Below, in pieces: positions 1 to 64,000 of a stretch of 64,000 nucleotides of DNA (within the stretch, counting starts at the first letter, position 1; each line of letters starts with the position of its first letter). The position numbers were made by a program, and so were the translations under genes. Where the stretch lies: assembly GCA_947627765.1 (NCBI GenBank), contig CANQXA010000003.1, forward strand, positions 12,713 to 76,712, given 5' to 3'. Source of the stretch: an uncultured Clostridia bacterium (lineage in GTDB: Bacteria; Bacillota; Clostridia; Christensenellales; Borkfalkiaceae). The notes beneath the pieces were generated by a model. That model was not told the origin of the DNA, did no database searches, and saw nothing but the letters and a program-made list of their open reading frames with translations.

Positions 1-824
1 GCCTTGACTTTCGCCGCCGAGATGAGCGCCTGGCCCGCACGGGGGCTCGCGCCGAGACGGACGTACTTTTTCGCCGCTTCGGAGGCGCACTCGCTGTCGG
101 GATGGGTCGCCGAGCAGAGGGTCATCGCATAGCGGAGGACCTCTTCGGAGACGGGGATCTGGTTGGCTGTCTTGCGCATTTCGAGCAGTTCCTCGCCCGT
201 GCAAGCGGCTTCTGCGACCTCTGCCATCGTCTTTTGGGTCATGTTGACGATCTCGAGCAGTTCGTCGAGGCTGGGATTGGGAACGAGCAGTTTGAACATG
301 AAGCGGTCCATCTGCGCCTCGGGGAGAGGATAGGTACCGTCCTGCTCGATGGGGTTCTGCGTCGCGAGGACGAAGAAGGGCTCATTGAGCTTTCTCGATA
401 CACCCATGACCGTGACGGTGTGCTCCTGCATCGCTTCGAGGAGGGCGGACTGCGTCTTAGGGGTCGCACGGTTGATCTCGTCGGCAAGGATGATGTTGCT
501 GAAGATCGGGCCGGGCTGGAAGCTGAACGTGGAGTTCCCGTTCTCGTCCTTTACGATGATGTTGGTCCCCGTGACGTCCGCCGGCATGAGGTCGGGCGTG
601 AACTGGATCCTCGAGAAGGGCAGATCGAACACTCTTCCGAGCGAGCGGACGAGCCTTGTCTTCCCGACGCCGGGGACGCCTTCCAACAAAACGTTGCCGC
701 CCGCGATCATCGCGATGACCGTACCCTCTACGACTTCCTTCTGCCCGATCATATCGCGGCTGAGCTGTTCGAAGATGTTCTTGCATTGGGTGCTGAATTT
801 GACGATGTTTTCTTCCGTCACCAT
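1..824 (-). CDS. MoxR-family AAA+ ATPase (partial; C-terminus runs off the left edge, so it is absent from the ORF track)
   Basis: Manual minus-strand translation from ATG at 824: MVTEENIVKF..MIGQKEVVEGTVIAMIAGGNVLLEGVPGVGKTRLV (Walker A) ..IILADEINRATPKTQSALLEAMQE (Walker B region) ..FFVLATQNPIEQDGTYPLPEAQMDRF. The frame stays open to position 1. Confidence 0.85.
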   Translation of the reverse strand, partial: MVTEENIVKFSTQCKNIFEQLSRDMIGQKEVVEGTVIAMIAGGNVLLEGVPGVGKTRLVRSLGRVFDLPFSRIQFTPDLMPADVTGTNIIVKDENGNSTFSFQPGPIFSNIILADEINRATPKTQSALLEAMQEHTVTVMGVSRKLNEPFFVLATQNPIEQDGTYPLPEAQMDRFMFKLLVPNPSLDELLEIVNMTQKTMAEVAEAACTGEELLEMRKTANQIPVSEEVLRYAMTLCSATHPDSECASEAAKKYVRLGASPRAGQALISAAKVK

Positions 825-848
825 GGTATTTTCTTCTCTCCTTTCAGG

Positions 849-1958
849 TTACTGAATCGTTTCGTAGTATGCTTCGACGAACGCTTTGAGTTCGGGGGGG
901 ATATCCTCGCCGTTCGCAAGGTATTCCATCGCCCTCTCGTAATACTCCTGCAACACGTCGCGGTAGTAGGTATCGCCGTCGAGGATCTGGTTGTTTTCAT
1001 TGTAAGTGCCGCCCGCGCCGTCGCCTTCCCCGCCTTCGCCCGGCTGTTCGCTCGGCTGGGGTTGGGGTTGCTGTTGTTGCTGACCCTCGCCGCCCTCGGA
1101 GGGAGCGTCCTGCGGCTGGTCGCCCTGGTCGCCCTCGCCTTCGCCTTGTTCGCTGTCTTCGCCTTGTTCGTCTTCGCCGTCGCCGCCTTCACCCGCGCCG
1201 CCTTCGCCGTCGCCGAGCTCCATGAAGACTGCCGTATACACCGTGTCCTCCTGAATATTCGTATCGGTGCGGGCGGGATCCTCCGATTCGTCCTCCGCCC
1301 AATACGCGAATATAAACCCGTCCTCGGCGACTGCGACCACGGTCGTTGCGTCTTCTCCGGGCAAGACGAGCTGTTCCGCCTCGCCCTCGATGTATCCGCC
1401 CTCTTCGGCGAGATAGCTCACGGCGTAGTAGGTATCGGGACGGAGATCTTCGATGACTTCGCCCCCCTTTGCGATCGCGCCCGAGGCGGCGAGCGAGGAG
1501 ACGGTGGTCATCGAGATGCCGAGCGCGCCGAAGACGGCGACGAGGACGATCGCCGCGCGGGAAAGTTTCATGGAGATGTTCTTCGTCTCCACGGTGCGCA
1601 GTTTTTCCTTGGCGTCCTCGCGCTGGCGCATTGCGATATACGATTCGTCGTTTTCGAGCTCGGTCATGGTGATGAGCCGTTCTTCGAGCCCGAGTTTATC
1701 GATCCTGCGTGCGATCGCCTTCGCCGTCGGGCGGAACTTCTTCGCATAGAGCAGGGGGACGGCGACGCCGCCCGCGAGTACTCCCGCGCCGATCGAAAGA
1801 AGGATGACCGCATAGAGCGGAAGATCGACAAACCACAACACGAGCGCCACGACAAACAGCGCGGCGAACGCGATGATGAGTCCCGAAATAATTGCCTTGA
1901 TCAAGCCCTCGTGCGCAAGACGGTCGTAGTATTTTTCAAACGTTTTTTTTGCTTCCAT
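849..1958 (-). CDS. Membrane protein with three N-terminal-half TM segments, a Listeria-Bacteroides (InlB B-repeat-like) module and an acidic G/E/D/Q low-complexity linker. Sits immediately upstream of MoxR.
   Basis: 369-aa ORF. Hydrophobic helices GLIIAFAALFVVALVLWFV, AVILLSIGAGVLAGGVAVPLL, AAIVLVAVFGALGISM. Motif GFIFAYWAED..DTVYTAVF. Stop is 24 nt before the MoxR ATG. Confidence 0.7.
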   Translation of the reverse strand: MEAKKTFEKYYDRLAHEGLIKAIISGLIIAFAALFVVALVLWFVDLPLYAVILLSIGAGVLAGGVAVPLLYAKKFRPTAKAIARRIDKLGLEERLITMTELENDESYIAMRQREDAKEKLRTVETKNISMKLSRAAIVLVAVFGALGISMTTVSSLAASGAIAKGGEVIEDLRPDTYYAVSYLAEEGGYIEGEAEQLVLPGEDATTVVAVAEDGFIFAYWAEDESEDPARTDTNIQEDTVYTAVFMELGDGEGGAGEGGDGEDEQGEDSEQGEGEGDQGDQPQDAPSEGGEGQQQQQPQPQPSEQPGEGGEGDGAGGTYNENNQILDGDTYYRDVLQEYYERAMEYLANGEDIPPELKAFVEAYYETIQ

Positions 1959-2006
1959 ACAGACCTCCCGTTACCATTATATTTACGAGATAAGTTTAGC
2001 GGTATA

Positions 2007-2036
2007 ATTATACCATTTCTATGCAAGCCATGTCAA
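2007..2036 (-). promoter_or_regulatory. Candidate sigma-A promoter for the membrane-protein/MoxR operon
   Basis: Minus strand reads TTGACA (2036-2031), 18 nt, TGgTATAAT (-10 at 2012-2007). The -10 lies inside the perfect palindrome GGTATAATTATACC (2001-2014). The -35 lies inside ATGTCA-7-TGACAT. Confidence 0.4.
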
Positions 2037-2060
2037 ATCAAATGACATCATAACTTTGTG

Positions 2061-2096
2061 AAAAAATATTCACCGGCCGAAAAATTCGACCGGTGA
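2061..2096 (-). terminator. Intrinsic terminator downstream of the giant LRR gene
   Basis: Hairpin TCACCGG-c-CGAA aaa TTCG-a-CCGGTGA (2070-2096), followed on the minus strand by a T-run (plus-strand A-run 2061-2066). Confidence 0.5.
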
Positions 2097-2148
2097 AGGG
2101 ATTTTTTGGAACAGGATCCGCTATTCAGGCGGAGATCCGCCCGTTGGA

Positions 2149-5100
2149 TCAGTCTGCGGCCCCGTTTTCGGGTGCGAATACGATATTCGCATTGCAGTCC
2201 TTTCTCCAATCCGTGTGCCAACCGGTGTTGGAGGCCGTGCGTGCGGGGATCTCGCTCTCTTTGATCCCGAAGGTGATGGTGGTAGTTTGGGTCAAGCCCT
2301 TGAAGGCTTCGGCGTCGATGGTCGAAACGGACTCGAACGTCAGGCTCGTGAGCGCAACGCATCCCTCGAACACGCTCGATTCGATCTTCTGCGGCTTGGC
2401 GTTGAGATTTTCGATCGTCGCGAGCTTCTCGCAGTTCTGGAAGAGGCCGTTCGGCATGATGGTGGTCTTCGAAGCGCCTTGGACGAAGGTGACCTTCGTA
2501 AGCTCATGGCACTCCGCGAACTGATGGCCGTAGGCGTTCCCTTCCCTGTTGGTGGTGAGGCAGATGTCACCCTCGAACTTGACCGTCGTAACGCCGCTCT
2601 GATAGAAGGCGTAGGCGTTCATGTTGTCGAACCCTGTTACGATGGTGACGTCGCCGAGCGCTTTGGTCCCCGCGAAGGCGTACGCCTCGATGAGACTGCT
2701 CGATGCGACCGTAGTCGGGAAGACGGTACTCTTGAGCTTCTCGCAACCGTCGAAGCAGTGAAGACGGAAGTAGAACCTGCTCGCCGTCTCCTTCTGCAAG
2801 GTGACGTCGGTCAGCTCGGTGCAACCGTAGAAGGCGTAATTGGAGACGTCGACCACTTTCGGGATATTTACCGTCTTGAGCGAGGTACAGCCGTAGAAGG
2901 CGTAGTCGCCGAGCGTGGTAAGCCCCGATGCCGAGAAGTTTTGAAGCGAGGTACAGCCGTAGAAGGCGTTCTTGCCCATGGAAATGAGCGTGTCGGGCAC
3001 GGTGACCTCGGTCAGCTCTTCGCAACCGCTGAAGATGCCGCTTGCCGAACTGCTTGTCGTACCCATGGCGGTGATCCCTTCGGCGATCTTCGCGGTCTTG
3101 AGCGACTTGCAGTCCTTGAAGGTCTCGGAGTTGAGACCGAGCGGAGGAACTCCCTTGATGTCCACGGAGGTAATGCCGCTCCCCTCGAAGGCGTTGGAGC
3201 CGAGGACGGTGACCTTTTCGCCGATCGTAAGTTCGATCGCGAGCGAAGAGGTCTTGCGGAAGGACCAAGACGAAATCGTGATGATCTCATCGTGGAAGGT
3301 AACATTCGTGAGACCCGTGCAACCGTCGAACGCGTAGGTCGGGATCGTCTTCAACGTGGACGGGATCTCGAAGCGCTGGAGCTCGACGTCGTTCTGGAAT
3401 GCCGCAGAGCCGAGCGAAATGAGCCCTTGCCCTTCTTCGAGATGATCGTAACCCGTGAAGATCACGTTGCGGAGCGACGTGCTGTCCGCAAAGGCGGTAG
3501 CGCCGATCGTCGTGACGGAGGCGGGGATGGTGATGTCGGTCAGTGCGGTCTTGCGGAAGGCGTCCGCCGCGATCTCGGTGACCGTCGAAGGCACGGTGTA
3601 GGAGCCCGTCTTCGAGGTAGGATAGGAGAGGAGAACCGTCTGATTGTTGCCGAGGAGGGCGCCGTCGCTATCCATATAGTAGTAGGTGTTGCCCTGCTCG
3701 AATTCCACGGACTGTACGCCGTAGAACGGGTTGTTCCCGAGTTCACGGACGGTGTTGGGAACGGTGAGCTTTTCGAGCTTGGTGCAGCCCGAGAACGCGC
3801 TGTCGCCGATGCTGACGAGGCCCCTCGTCAGGGAGATCTTCGTGAGACCCGCGTTGAGGAACGCGCTGTTGCCGATCGATTCCACACTGGTGGGAAGCAC
3901 GATGTCGGCAAGGGCGTAATTGTTACGGAACATATTGTCGGGGATCGACGTGATGTTCTGGGAGAGGGTGACGTCGGCGAGCTGTTCGCAACCGTTGAAG
4001 ATGTCCGTGCCGAGTTCGGTAACCGTATCGGGCATCTTGATCGCGGTGAGCGACGTGTTGTTCAGGAAGGAGCTCTTGCCGATCGTCTTCAATTTCTCGG
4101 GCAGGGTCACGGTTTTGAGCCCTGTGCATCCCGTGAACGCCGTATCGCCGATCGATTCGAGCGTGCCGCCCGCCTCGAAGGTTACAGTCTGAAGTTTCGC
4201 GTCGTTCTGGAAGATCATGCCGCTCGTTCCGCCGAAGGTGGTGACGGTGTTGGGGATCGAGATCTCCTCGAGCTCTTGGCAGTTCGCAAACGCGCTGGAG
4301 CTGATGATCTCAACCTTGCCGAGCCCGATGCTCCGAAGGGTGCTGCGGGAGAAGGCCATGCTCTTGATCTCCTTCACGCTGTCGGGAAGGTCGATGGTGT
4401 CGATCTTCGCCGTATCGAAGGCGGAAATGCCGATTACGGACACCGTGGCATGGTCTTCGAAGATGAACTCTTCGATCCCCGCGCAGAAGAACATCCTGTC
4501 CGCGATCTTCGCGGCGCGGGCGGGGAAGACAAACGTCTTGAGCGCGGTACAGCCTGCGAAGACGCCCGCCGAGTAGCCCGACGTAAGACCAGAGGCGCTG
4601 TCCGAGAAGGTGAGCGTAGCGGTGCCGCTCGCGAAGTTGACCGTTTCGAGCTGAAGGCAGTTTGCAAACGCCGCCCGACAGATATTGGTGACGGAGGCGG
4701 GAATGGTGATCTCCTTGATCGCCGTGCCCTCGAACATCTGCTGGTTGATCACGGTCAGCTGGGAAGGATGTTCTTCGTCGCCGAAGGTCACTTCCCGAAG
4801 GGCGGTGCACTTCTGGAAGACGTTGGTAGACGACGACGTCGCCGTCGCACTCGCAGAGCCGAGGATGGTGATCGTAGAAGGCAGGTGGAAGGTTTCGAGC
4901 GCCGTACAACCTGAGAACACGTAAGTGCCGATCTCTTTGAGGGAAGTCCCTTCGGGCAGGGTCACCGTGGTGAGCGCCGTGCAACTTGCGAGGCTGTAAT
5001 TGGGCAGTTTTTCGACCTTGCACCCTTCTTCGAGCTCGAACGTCTGGAGGTTGGGGCTGTAATATGCAAGATAATTGCAGAGATACTTTGTACGGGCAGG

Positions 5101-8100
5101 GAGCTTGAGGGTGGTCAGCGAGGTGTACGCGAATACCCTACCTGTGGTGTTGACAGGGGTCGACGTCGTGCCGCTGCCGATCATCAAGTCTGCGGTGCCT
5201 TCGGCGAAGATCACTTCGCTGAGGGAGCCGATGTCGTCCACCGAGTTGCCGCCCGCCAAGGCGTAGTTCTGGATGCAGGTGACGGTACCGGCGATCGTGA
5301 GCTTCTGGATCTTCTTGTGCTTGTAGAAAGCGCCCTGGAAGATGATCGCGGTGCCTTCGGGAACGGTGTAGTCCCCTTCCTTGCCCATCGGGTAAGTGTA
5401 AAGGGTCGAGCCGTCCTTGCTGAAGAGCACGCCTTCCTTGGATTGAAGGGCGGGATTGCCGTCGGCGACCTTGATGTTCTGAAGCCCCGTGCAACCTGCG
5501 AAGGCATAGGAAGGAAGATATGCGGACGTGGAAGGCGTTGCCCAGAAGGGATTGACGCTCGCCGTCGGAGCGGGAACGCCCGCGCCGAGGGTGATCTCTT
5601 CGAGCCCGGTGCAGTTGCCGAAGCTGTAATTCCCGAAGGACTTCACATTGTTCGGCACCGTGAACTTCGCAAGAGAGGTGCAGTTGATGAACGCGGAGAC
5701 CCCGATCGTAGCGAGCTTGCTATCCGCAACTTCGGAATCGTCTTCGCCGAACTGTACGGTTTCGAGCGCGCCGCAGTTCGCAAAGGTGAAGTTTGCGATC
5801 GCGACGATGTTCTTGGAGAGGGTGACCTTTTGGAGCTTGGGATTGCTCGAGAAGACGCCGCAGACCTGCGTGCTCGTACCGATACCGCCCGAAGGAGCGG
5901 TTGCGGAGCAGGCGATCGCGAGGCTTGCCGTGCCGTTCTGGAAGACGACTTCCTGCAAGTTGGGGCAAGCCGCGAACGCGCCGTAGGTCGTACCGCCCGC
6001 ACCTGCGCCGCTGATCTGCGTCAAGTTCTTGGGAAGGGTGACCTTGGAGATCCCCGACTTGGCGAACGCGCCGTAGGCGATCGTCTGAATGGTATCGGGA
6101 AGGACGAGGTCGCCGCTGAGCTCCGCGCAGTCCTCGAATGCGGAGGTGCCGATGCTCGTGATCCCCTCGGGAAGGACGAGCGACTTGATTCCGCTCCCCT
6201 TGAACGTGTTGTTCTCGATCTTGGTGAGCTTGCTGTTCTCATCGTCTACGCCAAGGAAGGTGACCGTTGCAAGATTTGAGGTCCCTTCGAAGGCGGCGGC
6301 GGCGATCGTCGTGGTCTGCGCGGGGACGGTAAACGCCGTGATCCCGGAGTTCTCGAAGGCGCGGGTCGCGATCTGGAAGGTCTCGGCGATCACTGTGCCC
6401 TTGAATTCGAACGTGGTGAGCTCGGCAGTCGACGAGAACGCGTACTGCCCGATGTATGCGAGTTTGCTGTTCTCCGCAATCTCGACTTTGGTGATAGCAA
6501 GGTCGCGGAAGGTATTGCTACCGATATGGGTAACGTTGGCAGGGATCGAGATCTCGCCCGCCAGCTTGGTGCCGCGGAAGATATCGCCGCTGCAGCTTCC
6601 GTCGTTGTAGACCGTGCCGAGCGCGAGCGTCACATTTTCCTTAGAGTATTCGGGGAAGGAGAAAGACGTAAGCTCGGAGCCGTTGAATGCGTACATTCCG
6701 ATGACGCTCAAGCGGGAAGGAGCCTCCGCACTGCTCTTGAAGGTGACCGTTTGGATCTTCGCTTCGAAGAACGCATAGTCGCCAAGGGTCGTGAGACGGG
6801 CGGGGAATTCGACCGTCGTGAACGACGTGTTCTGGAATGCGCCCTGATGCTCGTTGGCGCTGATCGTATTGCCCTCGATGACGAGGTCGAACGTGCCGCC
6901 TTCTTGGAAGGTGAGCCCCGAGATCTTCGAGTTGAAGAAAGCGCCCGCGCCGATCTTGGAGACGGTGTTCGGGATCTCGGCTGTGCCTTCGAACCCTTCG
7001 GGGACGTAGACGAGCGTCGAACCGTTTTCTTCGTCTTTGAGGTAGAGCGCGCCCGACGCGGCAGAGTACGCGCCGCCGTCCTCTACGGTGATAGTCTTAA
7101 GGCTTGCGCAGTCGAAGAATGCGCTCGGAGCAAATCCTTCGCTGAACTTGCCTTTTTCGTCGTACGCCGTCGCTTTCAACGTCGAAGGAAGTTTGACCGT
7201 CGTGAACTCGTTGCCGCTGAACGCGTATTCGCCGATGGTCTCCACGCCCTCGCCGAGGGTAAGCGCGGTGATCTTCGCGTCCTTGAAGGCGTACTGCCCG
7301 ATCGTCTTGACATTGCCGGGGATGTTGAGTTCGCCGAGCTCGGTCCCCTCGAAGGCGCTCTCAAGGACGGTGATCTCGTTCTTACCGAAGTTGACGGTAT
7401 GAAGCGCGGTGATGCCCTCGAATGCGCTCATACCGATCACGGTCTTCGCGCCGAAGGTCACGCTTTCAAGCTGGGTGCAACCCTTGAAGACGGAACCCGT
7501 CGAGCTCGTCTTGGAGCCGAGGGTAAGCTCGACTTCGGTCCCCTCTTCGGGCGTTCCGAAGGTCACGGTCTTGAGCTCGGTGCAGTTCTGGAATGCGGTG
7601 TTGCCGATCGAGGTCAGTGCTCCGGGGAGGGTGATCTCGGTGAGCGCGGTACCGGAGAAGGCGTTCTTGCCGATCGTCGTAACGCAATCGGGAACGTCGA
7701 TCGTATTAAACGCGGTACAGCCGCTGAAGATGTTATCCGGGAACGCGTTGTAGGCATAGTCCGCCGCAAACGTGACGCTTGCAAGCTGTAAGCTGTTCTG
7801 GAAAGCTCCGTCGGCAAGGCTCGTGATCGTCTTGGGAAGCTCGATCGTGGTGAGCCCGCTGTTCGCGAAGGATTGCTTGCCGATCGTGGTGAGCCCTTCG
7901 GGAAGCGTAAGAGACGTGAGGCCCGTCGTCGCGCTGAACGCGTTGTCGCCGATCGTCGTAACGGTGGAAGGAATCTCAAGAGACGTGAGATTATCGTTGC
8001 CTTGGAAGGCCTTCGCGCCGATCTCGGCGAGCTGGCTCGGATGATCTTTGTCGCCGAAGGTGACGGTGTGAGGTTTCACGCCGGTGCCCGAGCCGAACAC

Positions 8101-11100
8101 AGTTGCGGGCCATGCCGTCATGTGAGCGGGGAAGTGGACCTCTTCGAGGCTGTTGCAAGCGCTGAGAAGGCTTGCGCCGATCGTAAGATCCGTGCCGCCC
8201 TCCTCGAAGGTAAGCTTGGTGATTTTGGTGTAACCGAACGCCTGCGCGCCGATCGAGGTAACGCTCTTGGGGATCTTGATCTCGCCCCTGATGAGGCTGG
8301 TCCCGCTGATCTGGTTGACCACATACTCGGGGATCGTCGTCACGCCCTCTTCGACCGTGAACGTCACGTCGTACTGAGGGTCTGCGATGTCTTCATCGGT
8401 GAGTTTCTGATCGTTCTTGAGATAGTCGTAGTAGAGGGACCAATAGTAAGCGCGTGCGCCGTATTCGATCCCCTCCTTGATCGTGATATTTTTGATCGCG
8501 GTGTTCGCAAAGGCGTAATCGCCGATGTAGGTGACCGTATCGGGGATCACGAACTCGGTGAGGTGCGCACAGCCGATGAAGGCGCTCTTGCCGATGTATT
8601 CGAGCTGGCTCGGGTGCTCCGCGTCGCCGATGGTGACCGTCGTGAGCGCGCTGTGGCCCCCCAAAGTCGTCCAAGAGGAAGTGCTCGTGGAGGACGACGT
8701 CATCATGACGAATCCTTCGGGAATCTTCTTCACGCGTGCGGGAAGGTGCATCTCAACGAGGGCTTCGCAATCGTCGAACTGACGCCCGCTGTTGCTCGAA
8801 GCGTTCTGCGTGGCGAAGACAAGCTCCTCTTCCCCGCCCTCTTCGAAGGTAACCTTTTCCAAGGAATACATCCGATAGAATGCCTGGTAAGCGATCTTGG
8901 TCACACTCTTGGGAATGATGAGTTCGGTAAAGCCGGTGTTGTTGAAGATGTTCGCCCCGATTTCGGTGACGGTCTCGGGAATGGTGAACGCACCCGTGCG
9001 CCCGAGCGGGACCCAAATGATCTTGGTGATCTCGTGATCGTAGAGGACGCCGTCCCAAACCTTGAGGTAAGGGCTATCGTCGGCGACCGTTACGGTCGCA
9101 AGATTGGAGCAACCCGCGAAGATCCCGGAGGGGAAGTCCTTCACGTTCTTGGAGATATGGACTTCGGCGAGGTTGGTGCAGTTCTGGAACACGTTCGTGC
9201 CGAAGGTGGTGGTATCGTTCTCATCGGAACTGCCGTCGATGGTCGCCGTGAGCAGACCGGAGCAGTCCTTGAAGGCTTCCTTGCCCACTGCGCGGACGGT
9301 GGAAGGAAGGACGATCGCATTCAATTTGAAGCAACCCATGAAGGCTTGCTCGCCGATCTCTTTGACCTTGCTACCCTCTTCGAAGGTGACGGTCGTGAGA
9401 GCGGTGCAGGCGCGCTGACCCGTAATGCCGCCGCCGCTGAACGCCGCCTTGCCGATGGTCACATCGCCCGTTACGACGTCGCCCTTAAAGGTGATCGTCT
9501 CGATCGCGGTGCAGTTGCGGAACGCGCCCTCGCCGATCGACGTGATAAATCCGGGGAAGATGATCTCGGTGATCTTCGAGCAGTTGTCGAAGGCGCTCGC
9601 GCCGATGGCTTTGACCGTCGTCCCCTCAAATGCGGCGAAGTTGAACACGCCCTCGCGCGATCTCGGGCAGAAGAGAATGGTCTCTTTTTCGGCGTCGGTC
9701 ACGATGCCGTCGATGGAGGCATAGTGCTGATTGCCCTCCTCGATGTTCAAACGGGCGAGTTTGCCGCAGTTGGTGAAGATCGTAGCGAAGGTGACCCCAT
9801 CGCCAAGCTCGTTGAGGTGCGCGGGGAAGGTGATCTCTTCGAGCGCGTCGCAATAGTAGAAGGCTTTGCCCGCGACCGAGAGCCCATCCGCCGCCCCACC
9901 GCTCTGGGCGGCGATGAAGGTAACGGTCTGGAGCTGGCGGGTCTGATAGAACGCGTTGGGTTCGATGGTCTTCACGCTCGCGGGGATGGTAACGGAAGTG
10001 AGCACGGCGCCTGCGAAGACGCGTTCGGGAAGGACCCAAACGCCGTCGGGCACGGTGTAGCTGCCCGTCCTGCCCACGGGGAAGAAGACGAGGCGCATCG
10101 TGCGGGTGTGGGAATCGTCGTCCGCGAAGCGCTCGATGATCGCGCCGCCGTCGGAGTAGTAATTCGCCTGCGAATGGTCGGAGACCAGCGAGGATTCGTA
10201 CACGGTATAGCCCGTGACGCCGGTGCAGTTGTAGAACGCGTTGGAAGCGATGACTTCGACGCTGTCGGGGATCTCGATGCTCTTAAGGTTGGTGCAGTCG
10301 CGGAAGGCGAGCGCGTCGATGACGAGCACGGGCTGGCCGTCGTGCGTCTCGGGAATGCGCACGCCGTCTACCACGGCGATACCGGGGCCCTGCCGCACGG
10401 CAAAGCCCGTCTTTCCGCCCTCTTCCACGGGATCGAAGTCGAGCACGTTCGCCCAATAAGCATAGACGGTGACGTCGCCCGCGACCGACCAAACGTCGAG
10501 GCCCTTGCCGAAACGGTCGGTATACGGGGTGCCGCTTCCGCCGGTGTGGCTGTACCACCCGTAGAAGTTATACGAGGTATCGGTGTTGGAGGGAACTTCG
10601 AATTCGAAGGGTTCGCCGTAGGTGACGGTCGCGGAGCCCGAAGTGCCCGCCGCGTCGTCGGCGAAATATGTAATGGTGTACTGCTCGGGCGTCCAGTTGG
10701 CGTAGAGCATCATGGGACCGATGCCCGTGAAGGTCTCGTCGAGATATTCGGCGCCGTTGCCTGCCGCGCCGCCGGGCGCGTTGTACCAACCCGAGAGCTT
10801 ATAGCCCTCGCGGGTCGATTCGGGAAGAGTGACTTTGTCGCCGTAAGCGACGTAGACGGGATCGACGGGCGTTCCCGAAAGCGGATTGAACTCCACGGCA
10901 TACGCAGTCACCGTGACGCTCGCCCAATCGGAGAAGGTGGTACCGTCGAAATAGCGGACGTAGAGAACGTTCTCCCCCGCCTTGGTGAGCGCGGTCTCGA
11001 GGTAGTTTTGGCCGCCCTCCACTTCGGTGATCTTGCCGTCGTTTACGCGCACCTCATAGCGGAGCGCACCCACGACATGGGGCCAAGTAAGCAGGTTGTG

Positions 11101-12921
11101 CGAATAGCTGAGCCCCGAAGAGAGCGCGTGATAATAGAGGTTGCAAGGATCGCTCCAAGGGGAATTGACGTCGCCCTTCGCGCGGACGGTGACCACATAC
11201 TCTTGCAGTGCCGACCATTCGATCCCCGCGGTGGAGAGGTCGAGCGAGTTGGTGGTTGCGGGATAGTTCTTCCCGTTGATGTTGACGTCATAGCCGCCCG
11301 TCGCACCTGTGACCTGCGACCACGAGAGGGTGTTCCCCTCGATACGGAGATCGCGGGGCGCCGCAAGGGACTTCTTCTCGTAGGTGATCTGCGTAGCCGA
11401 GGGCGAGTTGTAACCGTTCGTCTTGGGATAGACGTTGACGGTGATGTTGCCGGCGGCGCAGTCTTTGAGGCTGTAGAAGGTCTTGCCGTTGGTGTTGACC
11501 TCGGCGTGCTCGTGGGTCCCGTCACTGCAAGCGACGGACACGATATAATCGACGGCGTTGGGAACGGCATCCCACACCAACAGATCGTCGTCCTCCACAT
11601 GGAGCCCGCCCACAGGCGCGAGCGTACGGACGTAGACAAAGGTCTCGGAGACGGAGGAGGCGTAACCCGCACCCGCCGCCGTGACGGTGAACTTGATGCC
11701 GTTTGCGGTCATCGGGCAGTTCAGGAAGTTAAAATTGGTGGAATCGAAGTTGTCGAGCATCTCGTGCTTGTGCCCGGGATCGCCGCATTCCACGGTGATA
11801 TAGTAGTGCTGTGCGCCCTTGACGGCGTTGAACACGAGCGTGGAGGGTTCCACGACGGTGAACAGCGATACGCGCGCGAGCGCTTTATTATGGTAATAGC
11901 GAAGGGTGGGCTCGCCGCCGTTCGCCGCGACGGAGATCGTATAATCCCCCGCGGGATAGGAAGCGAAATCGACGGAGACGCTCGTCGAACCCGTCTGCCC
12001 GCTCAGCCCGTTGAAACCTTCGGGACCGGTCACCGAATAGGTGTAATTCACCGCGGCGCCCGTGCTTTCCCATGTGATGGCGTCCTCGCCGACCGTGACG
12101 AGCGGGGCGGAGTTGTTCTCCGTCCAAACCGCAAAGAGGGTACTGCTCGCGTCGAAGATGTAATCCTCCGTCCAGCGGAAGGAGAGCCGGTCGCCCTTCT
12201 CGTACATACTGATCCACCAGCCGCGGAAGGTATACCCCGAACGTGCGGCGGGAACGGGAGCTTCGAGCAGTTTCCCGTTGGCAGTCAGCTTGGGCGCGAT
12301 CGTTTCGCCTTCGGGATAGCCGAGGTCGAAATCCAGCGTATATTCCGCGATCCCGGGGATCCGCTGTTCCCATTTCGCGTACAGCGTGGTATCCGCCGAG
12401 ACGGGCGCGGTATCGAAGAGGAAGGGCTGGGTATGAGCCGCATCCGTAAACCAGCCGAGGAAATACCATCCTTCGCGGGTGGGGTCGGCGGGTCTCGAAA
12501 CCGTCTTGCCGTTGAGGACCGTAACGTCTCCCACGGCGCTTCCGCCGTCCGTCTGGAAGTCAACGGTGTAATCGACTTTCTTCAAAAAGCGCATGGAAGA
12601 GGAATCGTAGGTGAGTTGAAGGAAATTGTCGCCGAGGGTGGCGATGATGTCCTTCTGACCCTTCTCGCTGAAATCGAGTTTCAGCCCTTCTTCCGTGATG
12701 GAGTATTTCCCCGTGAGATCGGCGCCGCGTACCGAGAAGGAGAACAGGTTCCCGTCGTAGAGCTCGATGGTATACTCCGTTCCCTCCGCATCATAGTAGT
12801 AGACGCCCGCCTCGGGGGTCTCCGGGTTCTCGTCACCCTTGCCGCAGGCGGCGACGGTGGCGATGCCGAATACCGCAACGAGCGCGGTAATCAGAGCGAC
12901 TAACCATTTCTTGATTTTCAT
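2149..12921 (-). CDS. Giant (3590 aa) surface lipoprotein: Listeria-Bacteroides repeats, FN3/Ig-like modules and dozens of BspA-type leucine-rich repeats
   Basis: N-terminal signal with lipobox (LVAVFGIATVAAC/GKG). Repeated G(W/Y)xFxGW motifs. Recurrent LRR_5-type units (IPxSVxxIGxxAFxxCxxLxxV) through most of the protein. SD GAGGG upstream of the ATG. Confidence 0.9.
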   Translation of the reverse strand: MKIKKWLVALITALVAVFGIATVAACGKGDENPETPEAGVYYYDAEGTEYTIELYDGNLFSFSVRGADLTGKYSITEEGLKLDFSEKGQKDIIATLGDNFLQLTYDSSSMRFLKKVDYTVDFQTDGGSAVGDVTVLNGKTVSRPADPTREGWYFLGWFTDAAHTQPFLFDTAPVSADTTLYAKWEQRIPGIAEYTLDFDLGYPEGETIAPKLTANGKLLEAPVPAARSGYTFRGWWISMYEKGDRLSFRWTEDYIFDASSTLFAVWTENNSAPLVTVGEDAITWESTGAAVNYTYSVTGPEGFNGLSGQTGSTSVSVDFASYPAGDYTISVAANGGEPTLRYYHNKALARVSLFTVVEPSTLVFNAVKGAQHYYITVECGDPGHKHEMLDNFDSTNFNFLNCPMTANGIKFTVTAAGAGYASSVSETFVYVRTLAPVGGLHVEDDDLLVWDAVPNAVDYIVSVACSDGTHEHAEVNTNGKTFYSLKDCAAGNITVNVYPKTNGYNSPSATQITYEKKSLAAPRDLRIEGNTLSWSQVTGATGGYDVNINGKNYPATTNSLDLSTAGIEWSALQEYVVTVRAKGDVNSPWSDPCNLYYHALSSGLSYSHNLLTWPHVVGALRYEVRVNDGKITEVEGGQNYLETALTKAGENVLYVRYFDGTTFSDWASVTVTAYAVEFNPLSGTPVDPVYVAYGDKVTLPESTREGYKLSGWYNAPGGAAGNGAEYLDETFTGIGPMMLYANWTPEQYTITYFADDAAGTSGSATVTYGEPFEFEVPSNTDTSYNFYGWYSHTGGSGTPYTDRFGKGLDVWSVAGDVTVYAYWANVLDFDPVEEGGKTGFAVRQGPGIAVVDGVRIPETHDGQPVLVIDALAFRDCTNLKSIEIPDSVEVIASNAFYNCTGVTGYTVYESSLVSDHSQANYYSDGGAIIERFADDDSHTRTMRLVFFPVGRTGSYTVPDGVWVLPERVFAGAVLTSVTIPASVKTIEPNAFYQTRQLQTVTFIAAQSGGAADGLSVAGKAFYYCDALEEITFPAHLNELGDGVTFATIFTNCGKLARLNIEEGNQHYASIDGIVTDAEKETILFCPRSREGVFNFAAFEGTTVKAIGASAFDNCSKITEIIFPGFITSIGEGAFRNCTAIETITFKGDVVTGDVTIGKAAFSGGGITGQRACTALTTVTFEEGSKVKEIGEQAFMGCFKLNAIVLPSTVRAVGKEAFKDCSGLLTATIDGSSDENDTTTFGTNVFQNCTNLAEVHISKNVKDFPSGIFAGCSNLATVTVADDSPYLKVWDGVLYDHEITKIIWVPLGRTGAFTIPETVTEIGANIFNNTGFTELIIPKSVTKIAYQAFYRMYSLEKVTFEEGGEEELVFATQNASSNSGRQFDDCEALVEMHLPARVKKIPEGFVMMTSSSTSTSSWTTLGGHSALTTVTIGDAEHPSQLEYIGKSAFIGCAHLTEFVIPDTVTYIGDYAFANTAIKNITIKEGIEYGARAYYWSLYYDYLKNDQKLTDEDIADPQYDVTFTVEEGVTTIPEYVVNQISGTSLIRGEIKIPKSVTSIGAQAFGYTKITKLTFEEGGTDLTIGASLLSACNSLEEVHFPAHMTAWPATVFGSGTGVKPHTVTFGDKDHPSQLAEIGAKAFQGNDNLTSLEIPSTVTTIGDNAFSATTGLTSLTLPEGLTTIGKQSFANSGLTTIELPKTITSLADGAFQNSLQLASVTFAADYAYNAFPDNIFSGCTAFNTIDVPDCVTTIGKNAFSGTALTEITLPGALTSIGNTAFQNCTELKTVTFGTPEEGTEVELTLGSKTSSTGSVFKGCTQLESVTFGAKTVIGMSAFEGITALHTVNFGKNEITVLESAFEGTELGELNIPGNVKTIGQYAFKDAKITALTLGEGVETIGEYAFSGNEFTTVKLPSTLKATAYDEKGKFSEGFAPSAFFDCASLKTITVEDGGAYSAASGALYLKDEENGSTLVYVPEGFEGTAEIPNTVSKIGAGAFFNSKISGLTFQEGGTFDLVIEGNTISANEHQGAFQNTSFTTVEFPARLTTLGDYAFFEAKIQTVTFKSSAEAPSRLSVIGMYAFNGSELTSFSFPEYSKENVTLALGTVYNDGSCSGDIFRGTKLAGEISIPANVTHIGSNTFRDLAITKVEIAENSKLAYIGQYAFSSTAELTTFEFKGTVIAETFQIATRAFENSGITAFTVPAQTTTIAAAAFEGTSNLATVTFLGVDDENSKLTKIENNTFKGSGIKSLVLPEGITSIGTSAFEDCAELSGDLVLPDTIQTIAYGAFAKSGISKVTLPKNLTQISGAGAGGTTYGAFAACPNLQEVVFQNGTASLAIACSATAPSGGIGTSTQVCGVFSSNPKLQKVTLSKNIVAIANFTFANCGALETVQFGEDDSEVADSKLATIGVSAFINCTSLAKFTVPNNVKSFGNYSFGNCTGLEEITLGAGVPAPTASVNPFWATPSTSAYLPSYAFAGCTGLQNIKVADGNPALQSKEGVLFSKDGSTLYTYPMGKEGDYTVPEGTAIIFQGAFYKHKKIQKLTIAGTVTCIQNYALAGGNSVDDIGSLSEVIFAEGTADLMIGSGTTSTPVNTTGRVFAYTSLTTLKLPARTKYLCNYLAYYSPNLQTFELEEGCKVEKLPNYSLASCTALTTVTLPEGTSLKEIGTYVFSGCTALETFHLPSTITILGSASATATSSSTNVFQKCTALREVTFGDEEHPSQLTVINQQMFEGTAIKEITIPASVTNICRAAFANCLQLETVNFASGTATLTFSDSASGLTSGYSAGVFAGCTALKTFVFPARAAKIADRMFFCAGIEEFIFEDHATVSVIGISAFDTAKIDTIDLPDSVKEIKSMAFSRSTLRSIGLGKVEIISSSAFANCQELEEISIPNTVTTFGGTSGMIFQNDAKLQTVTFEAGGTLESIGDTAFTGCTGLKTVTLPEKLKTIGKSSFLNNTSLTAIKMPDTVTELGTDIFNGCEQLADVTLSQNITSIPDNMFRNNYALADIVLPTSVESIGNSAFLNAGLTKISLTRGLVSIGDSAFSGCTKLEKLTVPNTVRELGNNPFYGVQSVEFEQGNTYYYMDSDGALLGNNQTVLLSYPTSKTGSYTVPSTVTEIAADAFRKTALTDITIPASVTTIGATAFADSTSLRNVIFTGYDHLEEGQGLISLGSAAFQNDVELQRFEIPSTLKTIPTYAFDGCTGLTNVTFHDEIITISSWSFRKTSSLAIELTIGEKVTVLGSNAFEGSGITSVDIKGVPPLGLNSETFKDCKSLKTAKIAEGITAMGTTSSSASGIFSGCEELTEVTVPDTLISMGKNAFYGCTSLQNFSASGLTTLGDYAFYGCTSLKTVNIPKVVDVSNYAFYGCTELTDVTLQKETASRFYFRLHCFDGCEKLKSTVFPTTVASSSLIEAYAFAGTKALGDVTIVTGFDNMNAYAFYQSGVTTVKFEGDICLTTNREGNAYGHQFAECHELTKVTFVQGASKTTIMPNGLFQNCEKLATIENLNAKPQKIESSVFEGCVALTSLTFESVSTIDAEAFKGLTQTTTITFGIKESEIPARTASNTGWHTDWRKDCNANIVFAPENGAAD

Positions 12922-13358
12922 ACTTTGCCCTCACTTTCCGAGCATTTTTTAACATCTCTGCATTTATTCGGAATCGTTTGTATAAAATTCTCCCGATAAA
13001 TTCCGATGTTGTATTAGTTATAGTAATAGATATAACGTTGTTTTGTCAAGGATTTCCGAGAAACTATTCAAATTTTATAAAAATGATACTTTTTCACAAA
13101 AATCGTAAAAAAATTTATTATAGAAACATCACAAAAATAACTATTTTTTATCCCACATTTATGCGCATATTTTCTCCCGTAGGTGAATATAATACTTTCC
13201 AGCCCCAAAAGTACGCTATGGATTGCGGTTTTGGGCGGAATTTCGCCCATATTTTGTATTTTTACGCGCACGCATACGCACAATTTCAATGTTATGAAAA
13301 TAAGCCCTGCTTAAGGCTCCGCTTGCCCGTCTTCCCCTCCGCAAAGCGGGCTTCGGGC

Positions 13359-13397
13359 AAAAAAAGGCGACGAAAAAGGCGCGCCGCGGGGCGCGCC
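13359..13397 (-). terminator. Intrinsic terminator after the Zn-peptidase gene
   Basis: GGCGCGCC-gcgg-GGCGCGCC hairpin (13378-13397), followed on the minus strand by TTTTTCGTCGCCTTTTTTT. Confidence 0.5.
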
Positions 13398-13433
13398 GTC
13401 CGTACAAAAGGGCTTTTTCCCGCTCTTTGCCGC

Positions 13434-14153
13434 TCACCGATCCCGCGAAAAGGAGAGCACGATGAAGAGGAAGCGGAGGAAGTAGATGAGGGAGACGAGC
13501 ATGGAGGCGACGTAGGTAAGCGCCGCCGCCGAAAGTACTTTTTTGGCGCCCGGGAGCTCTTCTTGGGTGAGGATCCCCTCCTGTACGAGCATCTTTCCCG
13601 CGCGGCGGGAGGCGTTGAACTCCACGGGCAGGGTCACGAGCATAAAGAGCACGGAGGTGCCGTAAAGCGCGATGCCCACATACATCATCACCTGCCCCGC
13701 GACAGAGCCCGTCGCGGCGAAGACGGAGACGTCCAAAATGATCCCGAGGAGGATGAGCGGCAGAGCGAGCCGCGAACCGATGTTGGCGATGGGGACGAGC
13801 GCGGTGCGGATCCTGTAAGGAAGATACCCCTTCTTTTTCTGCATGACGTGCCCGATCTCGTGCGCCGCGACCGCCACGGCGGCGACGGACGCCGAGCCGT
13901 AGGTGCTCTCGGAGAGGTTGACCTGCCGCTTGGCGGGATGATAATGGTCGGAGAGCCGTCCGCGCACGCGGTTGACGGAAATGCCGTTTACGCCGTTGCG
14001 CGCCAACAGACGGACGGCGGTATCGTAGCCCGTCATACGGGAACGGTTGGGCACGCGGTCGAAGGCGGAAAAGGTGGAATTCACCCTCGCGCTCGCATAC
14101 GAGGAGAGCGCGATGAAGGGAATGAGCACGATCAAAAAGAAAAGATAATCCAT
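13434..14153 (-). CDS. Membrane-associated neutral zinc metallopeptidase (YugP / Zn_peptidase_2-like)
   Basis: 239-aa ORF. HExxH motif AAHEIGHVMQ. N- and C-terminal hydrophobic helices. Own promoter-like TTGTAA-16-TGgTACAAT and SD GAGGTAG upstream. Confidence 0.8.
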   Translation of the reverse strand: MDYLFFLIVLIPFIALSSYASARVNSTFSAFDRVPNRSRMTGYDTAVRLLARNGVNGISVNRVRGRLSDHYHPAKRQVNLSESTYGSASVAAVAVAAHEIGHVMQKKKGYLPYRIRTALVPIANIGSRLALPLILLGIILDVSVFAATGSVAGQVMMYVGIALYGTSVLFMLVTLPVEFNASRRAGKMLVQEGILTQEELPGAKKVLSAAALTYVASMLVSLIYFLRFLFIVLSFSRDR

Positions 14154-14269
14154 GAAACTACCTCATGTTTATTGTACCACGATTTCCCGCGTTTACAACA
14201 ACTTTCGGAAAAATTTCACCGCCGCGGGCGGGACGTCAAGAAAAATATGGCGCATTTCCCGACCCCATG

Positions 14270-14479
14270 TCACGAAAAGTAGAAAATTTCCTCGAATTTT
14301 TTGTCGAGCGCGACCGAGAGGACGAGTGCGAGTTTGGCGGTGGGACAATACTGCCCCGTCTCGATGGAGCTGATCGTATTGCGCGAGACGCCCACCATGG
14401 CGGCAAGCCCGCCCTGCGAGATGCCCTTCTCCGCCCGTATCTCTTTGAGACGGTTGCGTAATACCAATTTTCCGTCCAT
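14270..14479 (-). CDS. XRE-family helix-turn-helix transcriptional regulator (69 aa)
   Basis: LRNRLKEIRAEKGISQGGLAAMVGVSRNTISSIETGQYCPTAKLALVLSVAL is a canonical Cro/CI HTH. Confidence 0.85.
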   Translation of the reverse strand: MDGKLVLRNRLKEIRAEKGISQGGLAAMVGVSRNTISSIETGQYCPTAKLALVLSVALDKKFEEIFYFS

Positions 14480-14486
14480 ATCCGCC

Positions 14487-14885
14487 TCACAAAGCCACGC
14501 CGCACAGCCCGAGGATCCAGAGGACCCAATAGACGGCAGTGCCCGCCGTGATCAGGACGGCGCAGACGATAAAGACGGTCTTGGTCTTTTTCTGCTTGTT
14601 GACGCACGCCTGTACGATGTTCTGCGCCGCAATGCCCGTAAACAGGATGCAGAAAAATTCCGGATGGAACCCCCTGTCTAAGAAGATATCGACCATCATG
14701 ATGGCGACGCAGGCAAGCTCCACGGCGATGAAACCCGCATAGTTCGCCCACTGCATCTGCGAACGTTGCCGCTCGTCGCCGTATTTGTTCTCGTTCTTCG
14801 CCCGCGAAAGGACCTCTTCCCGCGAGAGCGCGTCCTTTGCGCCCTCCCCTTCCTTCTCTTGGGACGGGAAGCCGTTTTCTTCCAT
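14487..14885 (-). CDS. Small membrane protein (132 aa), first gene of the XRE operon
   Basis: C-terminal part of track ORF 14487..16523, taken from the internal ATG at 14885 (MEENGFPSQ..). Preceded by SD AAAGGAGAA. Three hydrophobic helices. Stop is 7 nt before the XRE start. Confidence 0.6.
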   Translation of the reverse strand: MEENGFPSQEKEGEGAKDALSREEVLSRAKNENKYGDERQRSQMQWANYAGFIAVELACVAIMMVDIFLDRGFHPEFFCILFTGIAAQNIVQACVNKQKKTKTVFIVCAVLITAGTAVYWVLWILGLCGVAL

Positions 14886-14898
14886 AAACGTTCTCCTT

Positions 14899-14950
14899 TG
14901 CCAAGTTTGCTTGGCACTCCTATCATAGTACTGCCAAGGAAACTTGTCAA
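14899..14950 (-). promoter_or_regulatory. Promoter of the small-TM/XRE operon with two inverted-repeat operators
   Basis: Minus strand: TTGACA (14950-14945), 17 nt, TATGAT (14927-14922). O1 is TGCCAAG-tttg-CTTGGCA (14899-14916). O2 is TGCCAAG-gaaa-CTTGTCA (14932-14949), overlapping the -35. Centres are 33 bp apart. Confidence 0.45.
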
Positions 14951-14979
14951 GCGTTTTTTGAAAATCAATCCGGAATTTC

Positions 14980-15008
14980 TTGCCAAACCGCCCGAAATCT
15001 GTTATACT
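14980..15008 (+). promoter_or_regulatory. Candidate sigma-A promoter of obg (would give a leaderless mRNA)
   Basis: TTGCCA (14980-14985), 17 nt, TGtTATACT (-10 at 15003-15008). The obg ATG at 15015 is only 6 nt after the -10 and has no SD. Confidence 0.45.
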
Positions 15009-15014
15009 CTTCCC

Positions 15015-16289
15015 ATGGCAAAGAACGGATTTACCGACCGCGTCAAGATCACCCTCAAAGCGGGCGACGGCGGCGACGGCATGAACTCCTTCAAGGCGTA
15101 TAAGGGCAAACCCGCCTGCGGGCCCGACGGCGGCGACGGCGGCGACGGCGGAGACGTCGTCTTTGTCGGCGACAGGAACCTGCACGACCTTCTCCCCTTC
15201 CGCTTCACGGCGAAATATTTTGCGGGAAACGGGGAGCGGGGCGGCTCGAACCGCTGTTCGGGAAAACGGGGCGGCGATGTCGTCATCAAAGTGCCTTGCG
15301 GGACCCTGATCCGCGACATGGATACGGGCAAGATCGTCTGCGACGTCTATGAAGACGGCGAAACGCATATCATTTTGAAGGGCGGACGGGGCGGAAAAGG
15401 CAACGTACGTTTCACCACGGCGCGGCGGCACGCGCCCAATTTCGCGCAGAAGGGGCAGGAAGTCAAACCGCACGCCGTCATCCTCGAGATGAAGGTCATC
15501 GCGGACGTCGGCATCGTCGGATTCCCCAACGTCGGCAAGAGCACGCTGCTCTCCAAGATCTCGGCGGCAAAACCCAAGATCGCGGACTATCATTTCACCA
15601 CCCTGTCCCCCAATTTGGGGGTCGTGAGCCGCTACGGAGAGAGCTTCATCGCCGCCGACATCCCCGGGCTGATCGAGGGCGCGGCGGAGGGCGCGGGGCT
15701 GGGGCACGACTTCCTCCGCCACATCGAGCGCACGCGGATGCTCTGCCATGTCGTCGATATTTCGGGCATGGAGGGGCGGGATCCCCTCGCCGATTTTGAG
15801 ACCATCCTCGCCGAACTGCGCAAATACTCCGAGCCGCTCGCCTCCCTGCCCGCCGTCGTCGTGCTCAACAAGTGCGACGTCTATGGTGCCGAAGAGAACA
15901 TCGCGCGGTTCAAAAAGAAGTACGGCAAGCGGTATGAGATCTTCCCCGTCTCCGCGATCCGCGGGGAGGGAACGGACCATTTGATCGCGGCGCTCTTCGA
16001 CCGTCTCGCCGTCCTCCCGCCCGCCGAGCGCATTCCCGCCGACGAGTTCGTGTTCGAAGAGGCGGACAACACGCAGTTCGAGATCTATCTCGACGAAAAC
16101 GGCGAATTCGTCGTGATCGGGGGGCTCGTCGATCTCCTGTGCCGCAACGTCGTCTTGAACAATCCCGACAGCATGAACTACTTCCAGCGCGTGCTCAAAC
16201 TGCGGGGCGTCTTCAAGGCGCTCGCCGAGATGGGCTGTAAGACGGGCGACACCGTCGTCGTCGGAGACGTGGAATTCGAATACGTTTAA
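15015..16289 (+). CDS. obg: GTPase Obg/CgtA
   Basis: MAKNGFTDRVKITLKAGDGGDGMNSF.. glycine-rich Obg fold. G1 motif GFPNVGKST. C-terminal OCT domain typical of Firmicutes. Start chosen at the internal ATG of track ORF 14766..16289. Confidence 0.95.
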   Translation: MAKNGFTDRVKITLKAGDGGDGMNSFKAYKGKPACGPDGGDGGDGGDVVFVGDRNLHDLLPFRFTAKYFAGNGERGGSNRCSGKRGGDVVIKVPCGTLIRDMDTGKIVCDVYEDGETHIILKGGRGGKGNVRFTTARRHAPNFAQKGQEVKPHAVILEMKVIADVGIVGFPNVGKSTLLSKISAAKPKIADYHFTTLSPNLGVVSRYGESFIAADIPGLIEGAAEGAGLGHDFLRHIERTRMLCHVVDISGMEGRDPLADFETILAELRKYSEPLASLPAVVVLNKCDVYGAEENIARFKKKYGKRYEIFPVSAIRGEGTDHLIAALFDRLAVLPPAERIPADEFVFEEADNTQFEIYLDENGEFVVIGGLVDLLCRNVVLNNPDSMNYFQRVLKLRGVFKALAEMGCKTGDTVVVGDVEFEYV

Positions 16290-16299
16290 GGAGAAAGAT

Positions 16300-16593
16300 A
16301 TGTTTACTTCCAAACAGCGCGCCAACCTGAGATCGGCGGCTTCCACTTTAAGACCCATCGCGCAGGTGGGCAAAGAGGGCATTTCGGAAAATCTCCTCGC
16401 GGGGCTCTCCGACGCGCTCGAAGCGCACGAACTCATCAAGATCACCCTTCTCCCCTCTTCGGGGGAGGACGGCGGCAACCTCGCCGAAAATCTCGCGGAC
16501 CTGCTCGGGGCGGAGGTCGTCACCGTGATCGGGCGGAAAGCCGTCCTCTACCGCAGGAGCTCGCGCGAAGACTTCGCGCACATCCTCTTTTGA
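16300..16593 (+). CDS. yhbY: YhbY-like CRM-domain RNA-binding protein
   Basis: 97 aa. LRSAASTLRPIAQVGKEGISENLLAGLSDALEAHELIKI matches the YhbY/CRS1 family. SD AAGGAGAA upstream. Confidence 0.85.
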   Translation: MFTSKQRANLRSAASTLRPIAQVGKEGISENLLAGLSDALEAHELIKITLLPSSGEDGGNLAENLADLLGAEVVTVIGRKAVLYRRSSREDFAHILF

Positions 16594-16701
16594 GCTTCAA
16601 GGGAGCTTTTTCGGTGCGCCGTTCTCTGCCGTAAAAAGGCGGCAGACAACGTTTTTGAAGGTTAGGATGCGGGCATGGTATGCCCGTTTTCCGTGATAGA
16701 A

Positions 16702-16755
16702 GCGCCGCCCGCAGCCATTCGGCTGCGGGCGGCGCCCTTCTTTTTCTTCCTTTTT
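16702..16755. terminator. Terminator between convergent yhbY and ddl
   Basis: Perfect 15-bp stem GCGCCGCCCGCAGCC-attc-GGCTGCGGGCGGCGC (16702-16735), followed by a T-rich tract on the + strand. Confidence 0.55.
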
Positions 16756-16776
16756 CCGCTTGATACGGGGACATTG

Positions 16777-17853
16777 TCACCGCTTCCGTCCTGAAAAGAC
16801 GTCGGTCTCGAGGATCCCCGTCGAGAGCGTCTCCTTGGACGCGGCGGGCGCGGCTTCCTCGATGAGATCGCACAAAAACGCCCTGTTTTCGGAGAGGCTT
16901 TTCCCGAAGAGATAGCAAGAGAGCGACCCCGGAACCGTGTTGAGCTCGTTGAAATACACCCGCCCCTCCGCGACGAAGAAATCCGCCCGTACGACGCCCT
17001 TCCCGCCGAACGCGCGATACAGGGTGCGCGTATAGCCGCCGATCTCTTCGGTCAGCGCTTGGGGGAGGTCGGCGGGCAGTTGGTTCGTCCGCGCCCCCAT
17101 CTCGTACTTTTCGGAAAAGGTGAGGATCTCTTCGTCGGAGAAGACCTCCTCGGGCGGGGACAGCACGATCTCCCCCTTCCTGCGGCAGACGGCGCAGTTG
17201 ATGTCTCTCCGTGCGGGAAGATAGGCTTCGAGGAGGGCGCTGTCGTCCAGACGGAAGGCGAGGCCGAGCGCGCTTTCGAGCTCCGAGGGATCTTTTGCGA
17301 CCTTGATCCCGATGCTCGAGCCGAGGTGGGCGGGCTTGACGACGACGGGGAATCCGAGCTCCTCCGCAAGACTGAGCGCCGCCTCAAAGGGCTCCCCTTC
17401 GGCGACCTTTCTCCCCTCCAAAACGGGGATCCCGAGCCCCTTTGCGGCGATCTTCGTGAGCGTTTTATCCATGAAGACCGCGGACATGGGTGCCTCGGGC
17501 GACGCCGACGGGATCCCGTGGAAGCGCAGAAGGGCGGAGAGCGTGCCGTCCTCCCCCATCCCGCCGTGACAGCAATTCAGGGCGACGTCTATGTCTGCGA
17601 GCTTGCGCCCGCGCGCAGTGCGGAGCGTCCTTCCCTCGAGGCGGACGGGACGGAATTTTGTCTTCGCGCCCTTTCTGAAATCCTCCACGCCGCGCACGTT
17701 CCCCGTCATCATCCCGCACACGGGGGAGAGGATCACGGGCACGACGCGGTAAGATGTGTTGCGTAGCAAATTGACCGCCAACATCCCCGTGATCACCGAG
17801 ATCTCGCGCTCGTTGGATTTTCCGCCGAAAAATACGGCGACTGTTTTGGGCAT
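16777..17853 (-). CDS. ddl: D-alanine--D-alanine ligase
   Basis: 358 aa. MPKTVAVFFGGKSNEREISVITG.. and an ATP-grasp region (GFPVVVKPAHLGSSIGI). SD GGAGGTG upstream. Confidence 0.9.
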   Translation of the reverse strand: MPKTVAVFFGGKSNEREISVITGMLAVNLLRNTSYRVVPVILSPVCGMMTGNVRGVEDFRKGAKTKFRPVRLEGRTLRTARGRKLADIDVALNCCHGGMGEDGTLSALLRFHGIPSASPEAPMSAVFMDKTLTKIAAKGLGIPVLEGRKVAEGEPFEAALSLAEELGFPVVVKPAHLGSSIGIKVAKDPSELESALGLAFRLDDSALLEAYLPARRDINCAVCRRKGEIVLSPPEEVFSDEEILTFSEKYEMGARTNQLPADLPQALTEEIGGYTRTLYRAFGGKGVVRADFFVAEGRVYFNELNTVPGSLSCYLFGKSLSENRAFLCDLIEEAAPAASKETLSTGILETDVFSGRKR

Positions 17854-17909
17854 AAAAAAACACCTCCGAAGAATTTTTCCTCTTTGGTGCTTCCTTTGTC
17901 CGCTATCGG

Positions 17910-19499
17910 TCAGAGATACTTATCGGGCAAATCGTTGAGGAAGAGGACGGCGTCCCCCTCGGCGAGATCGTCGGCAATGAGGCGCGCCGCCTCCTTCAAC
18001 GTGGGCACGATGCGCAGGTTCTCCTCCGCGCCGCCCGCCTCGAGATAGCCCTGCCGCACCGAGAGGATCCTCGTCACGCCGACCAAAATGACCTCGTCGA
18101 GACCCGCAAAACTCGCCCCCAACTTCGCGTTCGCCTTGCCTTCGAGCGTCCCGAGCTCCACGAGCCCCGGGGTGACCACCGCCTTCCGCCCGGGGAAGAG
18201 GCGCAGAACTTCCACCGCGTCCTCCGCTCCCGCCACGTTGGAATTGTAGGAGTCGTCGAGAATGTTCAGCCCGTTCTTTTTCAGAAGCTCCAAACGGTGC
18301 GGCACGGGGCGAAGCTCTGCCGCCGCTTCGACGATCTCTTGCATTTCCACGCCCATGAGACGGGCAAGCGCGCCCGCGAGCGCAATGTCTTCCGCCGCGT
18401 GCCTGCCGAGAAGGGATGTCTTGACGGCCGCCCGTTCCCTGCCGTAGCAAAACTCGAAAGTCGTCCCCGAAGGCGTGCAGACGATATTCTCCGCCGAAAA
18501 GTCTCTCCCCTCGGCGAGCGCGTCTTCCCGCATCGCCGCGGCAGTGCGCCCGAGCACGGCTTTGCCCGCGCCCACCCGCATCGCCAAAACCGATTTCTCC
18601 TCGAAGATCGCCCGCTCGGAGCCGAACGTTTCGAGATGTTGCGGGCAAACTCCCGTCACGATGGCGTAATCGGGGCATACCATGTCCGCAAGCTCCGTGA
18701 TGTCTCCCCGTTGACGCGCCCCCATTTCGGCGAGGAAGACGTCGCAATCCAACCCTTCCGTATTCACGCATTTCGCGATGCCGACGGGGGTATTGTAGGA
18801 GGCGGGCGTGGCGATCACGCGGTACTTTTTGCGGAGCATTTCCGCGGCGATGGTTTTGACGCTCGTCTTCCCGAAACTGCCCGTGATCCCCACTTTGACG
18901 CACGGGCTCTCCCGCAACACGCGCCGCGCGCGGCGCAGGAACCCCGCCGTGTGCGGGATCTCGTAGATCTGCATGACGGCGTTCGCCGCCGCAAGAAGGA
19001 GGGGCAGAAAGAGCGGGAGAAGGGCGAGCGGGACCGTCGTGATCAAGACCTCGCCGAGCAAAGTCCCGATGGCGTTCCCCGCGGCATGGAGCCCCGCGCC
19101 CAAGCCGAACAACGTCCCGAAGAGGAACAAGAAGAAGGCGACGGAAAGGCGGATCATCCGCGGGGTCCCGTTCAGCGGGATCTTCAACGCGTGGCGGAAG
19201 GCGTAGACAAAGAATCCGCACGCGCCCGCAAAGGCGAGGACGGCGACCGCCTCCGCAACCGCCGCGCCCGCAAAGGCGAAGGAGAGGGACAAAATGGCGG
19301 AGAGGAGCGCCGCGCAGAGCGCCAGAAGATTGTACCGCCGCTGGGTCCCGTTTCTCGGACCGTAATACCATTTCACGAGCGCACAGCCGCGGTAGCCGAA
19401 CTGCTGAAAGATCCCCATCACGGGGCGTGCGGCGAAAAAGAGCGCCGCGGAGAGAACGACGGCGTCCGCCGCGGCCAAAATCAAATCAAGGGTCGGCAT
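17910..19499 (-). CDS. murF: MurF-like UDP-MurNAc-tripeptide--D-Ala-D-Ala ligase with a polytopic N-terminal membrane domain
   Basis: Mur ligase P-loop GITGSFGKTS, ASYNTPVGIA, DDSYNSN, PGLVELG. Adjacent to ddl. The first ~210 aa form about 5-6 hydrophobic helices. Start taken at ATG 19499 (MPTLDL), overlapping the upstream stop by 14 nt. Confidence 0.8.
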   Translation of the reverse strand: MPTLDLILAAADAVVLSAALFFAARPVMGIFQQFGYRGCALVKWYYGPRNGTQRRYNLLALCAALLSAILSLSFAFAGAAVAEAVAVLAFAGACGFFVYAFRHALKIPLNGTPRMIRLSVAFFLFLFGTLFGLGAGLHAAGNAIGTLLGEVLITTVPLALLPLFLPLLLAAANAVMQIYEIPHTAGFLRRARRVLRESPCVKVGITGSFGKTSVKTIAAEMLRKKYRVIATPASYNTPVGIAKCVNTEGLDCDVFLAEMGARQRGDITELADMVCPDYAIVTGVCPQHLETFGSERAIFEEKSVLAMRVGAGKAVLGRTAAAMREDALAEGRDFSAENIVCTPSGTTFEFCYGRERAAVKTSLLGRHAAEDIALAGALARLMGVEMQEIVEAAAELRPVPHRLELLKKNGLNILDDSYNSNVAGAEDAVEVLRLFPGRKAVVTPGLVELGTLEGKANAKLGASFAGLDEVILVGVTRILSVRQGYLEAGGAEENLRIVPTLKEAARLIADDLAEGDAVLFLNDLPDKYL

Positions 19500-20193
19500 G
19501 GTAAAAATCCTCCACCGCAAGCCGGAAGGCAAGCGAATTATCGAGATAGGCGAAATGTCCGCACCCCTCGAGCACCGAGAGACGGGAATCCTTCGCCGCG
19601 TCGTGCAACAGACGGACGGAGGAGAGGGGGGTCTCCCTGTCCTCACTGCCGTTGAGAAAGAGCAGCGGGCGGGTAATTTTGGCGGCGTCCGCCCTCAGGT
19701 CCTCCGAGACGATCTTCTTGAAGCTCTCTTTCATGACGGGGGAGAGCCCGCGGTAGTCGCGGCTCCCGAAATGACGTTCGGCAAATGCGGGCGCCACGGC
19801 GCGGACGGCGCGGTACGTTTTCACTTTGAGACGATAGACGGCCCCCCGCTTGGGGACGATTCCCGCACAGCCCGTGAGTACGGTGCGGTCGAAGATCTCC
19901 CCGCGGGAGAGAAGTTTTATGGCGACCCGTCCTCCGAAAGAGTGCGCGATGACGTTGGGGAATACGATCCCCCGCTCGGCGAGAAAACGCTCCGTCCAAT
20001 CGGCGTAATCGGAGACGGAATAGGATTCCGTGAGCGCATCCGAGGCACCCATGCCCGGGAAGTCGGGTACAGTAACGCGGTAAAAGCGGGAAAAATAGTC
20101 GATCAGCGGGTAGAAACTCTCCTTCGAGGCGAGGTAGCCGTGAAGCATCACAAGATCCTTCCCCTCCCCCCTTTGCAGAAAGGAACAGTTCAA
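19486..20193 (-). CDS. Alpha/beta-fold hydrolase
   Basis: HGYLASKESF.., nucleophile elbow AHSFGG, C-terminal GCGHFAY. Start proposed at TTG 20193 (SD AAAGGAG 5 nt upstream), overlapping the rimI stop as TTGA. The start is uncertain. Confidence 0.7.
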   Translation of the reverse strand: MNCSFLQRGEGKDLVMLHGYLASKESFYPLIDYFSRFYRVTVPDFPGMGASDALTESYSVSDYADWTERFLAERGIVFPNVIAHSFGGRVAIKLLSRGEIFDRTVLTGCAGIVPKRGAVYRLKVKTYRAVRAVAPAFAERHFGSRDYRGLSPVMKESFKKIVSEDLRADAAKITRPLLFLNGSEDRETPLSSVRLLHDAAKDSRLSVLEGCGHFAYLDNSLAFRLAVEDFYHADP

Positions 20194-20624
20194 TCCAACT
20201 CCTTTGCCATGACGATGGCGTCCTCCCCGTCGGGATAGTAACGGGTCCTGCAATAGAGCCCGCGGAAGCCGCATTTGAGATAGAGGATCTGCGCGCTTGC
20301 GTTGGAGACGCGCACCTCCAAATACGCTCTCCGCGCTCCCAGCCCCACCGCGATCTCCAAGAGGTCATCCATGATCTTTCTGCCCCGTCCGCAACGGCGG
20401 AACATCTCGCTCACGGCGACCAGCTGGATCTCGGCCTCTTCGAAGAGCACGCTCACGCCGCCGTAAGCGACAATCGCCCCCTCTTCTTCGAGCAGTACGC
20501 CGTGAAAGCGTTCCGACAAAAAACTCTCGGCGAGCATACGGCGGTTCCACGGGTCGGAAAAGCACTCCTTCTCGAGCGCGGCGATCCCGTCGAGATCGCC
20601 CATCGTCCAAGTTCTTCCGTTCAT
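20190..20624 (-). CDS. rimI: Ribosomal-protein-alanine N-acetyltransferase (GNAT)
   Basis: 144 aa from ATG 20624. GNAT acetyl-CoA motif QLVAVSEMFRRCGRGRKIM. Position after tsaB is the classical tsaE-tsaB-rimI order. Confidence 0.8.
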   Translation of the reverse strand: MNGRTWTMGDLDGIAALEKECFSDPWNRRMLAESFLSERFHGVLLEEEGAIVAYGGVSVLFEEAEIQLVAVSEMFRRCGRGRKIMDDLLEIAVGLGARRAYLEVRVSNASAQILYLKCGFRGLYCRTRYYPDGEDAIVMAKELD

Positions 20625-21208
20625 CTCCCCTCCTCCGCCGAAGATCTTCTCAGGTATACGGCGGCAAGCCCGCCCGTCTGCGCCGCGTGCCCGTCGCAAT
20701 AGCGCGCCAATCCGCGCGCGGGATCGACGTATTCGACGCCGCCGAGCGGGACCTCTTCCCCCGCGAGAAGACGCGCCCCCGCCTCCTTTGCCCGTAAGAC
20801 AACTTCCTCCGCCCGATAAAACCCTTGGGGAAGGCTGAAGCCGAAGCCCTCCGCATAGACATTGCCGTGCCCCGCGTCTACGAGCGCGGCGCGGCACCCT
20901 TCTTCAGCATATGCGATCGCACGGAGCGAGGTGACGCCGAGCGTGGGCTTGCCGAGCGCAAACGCGAGCCCCTTGACCGTGGAGATCCCGATGCGGATGC
21001 CCGTAAAAGACCCCGGACCGACCGCGCAGGCAAAAAAATCGCAGTCCTCTAACGCGAGCCCTGCCTCTTTCAGCGCGCCGTCGATCTCGGGAAGCAGACA
21101 GACCGAGTGCTGCATGGCGCAGTCCACCGTTTTGGTGACTACCATGTCCGCATGACGGACGGCGATATTCAATTTTTTCGAACTCGTGTCGATCGCAAGA
21201 TAATTCAA
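20621..21208 (-). CDS. tsaB: tRNA t6A37 biosynthesis protein TsaB
   Basis: LNYLAIDTSSKKLNIAV.. GPGSFTGIRIGISTVKGLA. Start proposed at TTG 21208, overlapping the tsaE stop as TTGA. Confidence 0.8.
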   Translation of the reverse strand: MNYLAIDTSSKKLNIAVRHADMVVTKTVDCAMQHSVCLLPEIDGALKEAGLALEDCDFFACAVGPGSFTGIRIGISTVKGLAFALGKPTLGVTSLRAIAYAEEGCRAALVDAGHGNVYAEGFGFSLPQGFYRAEEVVLRAKEAGARLLAGEEVPLGGVEYVDPARGLARYCDGHAAQTGGLAAVYLRRSSAEEGR

Positions 21209-21603
21209 GATCTGATCTCCCTTGTCTCGCCGCTGCCCGAAATTTTCACGGTTTTGACCCGCTCGGGAAGAAGCCCGGCGATATTTTTCCCCCATTCCAC
21301 GAGGCAGATCCCCCCGCGGCAGAAATAATCGGCGAGCCCGAGCCCATAGGCTTGCGCCTCGGAAGCGACGCGGTAGCAATCGAAGTGGAAGATCCTCCCG
21401 CCGTACTCGTTGACATAGGCATATGTGGGGCTCGTGACCTCATCGGGGATACCCATGCCCGCGACAATGCCCTTCGCAAGCACGGTTTTGCCCGCGCCCA
21501 TCTCCCCTTCGAGCAGGACGACGTCCCCGGGGGAAAGCGTCTTGGCATAGGCTTTCGCCCATTCGATTGTCTCATCCGCCGAGCGGGAATAAAAAACAGC
21601 CAT
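21205..21603 (-). CDS. tsaE: tRNA t6A37 biosynthesis ATPase TsaE
   Basis: Walker A LEGEMGAGKT, SPTYAYVNEY, FHFDCYR. Start taken at ATG 21603 (MAVFYSRS); the alternative ATG 21624 falls inside the predicted promoter. Confidence 0.85.
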   Translation of the reverse strand: MAVFYSRSADETIEWAKAYAKTLSPGDVVLLEGEMGAGKTVLAKGIVAGMGIPDEVTSPTYAYVNEYGGRIFHFDCYRVASEAQAYGLGLADYFCRGGICLVEWGKNIAGLLPERVKTVKISGSGETREIRS

Positions 21604-21612
21604 AGCGGTTCT

Positions 21613-21641
21613 ATTATACCGCATACGGCTGTTTTTGGCAA
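21613..21641 (-). promoter_or_regulatory. Candidate sigma-A promoter of the tsaE operon (near-leaderless)
   Basis: Minus strand: TTGCCA (21641-21636), 17 nt, TATAAT (21618-21613). ATG 21603 is 9 nt after the -10 with no SD. Confidence 0.45.
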
Positions 21642-21678
21642 GACTTTTTTATGGGCTCGGCAAAATTCGGCGGCGCCG

Positions 21679-23358
21679 TCACATCAGGATCCCGATGGAG
21701 AGCCCGCAGAAGATCATGAGGGAAACGGCGTCTACGATCGTCGTGATGAAGGGCGACGCAACGGCGGCGGGATCGAGTTTGCACTTTTTCACGAACAGGG
21801 GCAGAAGACATCCGACCACCTTCGCCACCACGACCGTACAGAAGAGCGCCAGCGAGACGACGGCGCACTTATCCGCCGTATACGCCCTGTTCTGGGACAT
21901 GAACGTCCCGAACAGGAGATTGTCGATGAGCATCAATTTCGCGAAGCAGGCAACGGCGAGGGTCAGCCCCAAGAGGAGGGCGGCGCGGAATTCCTTCCAC
22001 AGCACCCGCTTGGTATCTTTGGTCGTCAGTTCGCCGAGCGCGAGGGAGCGGATCACGGTGACGGACGCCTGCGAGCCCGAGTTCCCGCCCGTATCCATGA
22101 GCATGGGGATGCAGGCGAAGAGCACGGGACTGATGAGGTTGAGCCGCGCTTCGAAGATGTTGACGATGAGCCCCGTAAAGGTCGCCGAAACCATGAGAAT
22201 GAGCAGCCACGGCACGCGGTTCTTCCAAATGGAGAACACGCTCGTTTTGAGATAGGGCTTGTTCTCGTGCACGATACCGACCATGTGCTCGAGGTCCTCG
22301 GTGTTCTCTTCCTCGATGACGTCCATTGCGTCGTCAACGGTGACGATCCCGACCAGCCTCTTCTCGCGGTCTACGACGGGGATCGCAAGGAAGCCGTAAT
22401 CGGAGATCTTCCGCGCGACGTCCTCCCTGTCGTCGAGGGTGTAGGAGTAGATGACGTTGTCCTCCATGATGTCCGAAATGAGGGCGCTCGGGGAGGCGAG
22501 CATCAGGTCCTTCGCGGTGACCAACCCGATGAGCTCGTTCTTCGTGTTCGTGACGTAGCAGGTGTAGATCGTCTCCTTGTCGATCGCCTGCGCGCGGATG
22601 CGTTCGAACGCCTCAGCCACGGACATGGTAGGCAGGAAACGCACGAACTCGATGGTCATAATGCTTCCCGCGCTGTCCTTCGGGTACTTCAGGATCTCGT
22701 TGATGAAGGCGCGCGTCTCGCTGTCGCTCTGGGAGAGAAGGCGCTTGACCACGCTCGACGGCATCTCCTCGATGAGGTCGACCGTATCGTCGAGGAAGAG
22801 TTCGTCCATGACGTCCTTGATCTCGCGGTCGGTCAGCTTTTGCAGGAGCTTTTGCTGGGTGTCGCTGTCGATCTCGACGAACATCTGCGCCGCAAGATCT
22901 TTGGGCAGAATGCGGAAGAGCACGGGGAGCTCCTCCTCCTTCGCGCTCTCGAAGACCTCGGCGAGGTCGATCTCGTTCATGGAGGAAAGGAGGGGCTTCA
23001 AGACGGAGAACTTCCGCTCTTTTAAGAGGGCAAGGATCTCGTCTTCCTCCGCAATCCTGCGGGCGACCTCTTCGGGCATCTCCTCGATGATGTCGGCGGT
23101 GTCGTCGACCGAGACGTCCTCCATGACCTCCTGCAATTCGTCGTCCCTGAGACCTGCAAGGATGGTCTGTTGGAGCGGGGCGTCCAAAAGGACCAAGACG
23201 TCCGCCAAAAATTCGCTTTCAAGCGCACGGCAGAAGGGGAGGACGTCCTCCTCCGCCATCTCCGATAAAAGAAGCGCCGCTTCGTCGGGCTTTTTGACCG
23301 ACGCCGCAGCGCGTTCGTAATCCTTTTCCGAAAGGAACGTTCTGATTTCTTCCGTCAT
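21679..23358 (-). CDS. mgtE: Magnesium transporter MgtE with a duplicated N-terminal (MgtE_N) region
   Basis: CBS pair plus TM domain with MDTGGNSGSQASV. Two consecutive helical repeats with the DD(T)(A/V)D(I/L)IEEMP motif. Start at ATG 23358, 8 nt after GGAGG. Confidence 0.9.
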   Translation of the reverse strand: MTEEIRTFLSEKDYERAAASVKKPDEAALLLSEMAEEDVLPFCRALESEFLADVLVLLDAPLQQTILAGLRDDELQEVMEDVSVDDTADIIEEMPEEVARRIAEEDEILALLKERKFSVLKPLLSSMNEIDLAEVFESAKEEELPVLFRILPKDLAAQMFVEIDSDTQQKLLQKLTDREIKDVMDELFLDDTVDLIEEMPSSVVKRLLSQSDSETRAFINEILKYPKDSAGSIMTIEFVRFLPTMSVAEAFERIRAQAIDKETIYTCYVTNTKNELIGLVTAKDLMLASPSALISDIMEDNVIYSYTLDDREDVARKISDYGFLAIPVVDREKRLVGIVTVDDAMDVIEEENTEDLEHMVGIVHENKPYLKTSVFSIWKNRVPWLLILMVSATFTGLIVNIFEARLNLISPVLFACIPMLMDTGGNSGSQASVTVIRSLALGELTTKDTKRVLWKEFRAALLLGLTLAVACFAKLMLIDNLLFGTFMSQNRAYTADKCAVVSLALFCTVVVAKVVGCLLPLFVKKCKLDPAAVASPFITTIVDAVSLMIFCGLSIGILM

Positions 23359-23516
23359 TCGTCTCACCTCCGCGCAAAATGAAATTTACGGCGCAAACGG
23401 AGAGGGACGAAGGGAATTATTCCGCGGAGTTTGCCGCGAAGACCCGTCGTCCGTTCCGTATGTCTGCGTTCGTACTTCGTCCTTTCACGGCATTCTCCTC
23501 CCGTACTATTTTCTAT

Positions 23517-23545
23517 ATCATACTCCATTCCGCGGAAAAAGTCAA
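23517..23545 (-). promoter_or_regulatory. Candidate sigma-A promoter of mgtE
   Basis: Minus strand: TTGACT (23545-23540), 17 nt, TATGAT (23522-23517). Gives a ~150-nt 5' leader. Confidence 0.5.
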
Positions 23546-23608
23546 CTGTTTGCGCGGCAAATTCCCGCGCGGCGCGCCCGCTTTTTTTCGCAAAAATTTC
23601 GAAGAGAG

Positions 23609-24274
23609 TTACGTCTTCGGATGCGCCTCTTCCGCCGTTTTTGAAGGCTCTTCCTCGGACATGGGTGCCTCCGACGCGGCGACGCTCCGTTTACTCTTCC
23701 TATGCACGCGCTCGGAGGTAAGGCGTATGACGCGCGAGAGCGGCTTGTAGATCAAAAAGACGATGAGGGAGACCGCGACGCTCTTTACGGCGTTGAACGC
23801 GAGGACGAAATGCCATGCGCCCGCAAACGCCGCGCCCGCCGCTCCCCCCATGAAGAAGGGAAAGTTGATGTAGCGGTTGACGGGCAGGCTCACGGAAATT
23901 TGGAGGATACACGCTAAGAGCAGGTACAACGAGACCCACCACCTGCCCTTTTTGAAGCGGTAGACGACGGCGGGCAGGATGACGTACGCCGCCGACATCA
24001 GGAAGTTGGCGAGTTCCCCCACCCCGCCCGACGACGTCTTGGCGAGGCATAAAAGTTCCTTCGCGCCCACCGAGACGATCGCCTCAACGGGCCCGAAAAT
24101 GAAACCTTCGATCATGAAAAAGACGTTGGCGAAGTCGAGCTTCAAATAGGGAGCGGCGGGAAAGATGGGAAATTCGAGGAAGGTGACAACGAACGCGAGC
24201 GCCGTAAAGAGCGCCATGTACGCGATGTTGACGGGCGCGAAATGCGCCTTCAAAACTGAACGGACCGACTTCAT
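23609..24274 (-). CDS. ribU: ECF-transporter S component, riboflavin-specific (RibU-like)
   Basis: 221 aa from ATG 24274 (MKSVRSVLKAHF..). Multi-TM ECF S-component-like sequence. Sits directly downstream of an FMN riboswitch. Confidence 0.8.
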   Translation of the reverse strand: MKSVRSVLKAHFAPVNIAYMALFTALAFVVTFLEFPIFPAAPYLKLDFANVFFMIEGFIFGPVEAIVSVGAKELLCLAKTSSGGVGELANFLMSAAYVILPAVVYRFKKGRWWVSLYLLLACILQISVSLPVNRYINFPFFMGGAAGAAFAGAWHFVLAFNAVKSVAVSLIVFLIYKPLSRVIRLTSERVHRKSKRSVAASEAPMSEEEPSKTAEEAHPKT

Positions 24275-24314
24275 AAAGAACACCTCAAAAAAGTTTTTTC
24301 GGATATTCTTTGAC

Positions 24315-24349
24315 AAAAAACGAGCGCCCCATGTCTGAGACAGGGGCGC
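24315..24349 (-). terminator. Intrinsic terminator forming the FMN riboswitch expression platform
   Basis: Minus strand: GCGCCCC-tgtctcagacat-GGGGCGC followed by TCGTTTTTT. Lies between the aptamer and the ribU start. Confidence 0.7.
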
Positions 24350-24354
24350 GCAAA

Positions 24355-24472
24355 AACATCTTTCTTTTCTCATCCGGACTATACCGTCGGTACGGGAATT
24401 TCACCCGTTCGGGAGCCAAAGCTCTTAGCAGACTATACTGCCGGTGGAGAATTTCACTCCGCCCCAAAGAAT
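24355..24472 (-). promoter_or_regulatory. FMN riboswitch (RFN element)
   Basis: Minus strand: UUCUUUGGGGCGGAGUGAAAUUCUCCACCGGCAGUAUAGUCUGCUAAGAGC..CGGGUGAAAUUCCCGUACCGACGGUAUAGUCCGGAUGAGAAAAGAAAG. Matches the remembered RFN consensus (GGGGCAGGGUGAAAUUCCC.ACCGGCGGUA ... GCCGACAGU.AAGUCUGGAUG.GAGAAG). Confidence 0.85.
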
Positions 24473-24487
24473 ATTCGATCGTGGGAT

Positions 24488-24516
24488 ATTATAATACGGC
24501 GGGACGGGTTTGTCAA
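24488..24516 (-). promoter_or_regulatory. Consensus sigma-A promoter driving FMN riboswitch-ribU
   Basis: Minus strand: TTGACA (24516-24511), 17 nt, TATAAT (24493-24488). Confidence 0.6.
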
Positions 24517-24572
24517 GCGTCGGAAGGATTTTTTTTGATTTACTTACGCCCGCTTCATTTACAGCCGCCCCA

Positions 24573-25114
24573 CCGCCCCACCCTTCTGTCATCCTGAGCG
24601 TACGCGAAGGATCCCGAAGTACGTAGTCCGTCATCGACCAACGGGATTCTTCGGGGGCGTTGCCCCTCAGAATGACGTGCGTTTCATCATCGGGATTCTT
24701 CGGGGGCTTCGCCCCCTCAGAATGACAGAGGGGAGCATTCTCCCCGTCATCCTGAGCGTACGCGAAGGATCCCGAAGTACGAAGTCCGACATCGACCATC
24801 GGGATTCTTCGGGGGCTCTGCCCCTCAGAATGACGTGCGTTTCATCATCGGGATTCTTCGGGGGCTTCGCCCCCTCAGAATGACAGAGGGGAGCATTCTC
24901 CCCGTCATCCTGAGCGTACGCGAAGGATCCCGAAGTACGAAGTCCGTCATCGACCAGCGGGATTCTTCGGGGGCGTTGCCCCCTCAGAATGACGTGCGTT
25001 TCATCATCGGGATTCTTCGGGGGCGTTGCCCCCTCAGAATGACGTGCGTTTCATCATCGGGATTCTTCGGGGGCGGTGCCCCCTCAGAATGACGCGGGGC
25101 CATGGGTGGGGCGG
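24573..25114. repeat. Array of nested palindromic REP-like units (three 158-bp composite repeats plus extra 50-bp units), bracketed by an 11-nt inverted repeat
   Basis: Seven type-A units GGGATTCTTCGGGGGC-nnn-GCCCC(C)TCAGAATGAC start at 24643, 24692, 24801, 24850, 24959, 25009, 25059. Three type-B units GTCATCCTGAGCG-tacg-CGAAGGATCCC start at 24588, 24746 and ~24903. GGGGAG-catt-CTCCCC hairpins (e.g. 24730-24745). Flanks are CCGCCCCACCC (24573-24583) and GGGTGGGGCGG (25104-25114). Confidence 0.85.
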
Positions 25115-25128
25115 AAGCGGCCGAAGGC

Positions 25129-25165
25129 AAAAAAACGGACAGGGCGATGCCCTGTCCGTTTTTTT
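25129..25165. terminator. Bidirectional intrinsic terminator at the end of the glycan locus
   Basis: AAAAAAA-CGGACAGGGC-gat-GCCCTGTCCG-TTTTTTT. Lies 23 nt beyond the stop of the 1179-aa gene. Confidence 0.75.
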
Positions 25166-25187
25166 GCTTTTATCCAAAGGAGTCGGA

Positions 25188-28100
25188 TCAAAGCGCTGTG
25201 AGCTTGAAGTTGCCGAGCCTGAAACAGCCGTTCTCGTGACGGAATTGGATGGAGTCGATCGGCGCGCCAATGTTGCCCGCTTCCGTCGAAACGCTGACGT
25301 CGAACCCGTACCAAGGGAAGTACTGCTCGCCGTCTTCCGACCACGTCCATACGAAGTGGACGGTGTCGCCCTCAACCCTATGCTCGAGGCGAAGATGCGC
25401 AACCTTGCCGACGTCCGCACTCGGCTTATGGCCATCTACGTCCCAGCTCTCGTTGGATTTACTGCCGCCGGATCCCGTGGAGATCACATGGTCGTCGGCG
25501 CCCTCGGTGTAGACCCACATTCCGTTATCCCCGCACCAACCGTTGAAATTCCCGGTACGGTAGTTGAGAAGGAAGGAGGTCTTTTGATTGTCCGTCCAGC
25601 GTGCGATCAGGGCATAATCGAAGTCGAGCCTGAAATTATCTTTCCCGCCGATCGTGGCGCACAAGATGTTGGAGGCGCTGAGAGACGCAGAATTGTTTTT
25701 GCGGTGGACGAATACACCGTCCTTGGAGAACACGGCATTCTCGCGGTTTCCGATCTCCATAATGATATCGAAATCCGCCGCCCCTCTGCCGCCTGTGAAG
25801 ATGTGATCGACCCATTCGTTCATGCCCGTGCTCTTATCCTTCTCCGCGAGCGCGAAGACTTCGAACGTCTTTTCGGCGACGGCGGTCTCATTGTTTTTGG
25901 TCACCGTCATACGGACGGCGACGGACCCGCTTGCCGTGTTTTCGCCGAAATCTTCGACGAGGAGGTAGGGATAAGCCGCATTGCCCGCTACGGTGTAGAT
26001 CGCGGCGGTCTTGCCCGTCGTGTTGGAGCCCTCTACGATCGCGTAGGAGACGTCTTCATAGGTGAGCGCACTGCCGTCGGCGCCCTTTGCGTCGAAGTAG
26101 AGCTGTAAGCCCGCGCTGATGAGGATCTTTCCGTAGGTGCCGCCGAAGGGATCTTCCGCGAAAACGGGAGAATTCTCGACGCTCGTGACAAAGCTGACGG
26201 GGATCTCCACGCTCTTCACCGTCGTTTTTACGGTCTTATGCGTGTACGTTACGGTAAAGATGACGGTGTTGCTCGCGGTGGAGCGGACGGAGATGCCCGT
26301 TCCCTCCTGCGCCGCGACGACGGAGGCGTTCTTGTCGCTCGACGAATAGGAGACCTCGTAACCCGCGGCGTTGCCGTCTAAGGTGTACGCGATCACCACG
26401 TCGGCGTTGAGCGCGGCGCGCTTCCAGCCGTTCGTGAAGCCCTCTTTCTCGAAGCCGAGGGTGATCTCGGCGGGGGTCGCCGTGAAGGTCACGGTCTTCT
26501 TCACCGTATGCTCCTTTTGAGAGGTCACGGTGACTTCGATCTGATACTCGCCTGCGAAGAGGGGCTTGAATTCCTTGTGCTCGCTACCCACCCATTCGTA
26601 GAGGGAAGGATCGGCGTTGACGAAGTTTTCACCCTCTTTCACAAAGACGGCGTACGTTACGGTGCCCTCGGCGTCGCCCTGGGTATAGGTGACCTGCAAC
26701 GTGAGCGTGACGGTCTCACCCTCCGTAAGGGTCTCCTTTGCCGCGGTGAAGGTCACTTCGGGCGGGAACTTCGTGGGATCGGGCAGAGTGACCGTGACCG
26801 TCGCACTGCCGCTTGCGGTCTCGCCGTGGAAGGAGACGGTCACCGTGACGGTATAGGTCCCCTCCGTATGGAAGGTAAACGTCTTGGCGGCTTCGTCGTA
26901 GGTATAATCCTCTCGGGCGGCGGGAGCATCGCCCTTGACGACGGCGATCTCGGTCTTGCTACCCTCTTCCGCCGTGTAGGAGAACGTGACGGGAGTCTCG
27001 GTCTCGGCGGTCTCGGCGGAGAATGCGGGAGCGGGCGCGGGAAGCGCCTTCTTCCAATGGAAGTTTGCCGTACAGCCCGTGAAGGTCAGCGCCTGTACGT
27101 TGACGTCCGCCTCCGCGGTGATCGCGGTCAGGTTGGCGCAGTTGGTGAATGCGTCCGCCGTGACCGTTCCGCCGAGGATGTTGACCGTCTTGAGGGAGTT
27201 GGGGATGTAGAACCCTTCCGTCTTCGTGAACTTCTCACCGTTCTGTTCGGCAGTGCCGAAGAGATAGCCGAGATGAGCGGAGACGGCATTGTCAGAATCG
27301 ATGTTGGAGCCGACGAAGGGGATCGTGAGCGTCGCGAGCTTTTCACAGCCTGCGAACCAGCTTCCGAAGTGATACTCGACGCCCGCTTCCACCGTCGCCT
27401 CTAAGAGTTCGGTGCAGTCCGCAAAGGCGTTGTTGGCGATCATGGGTAGCTTGGGATCGCTCTGGGAGAAGGTCTCTTTTGCCATGGCGGGCACGGTGAG
27501 GGAGGTAAGCCCACAGCCGCGGAAGGCGTTCTGCCCGATGTAGTAGAGCCCTGCGGGGAGCGCGATCTCTTGGAGCGCGGCGCAACCCGCAAACGCCTGC
27601 GTCCCGATCTGGCGCAGACCGTTCGGGAGGGTGACGCCGGAGAGAGCGGTGCAACCGTGGAAGAGGTTGCTTCCGAGGATGGTGACGCCGTTCGGGATCG
27701 AGATCTCTTCGAGGAGGACGCAACCGTTGAAGACTTGGTCGCCGAGGTTGATAAGTCCCTCGGGAAGGCTCGCAGTGGCGAGTCCGGAGCAACCGTCGAA
27801 GGCGTAGGACGAAACCGTGATCACGCTCGCGGGCAGTTCGGCGCTTTGCAGGGAGGAACAGCCGTAGAAGGCGCCCTCGCCGATCGTCCGGAGGGAAGTC
27901 ATCTCCGCGAAGTTGACCGTTTCGAGCGAAGTACAGCCGCTGAACGCTTCCTTGCCGATCGAGGTGAGGGTGGCGGGCAGTTGGACAGAGGTGAGCCCCG
28001 TCATGTCCTCGAAGACATAATCGGCGATCTCAACGACGGAGCCGCCGTTGTAGGTGGCGGGGACGGTCAGTTCGGTCTCGAGCTTGCCCTTTCTCGTGAG

Positions 28101-28727
28101 CGAAGTGAGGCGGTAGCCGCCGCTTACGGAGCTGAAGATGAAGAGCAGTTCGGGATTCTTATATTGGCAGACCGTGCAGACGCCGTCGATATCGTAGGTG
28201 TGAAGCGCCTCGCCCGACTTTCTCGAACAGCCGCAGGCGGCGGCGTGCCAGTGGGTATTTTCCCCGCTCGTCCAGTGCTCGGTGTCGTAGAAGTGCCTGC
28301 CCGTCTTGAGGATCCGCTTGTATTCCTCTTCGTAGTCGCAGTTCTTGCAAGCCTTGTGCGCCGTCGCGCCGTCCGTCTCGCAGGTCGGAAGGACCATGGG
28401 GACGTCCTCGAGCTCATGCCCGTGAGGTTCGATCGTAACCGTCTCCGAATAGCCGCAGATCGAACAGCTCACCGTCTTGGAACCGGGATCTTCGCAGGTC
28501 GCGTCGATGACGTTGCTCTCCGTGATGGTATGGGCGGCTCTTTCCGAAGTGACTTCGTGCCCGCAAGTTGCGTCGTGCCAATGTTCGGAGGAATTGTAGC
28601 TCCAATTTTTGGAGAACGAGTGCTCGGTGTGCTCTCCGCCCCCCTTCGGGCCGCAAGCCCCGAAGCACAGCACGGCGGCCATTGCCGCGGCGGCGAAGAC
28701 GAAATATTTTCTGAGATTCTTTTTCAC
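25188..28727 (-). CDS. Surface lipoprotein (1179 aa): Cys/His-rich N-terminal modules, BspA-type LRRs, Ig-like region, C-terminal beta-sandwich (possibly DUF1080/LamG-like)
   Basis: GTG start at 28727, 6 nt after AAGGAGGT. Lipobox VLCFGAC/GPKGG. LRR_5 units (LPATLTSIGKEAFSGCTSLETV..). C-terminus ..GAPIDSIQFRHENGCFRLGNFKLTAL resembles DUF1080 ends (low confidence for that domain). Confidence 0.85.
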   Translation of the reverse strand: MKKNLRKYFVFAAAAMAAVLCFGACGPKGGGEHTEHSFSKNWSYNSSEHWHDATCGHEVTSERAAHTITESNVIDATCEDPGSKTVSCSICGYSETVTIEPHGHELEDVPMVLPTCETDGATAHKACKNCDYEEEYKRILKTGRHFYDTEHWTSGENTHWHAAACGCSRKSGEALHTYDIDGVCTVCQYKNPELLFIFSSVSGGYRLTSLTRKGKLETELTVPATYNGGSVVEIADYVFEDMTGLTSVQLPATLTSIGKEAFSGCTSLETVNFAEMTSLRTIGEGAFYGCSSLQSAELPASVITVSSYAFDGCSGLATASLPEGLINLGDQVFNGCVLLEEISIPNGVTILGSNLFHGCTALSGVTLPNGLRQIGTQAFAGCAALQEIALPAGLYYIGQNAFRGCGLTSLTVPAMAKETFSQSDPKLPMIANNAFADCTELLEATVEAGVEYHFGSWFAGCEKLATLTIPFVGSNIDSDNAVSAHLGYLFGTAEQNGEKFTKTEGFYIPNSLKTVNILGGTVTADAFTNCANLTAITAEADVNVQALTFTGCTANFHWKKALPAPAPAFSAETAETETPVTFSYTAEEGSKTEIAVVKGDAPAAREDYTYDEAAKTFTFHTEGTYTVTVTVSFHGETASGSATVTVTLPDPTKFPPEVTFTAAKETLTEGETVTLTLQVTYTQGDAEGTVTYAVFVKEGENFVNADPSLYEWVGSEHKEFKPLFAGEYQIEVTVTSQKEHTVKKTVTFTATPAEITLGFEKEGFTNGWKRAALNADVVIAYTLDGNAAGYEVSYSSSDKNASVVAAQEGTGISVRSTASNTVIFTVTYTHKTVKTTVKSVEIPVSFVTSVENSPVFAEDPFGGTYGKILISAGLQLYFDAKGADGSALTYEDVSYAIVEGSNTTGKTAAIYTVAGNAAYPYLLVEDFGENTASGSVAVRMTVTKNNETAVAEKTFEVFALAEKDKSTGMNEWVDHIFTGGRGAADFDIIMEIGNRENAVFSKDGVFVHRKNNSASLSASNILCATIGGKDNFRLDFDYALIARWTDNQKTSFLLNYRTGNFNGWCGDNGMWVYTEGADDHVISTGSGGSKSNESWDVDGHKPSADVGKVAHLRLEHRVEGDTVHFVWTWSEDGEQYFPWYGFDVSVSTEAGNIGAPIDSIQFRHENGCFRLGNFKLTAL

Positions 28728-28739
28728 AGCGCTACCTCC

Positions 28740-30491
28740 TTATTGAATGCCTGCGTCGCTCTTGTAGAGCGCCAAGGCTTTCTCTGCGCTGAGCGCATAG
28801 TCGTGGATCTTGAAGGTGTCCAAATAGGCGTCCGCGAATTCGGGACCGGGCCAATTCGCTCTTCCGAGATAGAAGACGGGCGTCTCTCCGAGCATTTCCG
28901 AAATGTTGACCGAGGAGGAGACAGACTGCTTCATTTCGCCGTTGACGTACAGGGTGGTCCTGTTCTGATAATAGACGATGACGAAGTGCGCCCATGTCCC
29001 CGCCGCAACCGTCGCGCCCGCCGCCGCGGGACGGCCGATGTTGTTGCTGTTGTAACGCTCGAATTCGAGGCCGCCGCCGTTCTTCCAGAGGCCGCCGATG
29101 TACTTCTCGTTCTGCCAAACCTGATCGTTGTCGTTCGCGGCGGCAAAGTACAGCCACGAGGTTGCGAGGTCGCCCGTGATCTTGGCGTAGAAGGAGATCG
29201 TGAAGCTCTCCTTGCCCTTCAAGACGGAGCCGTCGATGGAGACGTAGTTGTCTTTGGTGAGATGGATCGCCTTGCTCCCCTCGAGGGCGCCGTCCTCATA
29301 GGCCGGCGCGCCCTGCGCGGTCGCGTGGACGGTCTCGGCAAGGGTGCCCGTTCCGTCGAGATCGTCCTCGAAGTCGAGCGCGAATACGAGCTCGCCGTCT
29401 TGGTCGCCGTACGCCGCAGTGAGCGCACGGTACTCGGCGTTGGTGATGGGAAGCACGGTGCCGTGGCGGAATTTGACGTCGCCGAAGTCGAACGCCGCGC
29501 CCGCGAAGAATCTCCCCTTCGCGATGTTGTCGGTGAAGAAGGGCTCATATCCCGCGCCTGTGCCGTAATGGTCGAGAAGAAGGCACCACTCGTCGGCGTC
29601 GTTGAGCTTGAAGACGGTAGGCCCTTCGTAGCCCGTATATCTCGTGTGGGAAGCGCCGTTGATGGAGTAGGTGGCGACCGCCTCGAACTCCCCGCTCAGC
29701 GATTTGCTCTTCTCCATGTAGACGTACGTCTTTTCCTCGTCCTTGGTGAAGCGGTAATAGGTATCCCCCTCCTTGATGAAGGTGGTATCGATGCGGGATC
29801 CGCGGCTCTCGATGTAGACTTCGGGCTCGGTGAACGTCTTGAAGTCCTCGGTGTAGCAACGGTAGACGCGGTGGACCCAATCCTCTTCCGTCTTGGAAGC
29901 CCAATAGACCATGTACGCCTCGCGCTCTTCATCCCAAATGGATTCGGGCGCCCATGCGCAGGTCGCGTTTTCCCGCGCGATCTCGGAGAGCCAAGGGTCG
30001 CTCCAATTTACGAGGTCGGTGGATTCCCAGACGACGATGTTTTTACTGCCGTTGGTCTGCGATCCGCCCCAATCCCCATGGATGTTGTAGATGGAGAGGT
30101 CGGTCGCGATGAGATAGAACTTGCTTCCGTCGGGCGAACGGACGATGTGCGGATCGCGGACGCCGCGGGTGCCCTTGTCGTTTCTGAGAATGGGCGTACC
30201 CTCGTTGAGCGTCTTCCACTTGCCGCCGTCCTGCGAGACGGAGAAGTAGATCTGCTCGTCGTCCGCATTCTGCTCGGAACCCGTGAAATGGACAAAGAGA
30301 TAGGCGCCGAGTTCGTTGTCGGTATTGGGATCGGGCTCGGCGGCAGTCTGCGTCTCGGTTTGGACGGGCGCGGCGGGAGCGGCGGGCTCTGTCCCCTTTC
30401 CTGCGGCGGCGCTCGTCGTCAGGATCGCGCCCGAGACCGCGGAAACCGCAAGGACGGCGCCGAGCGTGACTCCCATAATTTTCTTGATCAT
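28740..30491 (-). CDS. GH43-family glycoside hydrolase with C-terminal LamG-like domain (arabinofuranosidase or exo-galactanase type)
   Basis: 583 aa from ATG 30491 (SD AAGGAGG). Signal peptide. GVRDPHIVRSPDGSKFYLIATD and WAPESIWDEE are typical GH43 beta-propeller motifs. C-terminal concanavalin/LamG-like segment. Confidence 0.85.
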   Translation of the reverse strand: MIKKIMGVTLGAVLAVSAVSGAILTTSAAAGKGTEPAAPAAPVQTETQTAAEPDPNTDNELGAYLFVHFTGSEQNADDEQIYFSVSQDGGKWKTLNEGTPILRNDKGTRGVRDPHIVRSPDGSKFYLIATDLSIYNIHGDWGGSQTNGSKNIVVWESTDLVNWSDPWLSEIARENATCAWAPESIWDEEREAYMVYWASKTEEDWVHRVYRCYTEDFKTFTEPEVYIESRGSRIDTTFIKEGDTYYRFTKDEEKTYVYMEKSKSLSGEFEAVATYSINGASHTRYTGYEGPTVFKLNDADEWCLLLDHYGTGAGYEPFFTDNIAKGRFFAGAAFDFGDVKFRHGTVLPITNAEYRALTAAYGDQDGELVFALDFEDDLDGTGTLAETVHATAQGAPAYEDGALEGSKAIHLTKDNYVSIDGSVLKGKESFTISFYAKITGDLATSWLYFAAANDNDQVWQNEKYIGGLWKNGGGLEFERYNSNNIGRPAAAGATVAAGTWAHFVIVYYQNRTTLYVNGEMKQSVSSSVNISEMLGETPVFYLGRANWPGPEFADAYLDTFKIHDYALSAEKALALYKSDAGIQ

Positions 30492-30514
30492 GCTTTTCCT
30501 CCTTATTTTTTCAA

Positions 30515-31396
30515 TTATCGGAAATCGATATTTCTCTCCTTCAGCCAGGCGAAGGGATCCTCTTCGGCGCTTCCGCGGTATTCCCGCGGACTGACGCCCT
30601 TCCACTTTTTGAACAAGCGGGAGAAATACAGCCGGTCCTCCACTCCCACCGCTTTCGCGACGTCCCCGATGGCGGCGTCCGTGTTTTTGAGGAGCTCGCA
30701 CGCCATGGATACGCGGAAACAGTTGAGATAGGCGATGGGCGAGAGCCCAACTCTCTCCACGAAGAGCGCCATCATGCGGCTGACCGAAATATGGTTGCTC
30801 GCCGCGATCTCCTGCGTCGTGAGGGGGAGACGGTAGTTGTTGTTGATATAGGTCAGAATGTTGCGGATGTGCCGCTGTTTGACCGAGAGATTTTCCTTGA
30901 TCGCACGCTTCCTCTGCTCGCCCTTCAAGAGCTCGGCGAGGATGAGAAGGAAGTATCCCGAACAGGAGATCCCCTGCGTGTCGCTCGCGTCGTACGACTC
31001 ATAGAGCGACTTCAACAGCCCCATCATGCCTCCGATGTCGGCAAGGCGGACATACGGATGCTTGGGCGGCATCCCGCAGGGCGTGAAGAGCGCTTCCGTA
31101 TCGCTGGTTTTGAGGTCTACCCAAAGGTACGACCACGGATCGCTCTGGCTCGGATAGTACTCATACTCCCGGTTGGCATAGAGGAGAAAGGCGTCTCCCT
31201 TATTGAGATGGATCCTCTCCCCGTCCGCGATCAGCGTGCCGCTGCCGTAGAGAACGAAGTGCAGGGAATCGTAGGTATCCCAGCGGCGCTTTTCGTGCGC
31301 CTTCTTCGGATCGCAGTGCTCTTGCCCGACTTTGCGGATCGAGACGAAGACGTCTTTATCCTGTAACGGACCCCCCCCCATATCAAATTGAAGCAT
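30515..31396 (-). CDS. AraC-family transcriptional regulator (cupin sensor plus HTH)
   Basis: 293 aa. C-terminal AraC HTH ..IAYLNCFRVSMACELLKNTDAAIGDVAKAVGVEDRLYFSRLFKKWKGVSPREYR. SD AAAGGAGGA upstream. Confidence 0.9.
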   Translation of the reverse strand: MLQFDMGGGPLQDKDVFVSIRKVGQEHCDPKKAHEKRRWDTYDSLHFVLYGSGTLIADGERIHLNKGDAFLLYANREYEYYPSQSDPWSYLWVDLKTSDTEALFTPCGMPPKHPYVRLADIGGMMGLLKSLYESYDASDTQGISCSGYFLLILAELLKGEQRKRAIKENLSVKQRHIRNILTYINNNYRLPLTTQEIAASNHISVSRMMALFVERVGLSPIAYLNCFRVSMACELLKNTDAAIGDVAKAVGVEDRLYFSRLFKKWKGVSPREYRGSAEEDPFAWLKERNIDFR

Positions 31397-31476
31397 TTCG
31401 GATCCTCCTTTTTGAATGGGCGGTTCAAAGTCTGCGGTACGGACGGTGCGCGCCCGTACCGCGCTTCAAATCGGCC

Positions 31477-33891
31477 TTACGATTTTTTCTTCTTCAATAC
31501 GGTGATTAGGATCGCCGCCGCCGCGATCACGACGCCGCCGGCGCCCACGCCGATCCCGATCCCGAGACCGGAGGAGTTCTTGCCGCCCGCCGAGGTCACT
31601 TTGAATTCGTCCTGCTTCAAGTCGAAGGAGAACATCTCGGTCGTGCCGTCTTTCGAGGTCACCGCGACGACGTAAGTGCCCGCCGCGAAGACGTTCAGGC
31701 TGTTGCCCGACGAGACGGTGAGACGGGAGACCCCCGTAGACGTCAGCTGGAAGGCGGAGACGGAGGCGACTTCGAAGCTTTCGGTGTCGCCGAAGGTATA
31801 GGTGAACGTTCTGTTCGCATACCTGCGGGTGATCTTCGTCGTCGTGGGAGCCGCGCTGACGGTGACCGTCTTCGTCGCGGACTGACCTGCCGCCGTCTTC
31901 ACATAGAAGGAATATTCGCCCGCTTCGGTGACCGTGATGAGGGCGGGGACCGCCGTTCCCGTCGTGACCGCCGCGCCGTTCTTGAACATCTTATACTCGC
32001 TGACGGGAGCGATGGCTTCGACGTTCAACGTCAAGTTGTAGCCGCCTGCCGCCCAGCCTTCCTTTGCGGGAAGGACGGAGAGTTCGGGAGCGGCGGGGTC
32101 GATCGTCGAGACGGTGACCGTCTCGCTGTACGTGACGCCCATGCCCGAGGTGACGACGATGATGTAGTCGCCGTTCTCCTCCGCAGTGAAGCTCTCCTTG
32201 ATGGCGTACGGGCGGCCGAGCTCGAAGGCGTGGAGCTCGCCGTATTCGCCGAGACGGTAGGACCAGCCGACGATCCCGCTCGCCGCGTGCGCTTCCACCG
32301 TGACCAAGACGGCGCCCGTGGTATACCCTTCGGGAACGGTCGCTTGGAAGCCCTCGATGTCGGTGACCGAGACGAGGTGCTCCCCGCTCACGCCGCCCTT
32401 ATTGATCTGGACGACGATGAACTGCGAGATCCCCTTGAAGGGTGCGCCCCACTCGACCAAATAGCCGCCGTCCGTGATCTTTTCGGGATCGACGGCCTCC
32501 TCGAAGAGGATCTGGTTGGGCTTGACGGCGTTGTAGAGCTGGATCTTGTTGCCTTCCGCAACGCCCGTGAGCGTCATGGAGGAATCTTCGAGACCGATGA
32601 CGGTGAGCCCGTCTACCGCCGCGGGGATCGCGGGGACCACAGTCTCCTGCTTCTGGACGGCGATGAAGTTGATACAAGGCTCGTTGGTGCTTGCGCCCTG
32701 CATATGGAGATCGATCTTGCCGTTTCCGTCGGCTTTGACGTCTTCGAACACCGAGAATCCCTTATAGGAGTTGATCCTGAGGGTGTCGTCGGTGACGACG
32801 GTGCCGTTGAACGTGATGTCTACCGATCTCGGGTGCCAATGGGAGAGGGTCCCGATGTAGATCCTGTACCCTGCGGAGGGCGTAAGACCGGTGAGCAGAT
32901 AGCCCATGTCGTACGCCGTATCCGTCCACAGAAGGCTGTTGTAGGGGAACGTGGCGTCGCCGGGGGCGGTGTACGTCGCGGAGGTATAGTATCCCCAATC
33001 TTCCCCGTCCTTACCCGCAATGGAACGGTCGGGCACGCCGTAGTTGAGGAGGTCCTCGCCGTAGTAGTCGAATACCGTCCAGTTATAGGTGTAATCGGGG
33101 TCGATGGTATCCTTCTTGTAGGTGCCCTCCACGGGATAGGACCCGCAGTTGATGAAGTAGACCAAGTCGTCGGGCATCGTGATGAGATACCGCTCGACGG
33201 TGAGCTCCGTCCCCGTCACTTTCCCCGTGACGTTCACGGTGGTGAAGTTGACGTTGACGCCCGCGGCGGCGGTGATGTCGCCGTACTCGATCGCGAGCTC
33301 GTGGGACGAACCGTCCGCATAGTAGCCCGTGGCGTTTTCGAGCGCGTCCGAAAGGAGGACGCCGTAAGGGATCACCTGCCCCGGCGTATAATCCACCGCA
33401 AAGAGGACTTCGGCGCCGGGCGCGGTGATGAGGACGCCGCAGAGCTTCCCTTCCGCCTCGACGGTGAGCGCGCCGTCCTCTCCGAGGGTGGCCTCCGTCG
33501 TAAAGACGTACTTGCCCTCTGCGTCGACGGGGCTCATTTCCTCGCCCACGGTGACGGTCGTAGACTCGTCGGCGATGACGGCGACTGAGACGCGGTAGGT
33601 CGCCGCGGAGAGCGTGAAGGAATACTTCGCGTTCTCGCTGTAACTCGTAAACAGGGTACTGCCCGTATGGACGGTCCCCGCCTCGACGACGGCGGCGTTC
33701 TTCTCGGTAAGCCCGATGGTTTGGTCGATCACCTGCGCGTCGATGTCGGCGCCTACGTCCACGAATGCGAAGTAGGTCTCATCGGCAAACGCCGTCTTGG
33801 GGGCGGTTGCGACGCCCGCGATCCCGCCGATCAAAAAGACCGCGGAGGCTCCCGCCAACAGGGAGATCGTTTTCTTCTTAGCGTTCGTCAT
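31477..33891 (-). CDS. Cell-surface carbohydrate-binding protein (malectin-like plus Ig-like domains) with C-terminal TM anchor
   Basis: 804 aa. Signal peptide. Malectin-like segment (LVYFINCGSYPV..INFIAVQK). C-terminus GIGIGVGAGGVVIAAAAILITVLKKKKS. Its ATG overlaps the upstream stop as ATGA (33888-33891). Confidence 0.75.
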   Translation of the reverse strand: MTNAKKKTISLLAGASAVFLIGGIAGVATAPKTAFADETYFAFVDVGADIDAQVIDQTIGLTEKNAAVVEAGTVHTGSTLFTSYSENAKYSFTLSAATYRVSVAVIADESTTVTVGEEMSPVDAEGKYVFTTEATLGEDGALTVEAEGKLCGVLITAPGAEVLFAVDYTPGQVIPYGVLLSDALENATGYYADGSSHELAIEYGDITAAAGVNVNFTTVNVTGKVTGTELTVERYLITMPDDLVYFINCGSYPVEGTYKKDTIDPDYTYNWTVFDYYGEDLLNYGVPDRSIAGKDGEDWGYYTSATYTAPGDATFPYNSLLWTDTAYDMGYLLTGLTPSAGYRIYIGTLSHWHPRSVDITFNGTVVTDDTLRINSYKGFSVFEDVKADGNGKIDLHMQGASTNEPCINFIAVQKQETVVPAIPAAVDGLTVIGLEDSSMTLTGVAEGNKIQLYNAVKPNQILFEEAVDPEKITDGGYLVEWGAPFKGISQFIVVQINKGGVSGEHLVSVTDIEGFQATVPEGYTTGAVLVTVEAHAASGIVGWSYRLGEYGELHAFELGRPYAIKESFTAEENGDYIIVVTSGMGVTYSETVTVSTIDPAAPELSVLPAKEGWAAGGYNLTLNVEAIAPVSEYKMFKNGAAVTTGTAVPALITVTEAGEYSFYVKTAAGQSATKTVTVSAAPTTTKITRRYANRTFTYTFGDTESFEVASVSAFQLTSTGVSRLTVSSGNSLNVFAAGTYVVAVTSKDGTTEMFSFDLKQDEFKVTSAGGKNSSGLGIGIGVGAGGVVIAAAAILITVLKKKKS

Positions 33892-36800
33892 GACTTTTTC
33901 CTCCCTTTCAGAATGAATGTGCAGACGGCGGCCGCCGCGACGACCGCAACGACGCCGATCACGATCCCGGCGATCATTACGGGCGATGTGCCGCCCTTCT
34001 TCGAAGTTCCGCTTGCGGGCGTCATCGCATCGGTGACGGGAATACTCTCCGCCGCAACGGTGAAGACGATGATCTCCGTTTCGCCGTCTTTGACGATCTC
34101 GAGATAGTACTTGCCCGCCTTATCCGCTTTGAGTGCGGAGAGCGCCGTCCCGTTTCCTGCGCGGTAGAGCTTGGCGGTGCCGTCCGAGACGGTCACCGAG
34201 CCGTCCGCCGCGACGGTCACGGTTGCAAGATGGGCGTCCGAAGTTCCGTAGGTGACGTAGTAGGTCTTCTTCGCGGTGGAATCGCCCACGCCGTTGGTGA
34301 AGTAGAATTCGTACTTGCCCGCCTCGTTGAGGACGGTAAAGCCCTCTTCGGTGATCTCGCTCTTGACGCCGTTGAACTCGGCATAGAGCTTGCCGCCCGA
34401 GACGGACTCCGCTTCGAAGGCGATCCCGATCCCGTCCGCTACCGAGAAGTCCGCCCCGAGACCGAGCACGGGAGCTTCCTTATCGATGTTGGAAACGGAG
34501 ATGGTCTTATCGTATTCGAATCCCGCGTTGGTGACCGCGTGCAGGAGGTAATCGCCGTTCTGCGCCGCGGTGATGGTGTACTTCCCTTCCCCGTCAAGTT
34601 CGGCGGGAGCGCCGTTCACGGTGAGGGACTTGATCCCGCTCTTGCAGACGGGCGCAAGGGTGATCGTGACGCTGTTCTTCGTCCAGCCTTCCGCGCTGAA
34701 CGTCTCGCCGAAGTCCACGCCGTCCACGCGGTCGACCGTAATGGTCTTGGTGACGGTGACGCCGCCGCTGACGAGCGTCAGGGTGTATTCGCCGTTATGG
34801 TAGGCGCGGTAGAAGAAGCCTTCGGCTACGTTGACCGAAACGCCGTCGGGCGTTCTCAGCGTGAGGGAAGTCACGCCGCTCGCCGTATGGGGCAGGAAGG
34901 TGATCAAAGCCGCGTCGCCCTCTTCCACATACTCTGCGGAGACGGTGTAATCGACGTCGGGAATGGAGATGACGAGATCCTGCGAGACCGCGGTCTCCCC
35001 TTCCGTCGCCTGTACGAAGTGGAGCTCGTATTTCCCTTCGGGAAGGTAATCGCTCACGGCGACGTCCATGGTCTCCCCTTCGGGTTTGAAGCTGTCAAGC
35101 ACCGTGCTGTCCTCGTCGAGAACGTAGACGGTGGAGGCGGTGTTGAGGTTGCGGAGCTGGAAGCTGTCGGCGCGGGAGACGGTCGTCTTATCCGCGGTGA
35201 TCGCACGCTCTGCGGGAAGCGCTTCGCCCGTAGACCAAACTTTGATGTAGCCGACCTGAGGGCAATCGCCCGTTGCCGCCTTAAAGACGATCTCGAGAAC
35301 GCCCTGTCCGTCCGCCGTTACGTTTTCCTTGTACTCTTCGTAGACGCGGGCGTCGCTGTCGGGCAGAGAGATGGTGCCGACCGTCGTGCCGTTGCAGATG
35401 ACGTCGTACGAGCGCGCGCCCCAACCGCCGCTGCAATGTCCGCCCGTCATGAGACGGAGCACTTCGTTGGGCTGGAAGCCCGTCATCTTATAGACGAGCT
35501 GTTTGGCTTGCACGCCGTTGTAGTTTTGGTCCTGCCCTTCGCGGATGGACCATTCGTTGGAACCGTTGTTCTCCCAGTTGCAACCCTTGGTCTGACCGAC
35601 ATAGCCCCAGCTCGTGTTCTTGCCGGAATCTTCGGCGTACGCCCTGTCGCGCGTGGAGGATTGGAGAGAGCCGAGCTGTTCGGCGTCGTCGGGAGGGGTT
35701 GCGCCCGTATCCGTGAAACCGACGTCGATGTTGTAGTAGAGCTGTTCGCCGCCCTGCTTCCAGACGTATTTGGCGTACACTTCGAAGGACTCGCAGCCTT
35801 CAAGCGTGAGGGTGACGTTCACGTTGCCGCCCGCCGCCATCAGCCCGCTCGCAACGGTGCAGATCACGCCTTCGGAATCGCAGGTGTATTCGGTCTTGGT
35901 CCCGTCGGTGAACCATACGTTGAAGTGCGTACTGCGGAGATCGCCATAGAGGTCGCCGCCGACGGTGAGTTCCTTCACGGCCGTTTCGAATTGGGTATTA
36001 TAGTTGGAAGCGACGTCCGCCGAGATCGGGAGCTTTATGCCCTCTCCGGTGACGGCGACGAGGGAGAGGAAGGCGGATTCGCTTTCGCCCTGCGCCTTTT
36101 CCACCTTGACGGTGATCTCTTCGTCCGCCTGCGTTGTGGTGACGGTGAAGTGGGAGACCGAATACTTGCCCTGCTCGAGCGTAAATTCGGAGACCGGATC
36201 GTTGCCCGTCACGGTGATTTTGACCCTTCTCGTGCTCCAAGGATTGAAGAATCCGAGGGAGACGTGATAGGCGCCCGCCGCGGGGATCTCGAAGGCGTAT
36301 TCGATCGCGGTCGAGGAGATGCCGCCGTCCAAACTCCAAACGGAGGACATGGCGCCGTCGCCCGTGTAGTACGCCTGCTTGATGTCGCCCTTATAGCCCC
36401 ACTTCTTTCCGCTGACGATGTCGGCGCCGTAGGGCTGGTCGGTCGCGCTCTGGTATTCGCCGAGCACCGCGCCCGTGGCAAGTTCTTCCGCGGAGCCGCA
36501 GTCGGCAAAGTAGAGGACGCCCGCTTCCGCCTCGCGGAGTACGACCTTCTGTACGGGGGAGAATTCCTCCGTGCCCTCCTTGACGGCGGCGATACGGAGA
36601 AGGACGTTGCGGTCGGTGAGCCCGGTGAGGGTCCCGTTTTCCGCGTCGAGCGCGGTCTCGGAGCGGTGCCATTCGGTCTCGTTCTCATAGCGGTACTCGG
36701 GGTAGAAGGTATATCCTTCGTAGCCTTCCGCCGTGTAAGCGAAGCGGAGGGTACTGCCGACGCCCGACGCCTCGGTCACTGCGATCGAACGTTCCGCGGC

Positions 36801-38915
36801 GCCCTGATCCGAGGTGCGGTAGAGGAATGCGCCGTCGAAATTGACGTATTGGTTCGAACTGCCCTCCGTGATGACGTAGACGGTGTGCCAGCCTTCGCCG
36901 AGCTCCTTAGTGGAGTAGACGATCTGCTTGACGGTCTTACTGCTCTTGCGCAAATCGACCGTAGCCGTCGGCTCTTCGGTCTCGGGATCGGTATCCACCC
37001 AAATGCGGATCTGCCCGCTGTCGCTCTTCTGGATGAAGGGAAGCCCGAAGCCGATGCCTTTGAAGCGGAACGCGAAACAATCGCGGTTCGAGGCTTGGGT
37101 ATAGGTACTGCCGAGATAATGCTCCTTGGAGCAATCGTATTGGCTGAGATTCAGCGTGGTGTAGGCCTGTTCGGTCTCGCCGCCCGCCTCAAACGCCTCT
37201 TGGATCGCGGTGAGGGAGTTCTTCTGTGCCGCAAAGGAATCGTCGAGGAAGTCGCCCTCGCCGCCCGTGCGCTCGCCGTGGATGATGTACGTCGTCACGG
37301 AGGAAGCGGGAGCCGCGTCGATGATGGAAGAACCGTCGGTCGAGATCGCGGAGGCGCTCCAGCTGTGCTTGGGATCGGTGAGGACGCGCTCCGCGGATTC
37401 TGCGCGGAAGCCCGTGAGATCGAGCTTGAAGGAGTCGGCGTGGTCGGAATTATTCTGCTTGACGACGACGACCGTCTTGCCGTCGGGCGAGATCGCCGCG
37501 ACCGTGTTGTCGTCGCTGACGTCGATGATCGTGTACCCGGGGCGGATGTACTTGGTGTACTGTCCGCTCATGTAGTACGCCTTGGAGAGGACGAAATCCT
37601 GATAGGTGAGCCCCATCGCCGCAAGATCGGTGCCCTGCGCCTCCGCCTCTTCCTGCGTGTAGTAGACGCCTTGGATGAGCCCGTAGTTGGTGCCGCTCTT
37701 GATCTGGCCGACCATATCCTCCATGCCCTGCCAGAACACATAGCCGTCTACGCCGCCGAATTTGACGGTATCGATGATGGACTGCGTATAAGCGAAGCCC
37801 GTGCCCATCGCCTCGGGATCGTATTCGCTCCCCGTGGTGAAGCAGATCTCGGACATATACACTTCCTGCCCGTGAGACTTCGCATTGCGGTACATCTGCT
37901 GTGCGCCGCTGACGTCGTAGCTGTAAATGTGATAGGTGAGACGGGAAGCGCCGTCCACGACGTCCGCGCCCGCAGTGCCGTTCGCACCCGTCAAGGCGCG
38001 CATCGAGCGGTATTGGCTGTTCGCAACGCCCGTGCTCGTCTCGTCACCCACGTTGTAGACGGCGTCGATCCCGCGCCGTTCCATCTCCGCGGCGAGGATC
38101 TCGAGCACATCGACCTTCTGCTGGGGACCGAAATAACAGCCTTCCTGATCGCCGCCCGTGCCCCAATAGTTGGAGCCCGATTCGTTGAAGGGCTGTAAAT
38201 TATCGAAGGTGAAGCCCTGTCCGACGAGATACTCATAGACGTCGAGGAAGTATTCCACGAACGCCTCGTTGTTGACGGGGTCGAGGTTATCCCAACCGCC
38301 TGCGCCGCCCGACGAACAGCCGTACTTGGTCATCCAATAGGGAGGCGAGTTGGAGTAATACTCCGTGACCGCGTCGTCGCGGTTTTTCTGGATCCAATCG
38401 AGCACCCAGAGCTGTTTCCAGTCGGGCACCTCCTCCCAAGAGAGGGTGGAGCCGTCTTCCGCGGTGAACACATAGTCGTTATCGACGGCATAATAGGTCT
38501 GCTCGTCGCCCTTTTGGTCTTCGGCTGTGATCTTGTCCGCGCCCCTCCAGCCGGGCGTGTTGCGGTCGCCCGTCATGTGGGTGTGCTCGGGGTCGTCGCC
38601 GCCGCCCACGTTGTAGCGCGCGATGTTGAGGTCGAGCCCGGACTTGCCGTAGATCGCCTCCATGATCTCTTCGCGCTTGCTCATGCCGCTCGAACCCATA
38701 CGGGTCCAATCGCCGATCTCCGTCGCCCACCACGAGAGGGAGAGCCCCCACCCGTCGAATTCCTGGAAGGCGTGAGAGACGTTCAGCCCGTACTCGTTCT
38801 CATAGGACGCGGCGCCGGCGGGAAGCGTTGCCAGCCCGCCGACTGCCGTAGCCATCAGGAGCGCCGAGCAGGCGGCAAGCGCCGTTGTCCTTTTCCATTT
38901 GCCCGTTTTTATCAT
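33888..38915 (-). CDS. 1675-aa multidomain GH30-family glycoside hydrolase (endo-beta-1,6-galactanase-like) with malectin/Ig-like domains and a C-terminal TM anchor
   Basis: Signal peptide. FDGWGLSLSWWATEIG, NIARYNVGGG, PFNESGSNYW (clan GH-A NE motif) resemble the GH30 (Glyco_hydr_30_2) catalytic domain. C-terminus VMIAGIVIGVVAVVAAAAVCTFILKGRKKS. SD AAAGGAGGA upstream. Confidence 0.8.
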   Translation of the reverse strand: MIKTGKWKRTTALAACSALLMATAVGGLATLPAGAASYENEYGLNVSHAFQEFDGWGLSLSWWATEIGDWTRMGSSGMSKREEIMEAIYGKSGLDLNIARYNVGGGDDPEHTHMTGDRNTPGWRGADKITAEDQKGDEQTYYAVDNDYVFTAEDGSTLSWEEVPDWKQLWVLDWIQKNRDDAVTEYYSNSPPYWMTKYGCSSGGAGGWDNLDPVNNEAFVEYFLDVYEYLVGQGFTFDNLQPFNESGSNYWGTGGDQEGCYFGPQQKVDVLEILAAEMERRGIDAVYNVGDETSTGVANSQYRSMRALTGANGTAGADVVDGASRLTYHIYSYDVSGAQQMYRNAKSHGQEVYMSEICFTTGSEYDPEAMGTGFAYTQSIIDTVKFGGVDGYVFWQGMEDMVGQIKSGTNYGLIQGVYYTQEEAEAQGTDLAAMGLTYQDFVLSKAYYMSGQYTKYIRPGYTIIDVSDDNTVAAISPDGKTVVVVKQNNSDHADSFKLDLTGFRAESAERVLTDPKHSWSASAISTDGSSIIDAAPASSVTTYIIHGERTGGEGDFLDDSFAAQKNSLTAIQEAFEAGGETEQAYTTLNLSQYDCSKEHYLGSTYTQASNRDCFAFRFKGIGFGLPFIQKSDSGQIRIWVDTDPETEEPTATVDLRKSSKTVKQIVYSTKELGEGWHTVYVITEGSSNQYVNFDGAFLYRTSDQGAAERSIAVTEASGVGSTLRFAYTAEGYEGYTFYPEYRYENETEWHRSETALDAENGTLTGLTDRNVLLRIAAVKEGTEEFSPVQKVVLREAEAGVLYFADCGSAEELATGAVLGEYQSATDQPYGADIVSGKKWGYKGDIKQAYYTGDGAMSSVWSLDGGISSTAIEYAFEIPAAGAYHVSLGFFNPWSTRRVKITVTGNDPVSEFTLEQGKYSVSHFTVTTTQADEEITVKVEKAQGESESAFLSLVAVTGEGIKLPISADVASNYNTQFETAVKELTVGGDLYGDLRSTHFNVWFTDGTKTEYTCDSEGVICTVASGLMAAGGNVNVTLTLEGCESFEVYAKYVWKQGGEQLYYNIDVGFTDTGATPPDDAEQLGSLQSSTRDRAYAEDSGKNTSWGYVGQTKGCNWENNGSNEWSIREGQDQNYNGVQAKQLVYKMTGFQPNEVLRLMTGGHCSGGWGARSYDVICNGTTVGTISLPDSDARVYEEYKENVTADGQGVLEIVFKAATGDCPQVGYIKVWSTGEALPAERAITADKTTVSRADSFQLRNLNTASTVYVLDEDSTVLDSFKPEGETMDVAVSDYLPEGKYELHFVQATEGETAVSQDLVISIPDVDYTVSAEYVEEGDAALITFLPHTASGVTSLTLRTPDGVSVNVAEGFFYRAYHNGEYTLTLVSGGVTVTKTITVDRVDGVDFGETFSAEGWTKNSVTITLAPVCKSGIKSLTVNGAPAELDGEGKYTITAAQNGDYLLHAVTNAGFEYDKTISVSNIDKEAPVLGLGADFSVADGIGIAFEAESVSGGKLYAEFNGVKSEITEEGFTVLNEAGKYEFYFTNGVGDSTAKKTYYVTYGTSDAHLATVTVAADGSVTVSDGTAKLYRAGNGTALSALKADKAGKYYLEIVKDGETEIIVFTVAAESIPVTDAMTPASGTSKKGGTSPVMIAGIVIGVVAVVAAAAVCTFILKGRKKS

Positions 38916-38932
38916 AATTTCCTCCTTTCAAA

Positions 38933-39910
38933 TTAACCCTTGACCGCCGAGAACACGATGGACCCGATGATCTTCTTTTGGAACGCCGCGAACACGATGA
39001 TGATGGGCACCAACGAGATGAGCGACGCCGCCAAAACGCGGGGGATAAAGCTCGTGGAACCGCCGGAACCGTTGAGACGGTTGACGAGCAGGGGCAGAGT
39101 AAACCAATTCCTGTCGCGCACGAAGAGCAAGGGACCGAGGAAGTCGTTCCAATTCCCGATGAACGAGAGGATGGCTTGCGTCGCGAGAGCGGGCATCACG
39201 AGGGGCAGGAGCACGGAAAGGAAGGTCCGCGTGTAGCCTGCGCCGTCGAGCCGCGCCGCCTCGGAGATACTGTCGGGAATGCCGTAGAAGAACTGCCTCA
39301 GGAAGAAGACCGTCGTGATCGACCCGAAGAACTTGGGGATGATGATCGCGAGGGGGCCGTTGGTCAGACCCATCCTGCCGTACAGCCATGCCTGCGGGAG
39401 CATGATGACGGAGAAGGGGATCATCATCGTGCCGAGCATGATGAGGAAGACCACGTTCTTCCCGAAGAATTTCAGTTTGGCGAACGCGTAAGCCGCAAAC
39501 GCCGATACGATGATCTGGACGAAGACGACGGGAACGGTCGTCAAAAAGCTGTTGAGGAAGCCGCGGATGATGCCGCCCTGCATGAGACGGTTGCAGTCCT
39601 CCCACATCTCGGCATAGCTCTGCGCCGTCCATGTGCGGGGGAAGAACGTCGTATAGATCTCGGTGGACGGCTTGAACGTCGCGAGGACCATCCACAGGAA
39701 GGGCAGAAGCATGAGAAGGGAGCCGAGCGAAAGGCATACCGTGACCACGATGTTGCCGATCGTCTGGGGGCGCATCTTCTTCTTTGCGGGAGCGGGAGCC
39801 CCTGCCGCGCCGTTTTCTTCGGGAGCGGCGGTTTCGGCGGGCGCCATGTCCTCTTCGGGAGCGACGGTTTCGACGGTTTCTTGAAGTTCATTCATTTCGA
39901 TCTCTTCCAT
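38933..39910 (-). CDS. Carbohydrate ABC transporter permease (MalG-like)
   Basis: Start at ATG 39910, 1 nt after the upstream stop. EAA-type loop ..SISEAARLDGAGYTRTFLSVLLPLVMPAL. Six TM segments. Acidic/Ala-Pro-rich N-terminal tail. Confidence 0.85.
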   Translation of the reverse strand: MEEIEMNELQETVETVAPEEDMAPAETAAPEENGAAGAPAPAKKKMRPQTIGNIVVTVCLSLGSLLMLLPFLWMVLATFKPSTEIYTTFFPRTWTAQSYAEMWEDCNRLMQGGIIRGFLNSFLTTVPVVFVQIIVSAFAAYAFAKLKFFGKNVVFLIMLGTMMIPFSVIMLPQAWLYGRMGLTNGPLAIIIPKFFGSITTVFFLRQFFYGIPDSISEAARLDGAGYTRTFLSVLLPLVMPALATQAILSFIGNWNDFLGPLLFVRDRNWFTLPLLVNRLNGSGGSTSFIPRVLAASLISLVPIIIVFAAFQKKIIGSIVFSAVKG

Positions 39911-39911
39911 C

Positions 39912-40901
39912 TCAATAGTCCTCCTGTCTCTTTCTGTCCACAAACATCTGGATCGCCGTGATGATGAAGATGATGATCGCGAGGATCCACGCGCCGACCG
40001 AGGCAAGCCCGAGCTTGCTCTCGCCGAAGTTGTAATAGACGAATCCGACGACCGTCATCCCGTTCTCGCCGATGCCGTATCCGCCGAGGAGGATATAGGG
40101 CTCGTTGAACATTTGGAGCGACCCCATCAGCCCCGTGACGAACAGGTAGAAGATGGTGGGATAGAGGGCGGGGACGGTGATCTTGCGAAGGATCATCCAG
40201 CCCGAGGCGCCGTCGATCTTCGCCGCCTCGATCTGCTCGGTCGAGACCGATTGCAGACCTGCGATGAACATCAGCGCGGAGTATCCGACCCCCTTCCACA
40301 CGAGAAGCAGGTTGACGGTAAACGCAACGCCTGCATTGGACGACAGCCATTTTGCGGGAGGGATCCCGAGACTGCCGAGCAGGTTATTGACCGTGCCGTC
40401 CGCCTTGAAGAGGTTCTGCCATACGATGGCGACGGCGACGATGCTCATGATCCCGGGCAGGTAGTAGATGACGCGGAACGTTTGGACGCCGCGCATATTG
40501 CGGTTCATCCCGAGCGCCAAAAAGAGCCCGATGATCATGCAGACGGGGAGCTGGATCGCGAAGATGAGCGTATTGGCGAACGATCTCCAATAGCGCACCG
40601 ATTCGATCCCCCCGAAGATGGCTTTGAAATAAGAGCCTCCGACGCCCGGGCTTTCGAACAGCCCGTGGATACCGTCCCACGCATAGAACATCGCGATGAG
40701 CGACATGACCAGCGGGATCGCCGTGAAGACGAGGATGCCGATGACCATGGGCGAAATGTACGCCCAGCCGATCAGGTTTTCCTGCCTTCTCAGGCCGCCT
40801 TTCTTGGGGACGGGCGTCTTCTTTTTGACGGAGACGGGTTCCTCGGCTTGGGGCGCCGCGGTCTCGGTCCCGCTCAGAGAGACTTCCGTTTGATAGTCCA
40901 T
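39912..40901 (-). CDS. Carbohydrate ABC transporter permease (MalF-like)
   Basis: 329 aa. EAA loop ..STEQIEAAKIDGASGWMILRKITVPALYP. SD AAGGAGG upstream. Confidence 0.9.
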   Translation of the reverse strand: MDYQTEVSLSGTETAAPQAEEPVSVKKKTPVPKKGGLRRQENLIGWAYISPMVIGILVFTAIPLVMSLIAMFYAWDGIHGLFESPGVGGSYFKAIFGGIESVRYWRSFANTLIFAIQLPVCMIIGLFLALGMNRNMRGVQTFRVIYYLPGIMSIVAVAIVWQNLFKADGTVNNLLGSLGIPPAKWLSSNAGVAFTVNLLLVWKGVGYSALMFIAGLQSVSTEQIEAAKIDGASGWMILRKITVPALYPTIFYLFVTGLMGSLQMFNEPYILLGGYGIGENGMTVVGFVYYNFGESKLGLASVGAWILAIIIFIITAIQMFVDRKRQEDY

Positions 40902-40916
40902 GACTGCCTCCTTATC

Positions 40917-42344
40917 TTATCTCGACTTGGTTTCGTCGTAGTGGGTCTGCATCGTCTTTTGGAGATTCTCCCACTTGATGCTGTTGAAGCTATCGAGAGC
41001 CTTGTCCTTCTTGTGGTGCATGACCGAAAGCTGTGTTTCGAGATCGGTGAGCCAAACAGAGTCGTACGTCGAATACTTCGCGGGGAAGAAGCCGTGTTCG
41101 CCGCTTACGACGTCGAGGAAGTAGCCGCGGGTCTTGGGGAAGAAGACGGTATCGTTCTCGGGATCGCGGTAGGACGCCGAAACGCTCTTGAGGAGGGGAA
41201 GGGTGATCTCCGCTTCCTTGGTCAGTCTATCCTGCGTCTTGGGGGAGAGGAAGGAGATGGCGATCCGCATCGCGACTTCGGCCTTTTCCGTCTGCTCGGC
41301 GCACTTCTTGGAGACGCAGTAGCCCGCGGAGGTGATCACGCCCTGCCAATCGGCTTCGCCGTCATCGGTGGGCCAAGGCATCAGGCACCAATTCTCTTTC
41401 GTGGGATCGCCGCCGTTGAGAGACTTGTTGTATTCGCCGATCTCCCACGAGCCGACCAGCCCGTAGAAGCAGACTTTGCCCGCCGTCATGTTGGCGTAAG
41501 TGGCGTTTTCGACATCCGCCCCGCCGCAAGCGCAGAGTTTCGCCTGATATTCGATGGCTTTCTTCATCGCGCCGTCGGTCAGGCTGGCGACCTTACCGTT
41601 TGCTCTGCCGCCCGAAAGATCGATGAGCTCGCCGCCGAAGGAGTGCGCAAGCACTTCGATGGGAGGGACGTCGGAGGCGTACACCTTATCATTCTTCGCC
41701 TTTGCGGTCTCGTAGATGGTCTTGCAGATCCCGAGGTACTGCTCCCAAGTGTACGTATGCTGGGTGAAATCCATCTCCCACGGAAGGTCATAGCCCGCCG
41801 CACGGATCTCGGTCTGATACTTTTCCAAAAGCTGTTTGTTGTAGCCGAGCTGTTGGGTGGAGAGATCTTTGGGGAAGGCGTAGAGCTTATCGGAGGGATT
41901 GCCGAGCTCGCCCGTCGTGGGATTGTAGCGGTAGAGGTCGAGCGCGGTATCGTAGACGTCCGAAAGATCGACGCCGTAAGCCGCCGCACGGGTGTCCGCA
42001 AAGTCTTGCAGGCAGGCGATGTGATCCTTGTACTGATAGATCTCGTTGGGGCGGATGTAGAAGATGTCGGGGATGCCGCCGCCGTTGATGTCGCTCTTGA
42101 GGGCGTCGTAGTAGTTCCCTTCCTGTTCGCCGTTGAAGACGATCTTATAGTCGAGACCCTCTTCTTGCAGTTCTTGTTCCATCTCATCGAAGTACTGTTG
42201 ATAGAACTTCGTTTCGGCGTTGTTCGCAAGCAAGAACACCTTGATGGTGTGCTCGGAATTGCCGCCGCATCCTGCCATAGCGCCCACCGTGGTCGCGGCG
42301 ATGAGCGCCGCCGCCGCAACTGCGGCAACCTTTGTTTTTTTCAT
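40917..42344 (-). CDS. Extracellular sugar-binding lipoprotein of the ABC importer
   Basis: 475 aa. Lipobox TTVGAMAGC/GGNSE. Family-1 SBP-like sequence. SD AAGGAGGA upstream. Confidence 0.9.
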   Translation of the reverse strand: MKKTKVAAVAAAALIAATTVGAMAGCGGNSEHTIKVFLLANNAETKFYQQYFDEMEQELQEEGLDYKIVFNGEQEGNYYDALKSDINGGGIPDIFYIRPNEIYQYKDHIACLQDFADTRAAAYGVDLSDVYDTALDLYRYNPTTGELGNPSDKLYAFPKDLSTQQLGYNKQLLEKYQTEIRAAGYDLPWEMDFTQHTYTWEQYLGICKTIYETAKAKNDKVYASDVPPIEVLAHSFGGELIDLSGGRANGKVASLTDGAMKKAIEYQAKLCACGGADVENATYANMTAGKVCFYGLVGSWEIGEYNKSLNGGDPTKENWCLMPWPTDDGEADWQGVITSAGYCVSKKCAEQTEKAEVAMRIAISFLSPKTQDRLTKEAEITLPLLKSVSASYRDPENDTVFFPKTRGYFLDVVSGEHGFFPAKYSTYDSVWLTDLETQLSVMHHKKDKALDSFNSIKWENLQKTMQTHYDETKSR

Positions 42345-42411
42345 AACTTCCTCCTTTTATTTTTCGGGTTGCGCCCGAATATTCCGAATTTTGGGACGGA
42401 CCGTTTTATAC

Positions 42412-44922
42412 TTATACGGTCTCGACGGTCTCCGCGCCCTCGAGGACGGCTCCCTCTCCGAGCGCTTCCGCAAGAAGATAGAGCTCGCCGCTCCATGCGG
42501 GGCAGAGATAGAGCAGTGCGGGATCCCCGCCCTCCAAAGCGGGGGCATGGTCCCAGCCGCAGATCAGCCTTCCGATCACTTTGCCGTCCATGACGCAGGT
42601 GAGTTTGACGTTTTTGCCCGTAAATTTCAGGTAGCGTTCCTTCCCCTTGGGGAGCGACGCATAAAGCGCCCTCTCTTTTCCGACGGGCAAAGGCAAAGCG
42701 ATCTGTTCCCCGCGGTTGCCCGTTTGGACGAGCTCCCGCTCCGTTCTCACGCGGACGGAGAGAGGTTGTACCCTATGCATATGCAAAATGCGCGCGCTTC
42801 CGACCTCTTGCGTCCAAACCCGTTTGCGGTAGACGAGGGTGAGAAGGCGCTCCTCCTCCCCGAAGTAGGGAGAAAGGTCGAACGTTCCGAAATCGCACTC
42901 GCCCGCAAGCGCTCCGTCGAGGTAGACGGCGACGTCGCACGCCTCCGTCGTTTGAAGGACCATGCGCTCCGATCTCTTCCGCGCGGGCAGGGTGTAGGCG
43001 CAGACGACGGGCTTTCTCGTCGAGTTCCATTTCTCGACGCCGATGCGGATGGGGTACCCATGTCCGAGGTCTACCCTCTCGTCTCCGTAAGAATCGAGCA
43101 AAGTGAAGTCGCAACGCCCGATCGTTTCCTCAAAATCTATTTCGTAAAATGCGCTGACGCCCTTCTTCGAAGAGGTGCGCAGGGCGGGAGACTGCGGATC
43201 GTCGAAATTGCAGTGTCCCCACTTCTCGACGACGATCTCCGCTTCCCCGCAGGGCGGCAAAACGACGTCCCTGCCGTCCGCAAACAGCGTATCGCCCCGC
43301 TTGCCGTCGGCTGTGACGGTCATGATGTCGCAGGGGTGCTCCAAAAAGAGGGATGCGCCCGCAGGACGGAGGGTGTAGACCGCTCTCCCCTCCTCGATGC
43401 CGAGGGAGGAAAACGAACAGCCCGAAGCGGCGCGCTCGGGAGGGAGCTCCGCCGTGAAAAATTCCGTAAACGGCTTGGAGGCATAGGCGGCGGCGGATAA
43501 TCCGCCCGCTACGATGCCGAGCGCCTCTTTGCGCCCCACAAAGCGGACATGGACCCCATGTACGTCGCCATCTCTTGTCAAAATCGTCTCCCCGTCGCCG
43601 AAATCCAATCCTGCCATGGGCGGAAACGGCGCGTAAAAGACCAAATTCTCTTTGTCTGCAAAAATGGGCTCGGCGTTCGCCCTCGTCAGCGTCGCGCCGA
43701 TGCCGTGCGCCGAGAGATCCAAGCCGAAGAGGAAGAAGGGAGCCGTACCCTTCGCGACGCCGCCTTCGATCCTGATCCCGCGGCAGGTGAACGCGACCTC
43801 TCCGTCTTCGGAGAAATCGGGGGCGCACACTGCCGCCCCGCCGCCGGGAAGATTTAAGACGCGCAGTCCGCCTTCCGCCGTTCGGAAGGAGCAAAACTCG
43901 GGGATGACCGTCTCGGGGGAGGGTTCCGCCGCCGCGACCGCCTCGCCCGCGACCCGTAAAAACGCCGCAAAGAGCGCGCCTTCCTCCGCTTCGGGACGGA
44001 ACGCGCCCGCCGCGTCGATCATCGATTCGAAGTCGTACACGGTGACGATCATGGAATCGGGACGCCCCCAATTATTGATCGCCTGCCTGTGGCCGAAATT
44101 GACCCCTGCGACCTGACAGTATGCGCCGAGCAGTTTTGCGCCCGCGGAGAGTTCCCTGCGGAGCAGGAAGTGGTCGCGGTTGGTCTCGGTGACCATGAGC
44201 GGCTTGCCGTCGGCGGCAAAGCGCAGGGCATATCCTGCGAGCTCTGAGTCGAACGTCGGATCCATACTGTCGGGATAGCAGTTGAGCGTTCCTTCGACGC
44301 CCGCGGTGAATGCGCCCGCGCGCGTAAGACCGTACTGCCCCGCACAGCAAAAGAAGGGAATATCCGAAATGCTCTCGCGCGCGATCGCGGCGAGGCGGGA
44401 AATGTACGCCTGCGGATCGGGACAGTCGAAGAAGTCCAGCTCGTTTTCTAATTGCAGGAGGATCACCGTCCCCCCGTTGCCGTATGTATAGGGCGCGATC
44501 TCGTGCAGGACGGCGCGGTACCACTTCTCCGTCTCGGCGAGGAAACGGCTGTCGTCACAGCGGATGGGGATCCCCGATTCGAGAATGCGCGCGGGAAGGG
44601 CGCCGCCGTCCCACTCCGAACAGATGTAGGGACCGGGCCGCGCCACGGCATAGATACCCGCGCATTTCAGCTCTTCCAAGAAAGCGCCGACGTCGCGCTC
44701 GCCCTCAAAGTCGAAAGAACCGTCCTCCCGCTCATGGTAATTCCACGGGAAATAGACGTCCACACAGTTGTATCCCACCCGTTTGAGCTTGGAGATACGG
44801 TCCCGCCAGACCGCGCGCGGCAGACGGAAATAGAAGAGCGAAGCGCAAAGAAGCACCTCGTGCTTGCCCCCGATCATGATCCCGCGTTTGGAAAGTGTTA
44901 CCGTCTTCGAAGGTGTAGGCAT
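42412..44922 (-). CDS. GH35-family beta-galactosidase
   Basis: Start at ATG 44922, 8 nt after AAGGAGA. FYFRLPRAVWRDRISKLKRVGYNCVDVYFPWNYHEREDGSFDFEG..ARPGPYICSEWDGGALP..LQLENEL matches the remembered GH35 N-terminal consensus. Confidence 0.85.
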   Translation of the reverse strand: MPTPSKTVTLSKRGIMIGGKHEVLLCASLFYFRLPRAVWRDRISKLKRVGYNCVDVYFPWNYHEREDGSFDFEGERDVGAFLEELKCAGIYAVARPGPYICSEWDGGALPARILESGIPIRCDDSRFLAETEKWYRAVLHEIAPYTYGNGGTVILLQLENELDFFDCPDPQAYISRLAAIARESISDIPFFCCAGQYGLTRAGAFTAGVEGTLNCYPDSMDPTFDSELAGYALRFAADGKPLMVTETNRDHFLLRRELSAGAKLLGAYCQVAGVNFGHRQAINNWGRPDSMIVTVYDFESMIDAAGAFRPEAEEGALFAAFLRVAGEAVAAAEPSPETVIPEFCSFRTAEGGLRVLNLPGGGAAVCAPDFSEDGEVAFTCRGIRIEGGVAKGTAPFFLFGLDLSAHGIGATLTRANAEPIFADKENLVFYAPFPPMAGLDFGDGETILTRDGDVHGVHVRFVGRKEALGIVAGGLSAAAYASKPFTEFFTAELPPERAASGCSFSSLGIEEGRAVYTLRPAGASLFLEHPCDIMTVTADGKRGDTLFADGRDVVLPPCGEAEIVVEKWGHCNFDDPQSPALRTSSKKGVSAFYEIDFEETIGRCDFTLLDSYGDERVDLGHGYPIRIGVEKWNSTRKPVVCAYTLPARKRSERMVLQTTEACDVAVYLDGALAGECDFGTFDLSPYFGEEERLLTLVYRKRVWTQEVGSARILHMHRVQPLSVRVRTERELVQTGNRGEQIALPLPVGKERALYASLPKGKERYLKFTGKNVKLTCVMDGKVIGRLICGWDHAPALEGGDPALLYLCPAWSGELYLLAEALGEGAVLEGAETVETV

Positions 44923-45009
44923 GAAAATGTCTCCTTGCGGCGCGCCGTACGGCAAACGCCTTCGATTGGTTTATTTAGAACAAAAATTGTTAGTTTCTTT
45001 CTGAGGTGA

Positions 45010-45042
45010 CCGAATTATAATTCGGAAAAGAAGGGAAGTCAA
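45010..45042 (-). promoter_or_regulatory. Candidate promoter of the glycan locus with a perfect 16-bp palindromic operator over the -10
   Basis: Minus strand: TTGACT (45042-45037), 17 nt, TATAAT (45019-45014). The palindrome CCGAATTATAATTCGG (45010-45025) is centred on the -10. Confidence 0.45.
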
Positions 45043-45217
45043 GTTCTCTCATAAAAAAAGTAAAATTGTCCATATTTCGAAGTTTTTTTGCCGCAAAGTT
45101 AAATTTGATATGGCGAATTTTCCGTAAATACTAAATTTATTAAGATAAATGTCCAACCAAAATCTAAACTGTTTTACTTTAATTGAAACAAAATGCGGAA
45201 GGGGTACAGGAATCGAA

Positions 45218-45255
45218 GCGCCGCCCGAAGCGGCAAAAGTCGCTTCGGGCGGCGC
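45218..45255 (-). terminator. Strong hairpin immediately after the SDR stop (terminator-like, weak U-tract)
   Basis: Perfect 15-bp stem GCGCCGCCCGAAGCG-8 nt-CGCTTCGGGCGGCGC, 4 nt beyond the stop at 45260. Confidence 0.45.
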
Positions 45256-45259
45256 CCTG

Positions 45260-46159
45260 TCAGTGCTGGTTGAATTTCTTCCGTACGAACCAATCGGTCA
45301 CCCGTTCGGGGAGCATTTTGCTGAGGTAGCGGACGAAATTGTTCTTCCCTCCCACCGCGGAGACAGGGGGCGGATTCCGCTTCTCGGCGAGTTTTAAGAT
45401 GGCGTCCGCGACGAGGGAGGGATTCATGCCGCCCTGCTCCATATTGGCGAGCGCCGCCGAAGCCCGCTTGACCGAAGGCGCGTACGCCTTGCTCTCCTCT
45501 TCGCCGTAGACCCGCCGCGCGTAGGTGAAATCGGTCGCCGTCCCCCCGGGGAGCAACGCGCTGACCCGTACGCCGTGCGGTCTCAGCTCGAGGTCGGCTT
45601 CCCGCGCGAGCATGGAGAGCGCCGCCTTCGAAGAGGAATAGAAGGAATCGTAGGGAATGGGGACGTCGCCGCCTAACGATCCCACGAGCACGGCGCGCCC
45701 GCCCCTGCGCTTCAAATAGGGTACGGCGGCTCGGAGCGCCTCCACCGCGCCGAAATAGTTGACTTCGAAGAGATAGCGGTAGTCCCCGCTGCGCGCGTAT
45801 TCGATGGGCGCCGCCATGGAGAATCCCGCCGAGTAGACGAAGAGATCGATCGCGCCCGATTCGTCGCCCGCAGACATGATCGCCTGCTGGAATTCCCCCT
45901 CCTGCGCGGCGTCCGCCGCAATGGTGCGGACCCGTTCCCCCTTGAATGGCGTGCGGGATATGTTGTATACGCGGTATCCCCTGCCGAGGAGACGGAGCGC
46001 TGTCTCCCTGCCGATCCCCGACGACGCGCCGACGATGATCGCGGCCCGTCTTGCGGACATGGTATGCTCCGATTCGCCCGACTTGGGCGTTTGCGGCTTG
46101 ATTTCCTTGTTCTGCTTTTCCCCCTCTTGCTTTGCGGGAGCCATGGTTTCTGTCTTCAT
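45260..46159 (-). CDS. Short-chain dehydrogenase/reductase (SDR)
   Basis: IIVGASSGIGRETA (TGxxxGxG) and YSSSK catalytic motif. A canonical-length protein would start at ATG 46060 (MSARRAA). The track start 46159 adds a K/E/Q-rich 33-aa extension. Confidence 0.8.
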   Translation of the reverse strand: MKTETMAPAKQEGEKQNKEIKPQTPKSGESEHTMSARRAAIIVGASSGIGRETALRLLGRGYRVYNISRTPFKGERVRTIAADAAQEGEFQQAIMSAGDESGAIDLFVYSAGFSMAAPIEYARSGDYRYLFEVNYFGAVEALRAAVPYLKRRGGRAVLVGSLGGDVPIPYDSFYSSSKAALSMLAREADLELRPHGVRVSALLPGGTATDFTYARRVYGEEESKAYAPSVKRASAALANMEQGGMNPSLVADAILKLAEKRNPPPVSAVGGKNNFVRYLSKMLPERVTDWFVRKKFNQH

Positions 46160-46194
46160 ATACCCCGAGTATGGTCGGAAAGAGGAAAATTATT

Positions 46195-46965
46195 CTAACC
46201 GAGCGCGAGATCGAGCAACATCATCAAACAAAAGCCCGAAATCACCCCGACGGCGGCGACCGTCTTGTTCTGTTCAAAGCACTCGGGAATGAGTTCGGAA
46301 CAGACGACGGCGATCATCGCGCCCGCGGAAAAGGCGAGCGCCCACGGCAGAAGCCCGGTGATAAACGTCGCGGCGACGGCGCCCATGAGGCAAGCCGGGA
46401 TCTCCACCGCGCCCGAGGCCTGCGAGATGAAAAAGCTCTTGCGGGGAGACATTCCGTCCGCCCTGAGGGGAAAGGCGAGGCAGGCGCCCTCGGGAAAATT
46501 CTGGATGGCGATCCCCACCGCAAAGAGCAGGGCAGAGAGCGCCGCGGCGGGTTCGTGGGGCGCCACCGCAAACGCTACCCCCACCGCCATGCCTTCGGGG
46601 ATGTTGTGAAGGGTCATCGCGAGCAACATCAGCCCGTTCTTACGGCTGAGACGGCGGAATTCCTTCTTTTTGCGGGATAAAACGGCGTCCGAGACGAACA
46701 CGAGCGCGCCGCCGAGGAAGAAGGAGATGGTGACGGCGGCAAAATTGGGAATGGGCGTCTCATAGCCGAGCGCGGGAAGGAGGAGGGAAAAGAAACTCGC
46801 CGCGATCATGATCCCCGCGGCGCCCCCCGTCAGCGCGGTAAGAAGGGCGGAATTGAGTTTCCCCGAGAAAAATACGAGACAGGCGCCGAGCGTCGTCGCG
46901 CCGTAGGTCATCAGAGAGGCGAGGCAGGCCTGTTGCCATGCCTGAAGAGAGAAAAACCACTGCAT
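46195..46965 (-). CDS. ZIP-family divalent metal transporter (ZupT/GufA-like)
   Basis: 256 aa from ATG 46965 (MQWFFSL..). Motifs HNIPEGMAVG and QNFPEG. Multiple TM helices. Confidence 0.85.
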   Translation of the reverse strand: MQWFFSLQAWQQACLASLMTYGATTLGACLVFFSGKLNSALLTALTGGAAGIMIAASFFSLLLPALGYETPIPNFAAVTISFFLGGALVFVSDAVLSRKKKEFRRLSRKNGLMLLAMTLHNIPEGMAVGVAFAVAPHEPAAALSALLFAVGIAIQNFPEGACLAFPLRADGMSPRKSFFISQASGAVEIPACLMGAVAATFITGLLPWALAFSAGAMIAVVCSELIPECFEQNKTVAAVGVISGFCLMMLLDLALG

Positions 46966-47111
46966 TTGTAAAACCCCCTGCCGCCTTCCGAGGGAAGGGC
47001 GGTCACCCCATCGTATGCGGAAGACGCCCCGTCCTGCCAACGAAAACCGTCCGCGGGCAATTTGCACAAAATTTCCGCCTCCGATTTTTCATATAATTTT
47101 CATTTTGAATC

Positions 47112-47140
47112 TTGACAACCGCCGCATTCCGTATTATAAT
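47112..47140 (+). promoter_or_regulatory. Consensus sigma-A promoter for the 156-aa membrane protein gene
   Basis: TTGACA (47112-47117), 17 nt, TATAAT (47135-47140). SD GGGGGA precedes ATG 47170. Confidence 0.55.
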
Positions 47141-47169
47141 AGAGGAAATTCATATTTGGGGGAAAATTT

Positions 47170-47640
47170 ATGTTGTTGGCAATCGGCATCGTTACGTTGT
47201 TTTTGACGGCGTTTATGCTTGCGATCTACGGCTATCTCGGCAAACACACCGAGCGCGACGTCTCGTTCTTCATGGCTGTCGGCATCATTTCGATCGTGAT
47301 GAACCTGTTCACGAACGCGGGCGGCGGCGGCGCGCTGTGGCTCTCCGTCGGATACCTCGCGATCGCGGTCATTTTCATCGCGCTCAGCTTCGCCGTCAGC
47401 GTGCAGGGGACGGTCGGCTTCTACAAATCGGTCGGCTCGTGGTGCGTCAAGACGTTTACGAACGTCTCGCTCATCGGTTGGCAGATCCTCTCCTTCTTCC
47501 TCTTCCCCGCCGGCATCGCGCTCTACTTCGTGTGGTATAAGACGAAGCCCGAGCTCGCGGAAGTCTGCGGCAAGGCAAGTATGTGGGGCGTGCTCCTTTG
47601 GGTCGTTCTTCTGTGGACCATCCTCGGCATCCTTCTTTGA
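47170..47640 (+). CDS. Hypothetical integral membrane protein (156 aa)
   Basis: Five hydrophobic segments. Bracketed by its own promoter and terminator. No recognisable family. Confidence 0.6.
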   Translation: MLLAIGIVTLFLTAFMLAIYGYLGKHTERDVSFFMAVGIISIVMNLFTNAGGGGALWLSVGYLAIAVIFIALSFAVSVQGTVGFYKSVGSWCVKTFTNVSLIGWQILSFFLFPAGIALYFVWYKTKPELAEVCGKASMWGVLLWVVLLWTILGILL

Positions 47641-47653
47641 GATCTCAAACGTG

Positions 47654-47685
47654 AAACGGCGCCCCGATACGGGGCGCCGTTTTTT
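47654..47685. terminator. Bidirectional intrinsic terminator between the membrane protein gene and dnaJ
   Basis: AAA-CGGCGCCCCG-ata-CGGGGCGCCG-TTTTTT. Confidence 0.75.
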
Positions 47686-47744
47686 GCCGAAAACAAAGCT
47701 CAGACGAAATATCCCCGTACCATGTCCGAGGTACGGGGATCATT

Positions 47745-48884
47745 TTACGGTTTGTACGCCTCTTTCCCGTAGAGGGCGGAGAGGTTGTCGGCATAGCGTT
47801 TGGACTTTTCGTACTGTTTGAGTTCGGTCGCCGAAGAGAGTTCGGAAAGCGCGCGCTTTTGCTCTTTGGTGAGCTTGGTCGGCACTTCGACGAAGACGTT
47901 GACGTAGAGATTGCCCGTCCCGTTTCTCGAACGGATCCCCTTTCCGCGGATGGTGAAGGTGTCCCCCGTCTGCGTCCCCTCGGGAACGTTGTACTCGAAC
48001 GCGTCGTCGAGATCGGGCACGCGGACCGTCCCGCCGAGCGTCGCCGTGAGGAAGGGAATGGGCAGATCGAGGTAGAGGTCCATATTCTTGCGGCGGAAGA
48101 GCTTATGGGGCTGGACGCGGAACACGACGATGAGGTCGCCCGCTTCGCCGCCCTCCGTGCTCGCCTGCCCGTACCCGCGCTTGCGGATATAGGAATTGGT
48201 ATCGGCGCCCGCGGGAATATCGAGAGTGAGCTTCGTCTCGCGGCGGAGATACCCCTTCCCCTTACAGTCGGGACATTTGTCGGTGACGATCTTCCCCGTC
48301 CCCCTGCAATCGGGGCAGGCGCCGACGCGTACCGTTCTGCCGAACATCGTCTCCTGCGTGAAGCGGACCTGACCCTTCCCGCCGCACTTTTGGCAGGAGC
48401 GGAAGGCGGTGCCGTTCTTGGCGCCCGTGCCGTTACAGGCGGCGCAGGGCTCGTTGCGGGAGTAGGTGATCTCTTTGCGGCAACCCTTCGCGGCGTCCAT
48501 GAAGGAGAGCTCCATTTGGAGCTGGATGTCCTCGCCCGAGGTATCGCGCTGGACGGTCGCCCCCCCGCCGAAACCTTGGAAGATGGAATCGAAGATGTCG
48601 CCGAAGCCGCCGAATCCCCCGCCGCCGAAGCCGCCGCCCATGCCGCCCATACCACCCATACCGGGGTGCTCCTGCTCGTAATCGTATGCGGCGCGCTTTT
48701 GGGGATCGGAGAGGACCTCGTTCGCCTCGTTGATCTCCTTGAATTTTTCGGCGGCAAGTTTGTCTCCGGGATGGAGATCGGGATGGTACTGTTTGACAAG
48801 CTTCTTGTACGCCGCCTTGATCTCTTCCTCCGTCGCGTCCTTCTTGACGCCGAGGGTGTCGTAATAATTCTTCTTTTCTGCCAT
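47745..48884 (-). CDS. dnaJ: Chaperone DnaJ (Hsp40)
   Basis: J-domain with HPD (YHPDLHPGD), G/F-rich linker, four CxxCxGxG zinc-finger repeats. Confidence 0.95.
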
Positions 48885-49009
48885 AATTCACGAATTTTTC
48901 CCCGACGGAAAAATTCCGCGAGGACTGAATTTTTATTATCTCACAGCAATTTGCCCATACCCATGTCCGCCATCAAGCGTTACAACCGCGCTGTTGTGGG
49001 AGGGTTCTA

Positions 49010-49055
49010 CATCGGCCAAGGGGATTCTTCGGGGGCGTTGCCCCCTCAGAATGAC
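49010..49055. repeat. Dispersed copy of the type-A palindromic unit (same family as the array at 24573-25114)
   Basis: CATCGGCCAAGGGGATTCTTCGGGGGCGTTGCCCCCTCAGAATGAC. Confidence 0.8.
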
Positions 49056-49376
49056 GCGTTAGTGGAGGGTTTCCCCTCTCAATTCCGTCATGTCGAGCTT
49101 GTCGAGACATCTCTACAATATTAAGGATGAGATTTCTCCACGCGCTCGCTATCGCTCGCTTGGTCGAAATGACGTGGGGAAGAACGCGCTTCGCACTCCG
49201 CTACTTCGCCTGTGGCTACTTCACCTTCGGCTCGTGCCGACCTTGGTATCACAAATAGAAACTTCGGTCGGGGCGTGCCGTGCTTCGATACACAATAGAA
49301 GCCTCGCCTGGGGCGAAATAACGGATAGGTGGGCATTCCCTGCCGCCGCAACGGGTAGGGGGGTGGGCATTGCCCC

Positions 49377-49423
49377 GTCATCGACCAAGGGGATTCTTCG
49401 GGGGCGTTGCCCCTCAGAATGAC
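49377..49423. repeat. Dispersed copy of the type-A palindromic unit with the GTCATCGACCAA prefix
   Basis: GTCATCGACCAAGGGGATTCTTCGGGGGCGTTGCCCCTCAGAATGAC. The unit and its prefix closely match those at ~24630-24676 (one-base difference). Confidence 0.8.
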
Positions 49424-49469
49424 GCGGGTACGCGGCGGGGCGGTGACGGGAAAAGAAATCCAACCAAAC

Positions 49470-51251
<1,782 letters not shown>

Positions 51252-51293
51252 ATTTGATTCTCCTTTCTCGTTCACAAGATTCTTTTTTGAAGT

Positions 51294-51857
51294 TTATTTC
51301 GTTACGACGACCTGCGCGTACCGCAGGACCTTCCCTTGCAGGGCATAGCCCTTGCGGTAGACTTCCTTCACCACGCCGCTCTCTTCCCCTTCGGCAGGCT
51401 CGACCGCCATGATCGCCTCGCAGGTCCCGGCGTCGAACGCCTCCCCGAGCGGGCAGATCTCCTCGATCTTTTCCTCTTCGAGGATCTTTTCGAAGGCTTT
51501 CACGACGAGTTCGATGCCACGCTTCGTCTGCTCTTCCTTACAGCTCGCGACCGCGCGGGCAAGATTGTCGGCGATCGGGAAGAGCTTGGAGATGACGTCC
51601 GTCCGCCCTTCCGTATACCGCTGGGCGCTCTGGTTCTGCGTACGGCGGCGGTAGTTCTCGTATTCCGCCGTAACGGAATACCACTTGCGCTTGTAATCCT
51701 CGGCGAGCGCCATGGCTTCGGCGAGTTCGCCTTGCTCCTTTGCGCCCTCTTCGGGCAGGGGGGCGTTTTCCTCCGCGCTCTCTTGGGAAGCGGGGGGGAC
51801 GGCGTCCTCCGCGCTCTCTTGGGTCAGTTCTTTGTTTTCGTTCTCGTTTTCGTTCAC
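51294..51857 (-). CDS. grpE: Nucleotide exchange factor GrpE
   Basis: 187 aa with GTG start. Acidic N-terminus, then YKRKWYSVTAEYENYRRRT.. and a C-terminal beta domain ..VKEVYRKGYALQGKVLRYAQVVV. Confidence 0.9.
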   Translation of the reverse strand: MNENENENKELTQESAEDAVPPASQESAEENAPLPEEGAKEQGELAEAMALAEDYKRKWYSVTAEYENYRRRTQNQSAQRYTEGRTDVISKLFPIADNLARAVASCKEEQTKRGIELVVKAFEKILEEEKIEEICPLGEAFDAGTCEAIMAVEPAEGEESGVVKEVYRKGYALQGKVLRYAQVVVTK

Positions 51858-52023
51858 GGCGCTACCTTGTTCGTTCGTATTTAGACATCTTACATATAAT
51901 GTAAAATATAAAATTCTAAACGCTCCTGCGAAAAAAAATTCCGTTTTTTTTCCGAAAATTTCCGTCTGCTCCCTTTACAACCGCACAAAATTATATTAAA
52001 ATAAGGGAAACGGAGGGGAAATT

Positions 52024-52656
52024 ATGGAAACCAAAGCCTATGAGCTCTTTGCGAAGCGCAACAATAAGGTCAAGATCCGCGTGATGCCGGGGCATTTTGT
52101 CACCCAGCACTCCCACGTCAACTACTGCGTGGACATGACGAGGGTCAAAACGGAGATGGGGCTCGCGCGCGCGGCGGCAAAGCTCTTTGCCGAGAGCTTC
52201 CGCGACGTCGTGGTGGATACCATCATCACGCTCGAACGCATGAAAATGGTGGGCGCGTTCGTCGCCGAGGAACTTTCCTCCGCCTCCGGGCTCAACATGA
52301 ACCAGGACATCGCGGTCATTTCCCCCGAATTCACCGCCGACGAGAAGCTGATCCTGCGGGACAACCTCGTCCCCTATGTGAAGGACCGCCATGTGCTCAT
52401 CCTCGCCGCGACCGCGACGACGGGCATCACTGCCATGGGCGCCATCCGCGGCATCCGCTATTACGACGGGGACCCTGTCGGCGTCGCCACGGTGTTCGGC
52501 GGCAACTTCGAGATCCCGGGCGTGCCCGTAAAAAAGCTCATCGGGACCGAAGACCTGCCCGCGTACAAATCCTACCGCCCCGGCGAATGCCCGCTCTGCA
52601 AGGGCGGCGTGAAGATCGACGCGCTCATCAATTCCTACGGGTATAGCAAGATCTGA
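52024..52656 (+). CDS. Phosphoribosyltransferase-fold protein with a degenerate PRPP loop
   Basis: 210 aa. HVLILAATATTGITAMG aligns to the type-I PRTase PRPP motif (VLIVDDvxtTGgT) but the acidic pair is replaced by AA. C-terminal CPLC motif. Confidence 0.65.
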   Translation: METKAYELFAKRNNKVKIRVMPGHFVTQHSHVNYCVDMTRVKTEMGLARAAAKLFAESFRDVVVDTIITLERMKMVGAFVAEELSSASGLNMNQDIAVISPEFTADEKLILRDNLVPYVKDRHVLILAATATTGITAMGAIRGIRYYDGDPVGVATVFGGNFEIPGVPVKKLIGTEDLPAYKSYRPGECPLCKGGVKIDALINSYGYSKI

Positions 52657-52688
52657 GCATACCATGTCCGAAACAAAGCGTCCAAAAA

Positions 52689-52722
52689 CGCTTCTCCCGC
52701 GCGGAGAGGCGTTTTTCTTTTG
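52689..52722 (+). terminator. Intrinsic terminator after the PRTase-like gene
   Basis: CGCTTCTCC-cgcgc-GGAGAGGCG followed by TTTTTCTTTT. Confidence 0.65.
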
Positions 52723-52812
52723 AAAAAATTTTCCTGTTTTCGGTCACCTTGCCTCCCTTCGGCGGGGCTTCTATGGTACAATCGGATCGCGGCGGGGATC
52801 GAGGTGTAATCA

Positions 52813-53340
52813 TTGTCGTTTTTACAGCTCATGAGCGCATTCCGTTTCTTCGGGGCGGACGTGCTCCTCATCGCATTCGGGGTGACCTTCACCGTGTCGC
52901 TCCTCAAAAAGACGGTCTTAAAATCTCTACCCAAAAAGGCGTTCGTCTTCCTGCCTTTTCTCGTCGGACTCGTATACTACGCACTGTGGCGCGTCCTCAT
53001 CACTCTCAGCTGGGAACCTCTTGCGGGCGGGTTTGCGGTCACGCTCGAGGGCGGATTTGCCTGCGGCTGCGCGGCTACGCTCTACTACGTCGTCTACGAA
53101 CAATTCCTGCGCAAGAAAAAGGTATCTCCGCTCCTCCCGCTTCTCGGATTTCTTCCCGAAGACAAGCGGGAGACGGCGGCGCAAGAACTCTACCAAGGCG
53201 CCCTCAAGACGGAACGCGAAGAGCGGGAAGAATACTTCCGTTCGGCGCTTCCCGCCTATTGCGACCCACCCATGTCCGAAGAAGAGCTCTCGGAAATCGC
53301 AAAGCTCCTCGCGGATTATCTCTTGGAGCTGGGTCTGTGA
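52813..53340 (+). CDS. Hypothetical membrane protein (175 aa)
   Basis: TTG start 6 nt after GAGGTG. Three to four hydrophobic helices, then a charged C-terminal tail. Confidence 0.55.
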   Translation: MSFLQLMSAFRFFGADVLLIAFGVTFTVSLLKKTVLKSLPKKAFVFLPFLVGLVYYALWRVLITLSWEPLAGGFAVTLEGGFACGCAATLYYVVYEQFLRKKKVSPLLPLLGFLPEDKRETAAQELYQGALKTEREEREEYFRSALPAYCDPPMSEEELSEIAKLLADYLLELGL

Positions 53341-53348
53341 CCGTCTTT

Positions 53349-53378
53349 CCCCCTGCCCGCCATCGGGCAGGGGGTTTT
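53349..53378 (+). terminator. Intrinsic terminator
   Basis: Perfect 11-bp stem CCCCCTGCCCG-ccat-CGGGCAGGGGG followed by TTTT. Confidence 0.65.
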
Positions 53379-53414
53379 CGGTATAAAAAAGCCGCCGCGT
53401 CCCATACTTCTTTC

Positions 53415-54848
53415 ATGAAAAACGTCGCGGGAGATCTGAACAAAACCAAAGAGGCCCTCAAAAAACTCCTCCCCGCCGAGGATATTCTGACGTTCGGGTT
53501 TACGTCCGCGCGCGGAATGGAGTTCTGTTGCGTCTTCGCCGACCCGATCACCGACAAGGAGCTTTTGGGCGAGCAAGTGATCCGCGCCCTCTCCGATTAC
53601 GACGGGGAAGCGAAGGCGGAGGAGGTCGCAAAGAAGCTGACTTCCCCCGAGACGAAGACGGAGCCCTCCCTCGAAGCGCTCGCCGATGAGGTCCTGCTCG
53701 GCAATCCCGTGCTCCTCTTTGCGGGCATGGATGCCGCCGTTGTGGTCGGAACCAAAAAAATCTTCACGCGCGCCATCTCGGAGCCCTCCACCGACGTCGC
53801 CGTCAAAGGTCCCCGCGAGGGCTTCATCGAGGACTTCAAAACGAACACTTCCCTCGTCCGCCGCCGCTTCAAGACGGGCGATCTCAGGATCGAGACTTCG
53901 GAAGTAGGCAAGCGCTCGAAGACGGTCGTCGCCGTCTGCTATCTCGACGGCATCGCCCCCGCCTCCGCCGTGGAGGAAGTGAAAAAGAAGCTCCAAGAGA
54001 TCGAGATCGACTACATCCCCGATTCCTCCTACCTCACCCACTTCCTCTCCTCCCGCCCCTATTCCCTCGTGAAACAGGTGGGGACGACGGAAAAGCCCGA
54101 CATCTTCTGCGCAAAACTCGCCGAAGGGCGGATCGGGCTCCTCGTGGACGGCTCCCCCATCGCCCTCACCGTGCCCTATCTTCTCATCGAGGACTTCCAA
54201 TCGAGCGAAGACTATTTCGTCCCCGCGTACCGCGCCACCTTCACGCGGCTCTTGCGGCTCTTCGCCCTGATCGTCGCCATCTACCTGCCCGCCTTTTACA
54301 TCGCGGCACAGCTCTTCAAGCTCCAGCTCTTTCCCATCAAGCTCCTGCTCACGATCTCGGGGAGCATCCGCGATATCCCCTTCTCGCCCTCCCTCGAAAT
54401 GCTCCTCGTCCTGCTCGTCTTGGAGGTCTTGAACGAGGCGTCCATCCGTATGCCGAAATACGTGGGAATGGCGCTCAGCGTCGTGGGCGCGCTCGTCCTC
54501 GGGGAGACGGCGGTCTCGGCGGGATTCGTTTCGACGCCTGCGATCATCATCATCGCCTTCTCGGGCATCGGGCTCTACGCCGTCCCCAACCTCATTGAAC
54601 AGACCAGCGTCCTCCGCCTCGCCATGCTCCTGATCGCGGGCAGTGTGGGCACCTACGGGATCATCCTCGCGACGGCGTTTATCATCCTCTATCTCGTGAC
54701 GACGGAGAACTTCGGCACGCCGCTCGTCGCACCCTATGCGCCCGTCGTCGGAAGCGATCTCCGCGACTCCCTCATCAAATACAATTTGGGCTCCCTCAAA
54801 CAGCGTCCCAAGACGCTTCGCAGTCCCAACCGCAGGAGGCTTGCATGA
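53415..54848 (+). CDS. Spore germinant receptor subunit A (GerAA/GerKA family)
   Basis: Internal ATG of track ORF 52749..54848. GPREGFIEDFKTNTSLVRRR.., VAVCYLDGIA.., and a C-terminal multi-TM region, all typical of the GerA family. Confidence 0.85.
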   Translation: MKNVAGDLNKTKEALKKLLPAEDILTFGFTSARGMEFCCVFADPITDKELLGEQVIRALSDYDGEAKAEEVAKKLTSPETKTEPSLEALADEVLLGNPVLLFAGMDAAVVVGTKKIFTRAISEPSTDVAVKGPREGFIEDFKTNTSLVRRRFKTGDLRIETSEVGKRSKTVVAVCYLDGIAPASAVEEVKKKLQEIEIDYIPDSSYLTHFLSSRPYSLVKQVGTTEKPDIFCAKLAEGRIGLLVDGSPIALTVPYLLIEDFQSSEDYFVPAYRATFTRLLRLFALIVAIYLPAFYIAAQLFKLQLFPIKLLLTISGSIRDIPFSPSLEMLLVLLVLEVLNEASIRMPKYVGMALSVVGALVLGETAVSAGFVSTPAIIIIAFSGIGLYAVPNLIEQTSVLRLAMLLIAGSVGTYGIILATAFIILYLVTTENFGTPLVAPYAPVVGSDLRDSLIKYNLGSLKQRPKTLRSPNRRRLA

Positions 54849-55918
54849 AAATCTCGACAAGACAGCTTCTCTTCTTTCTCGCTTGCGTCGCGCCCGTGGG
54901 GAAATTGATCCTGCTCCCCGCCCGTCTCGCCGACGCCGCCCAAAACGACCTGCTCTTTCCCCTTCTTGCCCACTATCTTCTGCAAGCGGGCGCCGTCTTT
55001 TTGGCGCTCCTTCTCGCGCGGCGGGAAGAGAGCTTTACCGAACTCCTCGCGCACGCCTTCGGAAGGACGGGGGCGGCGATCCTCTCCGTTCTCTTCGCCC
55101 TCTTTCTGCTCTTCGCGTCCCTTCTGCCCCTGCTCGAACAAAAACTCTTCGTCCAGAACGTGTTTTACGACACACTGCCCGCGTTCATCGTCTATGCGCC
55201 CTTCTTCCTCTTTACGGCGTACGTCGCGTCCAAGCCGCTCTCCTCCTACGGACGGGTGTGGGACATCCTCGCCCCCCTCTTTCTTGTCGGGCTCGCGGGG
55301 ATCCTCATCCTCTCCGTAGGCAGTAGTGACTTCGGCGCGGTCGCTCCCGCGGGCGCGGCGGGCGGTTCGGGATTTTTGAAGGGCGTCTCTTCCGCATTCA
55401 GCTGGTTCTTCGACGCCGCTCTCCTCCTCCCCCTGCTCGGGAAATTCCGCTATACCAAGGGGCTCGCGTGGAAGGGGGCGCTATGCTATCTTGCGGGCGG
55501 CGCCGCGGTGATCTTCTTCACCGCCGTGTTCTACGGCATCTTTCAGGGGACCGCCGTCAACCAGCTCTTCGGATTCACCGTGACTTCCAAATACTTTCCC
55601 GGCATCGCGATGCTCGGCAGGGTGGACTATCTCTTTATCTTCCTGCTCGCCCTCGTGATGGCGTTCTACAACTCCATGGCGCTTCAAGGGAGCGTGGAAT
55701 GTATGTTGCAAGCGTTCGGGAGGAAGAAATATCTTCCGACCGTGCTCTCCGTGATCGTAAGCGCGGGGATGCTGACCGCCGTCACCCTGCTCGACCGCGG
55801 GTTCAGCGACGTCCTGCTCGGCGTGGGCAAGTGGGCGTTCTGGATCTTCCCGCTCTTCTCCGTCGTCGTCCCCGCGCTCATGCTGCCCCTCGGGAGGAAA
55901 CGCCGTGAAGCTCCGTAA
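54845..55918 (+). CDS. Spore germinant receptor subunit B (GerAB-type APC-superfamily permease)
   Basis: 357 aa, about 10 TM segments. MKISTRQLLFFLACVAPVGKLILLP is a typical GerAB N-terminus. 4-nt overlap with subunit A. Confidence 0.8.
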   Translation: MKISTRQLLFFLACVAPVGKLILLPARLADAAQNDLLFPLLAHYLLQAGAVFLALLLARREESFTELLAHAFGRTGAAILSVLFALFLLFASLLPLLEQKLFVQNVFYDTLPAFIVYAPFFLFTAYVASKPLSSYGRVWDILAPLFLVGLAGILILSVGSSDFGAVAPAGAAGGSGFLKGVSSAFSWFFDAALLLPLLGKFRYTKGLAWKGALCYLAGGAAVIFFTAVFYGIFQGTAVNQLFGFTVTSKYFPGIAMLGRVDYLFIFLLALVMAFYNSMALQGSVECMLQAFGRKKYLPTVLSVIVSAGMLTAVTLLDRGFSDVLLGVGKWAFWIFPLFSVVVPALMLPLGRKRREAP

Positions 55919-57110
55919 ATTTCTGCACACCGTGCCCATGAAACTCTACCTCATCCTCACCGCGGTCATTCTCTTCTCCTTCTTTTCCAACGACTTCTCT
56001 TTGGTAGACATCCAAAAGACGGCGGTCATCCTCGCCGCGGGGATCGACCGCACCGACAGCGGATTCGCCCTGACCGCCCAGCTCGCCGTCCCCAAGGGGG
56101 AGGACCGCACGACGGGCGGCACGTCGTCCGTCGAGATCGAGACGGAGGGCGAGACGGTCTCGGACTGCGTCACCCTCATCTATACGAAGACGGGCTGGGT
56201 GCCCAAGCTCGTCTTCTGCGATCTCATCGTGATCGGGGAGGAGGCGGCGAAAGAGGACGTCGTCTCCTACCTCAACTACTTTTTGCGCAACGACTATATG
56301 CCGGATACCTGTCTTCTCGCCGTCTGCGAGGGCAAGGCGCGCGATCTCATCTCCTCGCAGAGCGCCCTCGAAGATACCTCCTCCCTCGCCGTCTCCCAGC
56401 TCTTTTCGGACGCCGCGCTCAAATCGGGGCGGGTGGTCTCCAAGACGCTCAAAGACTTCGCCATCGACTATTACGGCGTTTCGGCGAGCAGTTGTCTGCC
56501 CTACGTCCGCAAGACGGAACAGCCCGACGGTCAAGGGGGAAGTTCGGGCGGTGCGGGCGGCGGCTCGGGAAGCGCGGGCGCGCAGGATACGGGAAGCGGT
56601 TCGGGCGCGCCCCAAATTTACAGCGCGGAGGAGACAGCCCTCTTCGCGGAGGGGAAACTCGTCGCCGTCCTGCCGAGAGAGCAGACCCTCGCCTACAATC
56701 TCATCGGGGGGAAGGTGGTCTCGGGGACGTTCAACGCCGAAGAAAAGGGAAAACCCATCACGCTGACCGTCATCCGCGACAAGGGCAAGGTAAGCCTGAA
56801 ATTGGAGAAGGAGCCCGTCGCCGAGCTCTCCCTCGATCTCACCTTGCGCCTCTGTTGCCGTAGCATCTCGGCGCCCATCGAAGACATCGCTTCCGACCGG
56901 CTCTCCGACGAGGCGATCCAAAATGCGGGAACGGTCGTCCGCGGCTATCTCGAAGACCTCTTCAAAACGTGCAAAGAGAGCGGTTGCGATCTCTTCCTCC
57001 TCAAACGGAGCCTCTACCGCTCCTCCCTCAAAAAGTTCGCCGCCCGCAAAGACAGCCTGCTCGAAACGGTGACGCCCGAGATCAAAGTCAAAGTCCGTTC
57101 GATGAAATGA
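55905..57110 (+). CDS. Spore germinant receptor subunit C (Ger(x)C family)
   Basis: 401 aa with GTG start. VILAAGIDRTD.., GWVPKLVFCDLIVIGEEAAKEDV.., and C-terminal ..DLFLLKRSLYRSSLKKF.. resemble GerAC. Gene order is A-B-C. Confidence 0.75.
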   Translation: MKLRKFLHTVPMKLYLILTAVILFSFFSNDFSLVDIQKTAVILAAGIDRTDSGFALTAQLAVPKGEDRTTGGTSSVEIETEGETVSDCVTLIYTKTGWVPKLVFCDLIVIGEEAAKEDVVSYLNYFLRNDYMPDTCLLAVCEGKARDLISSQSALEDTSSLAVSQLFSDAALKSGRVVSKTLKDFAIDYYGVSASSCLPYVRKTEQPDGQGGSSGGAGGGSGSAGAQDTGSGSGAPQIYSAEETALFAEGKLVAVLPREQTLAYNLIGGKVVSGTFNAEEKGKPITLTVIRDKGKVSLKLEKEPVAELSLDLTLRLCCRSISAPIEDIASDRLSDEAIQNAGTVVRGYLEDLFKTCKESGCDLFLLKRSLYRSSLKKFAARKDSLLETVTPEIKVKVRSMK

Positions 57111-57148
57111 GCTCCGAAAAAAAAGTAAAAAAAGTTTTTCCCAAACTA

Positions 57149-57176
57149 TTGACAGATCGGCAAAACGTGTTATAAT
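57149..57176 (+). promoter_or_regulatory. Strong sigma-A-type promoter with extended -10, driving a non-coding interval
   Basis: TTGACA (57149-57154), 16 nt, TGtTATAAT (-10 at 57171-57176). A/T-rich tract upstream. Confidence 0.6.
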
Positions 57177-57182
57177 AAAGGC

Positions 57183-57587
57183 ACAAAAGGAAAATAACTA
57201 ACAAGAAACGTTATTTTCCAACAAAGGCGGGATACTCCGATGGAAATGTAAAACACCGGACAAAAAGCTGAGATAACGGACGGGAAAGTTCGTACTCAAA
57301 GAAGGATGCCGCGAAAGCGGCGTCCCGACCCGCGGATTTCATATCGGAGGTACAACGATATGAGTGTCTTTCAAGCCCGAAAGATCAGGTAAAAGGAGGA
57401 TACGCCAATGTACTTCGATAAGAAAGGGGCTGAAACGTAATACCGGAACCGAAGGGACGCGGCAAGCAACAGAACGCGTAAGGCAATGAGCCTGTAGAAG
57501 AACGGGGTTTCGGAACAGACCGATCGCCTCTCTACAACTGAATTTCGGAATAGATTCCCCCCGTGCAGAGCGCGGGGGTTGTTTTTT
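57183..57587 (+). ncRNA. Candidate ~0.4-kb structured non-coding RNA (class unknown), bounded by its own promoter and terminator
   Basis: No + strand ORF of 60 aa or more. Perfect hairpins at 57189-57219, 57270-57297, 57304-57325 (GAAA tetraloop) and 57339-57363. Ends at the terminator 57558-57587. Confidence 0.4.
57558..57587 (+). terminator. Intrinsic terminator of the orphan transcription unit
   Basis: CCCCCGTG-cagag-CGCGGGGG (8 bp including one G-U) followed by TTGTTTTTT. Confidence 0.7.
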
Positions 57588-57654
57588 GCTTCGTTTGCCC
57601 CGCCGCTCCGCCTGCTTCCCCGAAGTGGCAGTAAGTCAGCCGCTTTCCCCCTTC

Positions 57655-57709
57655 TTCGACATTCATAGACCGTTTCCCCTTCGCCCTGCGGGATCTTTTA
57701 TGGTATACT
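57655..57709 (+). promoter_or_regulatory. Candidate spoIIE promoter: Spo0A-box-like TTCGACA plus extended -10, no good -35
   Basis: TTCGACA (57655-57661) is the reverse complement of the 0A box TGTCGAA. TGgTATACT gives a -10 at 57704-57709. The -35 position reads TCGCCC. Confidence 0.35.
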
Positions 57710-57730
57710 GCCCGAAAAAAAGGGGGCATT

Positions 57731-59986
57731 ATGAAACGTCTTCCCCTTCGCTCGGCGCCCAAATATCTTTTGCTCGGCGCGGGAATGGTCTTTTTGAATT
57801 TTGCACTGCCCTGCCGCGAACCGCTCTCCTTCGCGCTCTTCTACGCCGCGCTCTCGTGCGGATTCGATCCCTTCCTTACGTCCGCGCTCTATCTCGCCTC
57901 CTCCGCCGTCTCCCTGACGCTCGCCGCCTCGCTCTCCGCGGCGGTCCAAGCCCTCTTCCTTTTACTTCTCGCCATTCTCTATGCCCGTTTCCGCCGCAAA
58001 CAGGGCTTCGAACGCTTCCTCTTCGCCCTGCTCGCACAGCTCCCCTTTGTCTTTTTGTTCCCCCATACGGGCTATGCACTGCTGCCCATATCCCCCGTCC
58101 TGCAAAAGCTCGTGATCGCGGCGGCGATCCTCCTCTGCTCTGCCCTGTTTGAGGGCGGGCTCAACGCGCTCCTCTGGCGCGCACTGCGTTCCCGCCTCAG
58201 TGCGATCGAGCTGACGGAATTGGTTTTGATGTGGTTACTTACGGGCATGGGTATCCTCTTTTCGCTCGGACCCATCGCTTTCACCTGTCTTTCGCTCGCC
58301 GCACTCCTCGCCTCCGTCCTCGTCTTCGGCACCTCCGCCTGCATTCCTTTTTCCGCCGCCCTGTCCCTGCCCGCCGCCGTCTCTTCTGTCTCTCCCGCCC
58401 CCATCGCCGCCTATGTGGTCTACGCCTCCTTCGCCCTTCTCCTCCTTCCTTACGGAAAATTCGCCGCCGCGCTCTCCCTCCCCCTCGCCCATGCCGCGGC
58501 GATGTACTTCGAAGGACTTTATGCGGGGCCGGTGCTTGCGATCGTATGGAATCTTCTCGCGGGCTTCCTGCCGGCCCTCATCGTCTTTGTGCCCGACCGT
58601 TTCCTCAACCGCCTCAAAAAAACCCTGCTCTTCTACCGCGAACGCTCTCTGCCGCGCATCGCCGTCAACCGCAGCCGCCGCGCCGTCGGGGAACAGCTCT
58701 ACGAGGTATCCGCGCTCTTCCGCGAGATCGAGAGCGCCCTCGCCCTCGACAGCGGTTACGATCCCGCCGAAGGGCTCCGCGGCAAGATCTACTCCTCGCT
58801 CTGCGCGTCTTGCCGCAACCGCCGCTCCTGCGGGGATACGCTCGCCGCCGAACTCGATAAGCTCATCGCGGTCGGCAAGGCGAAGGGGAGCGTCAACCTC
58901 ATCGACCTTCCCCTCGCCCTCTCCTCCAAGTGCGTCAATACGACAGGCCTCCTGTTCTGCGTCAACAAACATCTCGCCGCCTACACCCGCGTTGCGACGG
59001 AGCTCGAAACGGCGCGGGAGGGCAGGATGCTTCTCGCCCGCCAAGCGCACGGGGTGAGCGAGATCCTCAAAAACATGGCGCTCGAACAGAGCGAGGAATA
59101 CGTCTTTACGGAGGAAGAACACATCCTCTCCGCGGCGCTTGCGCGGGAGGGACTGCTCAGTACGGAGATCCTCCTCTACGGCGAGGGCGACCGCATGACG
59201 GTGACCGTCACCCTCGAGAGCAAGGCGAGCGGAAAGCGGCTGGCGCGGATCGCGGGCGAAGCGCTGAAAACTCCCTTCTCGCTCGCCGAAAAGATCCCCC
59301 TCACCGAGGACCGCGCCTGCTTCGTTTTGAGGCGGAAGCCCGAGTTCGACGCGGCGTTCGGCATCGCTTCCCGCCCCAAGGACGGCGAACCCGCGAGCGG
59401 GGATACCCATTCCATCCTCAAAATCGACGAACGCCGTTTCCTCGTCGCCCTCTCGGACGGCATGGGGAGCGGCGAACGGGCGCGGGAGGTCTCCGACCGC
59501 ACCCTCTCCCTGCTCGAGAGCTTCTATAAGGCGAAGATGCCCTCCGAGACCGTCCTTTCCACGGTCAACAACCTCATTGCCTTCTCGTCGGACGAGATCT
59601 TTTCCTGTCTCGACGTCGCCGCCGTCGATCTCGACACGGGGCGCGCGGACGTCGTGAAGATCGGCTCCCCGCCCGCCTTCATCCTCTCGGGGGAAACCTT
59701 GCAGGTGCTCGAAGGGGAATCCCTCCCCATGGGCGCGGTGGAGACCGTCCGCCCCGCCTGTCTCAAAGCCGAGATGAAGCCCGACGACTTCCTCATTCTG
59801 ATGTCCGACGGCGTGACCGCGGCGTTCGGCTCCTCTTCGGAGCTCTGCGCCTATCTCTCCCGTCTCCATCCGCTCAATCCGCAGTCCCTCGCCGAGGAGA
59901 TCTTGAAGTCGGCGCTCGGGCGGTACCGCGGACGGGCGGAGGACGACATGACCGTACTCGCCGTCAAACTTTCGGGGAGCGCATGA
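57731..59986 (+). CDS. spoIIE: Stage II sporulation protein E (membrane PP2C phosphatase)
   Basis: 751 aa. About 10 N-terminal TM helices, a central regulatory region, and a C-terminal PP2C domain (SGDTHSI.., ALSDGMGSGERA, DDMTVLAV). Confidence 0.9.
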   Translation: MKRLPLRSAPKYLLLGAGMVFLNFALPCREPLSFALFYAALSCGFDPFLTSALYLASSAVSLTLAASLSAAVQALFLLLLAILYARFRRKQGFERFLFALLAQLPFVFLFPHTGYALLPISPVLQKLVIAAAILLCSALFEGGLNALLWRALRSRLSAIELTELVLMWLLTGMGILFSLGPIAFTCLSLAALLASVLVFGTSACIPFSAALSLPAAVSSVSPAPIAAYVVYASFALLLLPYGKFAAALSLPLAHAAAMYFEGLYAGPVLAIVWNLLAGFLPALIVFVPDRFLNRLKKTLLFYRERSLPRIAVNRSRRAVGEQLYEVSALFREIESALALDSGYDPAEGLRGKIYSSLCASCRNRRSCGDTLAAELDKLIAVGKAKGSVNLIDLPLALSSKCVNTTGLLFCVNKHLAAYTRVATELETAREGRMLLARQAHGVSEILKNMALEQSEEYVFTEEEHILSAALAREGLLSTEILLYGEGDRMTVTVTLESKASGKRLARIAGEALKTPFSLAEKIPLTEDRACFVLRRKPEFDAAFGIASRPKDGEPASGDTHSILKIDERRFLVALSDGMGSGERAREVSDRTLSLLESFYKAKMPSETVLSTVNNLIAFSSDEIFSCLDVAAVDLDTGRADVVKIGSPPAFILSGETLQVLEGESLPMGAVETVRPACLKAEMKPDDFLILMSDGVTAAFGSSSELCAYLSRLHPLNPQSLAEEILKSALGRYRGRAEDDMTVLAVKLSGSA

Positions 59987-60010
59987 CGCTCCCTTTTTTC
60001 CGCTCTTCTC

Positions 60011-60039
60011 TTTACTTTTTCGGCAAAGTATGCTATACT
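60011..60039 (+). promoter_or_regulatory. Candidate promoter of the ClC gene (near-leaderless)
   Basis: TTTACT (60011-60016), 17 nt, TGcTATACT (-10 at 60034-60039). ATG 60048 is 8 nt after the -10 with no SD. Confidence 0.4.
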
Positions 60040-60047
60040 TCCCTCTG

Positions 60048-61700
60048 ATGAGCGGAAAGGCGTCTTTCAAAGACAAGATCCATTACGGGGTGCAGATTGC
60101 GATCGTGGGCGGGCTTACGGGCGCGTTCGCGGGCGTCGTCGTCACCCTCTATAACGTCTTGGTGGAACTGTGTGAAGAATTTTCACGCGGTTATTATCAT
60201 TTTTTCCGCACCCATCCCGCCTTTTTGCCCCTCCTCTTTCTCGCCCTCTTTTTGGGCGCGATCGTGATCGGGGGCGTTCTGCGCGTCTTGCCCATTCTCC
60301 GCGGAAGCGGCTTCCCGCAGACGGAGGGCGCGACCAAGGGGCTCATCCGCTTCAAATGGTACAACGTCCTCACGGGAATGTTCGCTTCCAGCCTGTTCGT
60401 CGTCTTCATGGGCCTTTCCGCGGGCAGTGAAGGACCGAGCCTCATGATCGGCGGCGCCTGCGGCTACGGTGTGAGCGACGTCCTCCGCCGCAACCCGATC
60501 GTACGCCGCTATCAGATCACGGGCGGCGCGTGCGCGGGGCTTGCGGTCGCGCTCAACGCCCCTCTCACGGGCATGGTATTCGCCTATGAGGAGGCGCATA
60601 AGCGCTTTACGCCCGAGGTGTTCGTCTGCTCCTTCTCCTCCGTCGTCGTCGCGGTCGTCGTGCGCAACCTGCTCCGCCCCGCCGTCGGCATGGGCAAAGC
60701 CGCGCCCTTCCTCGCGGGATTTTCCTTCCCCGTCGATCCCGGGCTCTTTTTCTGCCTCTACGCCCTGCTTGCGTCGCTCATTGTCTCGCTCGCCGGGGTC
60801 GCGTTTTACTTTTTGCTACTACGCGTCCGCCGCGTCTTCAAAAAACTCCGCTTCTTCTTCGGGCTCGGAAAGTATACGATCCCCTTCCTGCTCGCAGGCG
60901 CCGCGGGGCTGATCACCGTCCACGTGATGGGCGGCGGCGTGGAATTTATCCGCGGTCTGACGGGAAACGCCGATACCATGTCCGTGTTCGGGGCCCCGTT
61001 TTGGGCTTCACTCTTGATCATTGTCATCGTCAAATTCCTCGTCACGGTCGCCAATACGGGAGCCGACCTTCCCTGCTGTTCCTCCGTCCCCATGATGGCG
61101 ATGGGCGCGGGGATCGGCGCGCTTTTGCGGCTCGTCTTCGTGAAGATCGGCATGGATCCTTCCGCCGAATACGGCAATCTCCTCGTCGCCCTCTCCATGA
61201 TCACCTTCTTTACGACGGTCGTCAAGGCGCCCATGACGGGCATCATCATGACCGTCGAGATGACGTGGAGCTTCTCCTTCCTTCTGCCCGCCGTGCTGTG
61301 CGTTGCGGTGGGATATTTGGTCGGCAGTCTCTTCCATACCGAACCCCTCTACGAAAAATTGCTCGACGAGATCGTGGAGGAACAGGAACGGGGGAAGGAA
61401 AAACTGCTCGTGCGGGTGCGGGTGGAGGAAGCCGCCGCGGGCAAATATGTCCGCGATATTCTCTGGCCGTACACCGCGCTCGTCACGGGGATCGCACGGG
61501 GCGGGGAGCGCGTCGTACCCAAGGGCGCAACGCAGCTTCTCTTTGGCGACATCCTCACCGTCGAAGGCGAGCCCGAGGACCGCAAAGAGTACCTCTTCGT
61601 GCTCTCTTCTCTCGTCGGACCCGTCCTCGAGAGCAAAACGGCGGATACCATGTCCGAAGACGACGGCTCCGTATCGCAGGATACGGGACCTAAACGATAA
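60048..61700 (+). CDS. ClC-family chloride channel / H+-Cl- antiporter with C-terminal TrkA-C (RCK_C) domain
   Basis: GSGFPQ, GSEGP and NAPLTGMVFAYEE ClC signatures. C-terminus ..ALVTGIARGGERVVPKGATQLLFGDILTVEG. The track start 60030 lies inside the predicted -10, so ATG 60048 is preferred. Confidence 0.85.
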   Translation: MSGKASFKDKIHYGVQIAIVGGLTGAFAGVVVTLYNVLVELCEEFSRGYYHFFRTHPAFLPLLFLALFLGAIVIGGVLRVLPILRGSGFPQTEGATKGLIRFKWYNVLTGMFASSLFVVFMGLSAGSEGPSLMIGGACGYGVSDVLRRNPIVRRYQITGGACAGLAVALNAPLTGMVFAYEEAHKRFTPEVFVCSFSSVVVAVVVRNLLRPAVGMGKAAPFLAGFSFPVDPGLFFCLYALLASLIVSLAGVAFYFLLLRVRRVFKKLRFFFGLGKYTIPFLLAGAAGLITVHVMGGGVEFIRGLTGNADTMSVFGAPFWASLLIIVIVKFLVTVANTGADLPCCSSVPMMAMGAGIGALLRLVFVKIGMDPSAEYGNLLVALSMITFFTTVVKAPMTGIIMTVEMTWSFSFLLPAVLCVAVGYLVGSLFHTEPLYEKLLDEIVEEQERGKEKLLVRVRVEEAAAGKYVRDILWPYTALVTGIARGGERVVPKGATQLLFGDILTVEGEPEDRKEYLFVLSSLVGPVLESKTADTMSEDDGSVSQDTGPKR

Positions 61701-61712
61701 GCGAGGGATCTT

Positions 61713-62684
61713 ATGACAGTTGTCACGGTCGGGGAAATCCTCATGCGGCTTTCCCACACGGCGCTTCGCCGCGCCGACGGATTTGTTGCACATTTCGGGG
61801 GCGCGGAGGCGAATGTCGCAATCGCGCTCGCGGGACTGGGCGTTCAGGCGCGCCATGTCACCGCCCTTCCCGATCACGACCTCGGGCAGGCGGCGTTCGA
61901 CGCATTGAGGCGCTACGGCGTCGATCCCTCCTTCATCCTCCGCGGAGCGGGAAGATTGGGGCTCTACTTCTATGAACGGGGGGCGTCGCTCCGCCCGGGA
62001 AAGGTGATCTACGACCGCGCTGGCTCCCTCTTTTCCCTCCTTCCCCCCTCGGCGTACGATCTTCGCGGCGCGCTTGCGGGCGCCGACTATTTGCACATGA
62101 CGGGCATCACGCCCGCCCTCGGCGAAAACGCGCGCAAGCTGACCTTAGACGCCGTCCGCTTGGCGAAGGAGATGGGCGTCAAGGTCTCTTTCGACCTCAA
62201 TTTCCGCTCCTCCCTCTGGACGGAAGAGGACGCCTTCGCCTTCTTCGAGGCCATTCTCCCCTCCGTCGATCTCCTCACCGCGAGTTCGGACGGGCTCGCC
62301 GTGCTCGGGCAGGAAAACGCGGGGACCGACCTTAAAAAAGCCGAACTCGCCGCCCGCGCGATCGCAAAAAAGTGGGGGATCCCCGCCGTCGCGCTCACGT
62401 TGCGTGAAAGCGTTTCCGCAAACTTCAACCGTCTTTCCGCGCTCTATCTTTCGGACATGGTATACACGTCGCGGGTCTATCCCGTAGAAATCGTAGACCG
62501 TGTGGGCGGAGGCGACGCCTTCTCGGCGGGGCTTTTATATGCCCTCTTGAACCGCGAGGAGAACCCCGCGGAGTTCGCCGCCGCCGCCAACGCTTACAAA
62601 CACACCGTCGAAGGGGACTTCCTCTGCGTCTCCTCCGGCGAGATCCGTGCATTGATGGCGGGCGACGTCCGCATCAGGAGGTGA
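61713..62684 (+). CDS. kdgK: 2-dehydro-3-deoxygluconokinase (PfkB family)
   Basis: VGEILMRL..FGGAEANVAIALAGLG and the C-terminal DRVGGGDAFSAGLLYAL PfkB signature. Followed by eda. Confidence 0.85.
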   Translation: MTVVTVGEILMRLSHTALRRADGFVAHFGGAEANVAIALAGLGVQARHVTALPDHDLGQAAFDALRRYGVDPSFILRGAGRLGLYFYERGASLRPGKVIYDRAGSLFSLLPPSAYDLRGALAGADYLHMTGITPALGENARKLTLDAVRLAKEMGVKVSFDLNFRSSLWTEEDAFAFFEAILPSVDLLTASSDGLAVLGQENAGTDLKKAELAARAIAKKWGIPAVALTLRESVSANFNRLSALYLSDMVYTSRVYPVEIVDRVGGGDAFSAGLLYALLNREENPAEFAAAANAYKHTVEGDFLCVSSGEIRALMAGDVRIRR

Positions 62685-62686
62685 CC

Positions 62687-63265
62687 ATGAAACACGTCAT
62701 TCCCGTCGTAACCCTCCGTACGCGGCAGGATACGCGCCTTCTCTTCGAACTTGCCGAAGGGGGGCTTCCGCTCGCCGAGATCACCTTCCGCACCCCCTAT
62801 GCCGCGGAGGGGATCCGCCTATGCGCGCGGGAATTGCCCTCCGTCTTCGTGGGCGCGGGATCGGTCGTCAACGAGGAGCAGGCAAAGCTCGCCCTCGGCG
62901 CGGGCGCACGCTTTCTCGTCTCGCCCGGGCTCTCCGAACCCATATGCCGCCTTGCGCGGGAGGCGGGCGTCCCCTATCTCCCCTGCGCGGTGACTCCCGC
63001 CGAGATCATGCACGCGCTCGGGCTCGGGATCCAAACCGTCAAGTTCTTCCCCGCCTCGGTCTACGGCGGGATCCAAGCGCTCAAAGCGCTCTCCGCCCCC
63101 TTCCCGACGATGAAATTCGTCCCCACGGGCGGCGTGACGTTGGAAAACCTCAAAGATTACCTCTCGCTCGGATGCGTCGCCGCGGTGGGCGGCAGTTTCA
63201 TGACGGAGGGCGACGTTCGCTCAACCTGCAAAGAGATCCGCAGGATCATGGAGAGCGCCCTATGA
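62687..63265 (+). CDS. eda: KDPG / KHG aldolase
   Basis: ATG 62687, 5 nt after AGGAGG. VIPVVTL.., EITFRTP, GAGSV and KFFPA motifs. Confidence 0.85.
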   Translation: MKHVIPVVTLRTRQDTRLLFELAEGGLPLAEITFRTPYAAEGIRLCARELPSVFVGAGSVVNEEQAKLALGAGARFLVSPGLSEPICRLAREAGVPYLPCAVTPAEIMHALGLGIQTVKFFPASVYGGIQALKALSAPFPTMKFVPTGGVTLENLKDYLSLGCVAAVGGSFMTEGDVRSTCKEIRRIMESAL

Positions 63266-64000
63266 AGTGGGAAACGGTCGCGGAGAAGATCCTCGAAAAG
63301 GAACGCTGTGCCGTGCGGCGGAACTTGGGAAAGATCCCCTACACGGCGGAAAAGGGCGTCTTCGACGATAAGACGTCCGACATTTCGTGGTGGACGAACG
63401 GCTTCTGGGCGGGCTTGAATTGGCAGCTCTACGGGGCGTTCGGCGGGGAGACCTTCCGCTCGGCGGCAGAAGCCGTCGAACAAGAGCTCGACCGCAGTCT
63501 CATGGACGCGCAGGGCATGGACCACGACAGCGGCTTCAAGTGGCTTCTGACCGCGGGCGCAAACTTTGCGCTGACGGACAGCGGGGCGAGTAAAAACCGT
63601 CTGCTCCTTGCGGCAAACGACCTCGCGGGCAGGTTCAATCCCGCGGGCAATTTTATCCGCGCGTGGAACGACAAGGGCGACGGCGAGACGGCGGGATGGG
63701 CGATCATCGACTGTATGATGAATTTGCCCCTCTTGTACCGAGCAAGCGAGCTGACAAACGATCCGCGCTATCGTCTCATCGCCATGCGCCATGCGGATAC
63801 CGCGCGTGCGGCGTTTCTCCGCGCGGACGGCTCCGTCTGCCATATCGTCTGTTTCGACCCTGTAACGGGAGCGCGGCTCAACAGTCTCGGCGGACAGGGC
63901 TACGGGCACGGCAGTGCATGGACGCGCGGGCAAGCCTGGGCGGTCTACGGATTTACCCTCTCCTATCTCCACACGAAAAAAGAAGACTATCTTGCGGCGG
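63262..64000 (+). CDS. GH88-family unsaturated glucuronyl/galacturonyl hydrolase (partial; runs off the right edge, absent from the ORF track)
   Basis: Manual translation from ATG 63262 (ATGA overlap with the eda stop): MKWETVAEKILEKE..WWTNGFWAGLNWQLY..MDHDSGFKWLLTAG..GWAIIDCMMNLPLL..SAWTRGQAWAVYGF. The frame stays open to 64000. Confidence 0.8.
   Translation, partial: MKWETVAEKILEKERCAVRRNLGKIPYTAEKGVFDDKTSDISWWTNGFWAGLNWQLYGAFGGETFRSAAEAVEQELDRSLMDAQGMDHDSGFKWLLTAGANFALTDSGASKNRLLLAANDLAGRFNPAGNFIRAWNDKGDGETAGWAIIDCMMNLPLLYRASELTNDPRYRLIAMRHADTARAAFLRADGSVCHIVCFDPVTGARLNSLGGQGYGHGSAWTRGQAWAVYGFTLSYLHTKKEDYLAA

Follow-up and report, generated by a model that had tools for sequence, protein, structure and literature searches.

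A hairpin-repeat array upstream of ribU in a gut clostridial genome: a probable BIME-like cluster of a dispersed, CGTC-tagged repeat linked to Ssn-type genes in relatives

The space between ribU and an LRR_5 (BspA-type) gene of an uncultured Clostridia bacterium is largely taken up by a 0.5-kb array of short palindromic units, which raises the question of what kind of repeat this is and with which enzyme, if any, it is associated. A preliminary description, prepared from the sequence alone, regarded the array as REP/BIME-like and as built from three types of hairpin. Having analysed the window (the whole stretch of 64,000 nucleotides that contains the array), the rest of the genome and the genomes of relatives, we consider the block to be a BIME-like tandem cluster of a dispersed single-stranded DNA (ssDNA) hairpin repeat of the CGTC-tagged REP/SRM kind, linked in relatives to Ssn-type genes, and assign this reading a probability of roughly two in three.

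One repeat unit in two orientations

The array extends over positions 24588..25094 of the window and consists of three 158-bp composites followed by two 50-bp units, with 10 hairpin units in total; it is the largest of the 36 hairpin clusters (76 units) present in the 1.46-Mb genome. Tandem Repeats Finder recovered a period of 158 bp in 2.9 copies at 24588-25043 (95% matches, score 847) and a period of 50 bp in 2.7 copies at 24958-25094 (98% matches), confirming the tandem arrangement described between 24573 and 25114. The 158-bp copies are nearly alike, copies 1 and 2 differing at five positions; the 3' part of copy 3 is unlike that of the other two. The whole array reads TCCT ->, <- TTCT, <- TTCT, leader junction, twice in succession, followed by TCCT -> and four <- TTCT, the units being denoted by the class of their outer stem.

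The TCCT-class unit (type B of the preliminary description) reads GTCATCCT-GA-GCGTACGC-GA-AGGATC on the plus strand at 24588..24613, with further copies at 24746-24771 and 24904-24929, and each of the three is followed by the tail CCGAAGTACGWAGTCC. The TTCT-class unit (type A), read on the minus strand, is GTCATTCT-GA-GGGG(G)C-NNN-GCCCCC-GA-AGAATC at 24645..24676; its other copies lie at 24694-24726, 24803-24834, 24852-24884, 24961-24993, 25011-25043 and 25061-25093. A repeat search of the window retrieved the 40-nt type-A unit in seven copies with spacings of 49/109/49/109/50/50, in line with the seven units, the last ones at ~50-bp spacing, that had been counted before. The third type, GGGGAG-catt-CTCCCC (24730..24745, second copy at 24888-24903), marks the point where a minus-strand TTCT unit meets a plus-strand TCCT unit back to back, and consists of their two abutting C-rich 5' leaders. 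The three hairpin types are thereby reduced to one type of unit and its leader, types A and B being opposite orientations that differ in outer-stem class (TTCT and TCCT, respectively).

A similar revision applies to the 11-nt inverted repeat which had been taken to bracket the array. The repeat is real: CCGCCCCACCC at 24573..24583 (plus strand) and the same motif on the minus strand at 25104..25114, where the plus strand reads GGGTGGGGCGG, match exactly, and when the two flanks were shuffled at matched composition, a length of 11 nt was reached in only 11 of 5000 trials. The motif is the 5' leader of the first, plus-strand unit, where it belongs to a CCGCCCCA x2.2 micro-repeat, and lies upstream of the last, minus-strand unit; it is common to two terminal units that face inward. 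Across the genome the 11-mer is present in 15 copies, most of which open a longer C-rich repeat; it is therefore not private to the array, and need not be the terminal inverted repeat of any composite element.

The TTCT hairpins are predicted to be stable (-10 kcal/mol, z -2.4) and the short TCCT unit, by nearest-neighbour DNA parameters, is not; inverted doublets are able to fold back into one long hairpin. The open reading frames 24677..24883 and 24835..25092, listed previously, do exist in the array; these pseudo-ORFs should not be annotated as genes. Literature searches with the hairpin sequence and with the pseudo-peptides retrieved nothing relevant. Within the array no Rfam family passed either the gathering or the E-value threshold, the weak matches to miRNA and archaeal C/D-box families being at chance level and arising from GATGATGA...CTGA strings. 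The abundant 9-mer CCATGTCCG was considered as a start-codon context and rejected.

A dispersed family with covarying outer stems

The units of the genome conform to YGTC-A-N4-GA-(variable stem-loop)-GA-N4'-T-C. A pyrimidine-rich 5' leader is followed by the YGTC tag, a 5-bp outer stem that always begins with an A-T pair, and a symmetric 2x2 internal loop of tandem G.A mismatches, both arms of which have a pyrimidine-GA-purine context. The inner stem is variable, GC-rich and 2-10 bp long, often capped by a GNA-type loop, and a short tail closes the unit (CC in 48/49, TC in 27/27). Although the unit definition used for counting covariation imposed no pairing requirement, the outer stems are perfectly paired in all 76 units and fall into four classes (TTCT:AGAA, 31 units; TGTC:GACA, 18; TCCT:AGGA, 18; TTTC:GAAA, 9), with zero combinations mixing two of them. 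GTCA is preceded by C in 56 units, by T in the other 20 and never by a purine, so that the YGTC tag is present in 76/76.

Dispersal of the family, proposed on the basis of copies in the dnaK-dnaJ spacer, holds for the genome as a whole. A search with the type-A pattern gave six matches in the window against none expected from shuffles, one of them at 49021-49055 in that spacer. This second cluster (49023..49173) contains three units of three classes, namely TTCT (49023-49055, minus), TGTC (49087-49111, plus) and TTTC (49131-49173, minus); one more TTCT unit is found at 49392-49423 (minus). Only 9 of the 76 units are wholly within ORFs of at least 250 aa, though such ORFs make up 83% of the genome. 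Both unit orientations occur genome-wide in equal contexts, and convergent doublets are of two types, TCCT+/TTCT- and TTTC+/TGTC-. Eight of the 36 clusters are located at contig ends of the 46-contig draft assembly.

Ssn-type nuclease genes, the probable partner of the hairpins in relatives

Association of such hairpins with a particular gene became apparent in the genus. Small GIY-YIG genes of the Ssn type are flanked by the hairpins in 24 of 30 cases (on both sides within 300 bp in 20, on one side in 4), compared with 0 of 10 small GIY-YIG controls of the YhbQ/UPF0213 type; at the other six Ssn-type genes variant hairpins are visible by eye. The ssn flanks contain 8.2 hairpins per kb, compared with 0.76 per kb farther off, and the reversed-sequence control gave 0. 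The encoded proteins are about 91-103 aa long and single-domain, score 56-71 bits with the Pfam GIY-YIG model, and are clearly distinct from the YhbQ/UPF0213 type (>90 bits vs <=67 bits); NCBIfam has no model for them.

Of the 137 hairpin units at the ssn loci of the genus, where ten outer-stem classes are seen, 106 are paired, a number to be compared with the 15 expected for shuffled partners. Inner stems vary between genomes by compensatory changes. Ssn protein clades have characteristic pairs of hairpin classes, for example TCCT+/TTCT- and TTTC+/TGTC-, the two doublet types of the present genome, and the outer-stem class is probably the determinant of specificity for the cognate clade. Units of this very kind are found beside ssn: in one relative (G075) the tail CCGAAGTACGAAGTCC of the TCCT units studied here lies downstream of a TCCT-class hairpin ~170 nt upstream of ssn, and in another (G016) a close variant of that tail, likewise on a TCCT hairpin, stops 7 nt short of the ssn start codon. 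A third (G056) has gene-less doublets next to ssn, with spacers equal to the 5' flank of ssn joined to its 3' flank.

Hairpins and ssn genes also co-occur across genomes, in statistics that ignore kinship. Among 121 congeners the odds ratio of being hairpin-rich and carrying ssn is 3.7-5.0 (p 0.001-0.003), and in a class-level sample of 300 genomes seven of the eight that carry an Ssn-type gene are hairpin-rich, versus 15 of the 292 that lack it (odds ratio 129, p 3e-8). No Ssn-type gene was detected in 15 of the 22 hairpin-rich genomes of the class sample and in 8 of the 19 hairpin-rich congeners; therefore, the enzyme does not appear to be needed for persistence of the repeats, and a partner other than Ssn is possible.

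The genome under study is one of those in which the gene was not found, a Pfam GIY-YIG search and a permissive tblastn search of the assembly (93% complete) both having been performed. A GIY-YIG candidate at C5:56760-56891 (19 bits) was rejected, its motif being unconvincing and hairpins being absent nearby. Searches for another enclosed enzyme gene between neighbouring clusters revealed nothing but a tRNA-like stretch and small ORFs of lipoprotein-like character. The array is thus either an orphan or its gene went unassembled; since assemblies of metagenomic bins break at hairpin repeats, the absence of ssn is weak evidence.

Could the hairpins instead be the older residents, spread by a host process or by some other enzyme, with Ssn genes as selfish colonisers homing into their clusters? 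Orphan arrays would then be the normal state rather than relics. Such an order of events would suit the many hairpin-rich genomes of the class in which ssn is missing, as well as the position of ssn genes within many-unit arrays that look pre-existing. The exact 26-mer GTCATTCTGAGCGNAGCGAAGAATCC, furthermore, is present in at least 120 stretches, the titles of which, among the matches listed, span about a dozen phyla, and an Ssn-type gene is directly between or beside the hairpins at 3 of 120 loci among these listed matches. Against it are the tracking of hairpin classes by Ssn clades and the doublet spacers in G056, which fit derivation of doublets from a gene-bearing element, and the argument from missing genes is weakened by contig breaks at the repeats (9 of 30 ssn genes are less than 1.5 kb from a contig end, in addition to the eight clusters mentioned above). 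We consider this explanation unlikely, though the best of the alternatives.

Less likely still is a nuclease-independent role at the RNA level, with the array acting between the LRR gene and ribU to back up termination, to insulate or to stabilise mRNA. REPs of E. coli stabilise upstream mRNA, the stable TTCT hairpins lie on the would-be transcribed strand, and the array occupies ~90% of the gap between terminator and promoter. The LRR_5 gene (25188-28727, minus strand), however, ends at a strong bidirectional intrinsic terminator with 22-bp arms (25124..25170) located between that gene and the array, so that little read-through is to be expected and the array is unlikely to be a 3' UTR of the glycan locus, a possibility raised earlier. 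On the other side, 72 bp from the array edge, a consensus promoter, TTGACA-17-TATAAT (24488..24516, minus strand), serves an FMN riboswitch (24358-24475; Rfam, 104.9 bits) and ribU (23609-24373). The 11 nearest species have the same promoter and riboswitch upstream of ribU and no hairpins there; therefore, the array is dispensable for ribU control. These species do not allow the pre-insertion site to be reconstructed, the nearest being 75-79% identical with synteny that stops exactly at the array. The use of both orientations in equal contexts and the lack of an Rfam family at threshold, C/D-box-like matches being at chance level, also speak against a role in RNA.

The REP/BIME comparison stands as regards architecture, that is, dispersed, mostly extragenic units, alternating orientation, inverted doublets and mosaic clusters, but the RAYT frame that it implied does not. 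In favour of mobilisation by a RAYT (an IS200/IS605-type Y1 transposase), as in enterobacteria and pseudomonads, Y1_Tnp genes do occur in 31 of the 121 congeners; however, only four of the 19 repeat-rich congeners gave a Y1 match, which in one case was a fragment, versus 27 of the 102 others, an odds ratio of 0.74 (0.7-0.9 across comparisons) that is not significant. The earlier statement that the window contains no RAYT can be extended, as a search with the Y1 model PF01797 gave no match in the whole assembly. The GTAG tag is missing too, and the YGTC tag found in its place belongs to a class without transposase association in the 2013 survey (PMC3733652). Movement by a RAYT is accordingly very improbable. 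Least credible of all is an assembly artefact in the array or its copy number: short reads size 158-bp tandem repeats poorly and contigs of this draft metagenome bin often end in these repeats, but the copies are non-identical, which anchors an assembly path, the flanks are unique sequence inside an 84-kb contig, and many independent assemblies have similar arrays.

Proposed origin and relation to known systems

If the array is, as we favour, a BIME-like cluster of Ssn-linked hairpins, the units that bracket small single-domain GIY-YIG genes in relatives would be the targets of the encoded nucleases. In the present lineage a convergent TCCT->/<-TTCT doublet would have been inserted between the terminator and the ribU promoter and then amplified locally, by slippage or unequal exchange, to give the 158-bp period three times and the 50-bp period twice. 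The array would now be part of an orphan population or be served by a gene missing from the assembly. Any current effects would presumably be those of ssDNA hairpins or cruciforms and of recombination substrates; were Ssn supplied, its units might turn into cut sites on both strands. This reading would account for the array, the repeat-filled dnaK-dnaJ spacer and the many contig breaks of the genome. Should the array be only an orphan relic, it would represent ordinary selfish or structural DNA.

A bolder proposal, which we put forward tentatively and hold to be possible rather than probable, is that hairpins with tandem G.A pairs constitute a class of Ssn substrates that is widespread, has not so far been listed and carries a readable specificity code. 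The 4-nt outer stem, of which one genus has at least 10 covarying versions, would correspond to particular Ssn clades; two different classes would belong to every ssn element, one 5' and one 3'; and gene-less convergent doublets, as amplified here, would be MITE-like progeny of ssn elements generated by internal deletion. Most hairpin-rich Clostridia would then retain large orphan populations after loss of the gene. If this were true, the MITE-like doublets would be the first comparative evidence of present or past mobility of Ssn elements. Covarying outer stems matched to nuclease clades offer a natural panel for the way in which very small enzymes read ssDNA, the very property that makes these enzymes attractive as ssDNA tools.

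The closest known systems are the CGTC-tagged REPs and the NTS/SRM-Ssn pairs. REP/BIME and REPIN-RAYT systems of Enterobacteria and Pseudomonas share with the present family extragenic palindromes, inverted doublets and mosaic intergenic tandem clusters, but the latter has neither GTAG tag nor RAYT, and no Y1 association in the genus. The stems of the CGTC-tagged REPs (Di Nocera, De Gregorio, Rocco, BMC Genomics 2013, PMC3733652) are AT-first, the unpaired tail is short and in most cases CCA, and these repeats had no known transposase; the families described, CGTC-1 to -4, come from Proteobacteria, Chlorobi, Bacteroidetes, Spirochaetes and Thermotogae and have continuous 8-9-bp stems with 4-5-nt loops, and dRS3 of Neisseria is CGTC-1. 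Resemblance to these extends to the unpaired CGTC/TGTC end tag, the A-T-first stem, the short unpaired tail, inverted dimers and clusters, and the lack of an associated tyrosine transposase. In contrast, the variant described here, which is found in Bacillota and in many other phyla, combines a 5-bp outer stem with a GA/GA internal loop and a variable inner stem (2-10 bp); owing to its bipartite stem it does not belong to any of the four described CGTC families.

For Neisseria and Wolbachia it was shown that Ssn enzymes bind such hairpins solely when the DNA is single-stranded and cleave immediately upstream, SsnA cutting ssDNA upstream of the NTS, CGTCATTCCCGCGMAVGCGGGAATCYRG (Chenal et al., Nat Commun 2025, PMC11893778). 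The tag and outer arms are alike, the NTS reading CGTCATTCC...GGAATC and the present units YGTCATYC...GRATC; both are oriented hairpins with a conserved upstream part, found in dozens of mostly extragenic, clustered copies, and in relatives of this genome the repeats likewise stand on both sides of a single-domain GIY-YIG gene of roughly 90-100 aa. The published SRM search string, HGTCWYN(0-2)YYVSBRHN(0-5)WNVSBRGN(0-2)RNCYNB, which is its authors' search heuristic and not a definition of the family, matched none of the array units and none of the family units, its 13 matches in the genome comparing with ~13 by chance; surveys that use the string may therefore overlook hairpins of this design. 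What differs is the conserved 2x2 tandem G.A loop that splits the stem, with a variable inner stem beyond it; the two different outer-stem classes per ssn element in relatives; and the host, a Gram-positive gut clostridial metagenome-assembled genome in which no ssn was found. The present family would thus extend the newly described Ssn/SRM system to gut Clostridia and add to it a hairpin design with a bipartite stem and tandem G.A pairs.

Setting and architecture of the array

The hairpin array (24588–25094, ten units) occupies nearly the whole gap between the terminator of a BspA-type LRR_5 protein gene and the promoter of ribU. The upstream neighbour, encoding 1179 aa on the minus strand (25188–28727), ends at a bidirectional terminator with 22-bp arms (25124–25170). 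On the downstream side a perfect promoter (TTGACA-17-TATAAT, 24516..24488, minus strand) precedes an FMN riboswitch (24358–24475, minus strand, 104.9 bits) and the ECF S-component gene ribU, also on the minus strand. With a terminator on one side and a promoter on the other, the array is probably not included in the transcript of either gene. The ribU promoter and riboswitch are the same in the 11 nearest species (75–79% identity over ribU), none of which has hairpins upstream of ribU. Synteny also ends at the array, so on this comparison the latter is lineage-specific and dispensable for ribU control.

The preliminary description of the repeats proved accurate. Tandem Repeats Finder returned a 158-bp period (2.9 copies, 24588–25043, 95% matches, score 847) and a 50-bp period (2.7 copies, 24958–25094, 98% matches). 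Copies 1 and 2 of the longer repeat differ at five aligned positions, and in copy 3 the terminal 'type C' part is replaced by extra 50-bp units. All seven copies of the 'type A' unit were recovered by repeat search. The type-A pattern gave six matches in the window and none in 100 shuffles; one of the six is the copy said to lie ~24 kb away, in the dnaK-dnaJ spacer (49021–49055). The 11-nt inverted repeat described around the array (24573–24583 and 25104–25114) is exact; when the two flanks were shuffled at matched composition, only 11 of 5000 trials reached this length. This 11-mer has 15 genomic copies, mostly opening a longer C-rich repeat; here the outermost unit at either end, facing inward, simply has it as its leader.

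The division into three hairpin types needs revision: types A and B are a single unit in opposite orientations, and type C is not a separate hairpin but the meeting point of two abutting 5' leaders. In its own 5'-to-3' direction, the unit runs YGTC-A-N4-GA-[inner stem and loop]-GA-N4'-T-C. Named after the 5' N4, the outer-stem classes of the array are TCCT (three units, plus strand) and TTCT (seven units, minus strand). When units were defined genome-wide without any pairing requirement (GTCA-N4-GA...GA-N4-TC), the outer stems were perfectly complementary in all 76, with zero mixes between the four classes (TTCT:AGAA, 31; TGTC:GACA, 18; TCCT:AGGA, 18; TTTC:GAAA, 9). At loci of the genus carrying ssn, the gene for a small single-domain GIY-YIG nuclease (Ssn), ten outer-stem classes occur, with paired arms in 106 of 137 units where shuffling the partners would give 15. 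Inner stems change compensatorily between genomes (GGGGGC/GCCCCC, CCCC/GGGG, GGC/GCC, GC/GC); what stays constant is the tag, the closing A-T pair and the pair of GA dinucleotides that oppose each other as a 2x2 loop. On either arm the GA is preceded by a pyrimidine and followed by a purine, and GNA loops closed by C-G are frequent; both are motifs noted as stabilisers of DNA hairpins. With DNA parameters, ViennaRNA folds the TTCT unit into the expected shape (-10 kcal/mol, z -2.4) and predicts no stable fold for the short TCCT unit. The two classes form a convergent doublet (TCCT-> / <-TTCT) with a common 31-nt spacer, which as a whole can fold into one long hairpin (-20.3 kcal/mol, z -3.1); a second doublet type is TGTC-> / <-TTTC.

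On the minus strand between tandem TTCT units (24995–25060), GATGATGA-N13-CTGA resembles archaeal C and D' boxes, which accounts for weak Rfam snoRNA matches (11–19 bits, E 0.07–8); we take the resemblance to be chance.

Dispersal in the genome and companion repeats

The units belong to a dispersed family, as had been proposed: 76 units form 36 clusters, the array being the largest. Coding sequence is avoided, with only 9 of the 76 units wholly within ORFs of >=250 aa, which make up 83% of the genome. Many full units are preceded by stutter copies of the 5' half-site and leader with a period of ~21–24 nt (for example, GTCATCCTGACCCGCCCTTCT three times), as at C2:81052-81119, C10:4533-4580, C20:24377-24424 (contigs of the same assembly) and the related loci L143 and L148. 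They may have been left by repeated rounds of cutting or repair upstream of the hairpin.

Two further repeats were encountered. One, with 40 genomic copies, is mostly a C/G hairpin, CCCCCTCC-N4-GGAGGGGG, followed by GTAGGGGGGTGGGC; its copy in the window (~49354, C3:62066) adjoins a TTCT unit (49392–49423), and a related form opening with GCCGCCCCACCCCC is where the array's 11-mer comes from. This repeat and the Ssn-type hairpins form mosaics, 23 of its 40 copies being no more than 150 nt from a hairpin unit. The other is the 9-mer CCATGTCCG, with 260 copies on both strands in 1.46 Mb against 3 of the reversed word. It occurs in the window at 18680, 21142, 43058, 47720, 48961, 52662, 53270, 60976 and 61648 (plus strand), and its complement at 17481, 22620, 23656, 43544, 46054 and 62452. 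Its extended context is GAC-N12-(T)ACCATGTCCG, and TACCATGTCCG is the commonest 11-mer of the genome. The 10-mer ACCATGTCCG is abundant in some congeners (126 copies in G015, 65 in G005, ~40 in G002, G008 and G012) and at background (2–10) in others and in other families. A role as start-codon context was rejected; the 9-mer may be a short dispersed motif, perhaps of the uptake-signal kind.

Association with Ssn-type genes

Small GIY-YIG genes of the genus are of two kinds, YhbQ/UPF0213-type and Ssn-like, a difference masked where an annotation pipeline labels both 'GIY-YIG nuclease family protein'. The consensus of the latter is ...LYIGVTN-L-RR--EH---...GFT--Y...REKQLK-W-R-KK--LI---NP-W-DL, and size, motifs and context suggest assignment to cd10448. 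Tandem-GA hairpins lie within 300 bp on both sides of 20 of 30 Ssn-like genes and on one side of four; the remaining six have variant hairpins, seen by eye. These flanks contain 8.2 hairpins per kb versus 0.76 per kb further off, and the reversed-sequence control gave no hairpins there. None of ten YhbQ-type genes was so flanked; the YhbQ type is carried by most genomes of the genus and class, never with flanking hairpins.

Upstream hairpins lie on the strand of ssn, usually ending ~30 nt ahead of the start codon, and the downstream one is commonly inverted and of another class. Grouping in a tree of the 30 Ssn-like proteins follows the flanking class pair, and the pairs include TCCT/TTCT and TTTC/TGTC, both doublet types of the array-bearing genome. 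In one congener (G056) gene-less doublets stand beside ssn, their spacer being the 5' flank of the gene joined to its 3' flank. The exact tail of the array genome's TCCT units follows a TCCT-class hairpin ~170 nt upstream of ssn in G075, and in G016 a TCCT hairpin with a near-variant tail ends 7 nt ahead of the ssn start codon.

Across the 121 genomes of the genus, Ssn-type genes occur in 11 of the 19 that have >=10 hairpin copies and in 22 of the remaining 102 (odds ratio 5.0, p 0.003, relatedness ignored). In an evenly drawn sample of 300 class genomes, 8 carry such a gene (called at >90 bits, well apart from the YhbQ types, none of which exceeds 67 bits); 7 of these are hairpin-rich, versus 15 of the 292 without it (odds ratio 129, p 3e-8, relatedness ignored). 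The exact 26-mer GTCATTCTGAGCGNAGCGAAGAATCC was found in at least 120 sequence stretches, the matches listed including Acidobacteriota, Chloroflexota, Verrucomicrobiota, Patescibacteria, Bacteroidota, Nitrospirota, Ignavibacteria, Armatimonadota, Desulfobacterota, Proteobacteria and Bacillota; an Ssn-type gene stands directly between or beside the hairpins at 3 of 120 loci among these matches.

The array-bearing genome itself yielded no Ssn-type gene by Pfam search and permissive tblastn. Orphan hairpin populations of this sort are frequent (8 of 19 repeat-rich congeners, 15 of 22 hairpin-rich class genomes), which leaves room for the reverse reading, with hairpins first and ssn genes as later colonisers. 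Some missing genes may reflect assembly loss, because hairpin clusters sit at contig ends: a contig end lies within 1.5 kb of 9 of 30 ssn genes and within 700 nt of 8 of the 36 clusters, and the smallest contig retained in the bin is 2.6 kb. A RAYT transposase, noted as missing from the window, finds no support as the partner: Y1_Tnp matches are absent from the whole assembly (93% complete), and Y1 matches, present in 31 of 121 genomes of the genus, are unrelated to hairpin abundance (odds ratio 0.7–0.9).

Comparison with known hairpin systems

Of the Ssn-related motifs (SRM), the Neisseria form, NTS, is defined as CGTCATTCCCGCGMAVGCGGGAATCYRG; NTS flanks the gene of SsnA, a small GIY-YIG protein that binds NTS as ssDNA only and cuts upstream, and among thousands of Ssn homologues such motifs surround 71% of the genes (Chenal et al. 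2025, PMC11893778). Earlier, dRS3 and its relatives were classed as 'CGTC-tagged REPs': the stem is AT-first, the tail short and unpaired, the units form inverted dimers, and they had no known transposase (Di Nocera et al. 2013, PMC3733652). The published degenerate SRM string matched none of the tandem-GA units, its 13 hits in the genome being the number expected by chance, and the tandem-GA hairpin sequence is not printed in any paper of the literature searched. Membership among SRMs is supported by the ssn association seen in relatives rather than by the published consensus, and the array-bearing genome lacks the gene. Cutting at the units, the way they spread and any effects on the host are inferences. 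Two small lipoprotein-like genes outside the window (C20:13550-14143 and C20:23485-23988) each lie inside hairpin clusters, and NTS clusters are reported around membrane-protein genes in Neisseria. The tandem-GA units resemble NTS and CGTC-tagged REPs in their tag (its first base is C in 56 units and T in 20 of the 76), in having an AT-first stem and a tail, and in outer arms reading GTCATYC...GRATC; they differ in the interrupted stem. The family thus appears SRM-like in its working and probably represents a variant design.

Follow-up and report, generated by a model that had tools for sequence, protein, structure and literature searches.

The question raised by this locus is what is produced from an apparently self-contained transcription unit of some 400 nt that lies between a gerA-type germinant-receptor operon and spoIIE in the window (the whole 64-kb stretch of DNA analysed here). 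The sequence-only reading proposed an independent RNA of unknown class, possibly with a dual function, and this proposal is supported by the conservation of the unit as a block, by negative searches of Rfam, and by the conservation of its short open reading frames (ORFs). The best explanation, to which a probability of about 0.6 is assigned, is a free-standing, translated dual-function RNA of a new family, transcribed from a sigma-A-type promoter. Because covarying hairpins are combined with two conserved ten-codon frames, the unit probably combines a structured RNA with a micropeptide message.

The unit is delimited on the plus strand by clear transcription signals. What had been described as a near-consensus, extended −10 promoter with A/T-rich upstream sequence is a sigma-70/sigma-A-type promoter at 57149-57176 (TTGACA at 57149-57154, a 16-nt spacer, and TGtTATAAT at 57168-57176) that matches the consensus at 12 of 12 positions and has an A/T-rich tract directly 5′ of it; the exact pattern TTGACA-N16-18-TATAAT occurs four times in the window, against 0.00 expected from shuffles. 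The intrinsic terminator anticipated about 400 nt further 3′ is likewise present at 57558-57587, where CCCCCGUGC-AGA-GCGCGGGGG precedes a U-run; its stem (57558-57578) comprises 9 bp, eight of them G-C, followed by TTGTTTTTTG. Deduced from these signals, namely the −10 box and the terminator U-run, the predicted transcript would extend from 57183 to 57587 (about 405 nt), and lengths across the family range from about 405 to 640 nt, the relatives being longer than the window copy. A profile match obtained with nhmmer covers 57143-57602 (E 1.3e-94; homologue alignment over the full span), and the unit is present in a single copy within the window. As had been claimed, no plus-strand ORF of 60 aa or more lies inside it: the longest has 41 aa (GTG start, 57364-57489) and no match in Pfam, and a Pfam search for a hidden longer protein on either strand of the unit was also negative. 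Composition confirms the purine richness noted earlier (G+C 0.37-0.52 vs. about 0.6 in the flanks), and it is because the sense strand is purine-rich that long antisense ORFs run across the unit; no antisense promoter was reported within 56800-58000. The folding energy is −139.3 kcal/mol, compared with −106.0 ± 5.7 kcal/mol for shuffled sequences (z = −5.84), and none of 100 shuffles equalled it.

Searches for known RNA classes returned nothing of substance for the unit. At the gathering score, Rfam 15 reports only an FMN riboswitch (24358-24475) in the whole window, and raiA, Clostridiales-1, OLE, ROOL, and 6S gave no match at that score; when 57050-57760 was searched with E up to 10, five chance-level matches of 17.6-21.8 bits were obtained, vs. 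thresholds of 42-60. One of the three other exact-pattern promoters of the window stands directly upstream of the FMN riboswitch. Across nine related loci Rfam finds only tRNAs, located elsewhere, and for a copy of the divergent type B subfamily (L100) it finds nothing at E up to 5, while ARAGORN detects no tmRNA or tRNA within 56000-58500. The lack of RNase P, tmRNA, SRP, T-box, TPP, cobalamin, and c-di-AMP signatures, stated previously, is borne out by Rfam and ARAGORN, and no counterpart emerged from literature searches on RNAs close to spoIIE and on dual-function RNAs of Bacillota that encode decapeptides. The RNA family is not present in Rfam and is previously undescribed. Comparison with functional classes points the same way. 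Instead of the tRNA-like domain and Shine-Dalgarno (SD)-less tag frame of tmRNA, the ORFs have a canonical SD and AUG. SD-led short ORFs, as in leader-peptide attenuators of the erm, cat, or trp type, are present, whereas a conserved, regulated gene downstream on the same strand is not. The peptides have 10 aa and are charged and hydrophilic, unlike the hydrophobic toxins, typically of about 20-60 aa, found in type I toxin-antitoxin systems, and for the overlapping antisense RNA of such systems no promoter was reported here. Some gerABC operons include, or are followed by, a gene for the germinant-receptor D subunit, a small membrane protein (about 60-80 aa) that has transmembrane segments; the unit shares this post-gerAC position, but its longest ORF has 41 aa and its conserved ORFs have 10 codons. 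A RiPP or microcin C-type minigene also fits poorly, as the unit is surrounded by ger, spoIIE, and housekeeping genes rather than genes for modifying enzymes, and the last residue of both peptides varies. In keeping with a dual-function sRNA, the unit has, at the sequence level, its own promoter and terminator conserved in both orientations and in several contexts.

Far from lacking conservation in relatives, the unit has full-length homologues in 56 of 80 related spoIIE loci, one copy per locus, with promoter, body, and terminator conserved as a single block. The divergent type B subfamily, set apart here from type A, was found in metagenomes, from which 22 members were fetched by a pattern demanding both SD-ATG pairs and are therefore no evidence for universal presence of the ORFs. 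In all, more than 75 copies were found; the carriers, Christensenellales-like or Candidatus Gallimonas, are uncultured gut Clostridia in samples of rabbit, mouse, chicken, sheep, and human origin. Neighbouring genes for GerA, spore permease, GerAC, and SpoIIE were confirmed by Pfam, and, as conserved synteny in the genomic context shows, the unit accompanies the gerA-type germinant-receptor operon: the operon, not spoIIE, is the conserved partner.

This partnership invites the reading that the unit is merely part of the ger operon, as a 3′ UTR or terminator module or as distal cistrons served by the ger promoter. In favour of that reading, GerAC and the unit co-occur tightly (both in 51 of the 80 loci, neither in 23, GerAC only in one, the unit only in five), the unit was found just downstream in 5/5 GerAC-based look-ups, the −35 box of forward loci begins about 20-90 nt past the gerAC stop codon (33 nt past it in the window), an interval that holds no terminator, and the terminator end of some reverse loci lies 1-48 nt from that stop. 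It is nevertheless very unlikely, given that the unit keeps its own consensus promoter in every orientation (TTGACA-N(15-19)-TA[TC]AAT in 51 of 53 tabulated full-length copies, with the same promoter type in type B copies), lies inverted in place in 14 of 51 loci, where it converges on gerAC, is missing from one locus (L004) in which spoIIE directly follows gerAC, and occurs in two type B loci (L082 and L083) in unrelated contexts with no ger genes nearby. Invertase-type flanking inverted repeats, sought as an explanation of the in-place inversions, were not found. The possibility that the unit is a leader or attenuator of spoIIE, whose regulated terminator would allow read-through into that gene, carries hardly any weight: it is suggested by the arrangement in the window, where the unit points the same way as spoIIE and precedes it by 143 nt, and by leader-peptide-like ORFs before a terminator, and was rejected since orientation and co-occurrence contradict it. 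Owing to the inversion, the unit is divergent from spoIIE in the same 14/51 loci; it is absent from 24 of the 80 spoIIE loci, including those of the closest SpoIIE relatives (L001 and L003), and is present where spoIIE is not adjacent, the gene downstream of it being, depending on the locus, spoIIE, the 3′ end of gerAC, or a gene for an ABC ATPase, a PHP-domain protein, or an FGGY kinase. At L115, for example, the unit follows gerAC and an oligopeptide ABC ATPase gene occupies the opposite side. Moreover, spoIIE has, past the terminator, where promoter-like elements had been noted, a −10 box and a Spo0A-box-like TTCGACA of its own, and complementarity between the unit and the spoIIE leader is no higher for cognate than for non-cognate pairs (scores of 29.29 vs. 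29.35 over 34 loci, ranks 2-34). Since cognate pairs do no better, the complementarity in the window between 57296-57321 and 57639-57659, the latter of which can mask the spoIIE SD, is regarded as a coincidence. The earlier statement that the unit is not simply the spoIIE leader is thereby upheld.

The RNA is built of local hairpins in series; no long-range fold was detected when every pair of alignment columns was scanned for long-range or pseudoknot pairing, which yielded only isolated, phylogeny-type signals and no stacked covariation. As RNAalifold, run on raw MAFFT alignments, recovered few helices, these were taken from per-sequence base-pair probabilities. The 5′-proximal hairpin P1 (57189-57219; helix 1), GGAAAAUAAC / GUUAUUUUCC, is a perfect 10-bp stem with changes on both sides in 5/10 pairs and 78.9% of cells paired. 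P3 (57276-57293; helix 2), ACGGAC-GGGAAA-GUUCGU, has a conserved GGRAAA loop, double changes in 5/6 pairs, and 84.7% pairing, and RNAalifold recovers the identical helix. P4 (57304-57325; helix 3), a 9-bp hairpin closed by GAAA, keeps its pairing despite variable sequence (double changes in 7/7 pairs, 88.1% paired). P5 (57340-57362; helix 4), CAUAUC / GAUAUG, is paired in 98.6% of cells, changes UA to AU in seven sequences (CAUAAC/GUUAUG), and displays an invariant GGAGGUA loop. The small hairpin P6 (57376-57389; helix 5), which lies within the 3′ half of ORF2 and borders on SD3, has double changes in 5/5 pairs and 73.1% pairing, with one mismatch in the window copy. Further downstream, P7 (57457-57479; helix 6), ACGCG...CGCGU, is 91.4% paired with double changes in 2/4 pairs, and P8 (57481-57493; helix 7), AGGC-AAUGA-GCCU, is 78.1% paired with double changes in 3/3 pairs; 3′ of P8, other species carry insertions of variable length. 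The terminator itself (helix 8) has double changes in 8/10 pairs and 91.1% of cells paired. Taken together, the eight helices are paired in 85.9% of cells, vs. 32-44% when the partner is slid, and contain 138 double-change cells, vs. 37-65 in the slid controls, with 0 of 500 shuffles matching any covariation measure. All four hairpins of the sequence-only reading are consequently covariation-supported in relatives: those at 57189-57219 (10 bp) and 57304-57325 (9 bp with GAAA) as described, and those at 57270-57297 and 57339-57363 with slightly narrower limits as P3 and P5. Conserved loop motifs are GGRAAA and GGGAGGUAC. Pairing of ACUCCGAU with the SD in P5 and of GGGGCGGAA with the terminator arm was considered by eye and showed no covariation, and a hairpin around the ORF3 stop codon, present in some sequences, was inconsistent and was dropped.

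Both of the ten-codon micro-ORFs noticed earlier are present as described and are preceded by GGAGG 7-9 nt 5′ of their start codons, as expected of SD-led short ORFs. ORF2 (57360-57392, plus strand; MSVFQARKIR) follows its GGAGG (SD2; 57346-57350) by a 9-nt spacer, SD2 lying in the loop of P5 and AUG2 in its 3′ arm, in agreement with the original observation. Immediately 3′ of the ORF2 stop codon, the plus-strand SD3 AAGGAGGA (57393-57400) begins, and its GGAGG core is separated by 8 nt from the ATG of ORF3 (57408-57440, plus strand; MYFDKKGAET). Among 70 family sequences, ORF2 has 9-14 codons in 69 and 22 codons in the remaining one, its stop codon is TAG in 36, TAA in 24, and TGA in 10, its indels are multiples of three, and its C-terminus conforms to [LRF]K[IL]x. 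ORF3 has exactly 10 codons in 63/70, with the consensus MY-xxxx-[GR]-[AT]-x-x and stops of TAA (48), TAG (14), and TGA (8). The gap between the ORF2 stop and AUG3 is 15 nt in 59/70 sequences and 12 nt in 8/70, which places both ORFs in a common reading frame, and GG.GG and CC.AUGUAC, from SD3 to the start of ORF3, are invariant or nearly so. In type B, both ORFs begin with MY, and ORF2 reads MY[KR]SDLRKL with a pN/pS, calculated over all pairs among only 10-11 related sequences, as are the other ratios given here, of 0.154 in frame vs. 1.48 and 0.71 off frame; synonymous swaps include Arg AGA/CGG/AGG/CGC, Ser UCC/UCA/UCG, and Leu CUG/UUG/UUA. Type A ORF2 is weakly constrained (0.69 vs. about 1.0), and the values for ORF3 (0.73-0.78) are close to those off frame and give no clear coding signature, so its conservation is partly at the nucleotide level and the conserved GGGGCGGAA within it could be an RNA motif. 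Four sequences (L054, L057, L060, and L078) have AUG3 changed to ACG together with loss of the ORF2 stop, creating one in-frame ORF of 29 codons through the ORF3 region; L047 has the same AUG3 change but retains the ORF2 stop, from which it follows that translation of ORF3 is not indispensable everywhere. Both micro-ORFs are thus conserved as ORFs, and the substitution pattern indicates peptide-level selection on ORF2 in one subfamily.

These data also bear on two readings that dispense with functional peptides. According to one, the unit is a purely non-coding structured sRNA, in which GGAGG and AUG bind ribosomes or protein (for STAB-SD-like stability or for sequestration) and the ORFs are incidental. 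Eight covarying hairpins with conserved loop motifs, nucleotide-level conservation of the SD3-AUG3 spacer and of GGGGCGGAA within ORF3, an ORF3 pN/pS of about 0.75, and the loss of AUG3 in L047 are compatible with it, yet it appears unlikely in view of the low pN/pS and the multi-nucleotide synonymous Arg, Leu, and Ser swaps of type B ORF2, the interchange of stop codons at fixed positions, the indels in threes, the fixed length of ORF3, and the compensation of a lost AUG3 by in-frame fusion. The other reading, less unlikely but still doubtful, is a ribosome-occupancy sensor in which the mini-ORFs encode leader peptides with a regulatory role, like those of the erm, cat, and trpL leaders: when ribosomes stall on them or fail to translate them, the RNA would refold and would then act in trans through its 3′ C/U-rich and ACAACUGAAU tract, and the peptides would be by-products or nascent-chain sensors. 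It overlaps the preferred dual-function explanation and differs only in output. Masking of AUG2 in P5 with SD2 exposed, the location of P6 inside ORF2, the abutment of the ORF2 stop on SD3, and the fused ORF of the L054 group, which keeps ribosomes passing the ORF3 region, all accord with a sensor. So does the concentration of peptide conservation at the C-termini ([LRF]K[IL]x-stop and G[AT]xx-stop), a pattern to be anticipated if the nascent chain acts near the peptidyl-transferase centre; motifs of the K-x-K/R and Ala/Thr-penultimate kind are similar to contexts in which macrolides and chloramphenicol cause stalling. A further precedent is rnTrpL/peTrpL (PMC12612679). Against a sensor stand the lack of support for mutually exclusive alternative pairings and of stacked long-range covariation, the lack of a regulated gene downstream or of a trans target in the window or about 120 loci, and the strong selection across the whole of type B ORF2, which exceeds a C-terminal stalling motif.

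Under the dual-function explanation, P1 and the structured 5′ domain would stabilise the transcript, and a ribosome would bind SD2 displayed in the loop of P5, which must open for access to AUG2. The predicted translation of ORF2 would melt P6 and terminate on or beside SD3, and re-initiation could follow at AUG3, 15 nt downstream in the same frame, so that translation of ORF3 would be coupled to that of ORF2. One output would be the decapeptides, or the ribosome passage that makes them; the other would be the structured RNA body, whose single-stranded C/U-rich and ACAACUGAAU tract could act in trans. This unpaired tract (57527-57543, plus strand; ACAACUGAAU at 57534-57543) lies just 5′ of the terminator and may serve as a seed or as a site for protein binding. 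Type A copies share an invariant A.AA...AAU and type B copies retain A(A/C)AACUGAAUA; for type B, a weak 4-bp pairing of SD2 with the C/U tract is predicted. As CCUCUCU-ACAACUGAAU, it would pair with targets bearing the complement 5′-AUUCAGUUGU-3′ near ribosome-binding sites; a search of the window and about 120 loci for sites complementary to the seed ACAACUGAAUA returned solely its own antisense strand. A more specific version, advanced tentatively, is a polycistronic micropeptide RNA: high expression of a structured RNA would yield two decapeptides, their translation being gated by its folding, and RNA and/or peptides would act in trans on germination or the receptor. Such a role would account for the persistence of the gene next to the gerA-type operon in both subfamilies, deeply diverged as they are. 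In a variant of this version, the RNA may be a translation-status sensor tied to no downstream gene.

Dual-function RNAs with which the unit may be compared include SR1/SR1P (B. subtilis, 205 nt), RNAIII/hld (26 aa), and Spot 42/SpfP (15 aa) (PMC12612679). Like SR1, RNAIII, and Spot 42, it is an independent promoter-to-terminator unit with a structured RNA body, the conservation of which reaches past the coding region, and with ORFs below the size called by annotation pipelines. It differs from them in having two cistrons arranged in tandem and in one frame, each, at some 10 codons, smaller than the ORFs of those examples (SR1P has 39 aa), and bears no sequence or Rfam relationship to them; at about 405-640 nt, it is also among the longer RNAs of this kind. 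In E. coli and Sinorhizobium meliloti, the attenuator-derived sRNA rnTrpL, with its 14-aa leader peptide peTrpL, provides a precedent for action in trans, and for response to translation state, by both the RNA and a peptide of some 10-14 aa (PMC12612679). The likeness consists in a very short leader-type ORF (predicted to be translated here) on a terminated small transcript, but rnTrpL is the 5′ attenuator of the trp operon and has Trp codons, whereas the unit lacks a regulated downstream gene and single-codon runs and has two ORFs flanked by long structured domains. Tandem leader peptides are found ahead of the inducible resistance genes ermA (two leader ORFs), ermC, cat-86, and cmlA, where strong SDs and mini-ORFs of about 8-19 codons within hairpins, structural control of the next cistron's start codon or SD, and conserved C-terminal residues recall the present arrangement; an adjacent downstream resistance gene is lacking here, and no mutually exclusive hairpins were found. 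As a conserved intergenic RNA of anaerobic Bacillota with its own promoter and terminator, the unit is also reminiscent of OLE, ROOL, GOLLD, raiA, HEARO, Clostridiales-1, 6S, RNase P, SRP, and tmRNA, although covariance models gave only chance-level matches up to E = 10 and local hairpins with translated-looking ORFs replace a multi-junction fold. The eukaryotic polycistronic micropeptide RNA tarsal-less/polished rice, which encodes 11-aa peptides, offers an analogy only: it too looks non-coding yet contains several ORFs of about 10-11 codons, and its peptides have an N-terminal or core motif in common, as both type B ORFs here have their initial MY; it belongs to another domain of life and is not homologous, and the ORFs of the unit each have their own SD within a conserved RNA structure.

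Should the preferred dual-function explanation be correct, a new, well-populated RNA family would be added, along with two conserved ten-codon genes that annotation pipelines did not call. The minimum size known for conserved bacterial coding sequences would fall, the short list of dual-function RNAs would gain a two-cistron member, and the decapeptides would rank among the smallest bacterial gene products. Against this explanation, functional peptides of ten residues are, to our knowledge, rare in bacteria. A candidate regulator would also be placed beside the germinant-receptor operon of spore-forming gut anaerobes, a group for which we know of almost no described RNA biology. Given a cultured carrier, the alignment, the covarying helices, and the defined start codons would make the family directly testable.

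Lastly, some features differ between the subfamilies. A mini-hairpin, GGCGGGA...CUCC, followed by the three-codon ORF1 (together 57226-57251, plus strand; ORF1, AUG GAA AUG UAA, at 57240-57251) occurs in type A copies, in which ACUCC[GA]AUG is conserved; neither element was seen in type B copies read by eye, and both are therefore placed outside the family core. Changes between GGAG/CUCC and GGAC/GUCC in the mini-hairpin were noticed by eye only.

The promoter-to-terminator unit between the gerA-type operon and spoIIE (predicted transcript 57183-57587, + strand) is a conserved gene. Homologues were sought by nhmmer, using first the window sequence as query and afterwards a profile, in 80 fetched loci carrying SpoIIE relatives (56-68% identity), all of them from uncultured Clostridia, Christensenellaceae-like or Candidatus Gallimonas MAGs; the element was present at full length, from -35 box to terminator, in 56 of these, as a single copy per locus and once in the window. 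Its conserved blocks comprise the promoter, a 5' hairpin and a GGRAAA-loop hairpin in the 5' part, followed by CAUAUCGGGAGGUACAACGAUAUG, AAGGAGGAcAcgCCAAUGUAC, GGGGCGGAA, ACAACUGAAU and the terminator. Scanning metagenomes for a degenerate pattern that covers both SD-ATG pairs gave 34 loci, 22 of which are family members, including 13 of a divergent subfamily, type B (the window copy has type A features). Type B copies are longer (about 570-640 nt), with a longer and different 5' domain, and share the promoter, the two-ORF core, A(A/C)AACUGAAUA and the terminator. In some lineages the 3' domain is enlarged by inserted stretches of 200-500 nt between ORF3 and ACAACUGAAU, which cut the profile match in two; the element spans 950-964 nt in L029 and L067 and 650-680 nt in L031, L038, L041, L043, L076 and L079. 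Locus L059 retains only a 78-nt 5' fragment after gerAC (2912-2989, +), and CATTCAGTTGT is matched exactly 6 kb from there, on the opposite strand (about 9171, -), perhaps marking a second copy or a rearranged one.

In the window, the signals described by the sequence-only reading are present as claimed: a promoter matching consensus at 12/12 positions (TTGACA at 57149-57154, a 16-nt spacer and the extended -10 TGtTATAAT at 57168-57176, + strand), an intrinsic terminator (57558-57587, +) with a G+C-rich 9-bp stem and U-run, and no + strand ORF of at least 60 aa between them. The interval is likewise purine-rich and low in G+C relative to its coding flanks, and its RNA folds far more stably than shuffled controls (z = -5.84). 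Exact TTGACA-N16-18-TATAAT promoters occur four times in the window (0.00 expected from shuffles), and one of the three others stands directly 5' of an FMN riboswitch, so real genes in this genome do use perfect consensus promoters. That riboswitch (24358-24475, -; 104.9 bits) is the window's sole Rfam match and the promoter next to it, TTGACA-17-TATAAT, lies at 24488-24516; the remaining two promoters are at 2007-2036 (-) and 47112-47140 (+).

Searches of Rfam 15 gave no match at gathering score to the window copy, for which only chance matches of about 20 bits or less appeared below threshold, nor to relatives of either subtype; ARAGORN found no tmRNA or tRNA, and no description of such an RNA was found in the literature. 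A consensus structure, built by placing per-sequence base-pair probabilities on a 35-sequence alignment, contains eight covarying local helices in which 85.9% of cells are paired (32-44% in controls that slide the 3' partner by 1-3 columns) and 138 cells are double changes (37-65 in those controls); 500 column shuffles never attained any of five measures. Compensatory changes affect 36 of 51 pairs, as in P5, where CAUAUC/GAUAUG becomes CAUAAC/GUUAUG, and in P4, where all seven of seven pairs change. As a scan of all column pairs revealed no stacked long-range pairs, the RNA looks more like hairpins in a chain than like a compact multi-junction fold. The earlier observation is confirmed, and its interpretation as an independent RNA of unclassified kind is supported: the element is best classed as a new RNA family among the dual-function or small-ORF-bearing sRNAs.

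The proposal that the RNA may also encode micropeptides is supported too, most strongly for ORF2 of type B. Among 53 full-length genome copies, taken as an unbiased set, an SD-led ATGTAC ORF3 (57408-57440 in the window) occurs in 48, and stricter re-extraction found an SD-led AUG ORF2 (57360-57392) in the same 48. Of 70 family sequences, 63 have an ORF3 of exactly 10 codons and 69 an ORF2 of 9-14 codons, the latter varying in length by multiples of three. Over all 70, stops interchange (TAA 48, TAG 14 and TGA 8 for ORF3; TAG 36, TAA 24 and TGA 10 for ORF2), and the ORF2 stop lies 15 or 12 nt from AUG3 in 67, which places both ORFs in a common reading frame. The coding signal of type B ORF2 is strong: its peptide, MY[KR]SDLRKL[ATSE], is maintained through multi-nucleotide synonymous swaps (Arg AGA/CGG/AGG/CGC; Ser UCC/UCA/UCG; Leu CUG/UUG/UUA), with pN/pS of 0.154 in frame vs 1.48 and 0.71 off frame. 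Constraint on type A ORF2 is weak (0.69 vs about 1.0), with a C-terminus [LRF]K[IL]x kept, and ORF3 (MY-xxxx-[GR][AT]xx; 0.73-0.78) lacks a clear coding signature and may be conserved in part at the RNA level. In four related loci (L054, L057, L060 and L078; about 1245-2110), AUG3 has become ACG and ORF2 has lost its stop, and the resulting 29-codon in-frame fusion (MTNFIPREARKISDKEDRPTYNFTEGAQS) still spans the ORF3 region; L047 (600-1115) is a counter-example, with the ACG, a retained ORF2 stop and no obvious route to ORF3 translation. A three-codon ORF1 (AUG GAA AUG UAA; 57240-57251) follows a GG-rich/CUCC mini-hairpin; an ORF of 1-5 codons is kept at this position in most type A copies and was not seen in type B copies, and ORF1 is outside the family core.

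In the proposed mechanism, transcription would start at a constitutive-type promoter and yield an RNA whose 5' end is capped by a hairpin. SD2 would be displayed in the P5 loop (P5, 57340-57362) with AUG2 paired, so P5 would have to open for initiation; translation of ORF2 would melt P6 (57376-57389) and stop on or beside SD3, with AUG3 15 nt further downstream, an arrangement often seen where termination and reinitiation are coupled. A ribosome-occupancy sensor is a rival reading of the element, as is a purely non-coding RNA. The structured 5' and 3' domains, together with the single-stranded tract made up of a C/U-rich stretch and ACAACUGAAU, suggest that besides the peptides the RNA itself has a function. 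The nearest kinds are the dual-function RNAs SR1/SR1P, RNAIII/hld and Spot 42/SpfP, together with the rnTrpL/peTrpL pair, which derives from an attenuator (PMC12612679); the element is homologous to none of these and differs in its two tandem cistrons of about ten codons and in lacking a regulated gene downstream.

A third rival, that the element is an appendage of the ger operon, turns on gene neighbourhood. The window copy lies between the GerA/spore permease/GerAC operon, ending at 57110, and SpoIIE, from 57731. GerAC and the element occur together in 51 loci and are both missing from 23, with GerAC alone in one (L004) and the element alone in five, several at contig ends; a second query by GerAC (five look-ups) found the element directly 3' of gerAC in 5/5. 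In forward loci only about 20-90 nt (33 nt in the window), without a terminator, separate the gerAC stop from the -35 box, from which it is inferred that ger transcripts probably also run into the element. In L115, which is among the five look-ups, an oligopeptide ABC ATPase gene rather than spoIIE flanks it on the other side, and type B copies follow gerAC in six loci (L110 with spoIIE upstream of gerAA) and sit amid unrelated metabolic genes in L082 and L083. These varied contexts argue for a free-standing gene whose synteny with the gerA-type operon is frequent and ancient, not obligatory.

Within the gerAC-element-spoIIE arrangement, the element is co-oriented in 37 loci and inverted in place, as a whole unit on the minus strand, in 14 (L002, L031, L038, L041, L043, L046, L051, L052, L055, L061, L062, L068, L074 and L076). 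Since the inverted loci are spread over several peptide groups, more than one inversion event is suggested; no flanking inverted repeats that would explain inversion were found at the window copy. Where the element is reversed, its terminator in some cases ends only 1-48 nt from the gerAC stop and may therefore work in both directions. Given these inversions, the association with the ger operon and presence or absence independent of spoIIE, a spoIIE-leader reading is essentially excluded, in line with the sequence-only view that the element is not simply a leader.

That reading also assigned spoIIE its own promoter-like elements after the terminator, and these are present: TTCGACA (57655-57661), a perfect Spo0A-box sequence, precedes a TGGTATACT extended -10 (57701-57709) by about 43 nt, which fits a separate, putatively Spo0A-dependent promoter. 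Of 81 loci, 46 have an exact TTCGACA or TGTCGAA in the 200 nt preceding spoIIE. The spoIIE leader at 57639-57659 is complementary to the spoIIE SD region (57717-57726), which it could mask, and also, in two arms (9/9 and 9/10), to P4 (hairpin 57304-57325; pairing segment 57296-57321). The P4 complementarity was rejected as a coincidence because, across 34 loci, cognate pairings scored no better than non-cognate ones; no site complementary to the conserved ACAACUGAAUA tract was found in the window or any fetched locus. Lastly, the mechanical GerA ORF (52749-54848, +) spans 699 aa from a TTG start, with the GerA domain beginning at residue 243, and called homologues have about 477 aa; translation probably begins some 220 codons further downstream, and the segment before that point may represent a small gene of its own, as in L117-L120.
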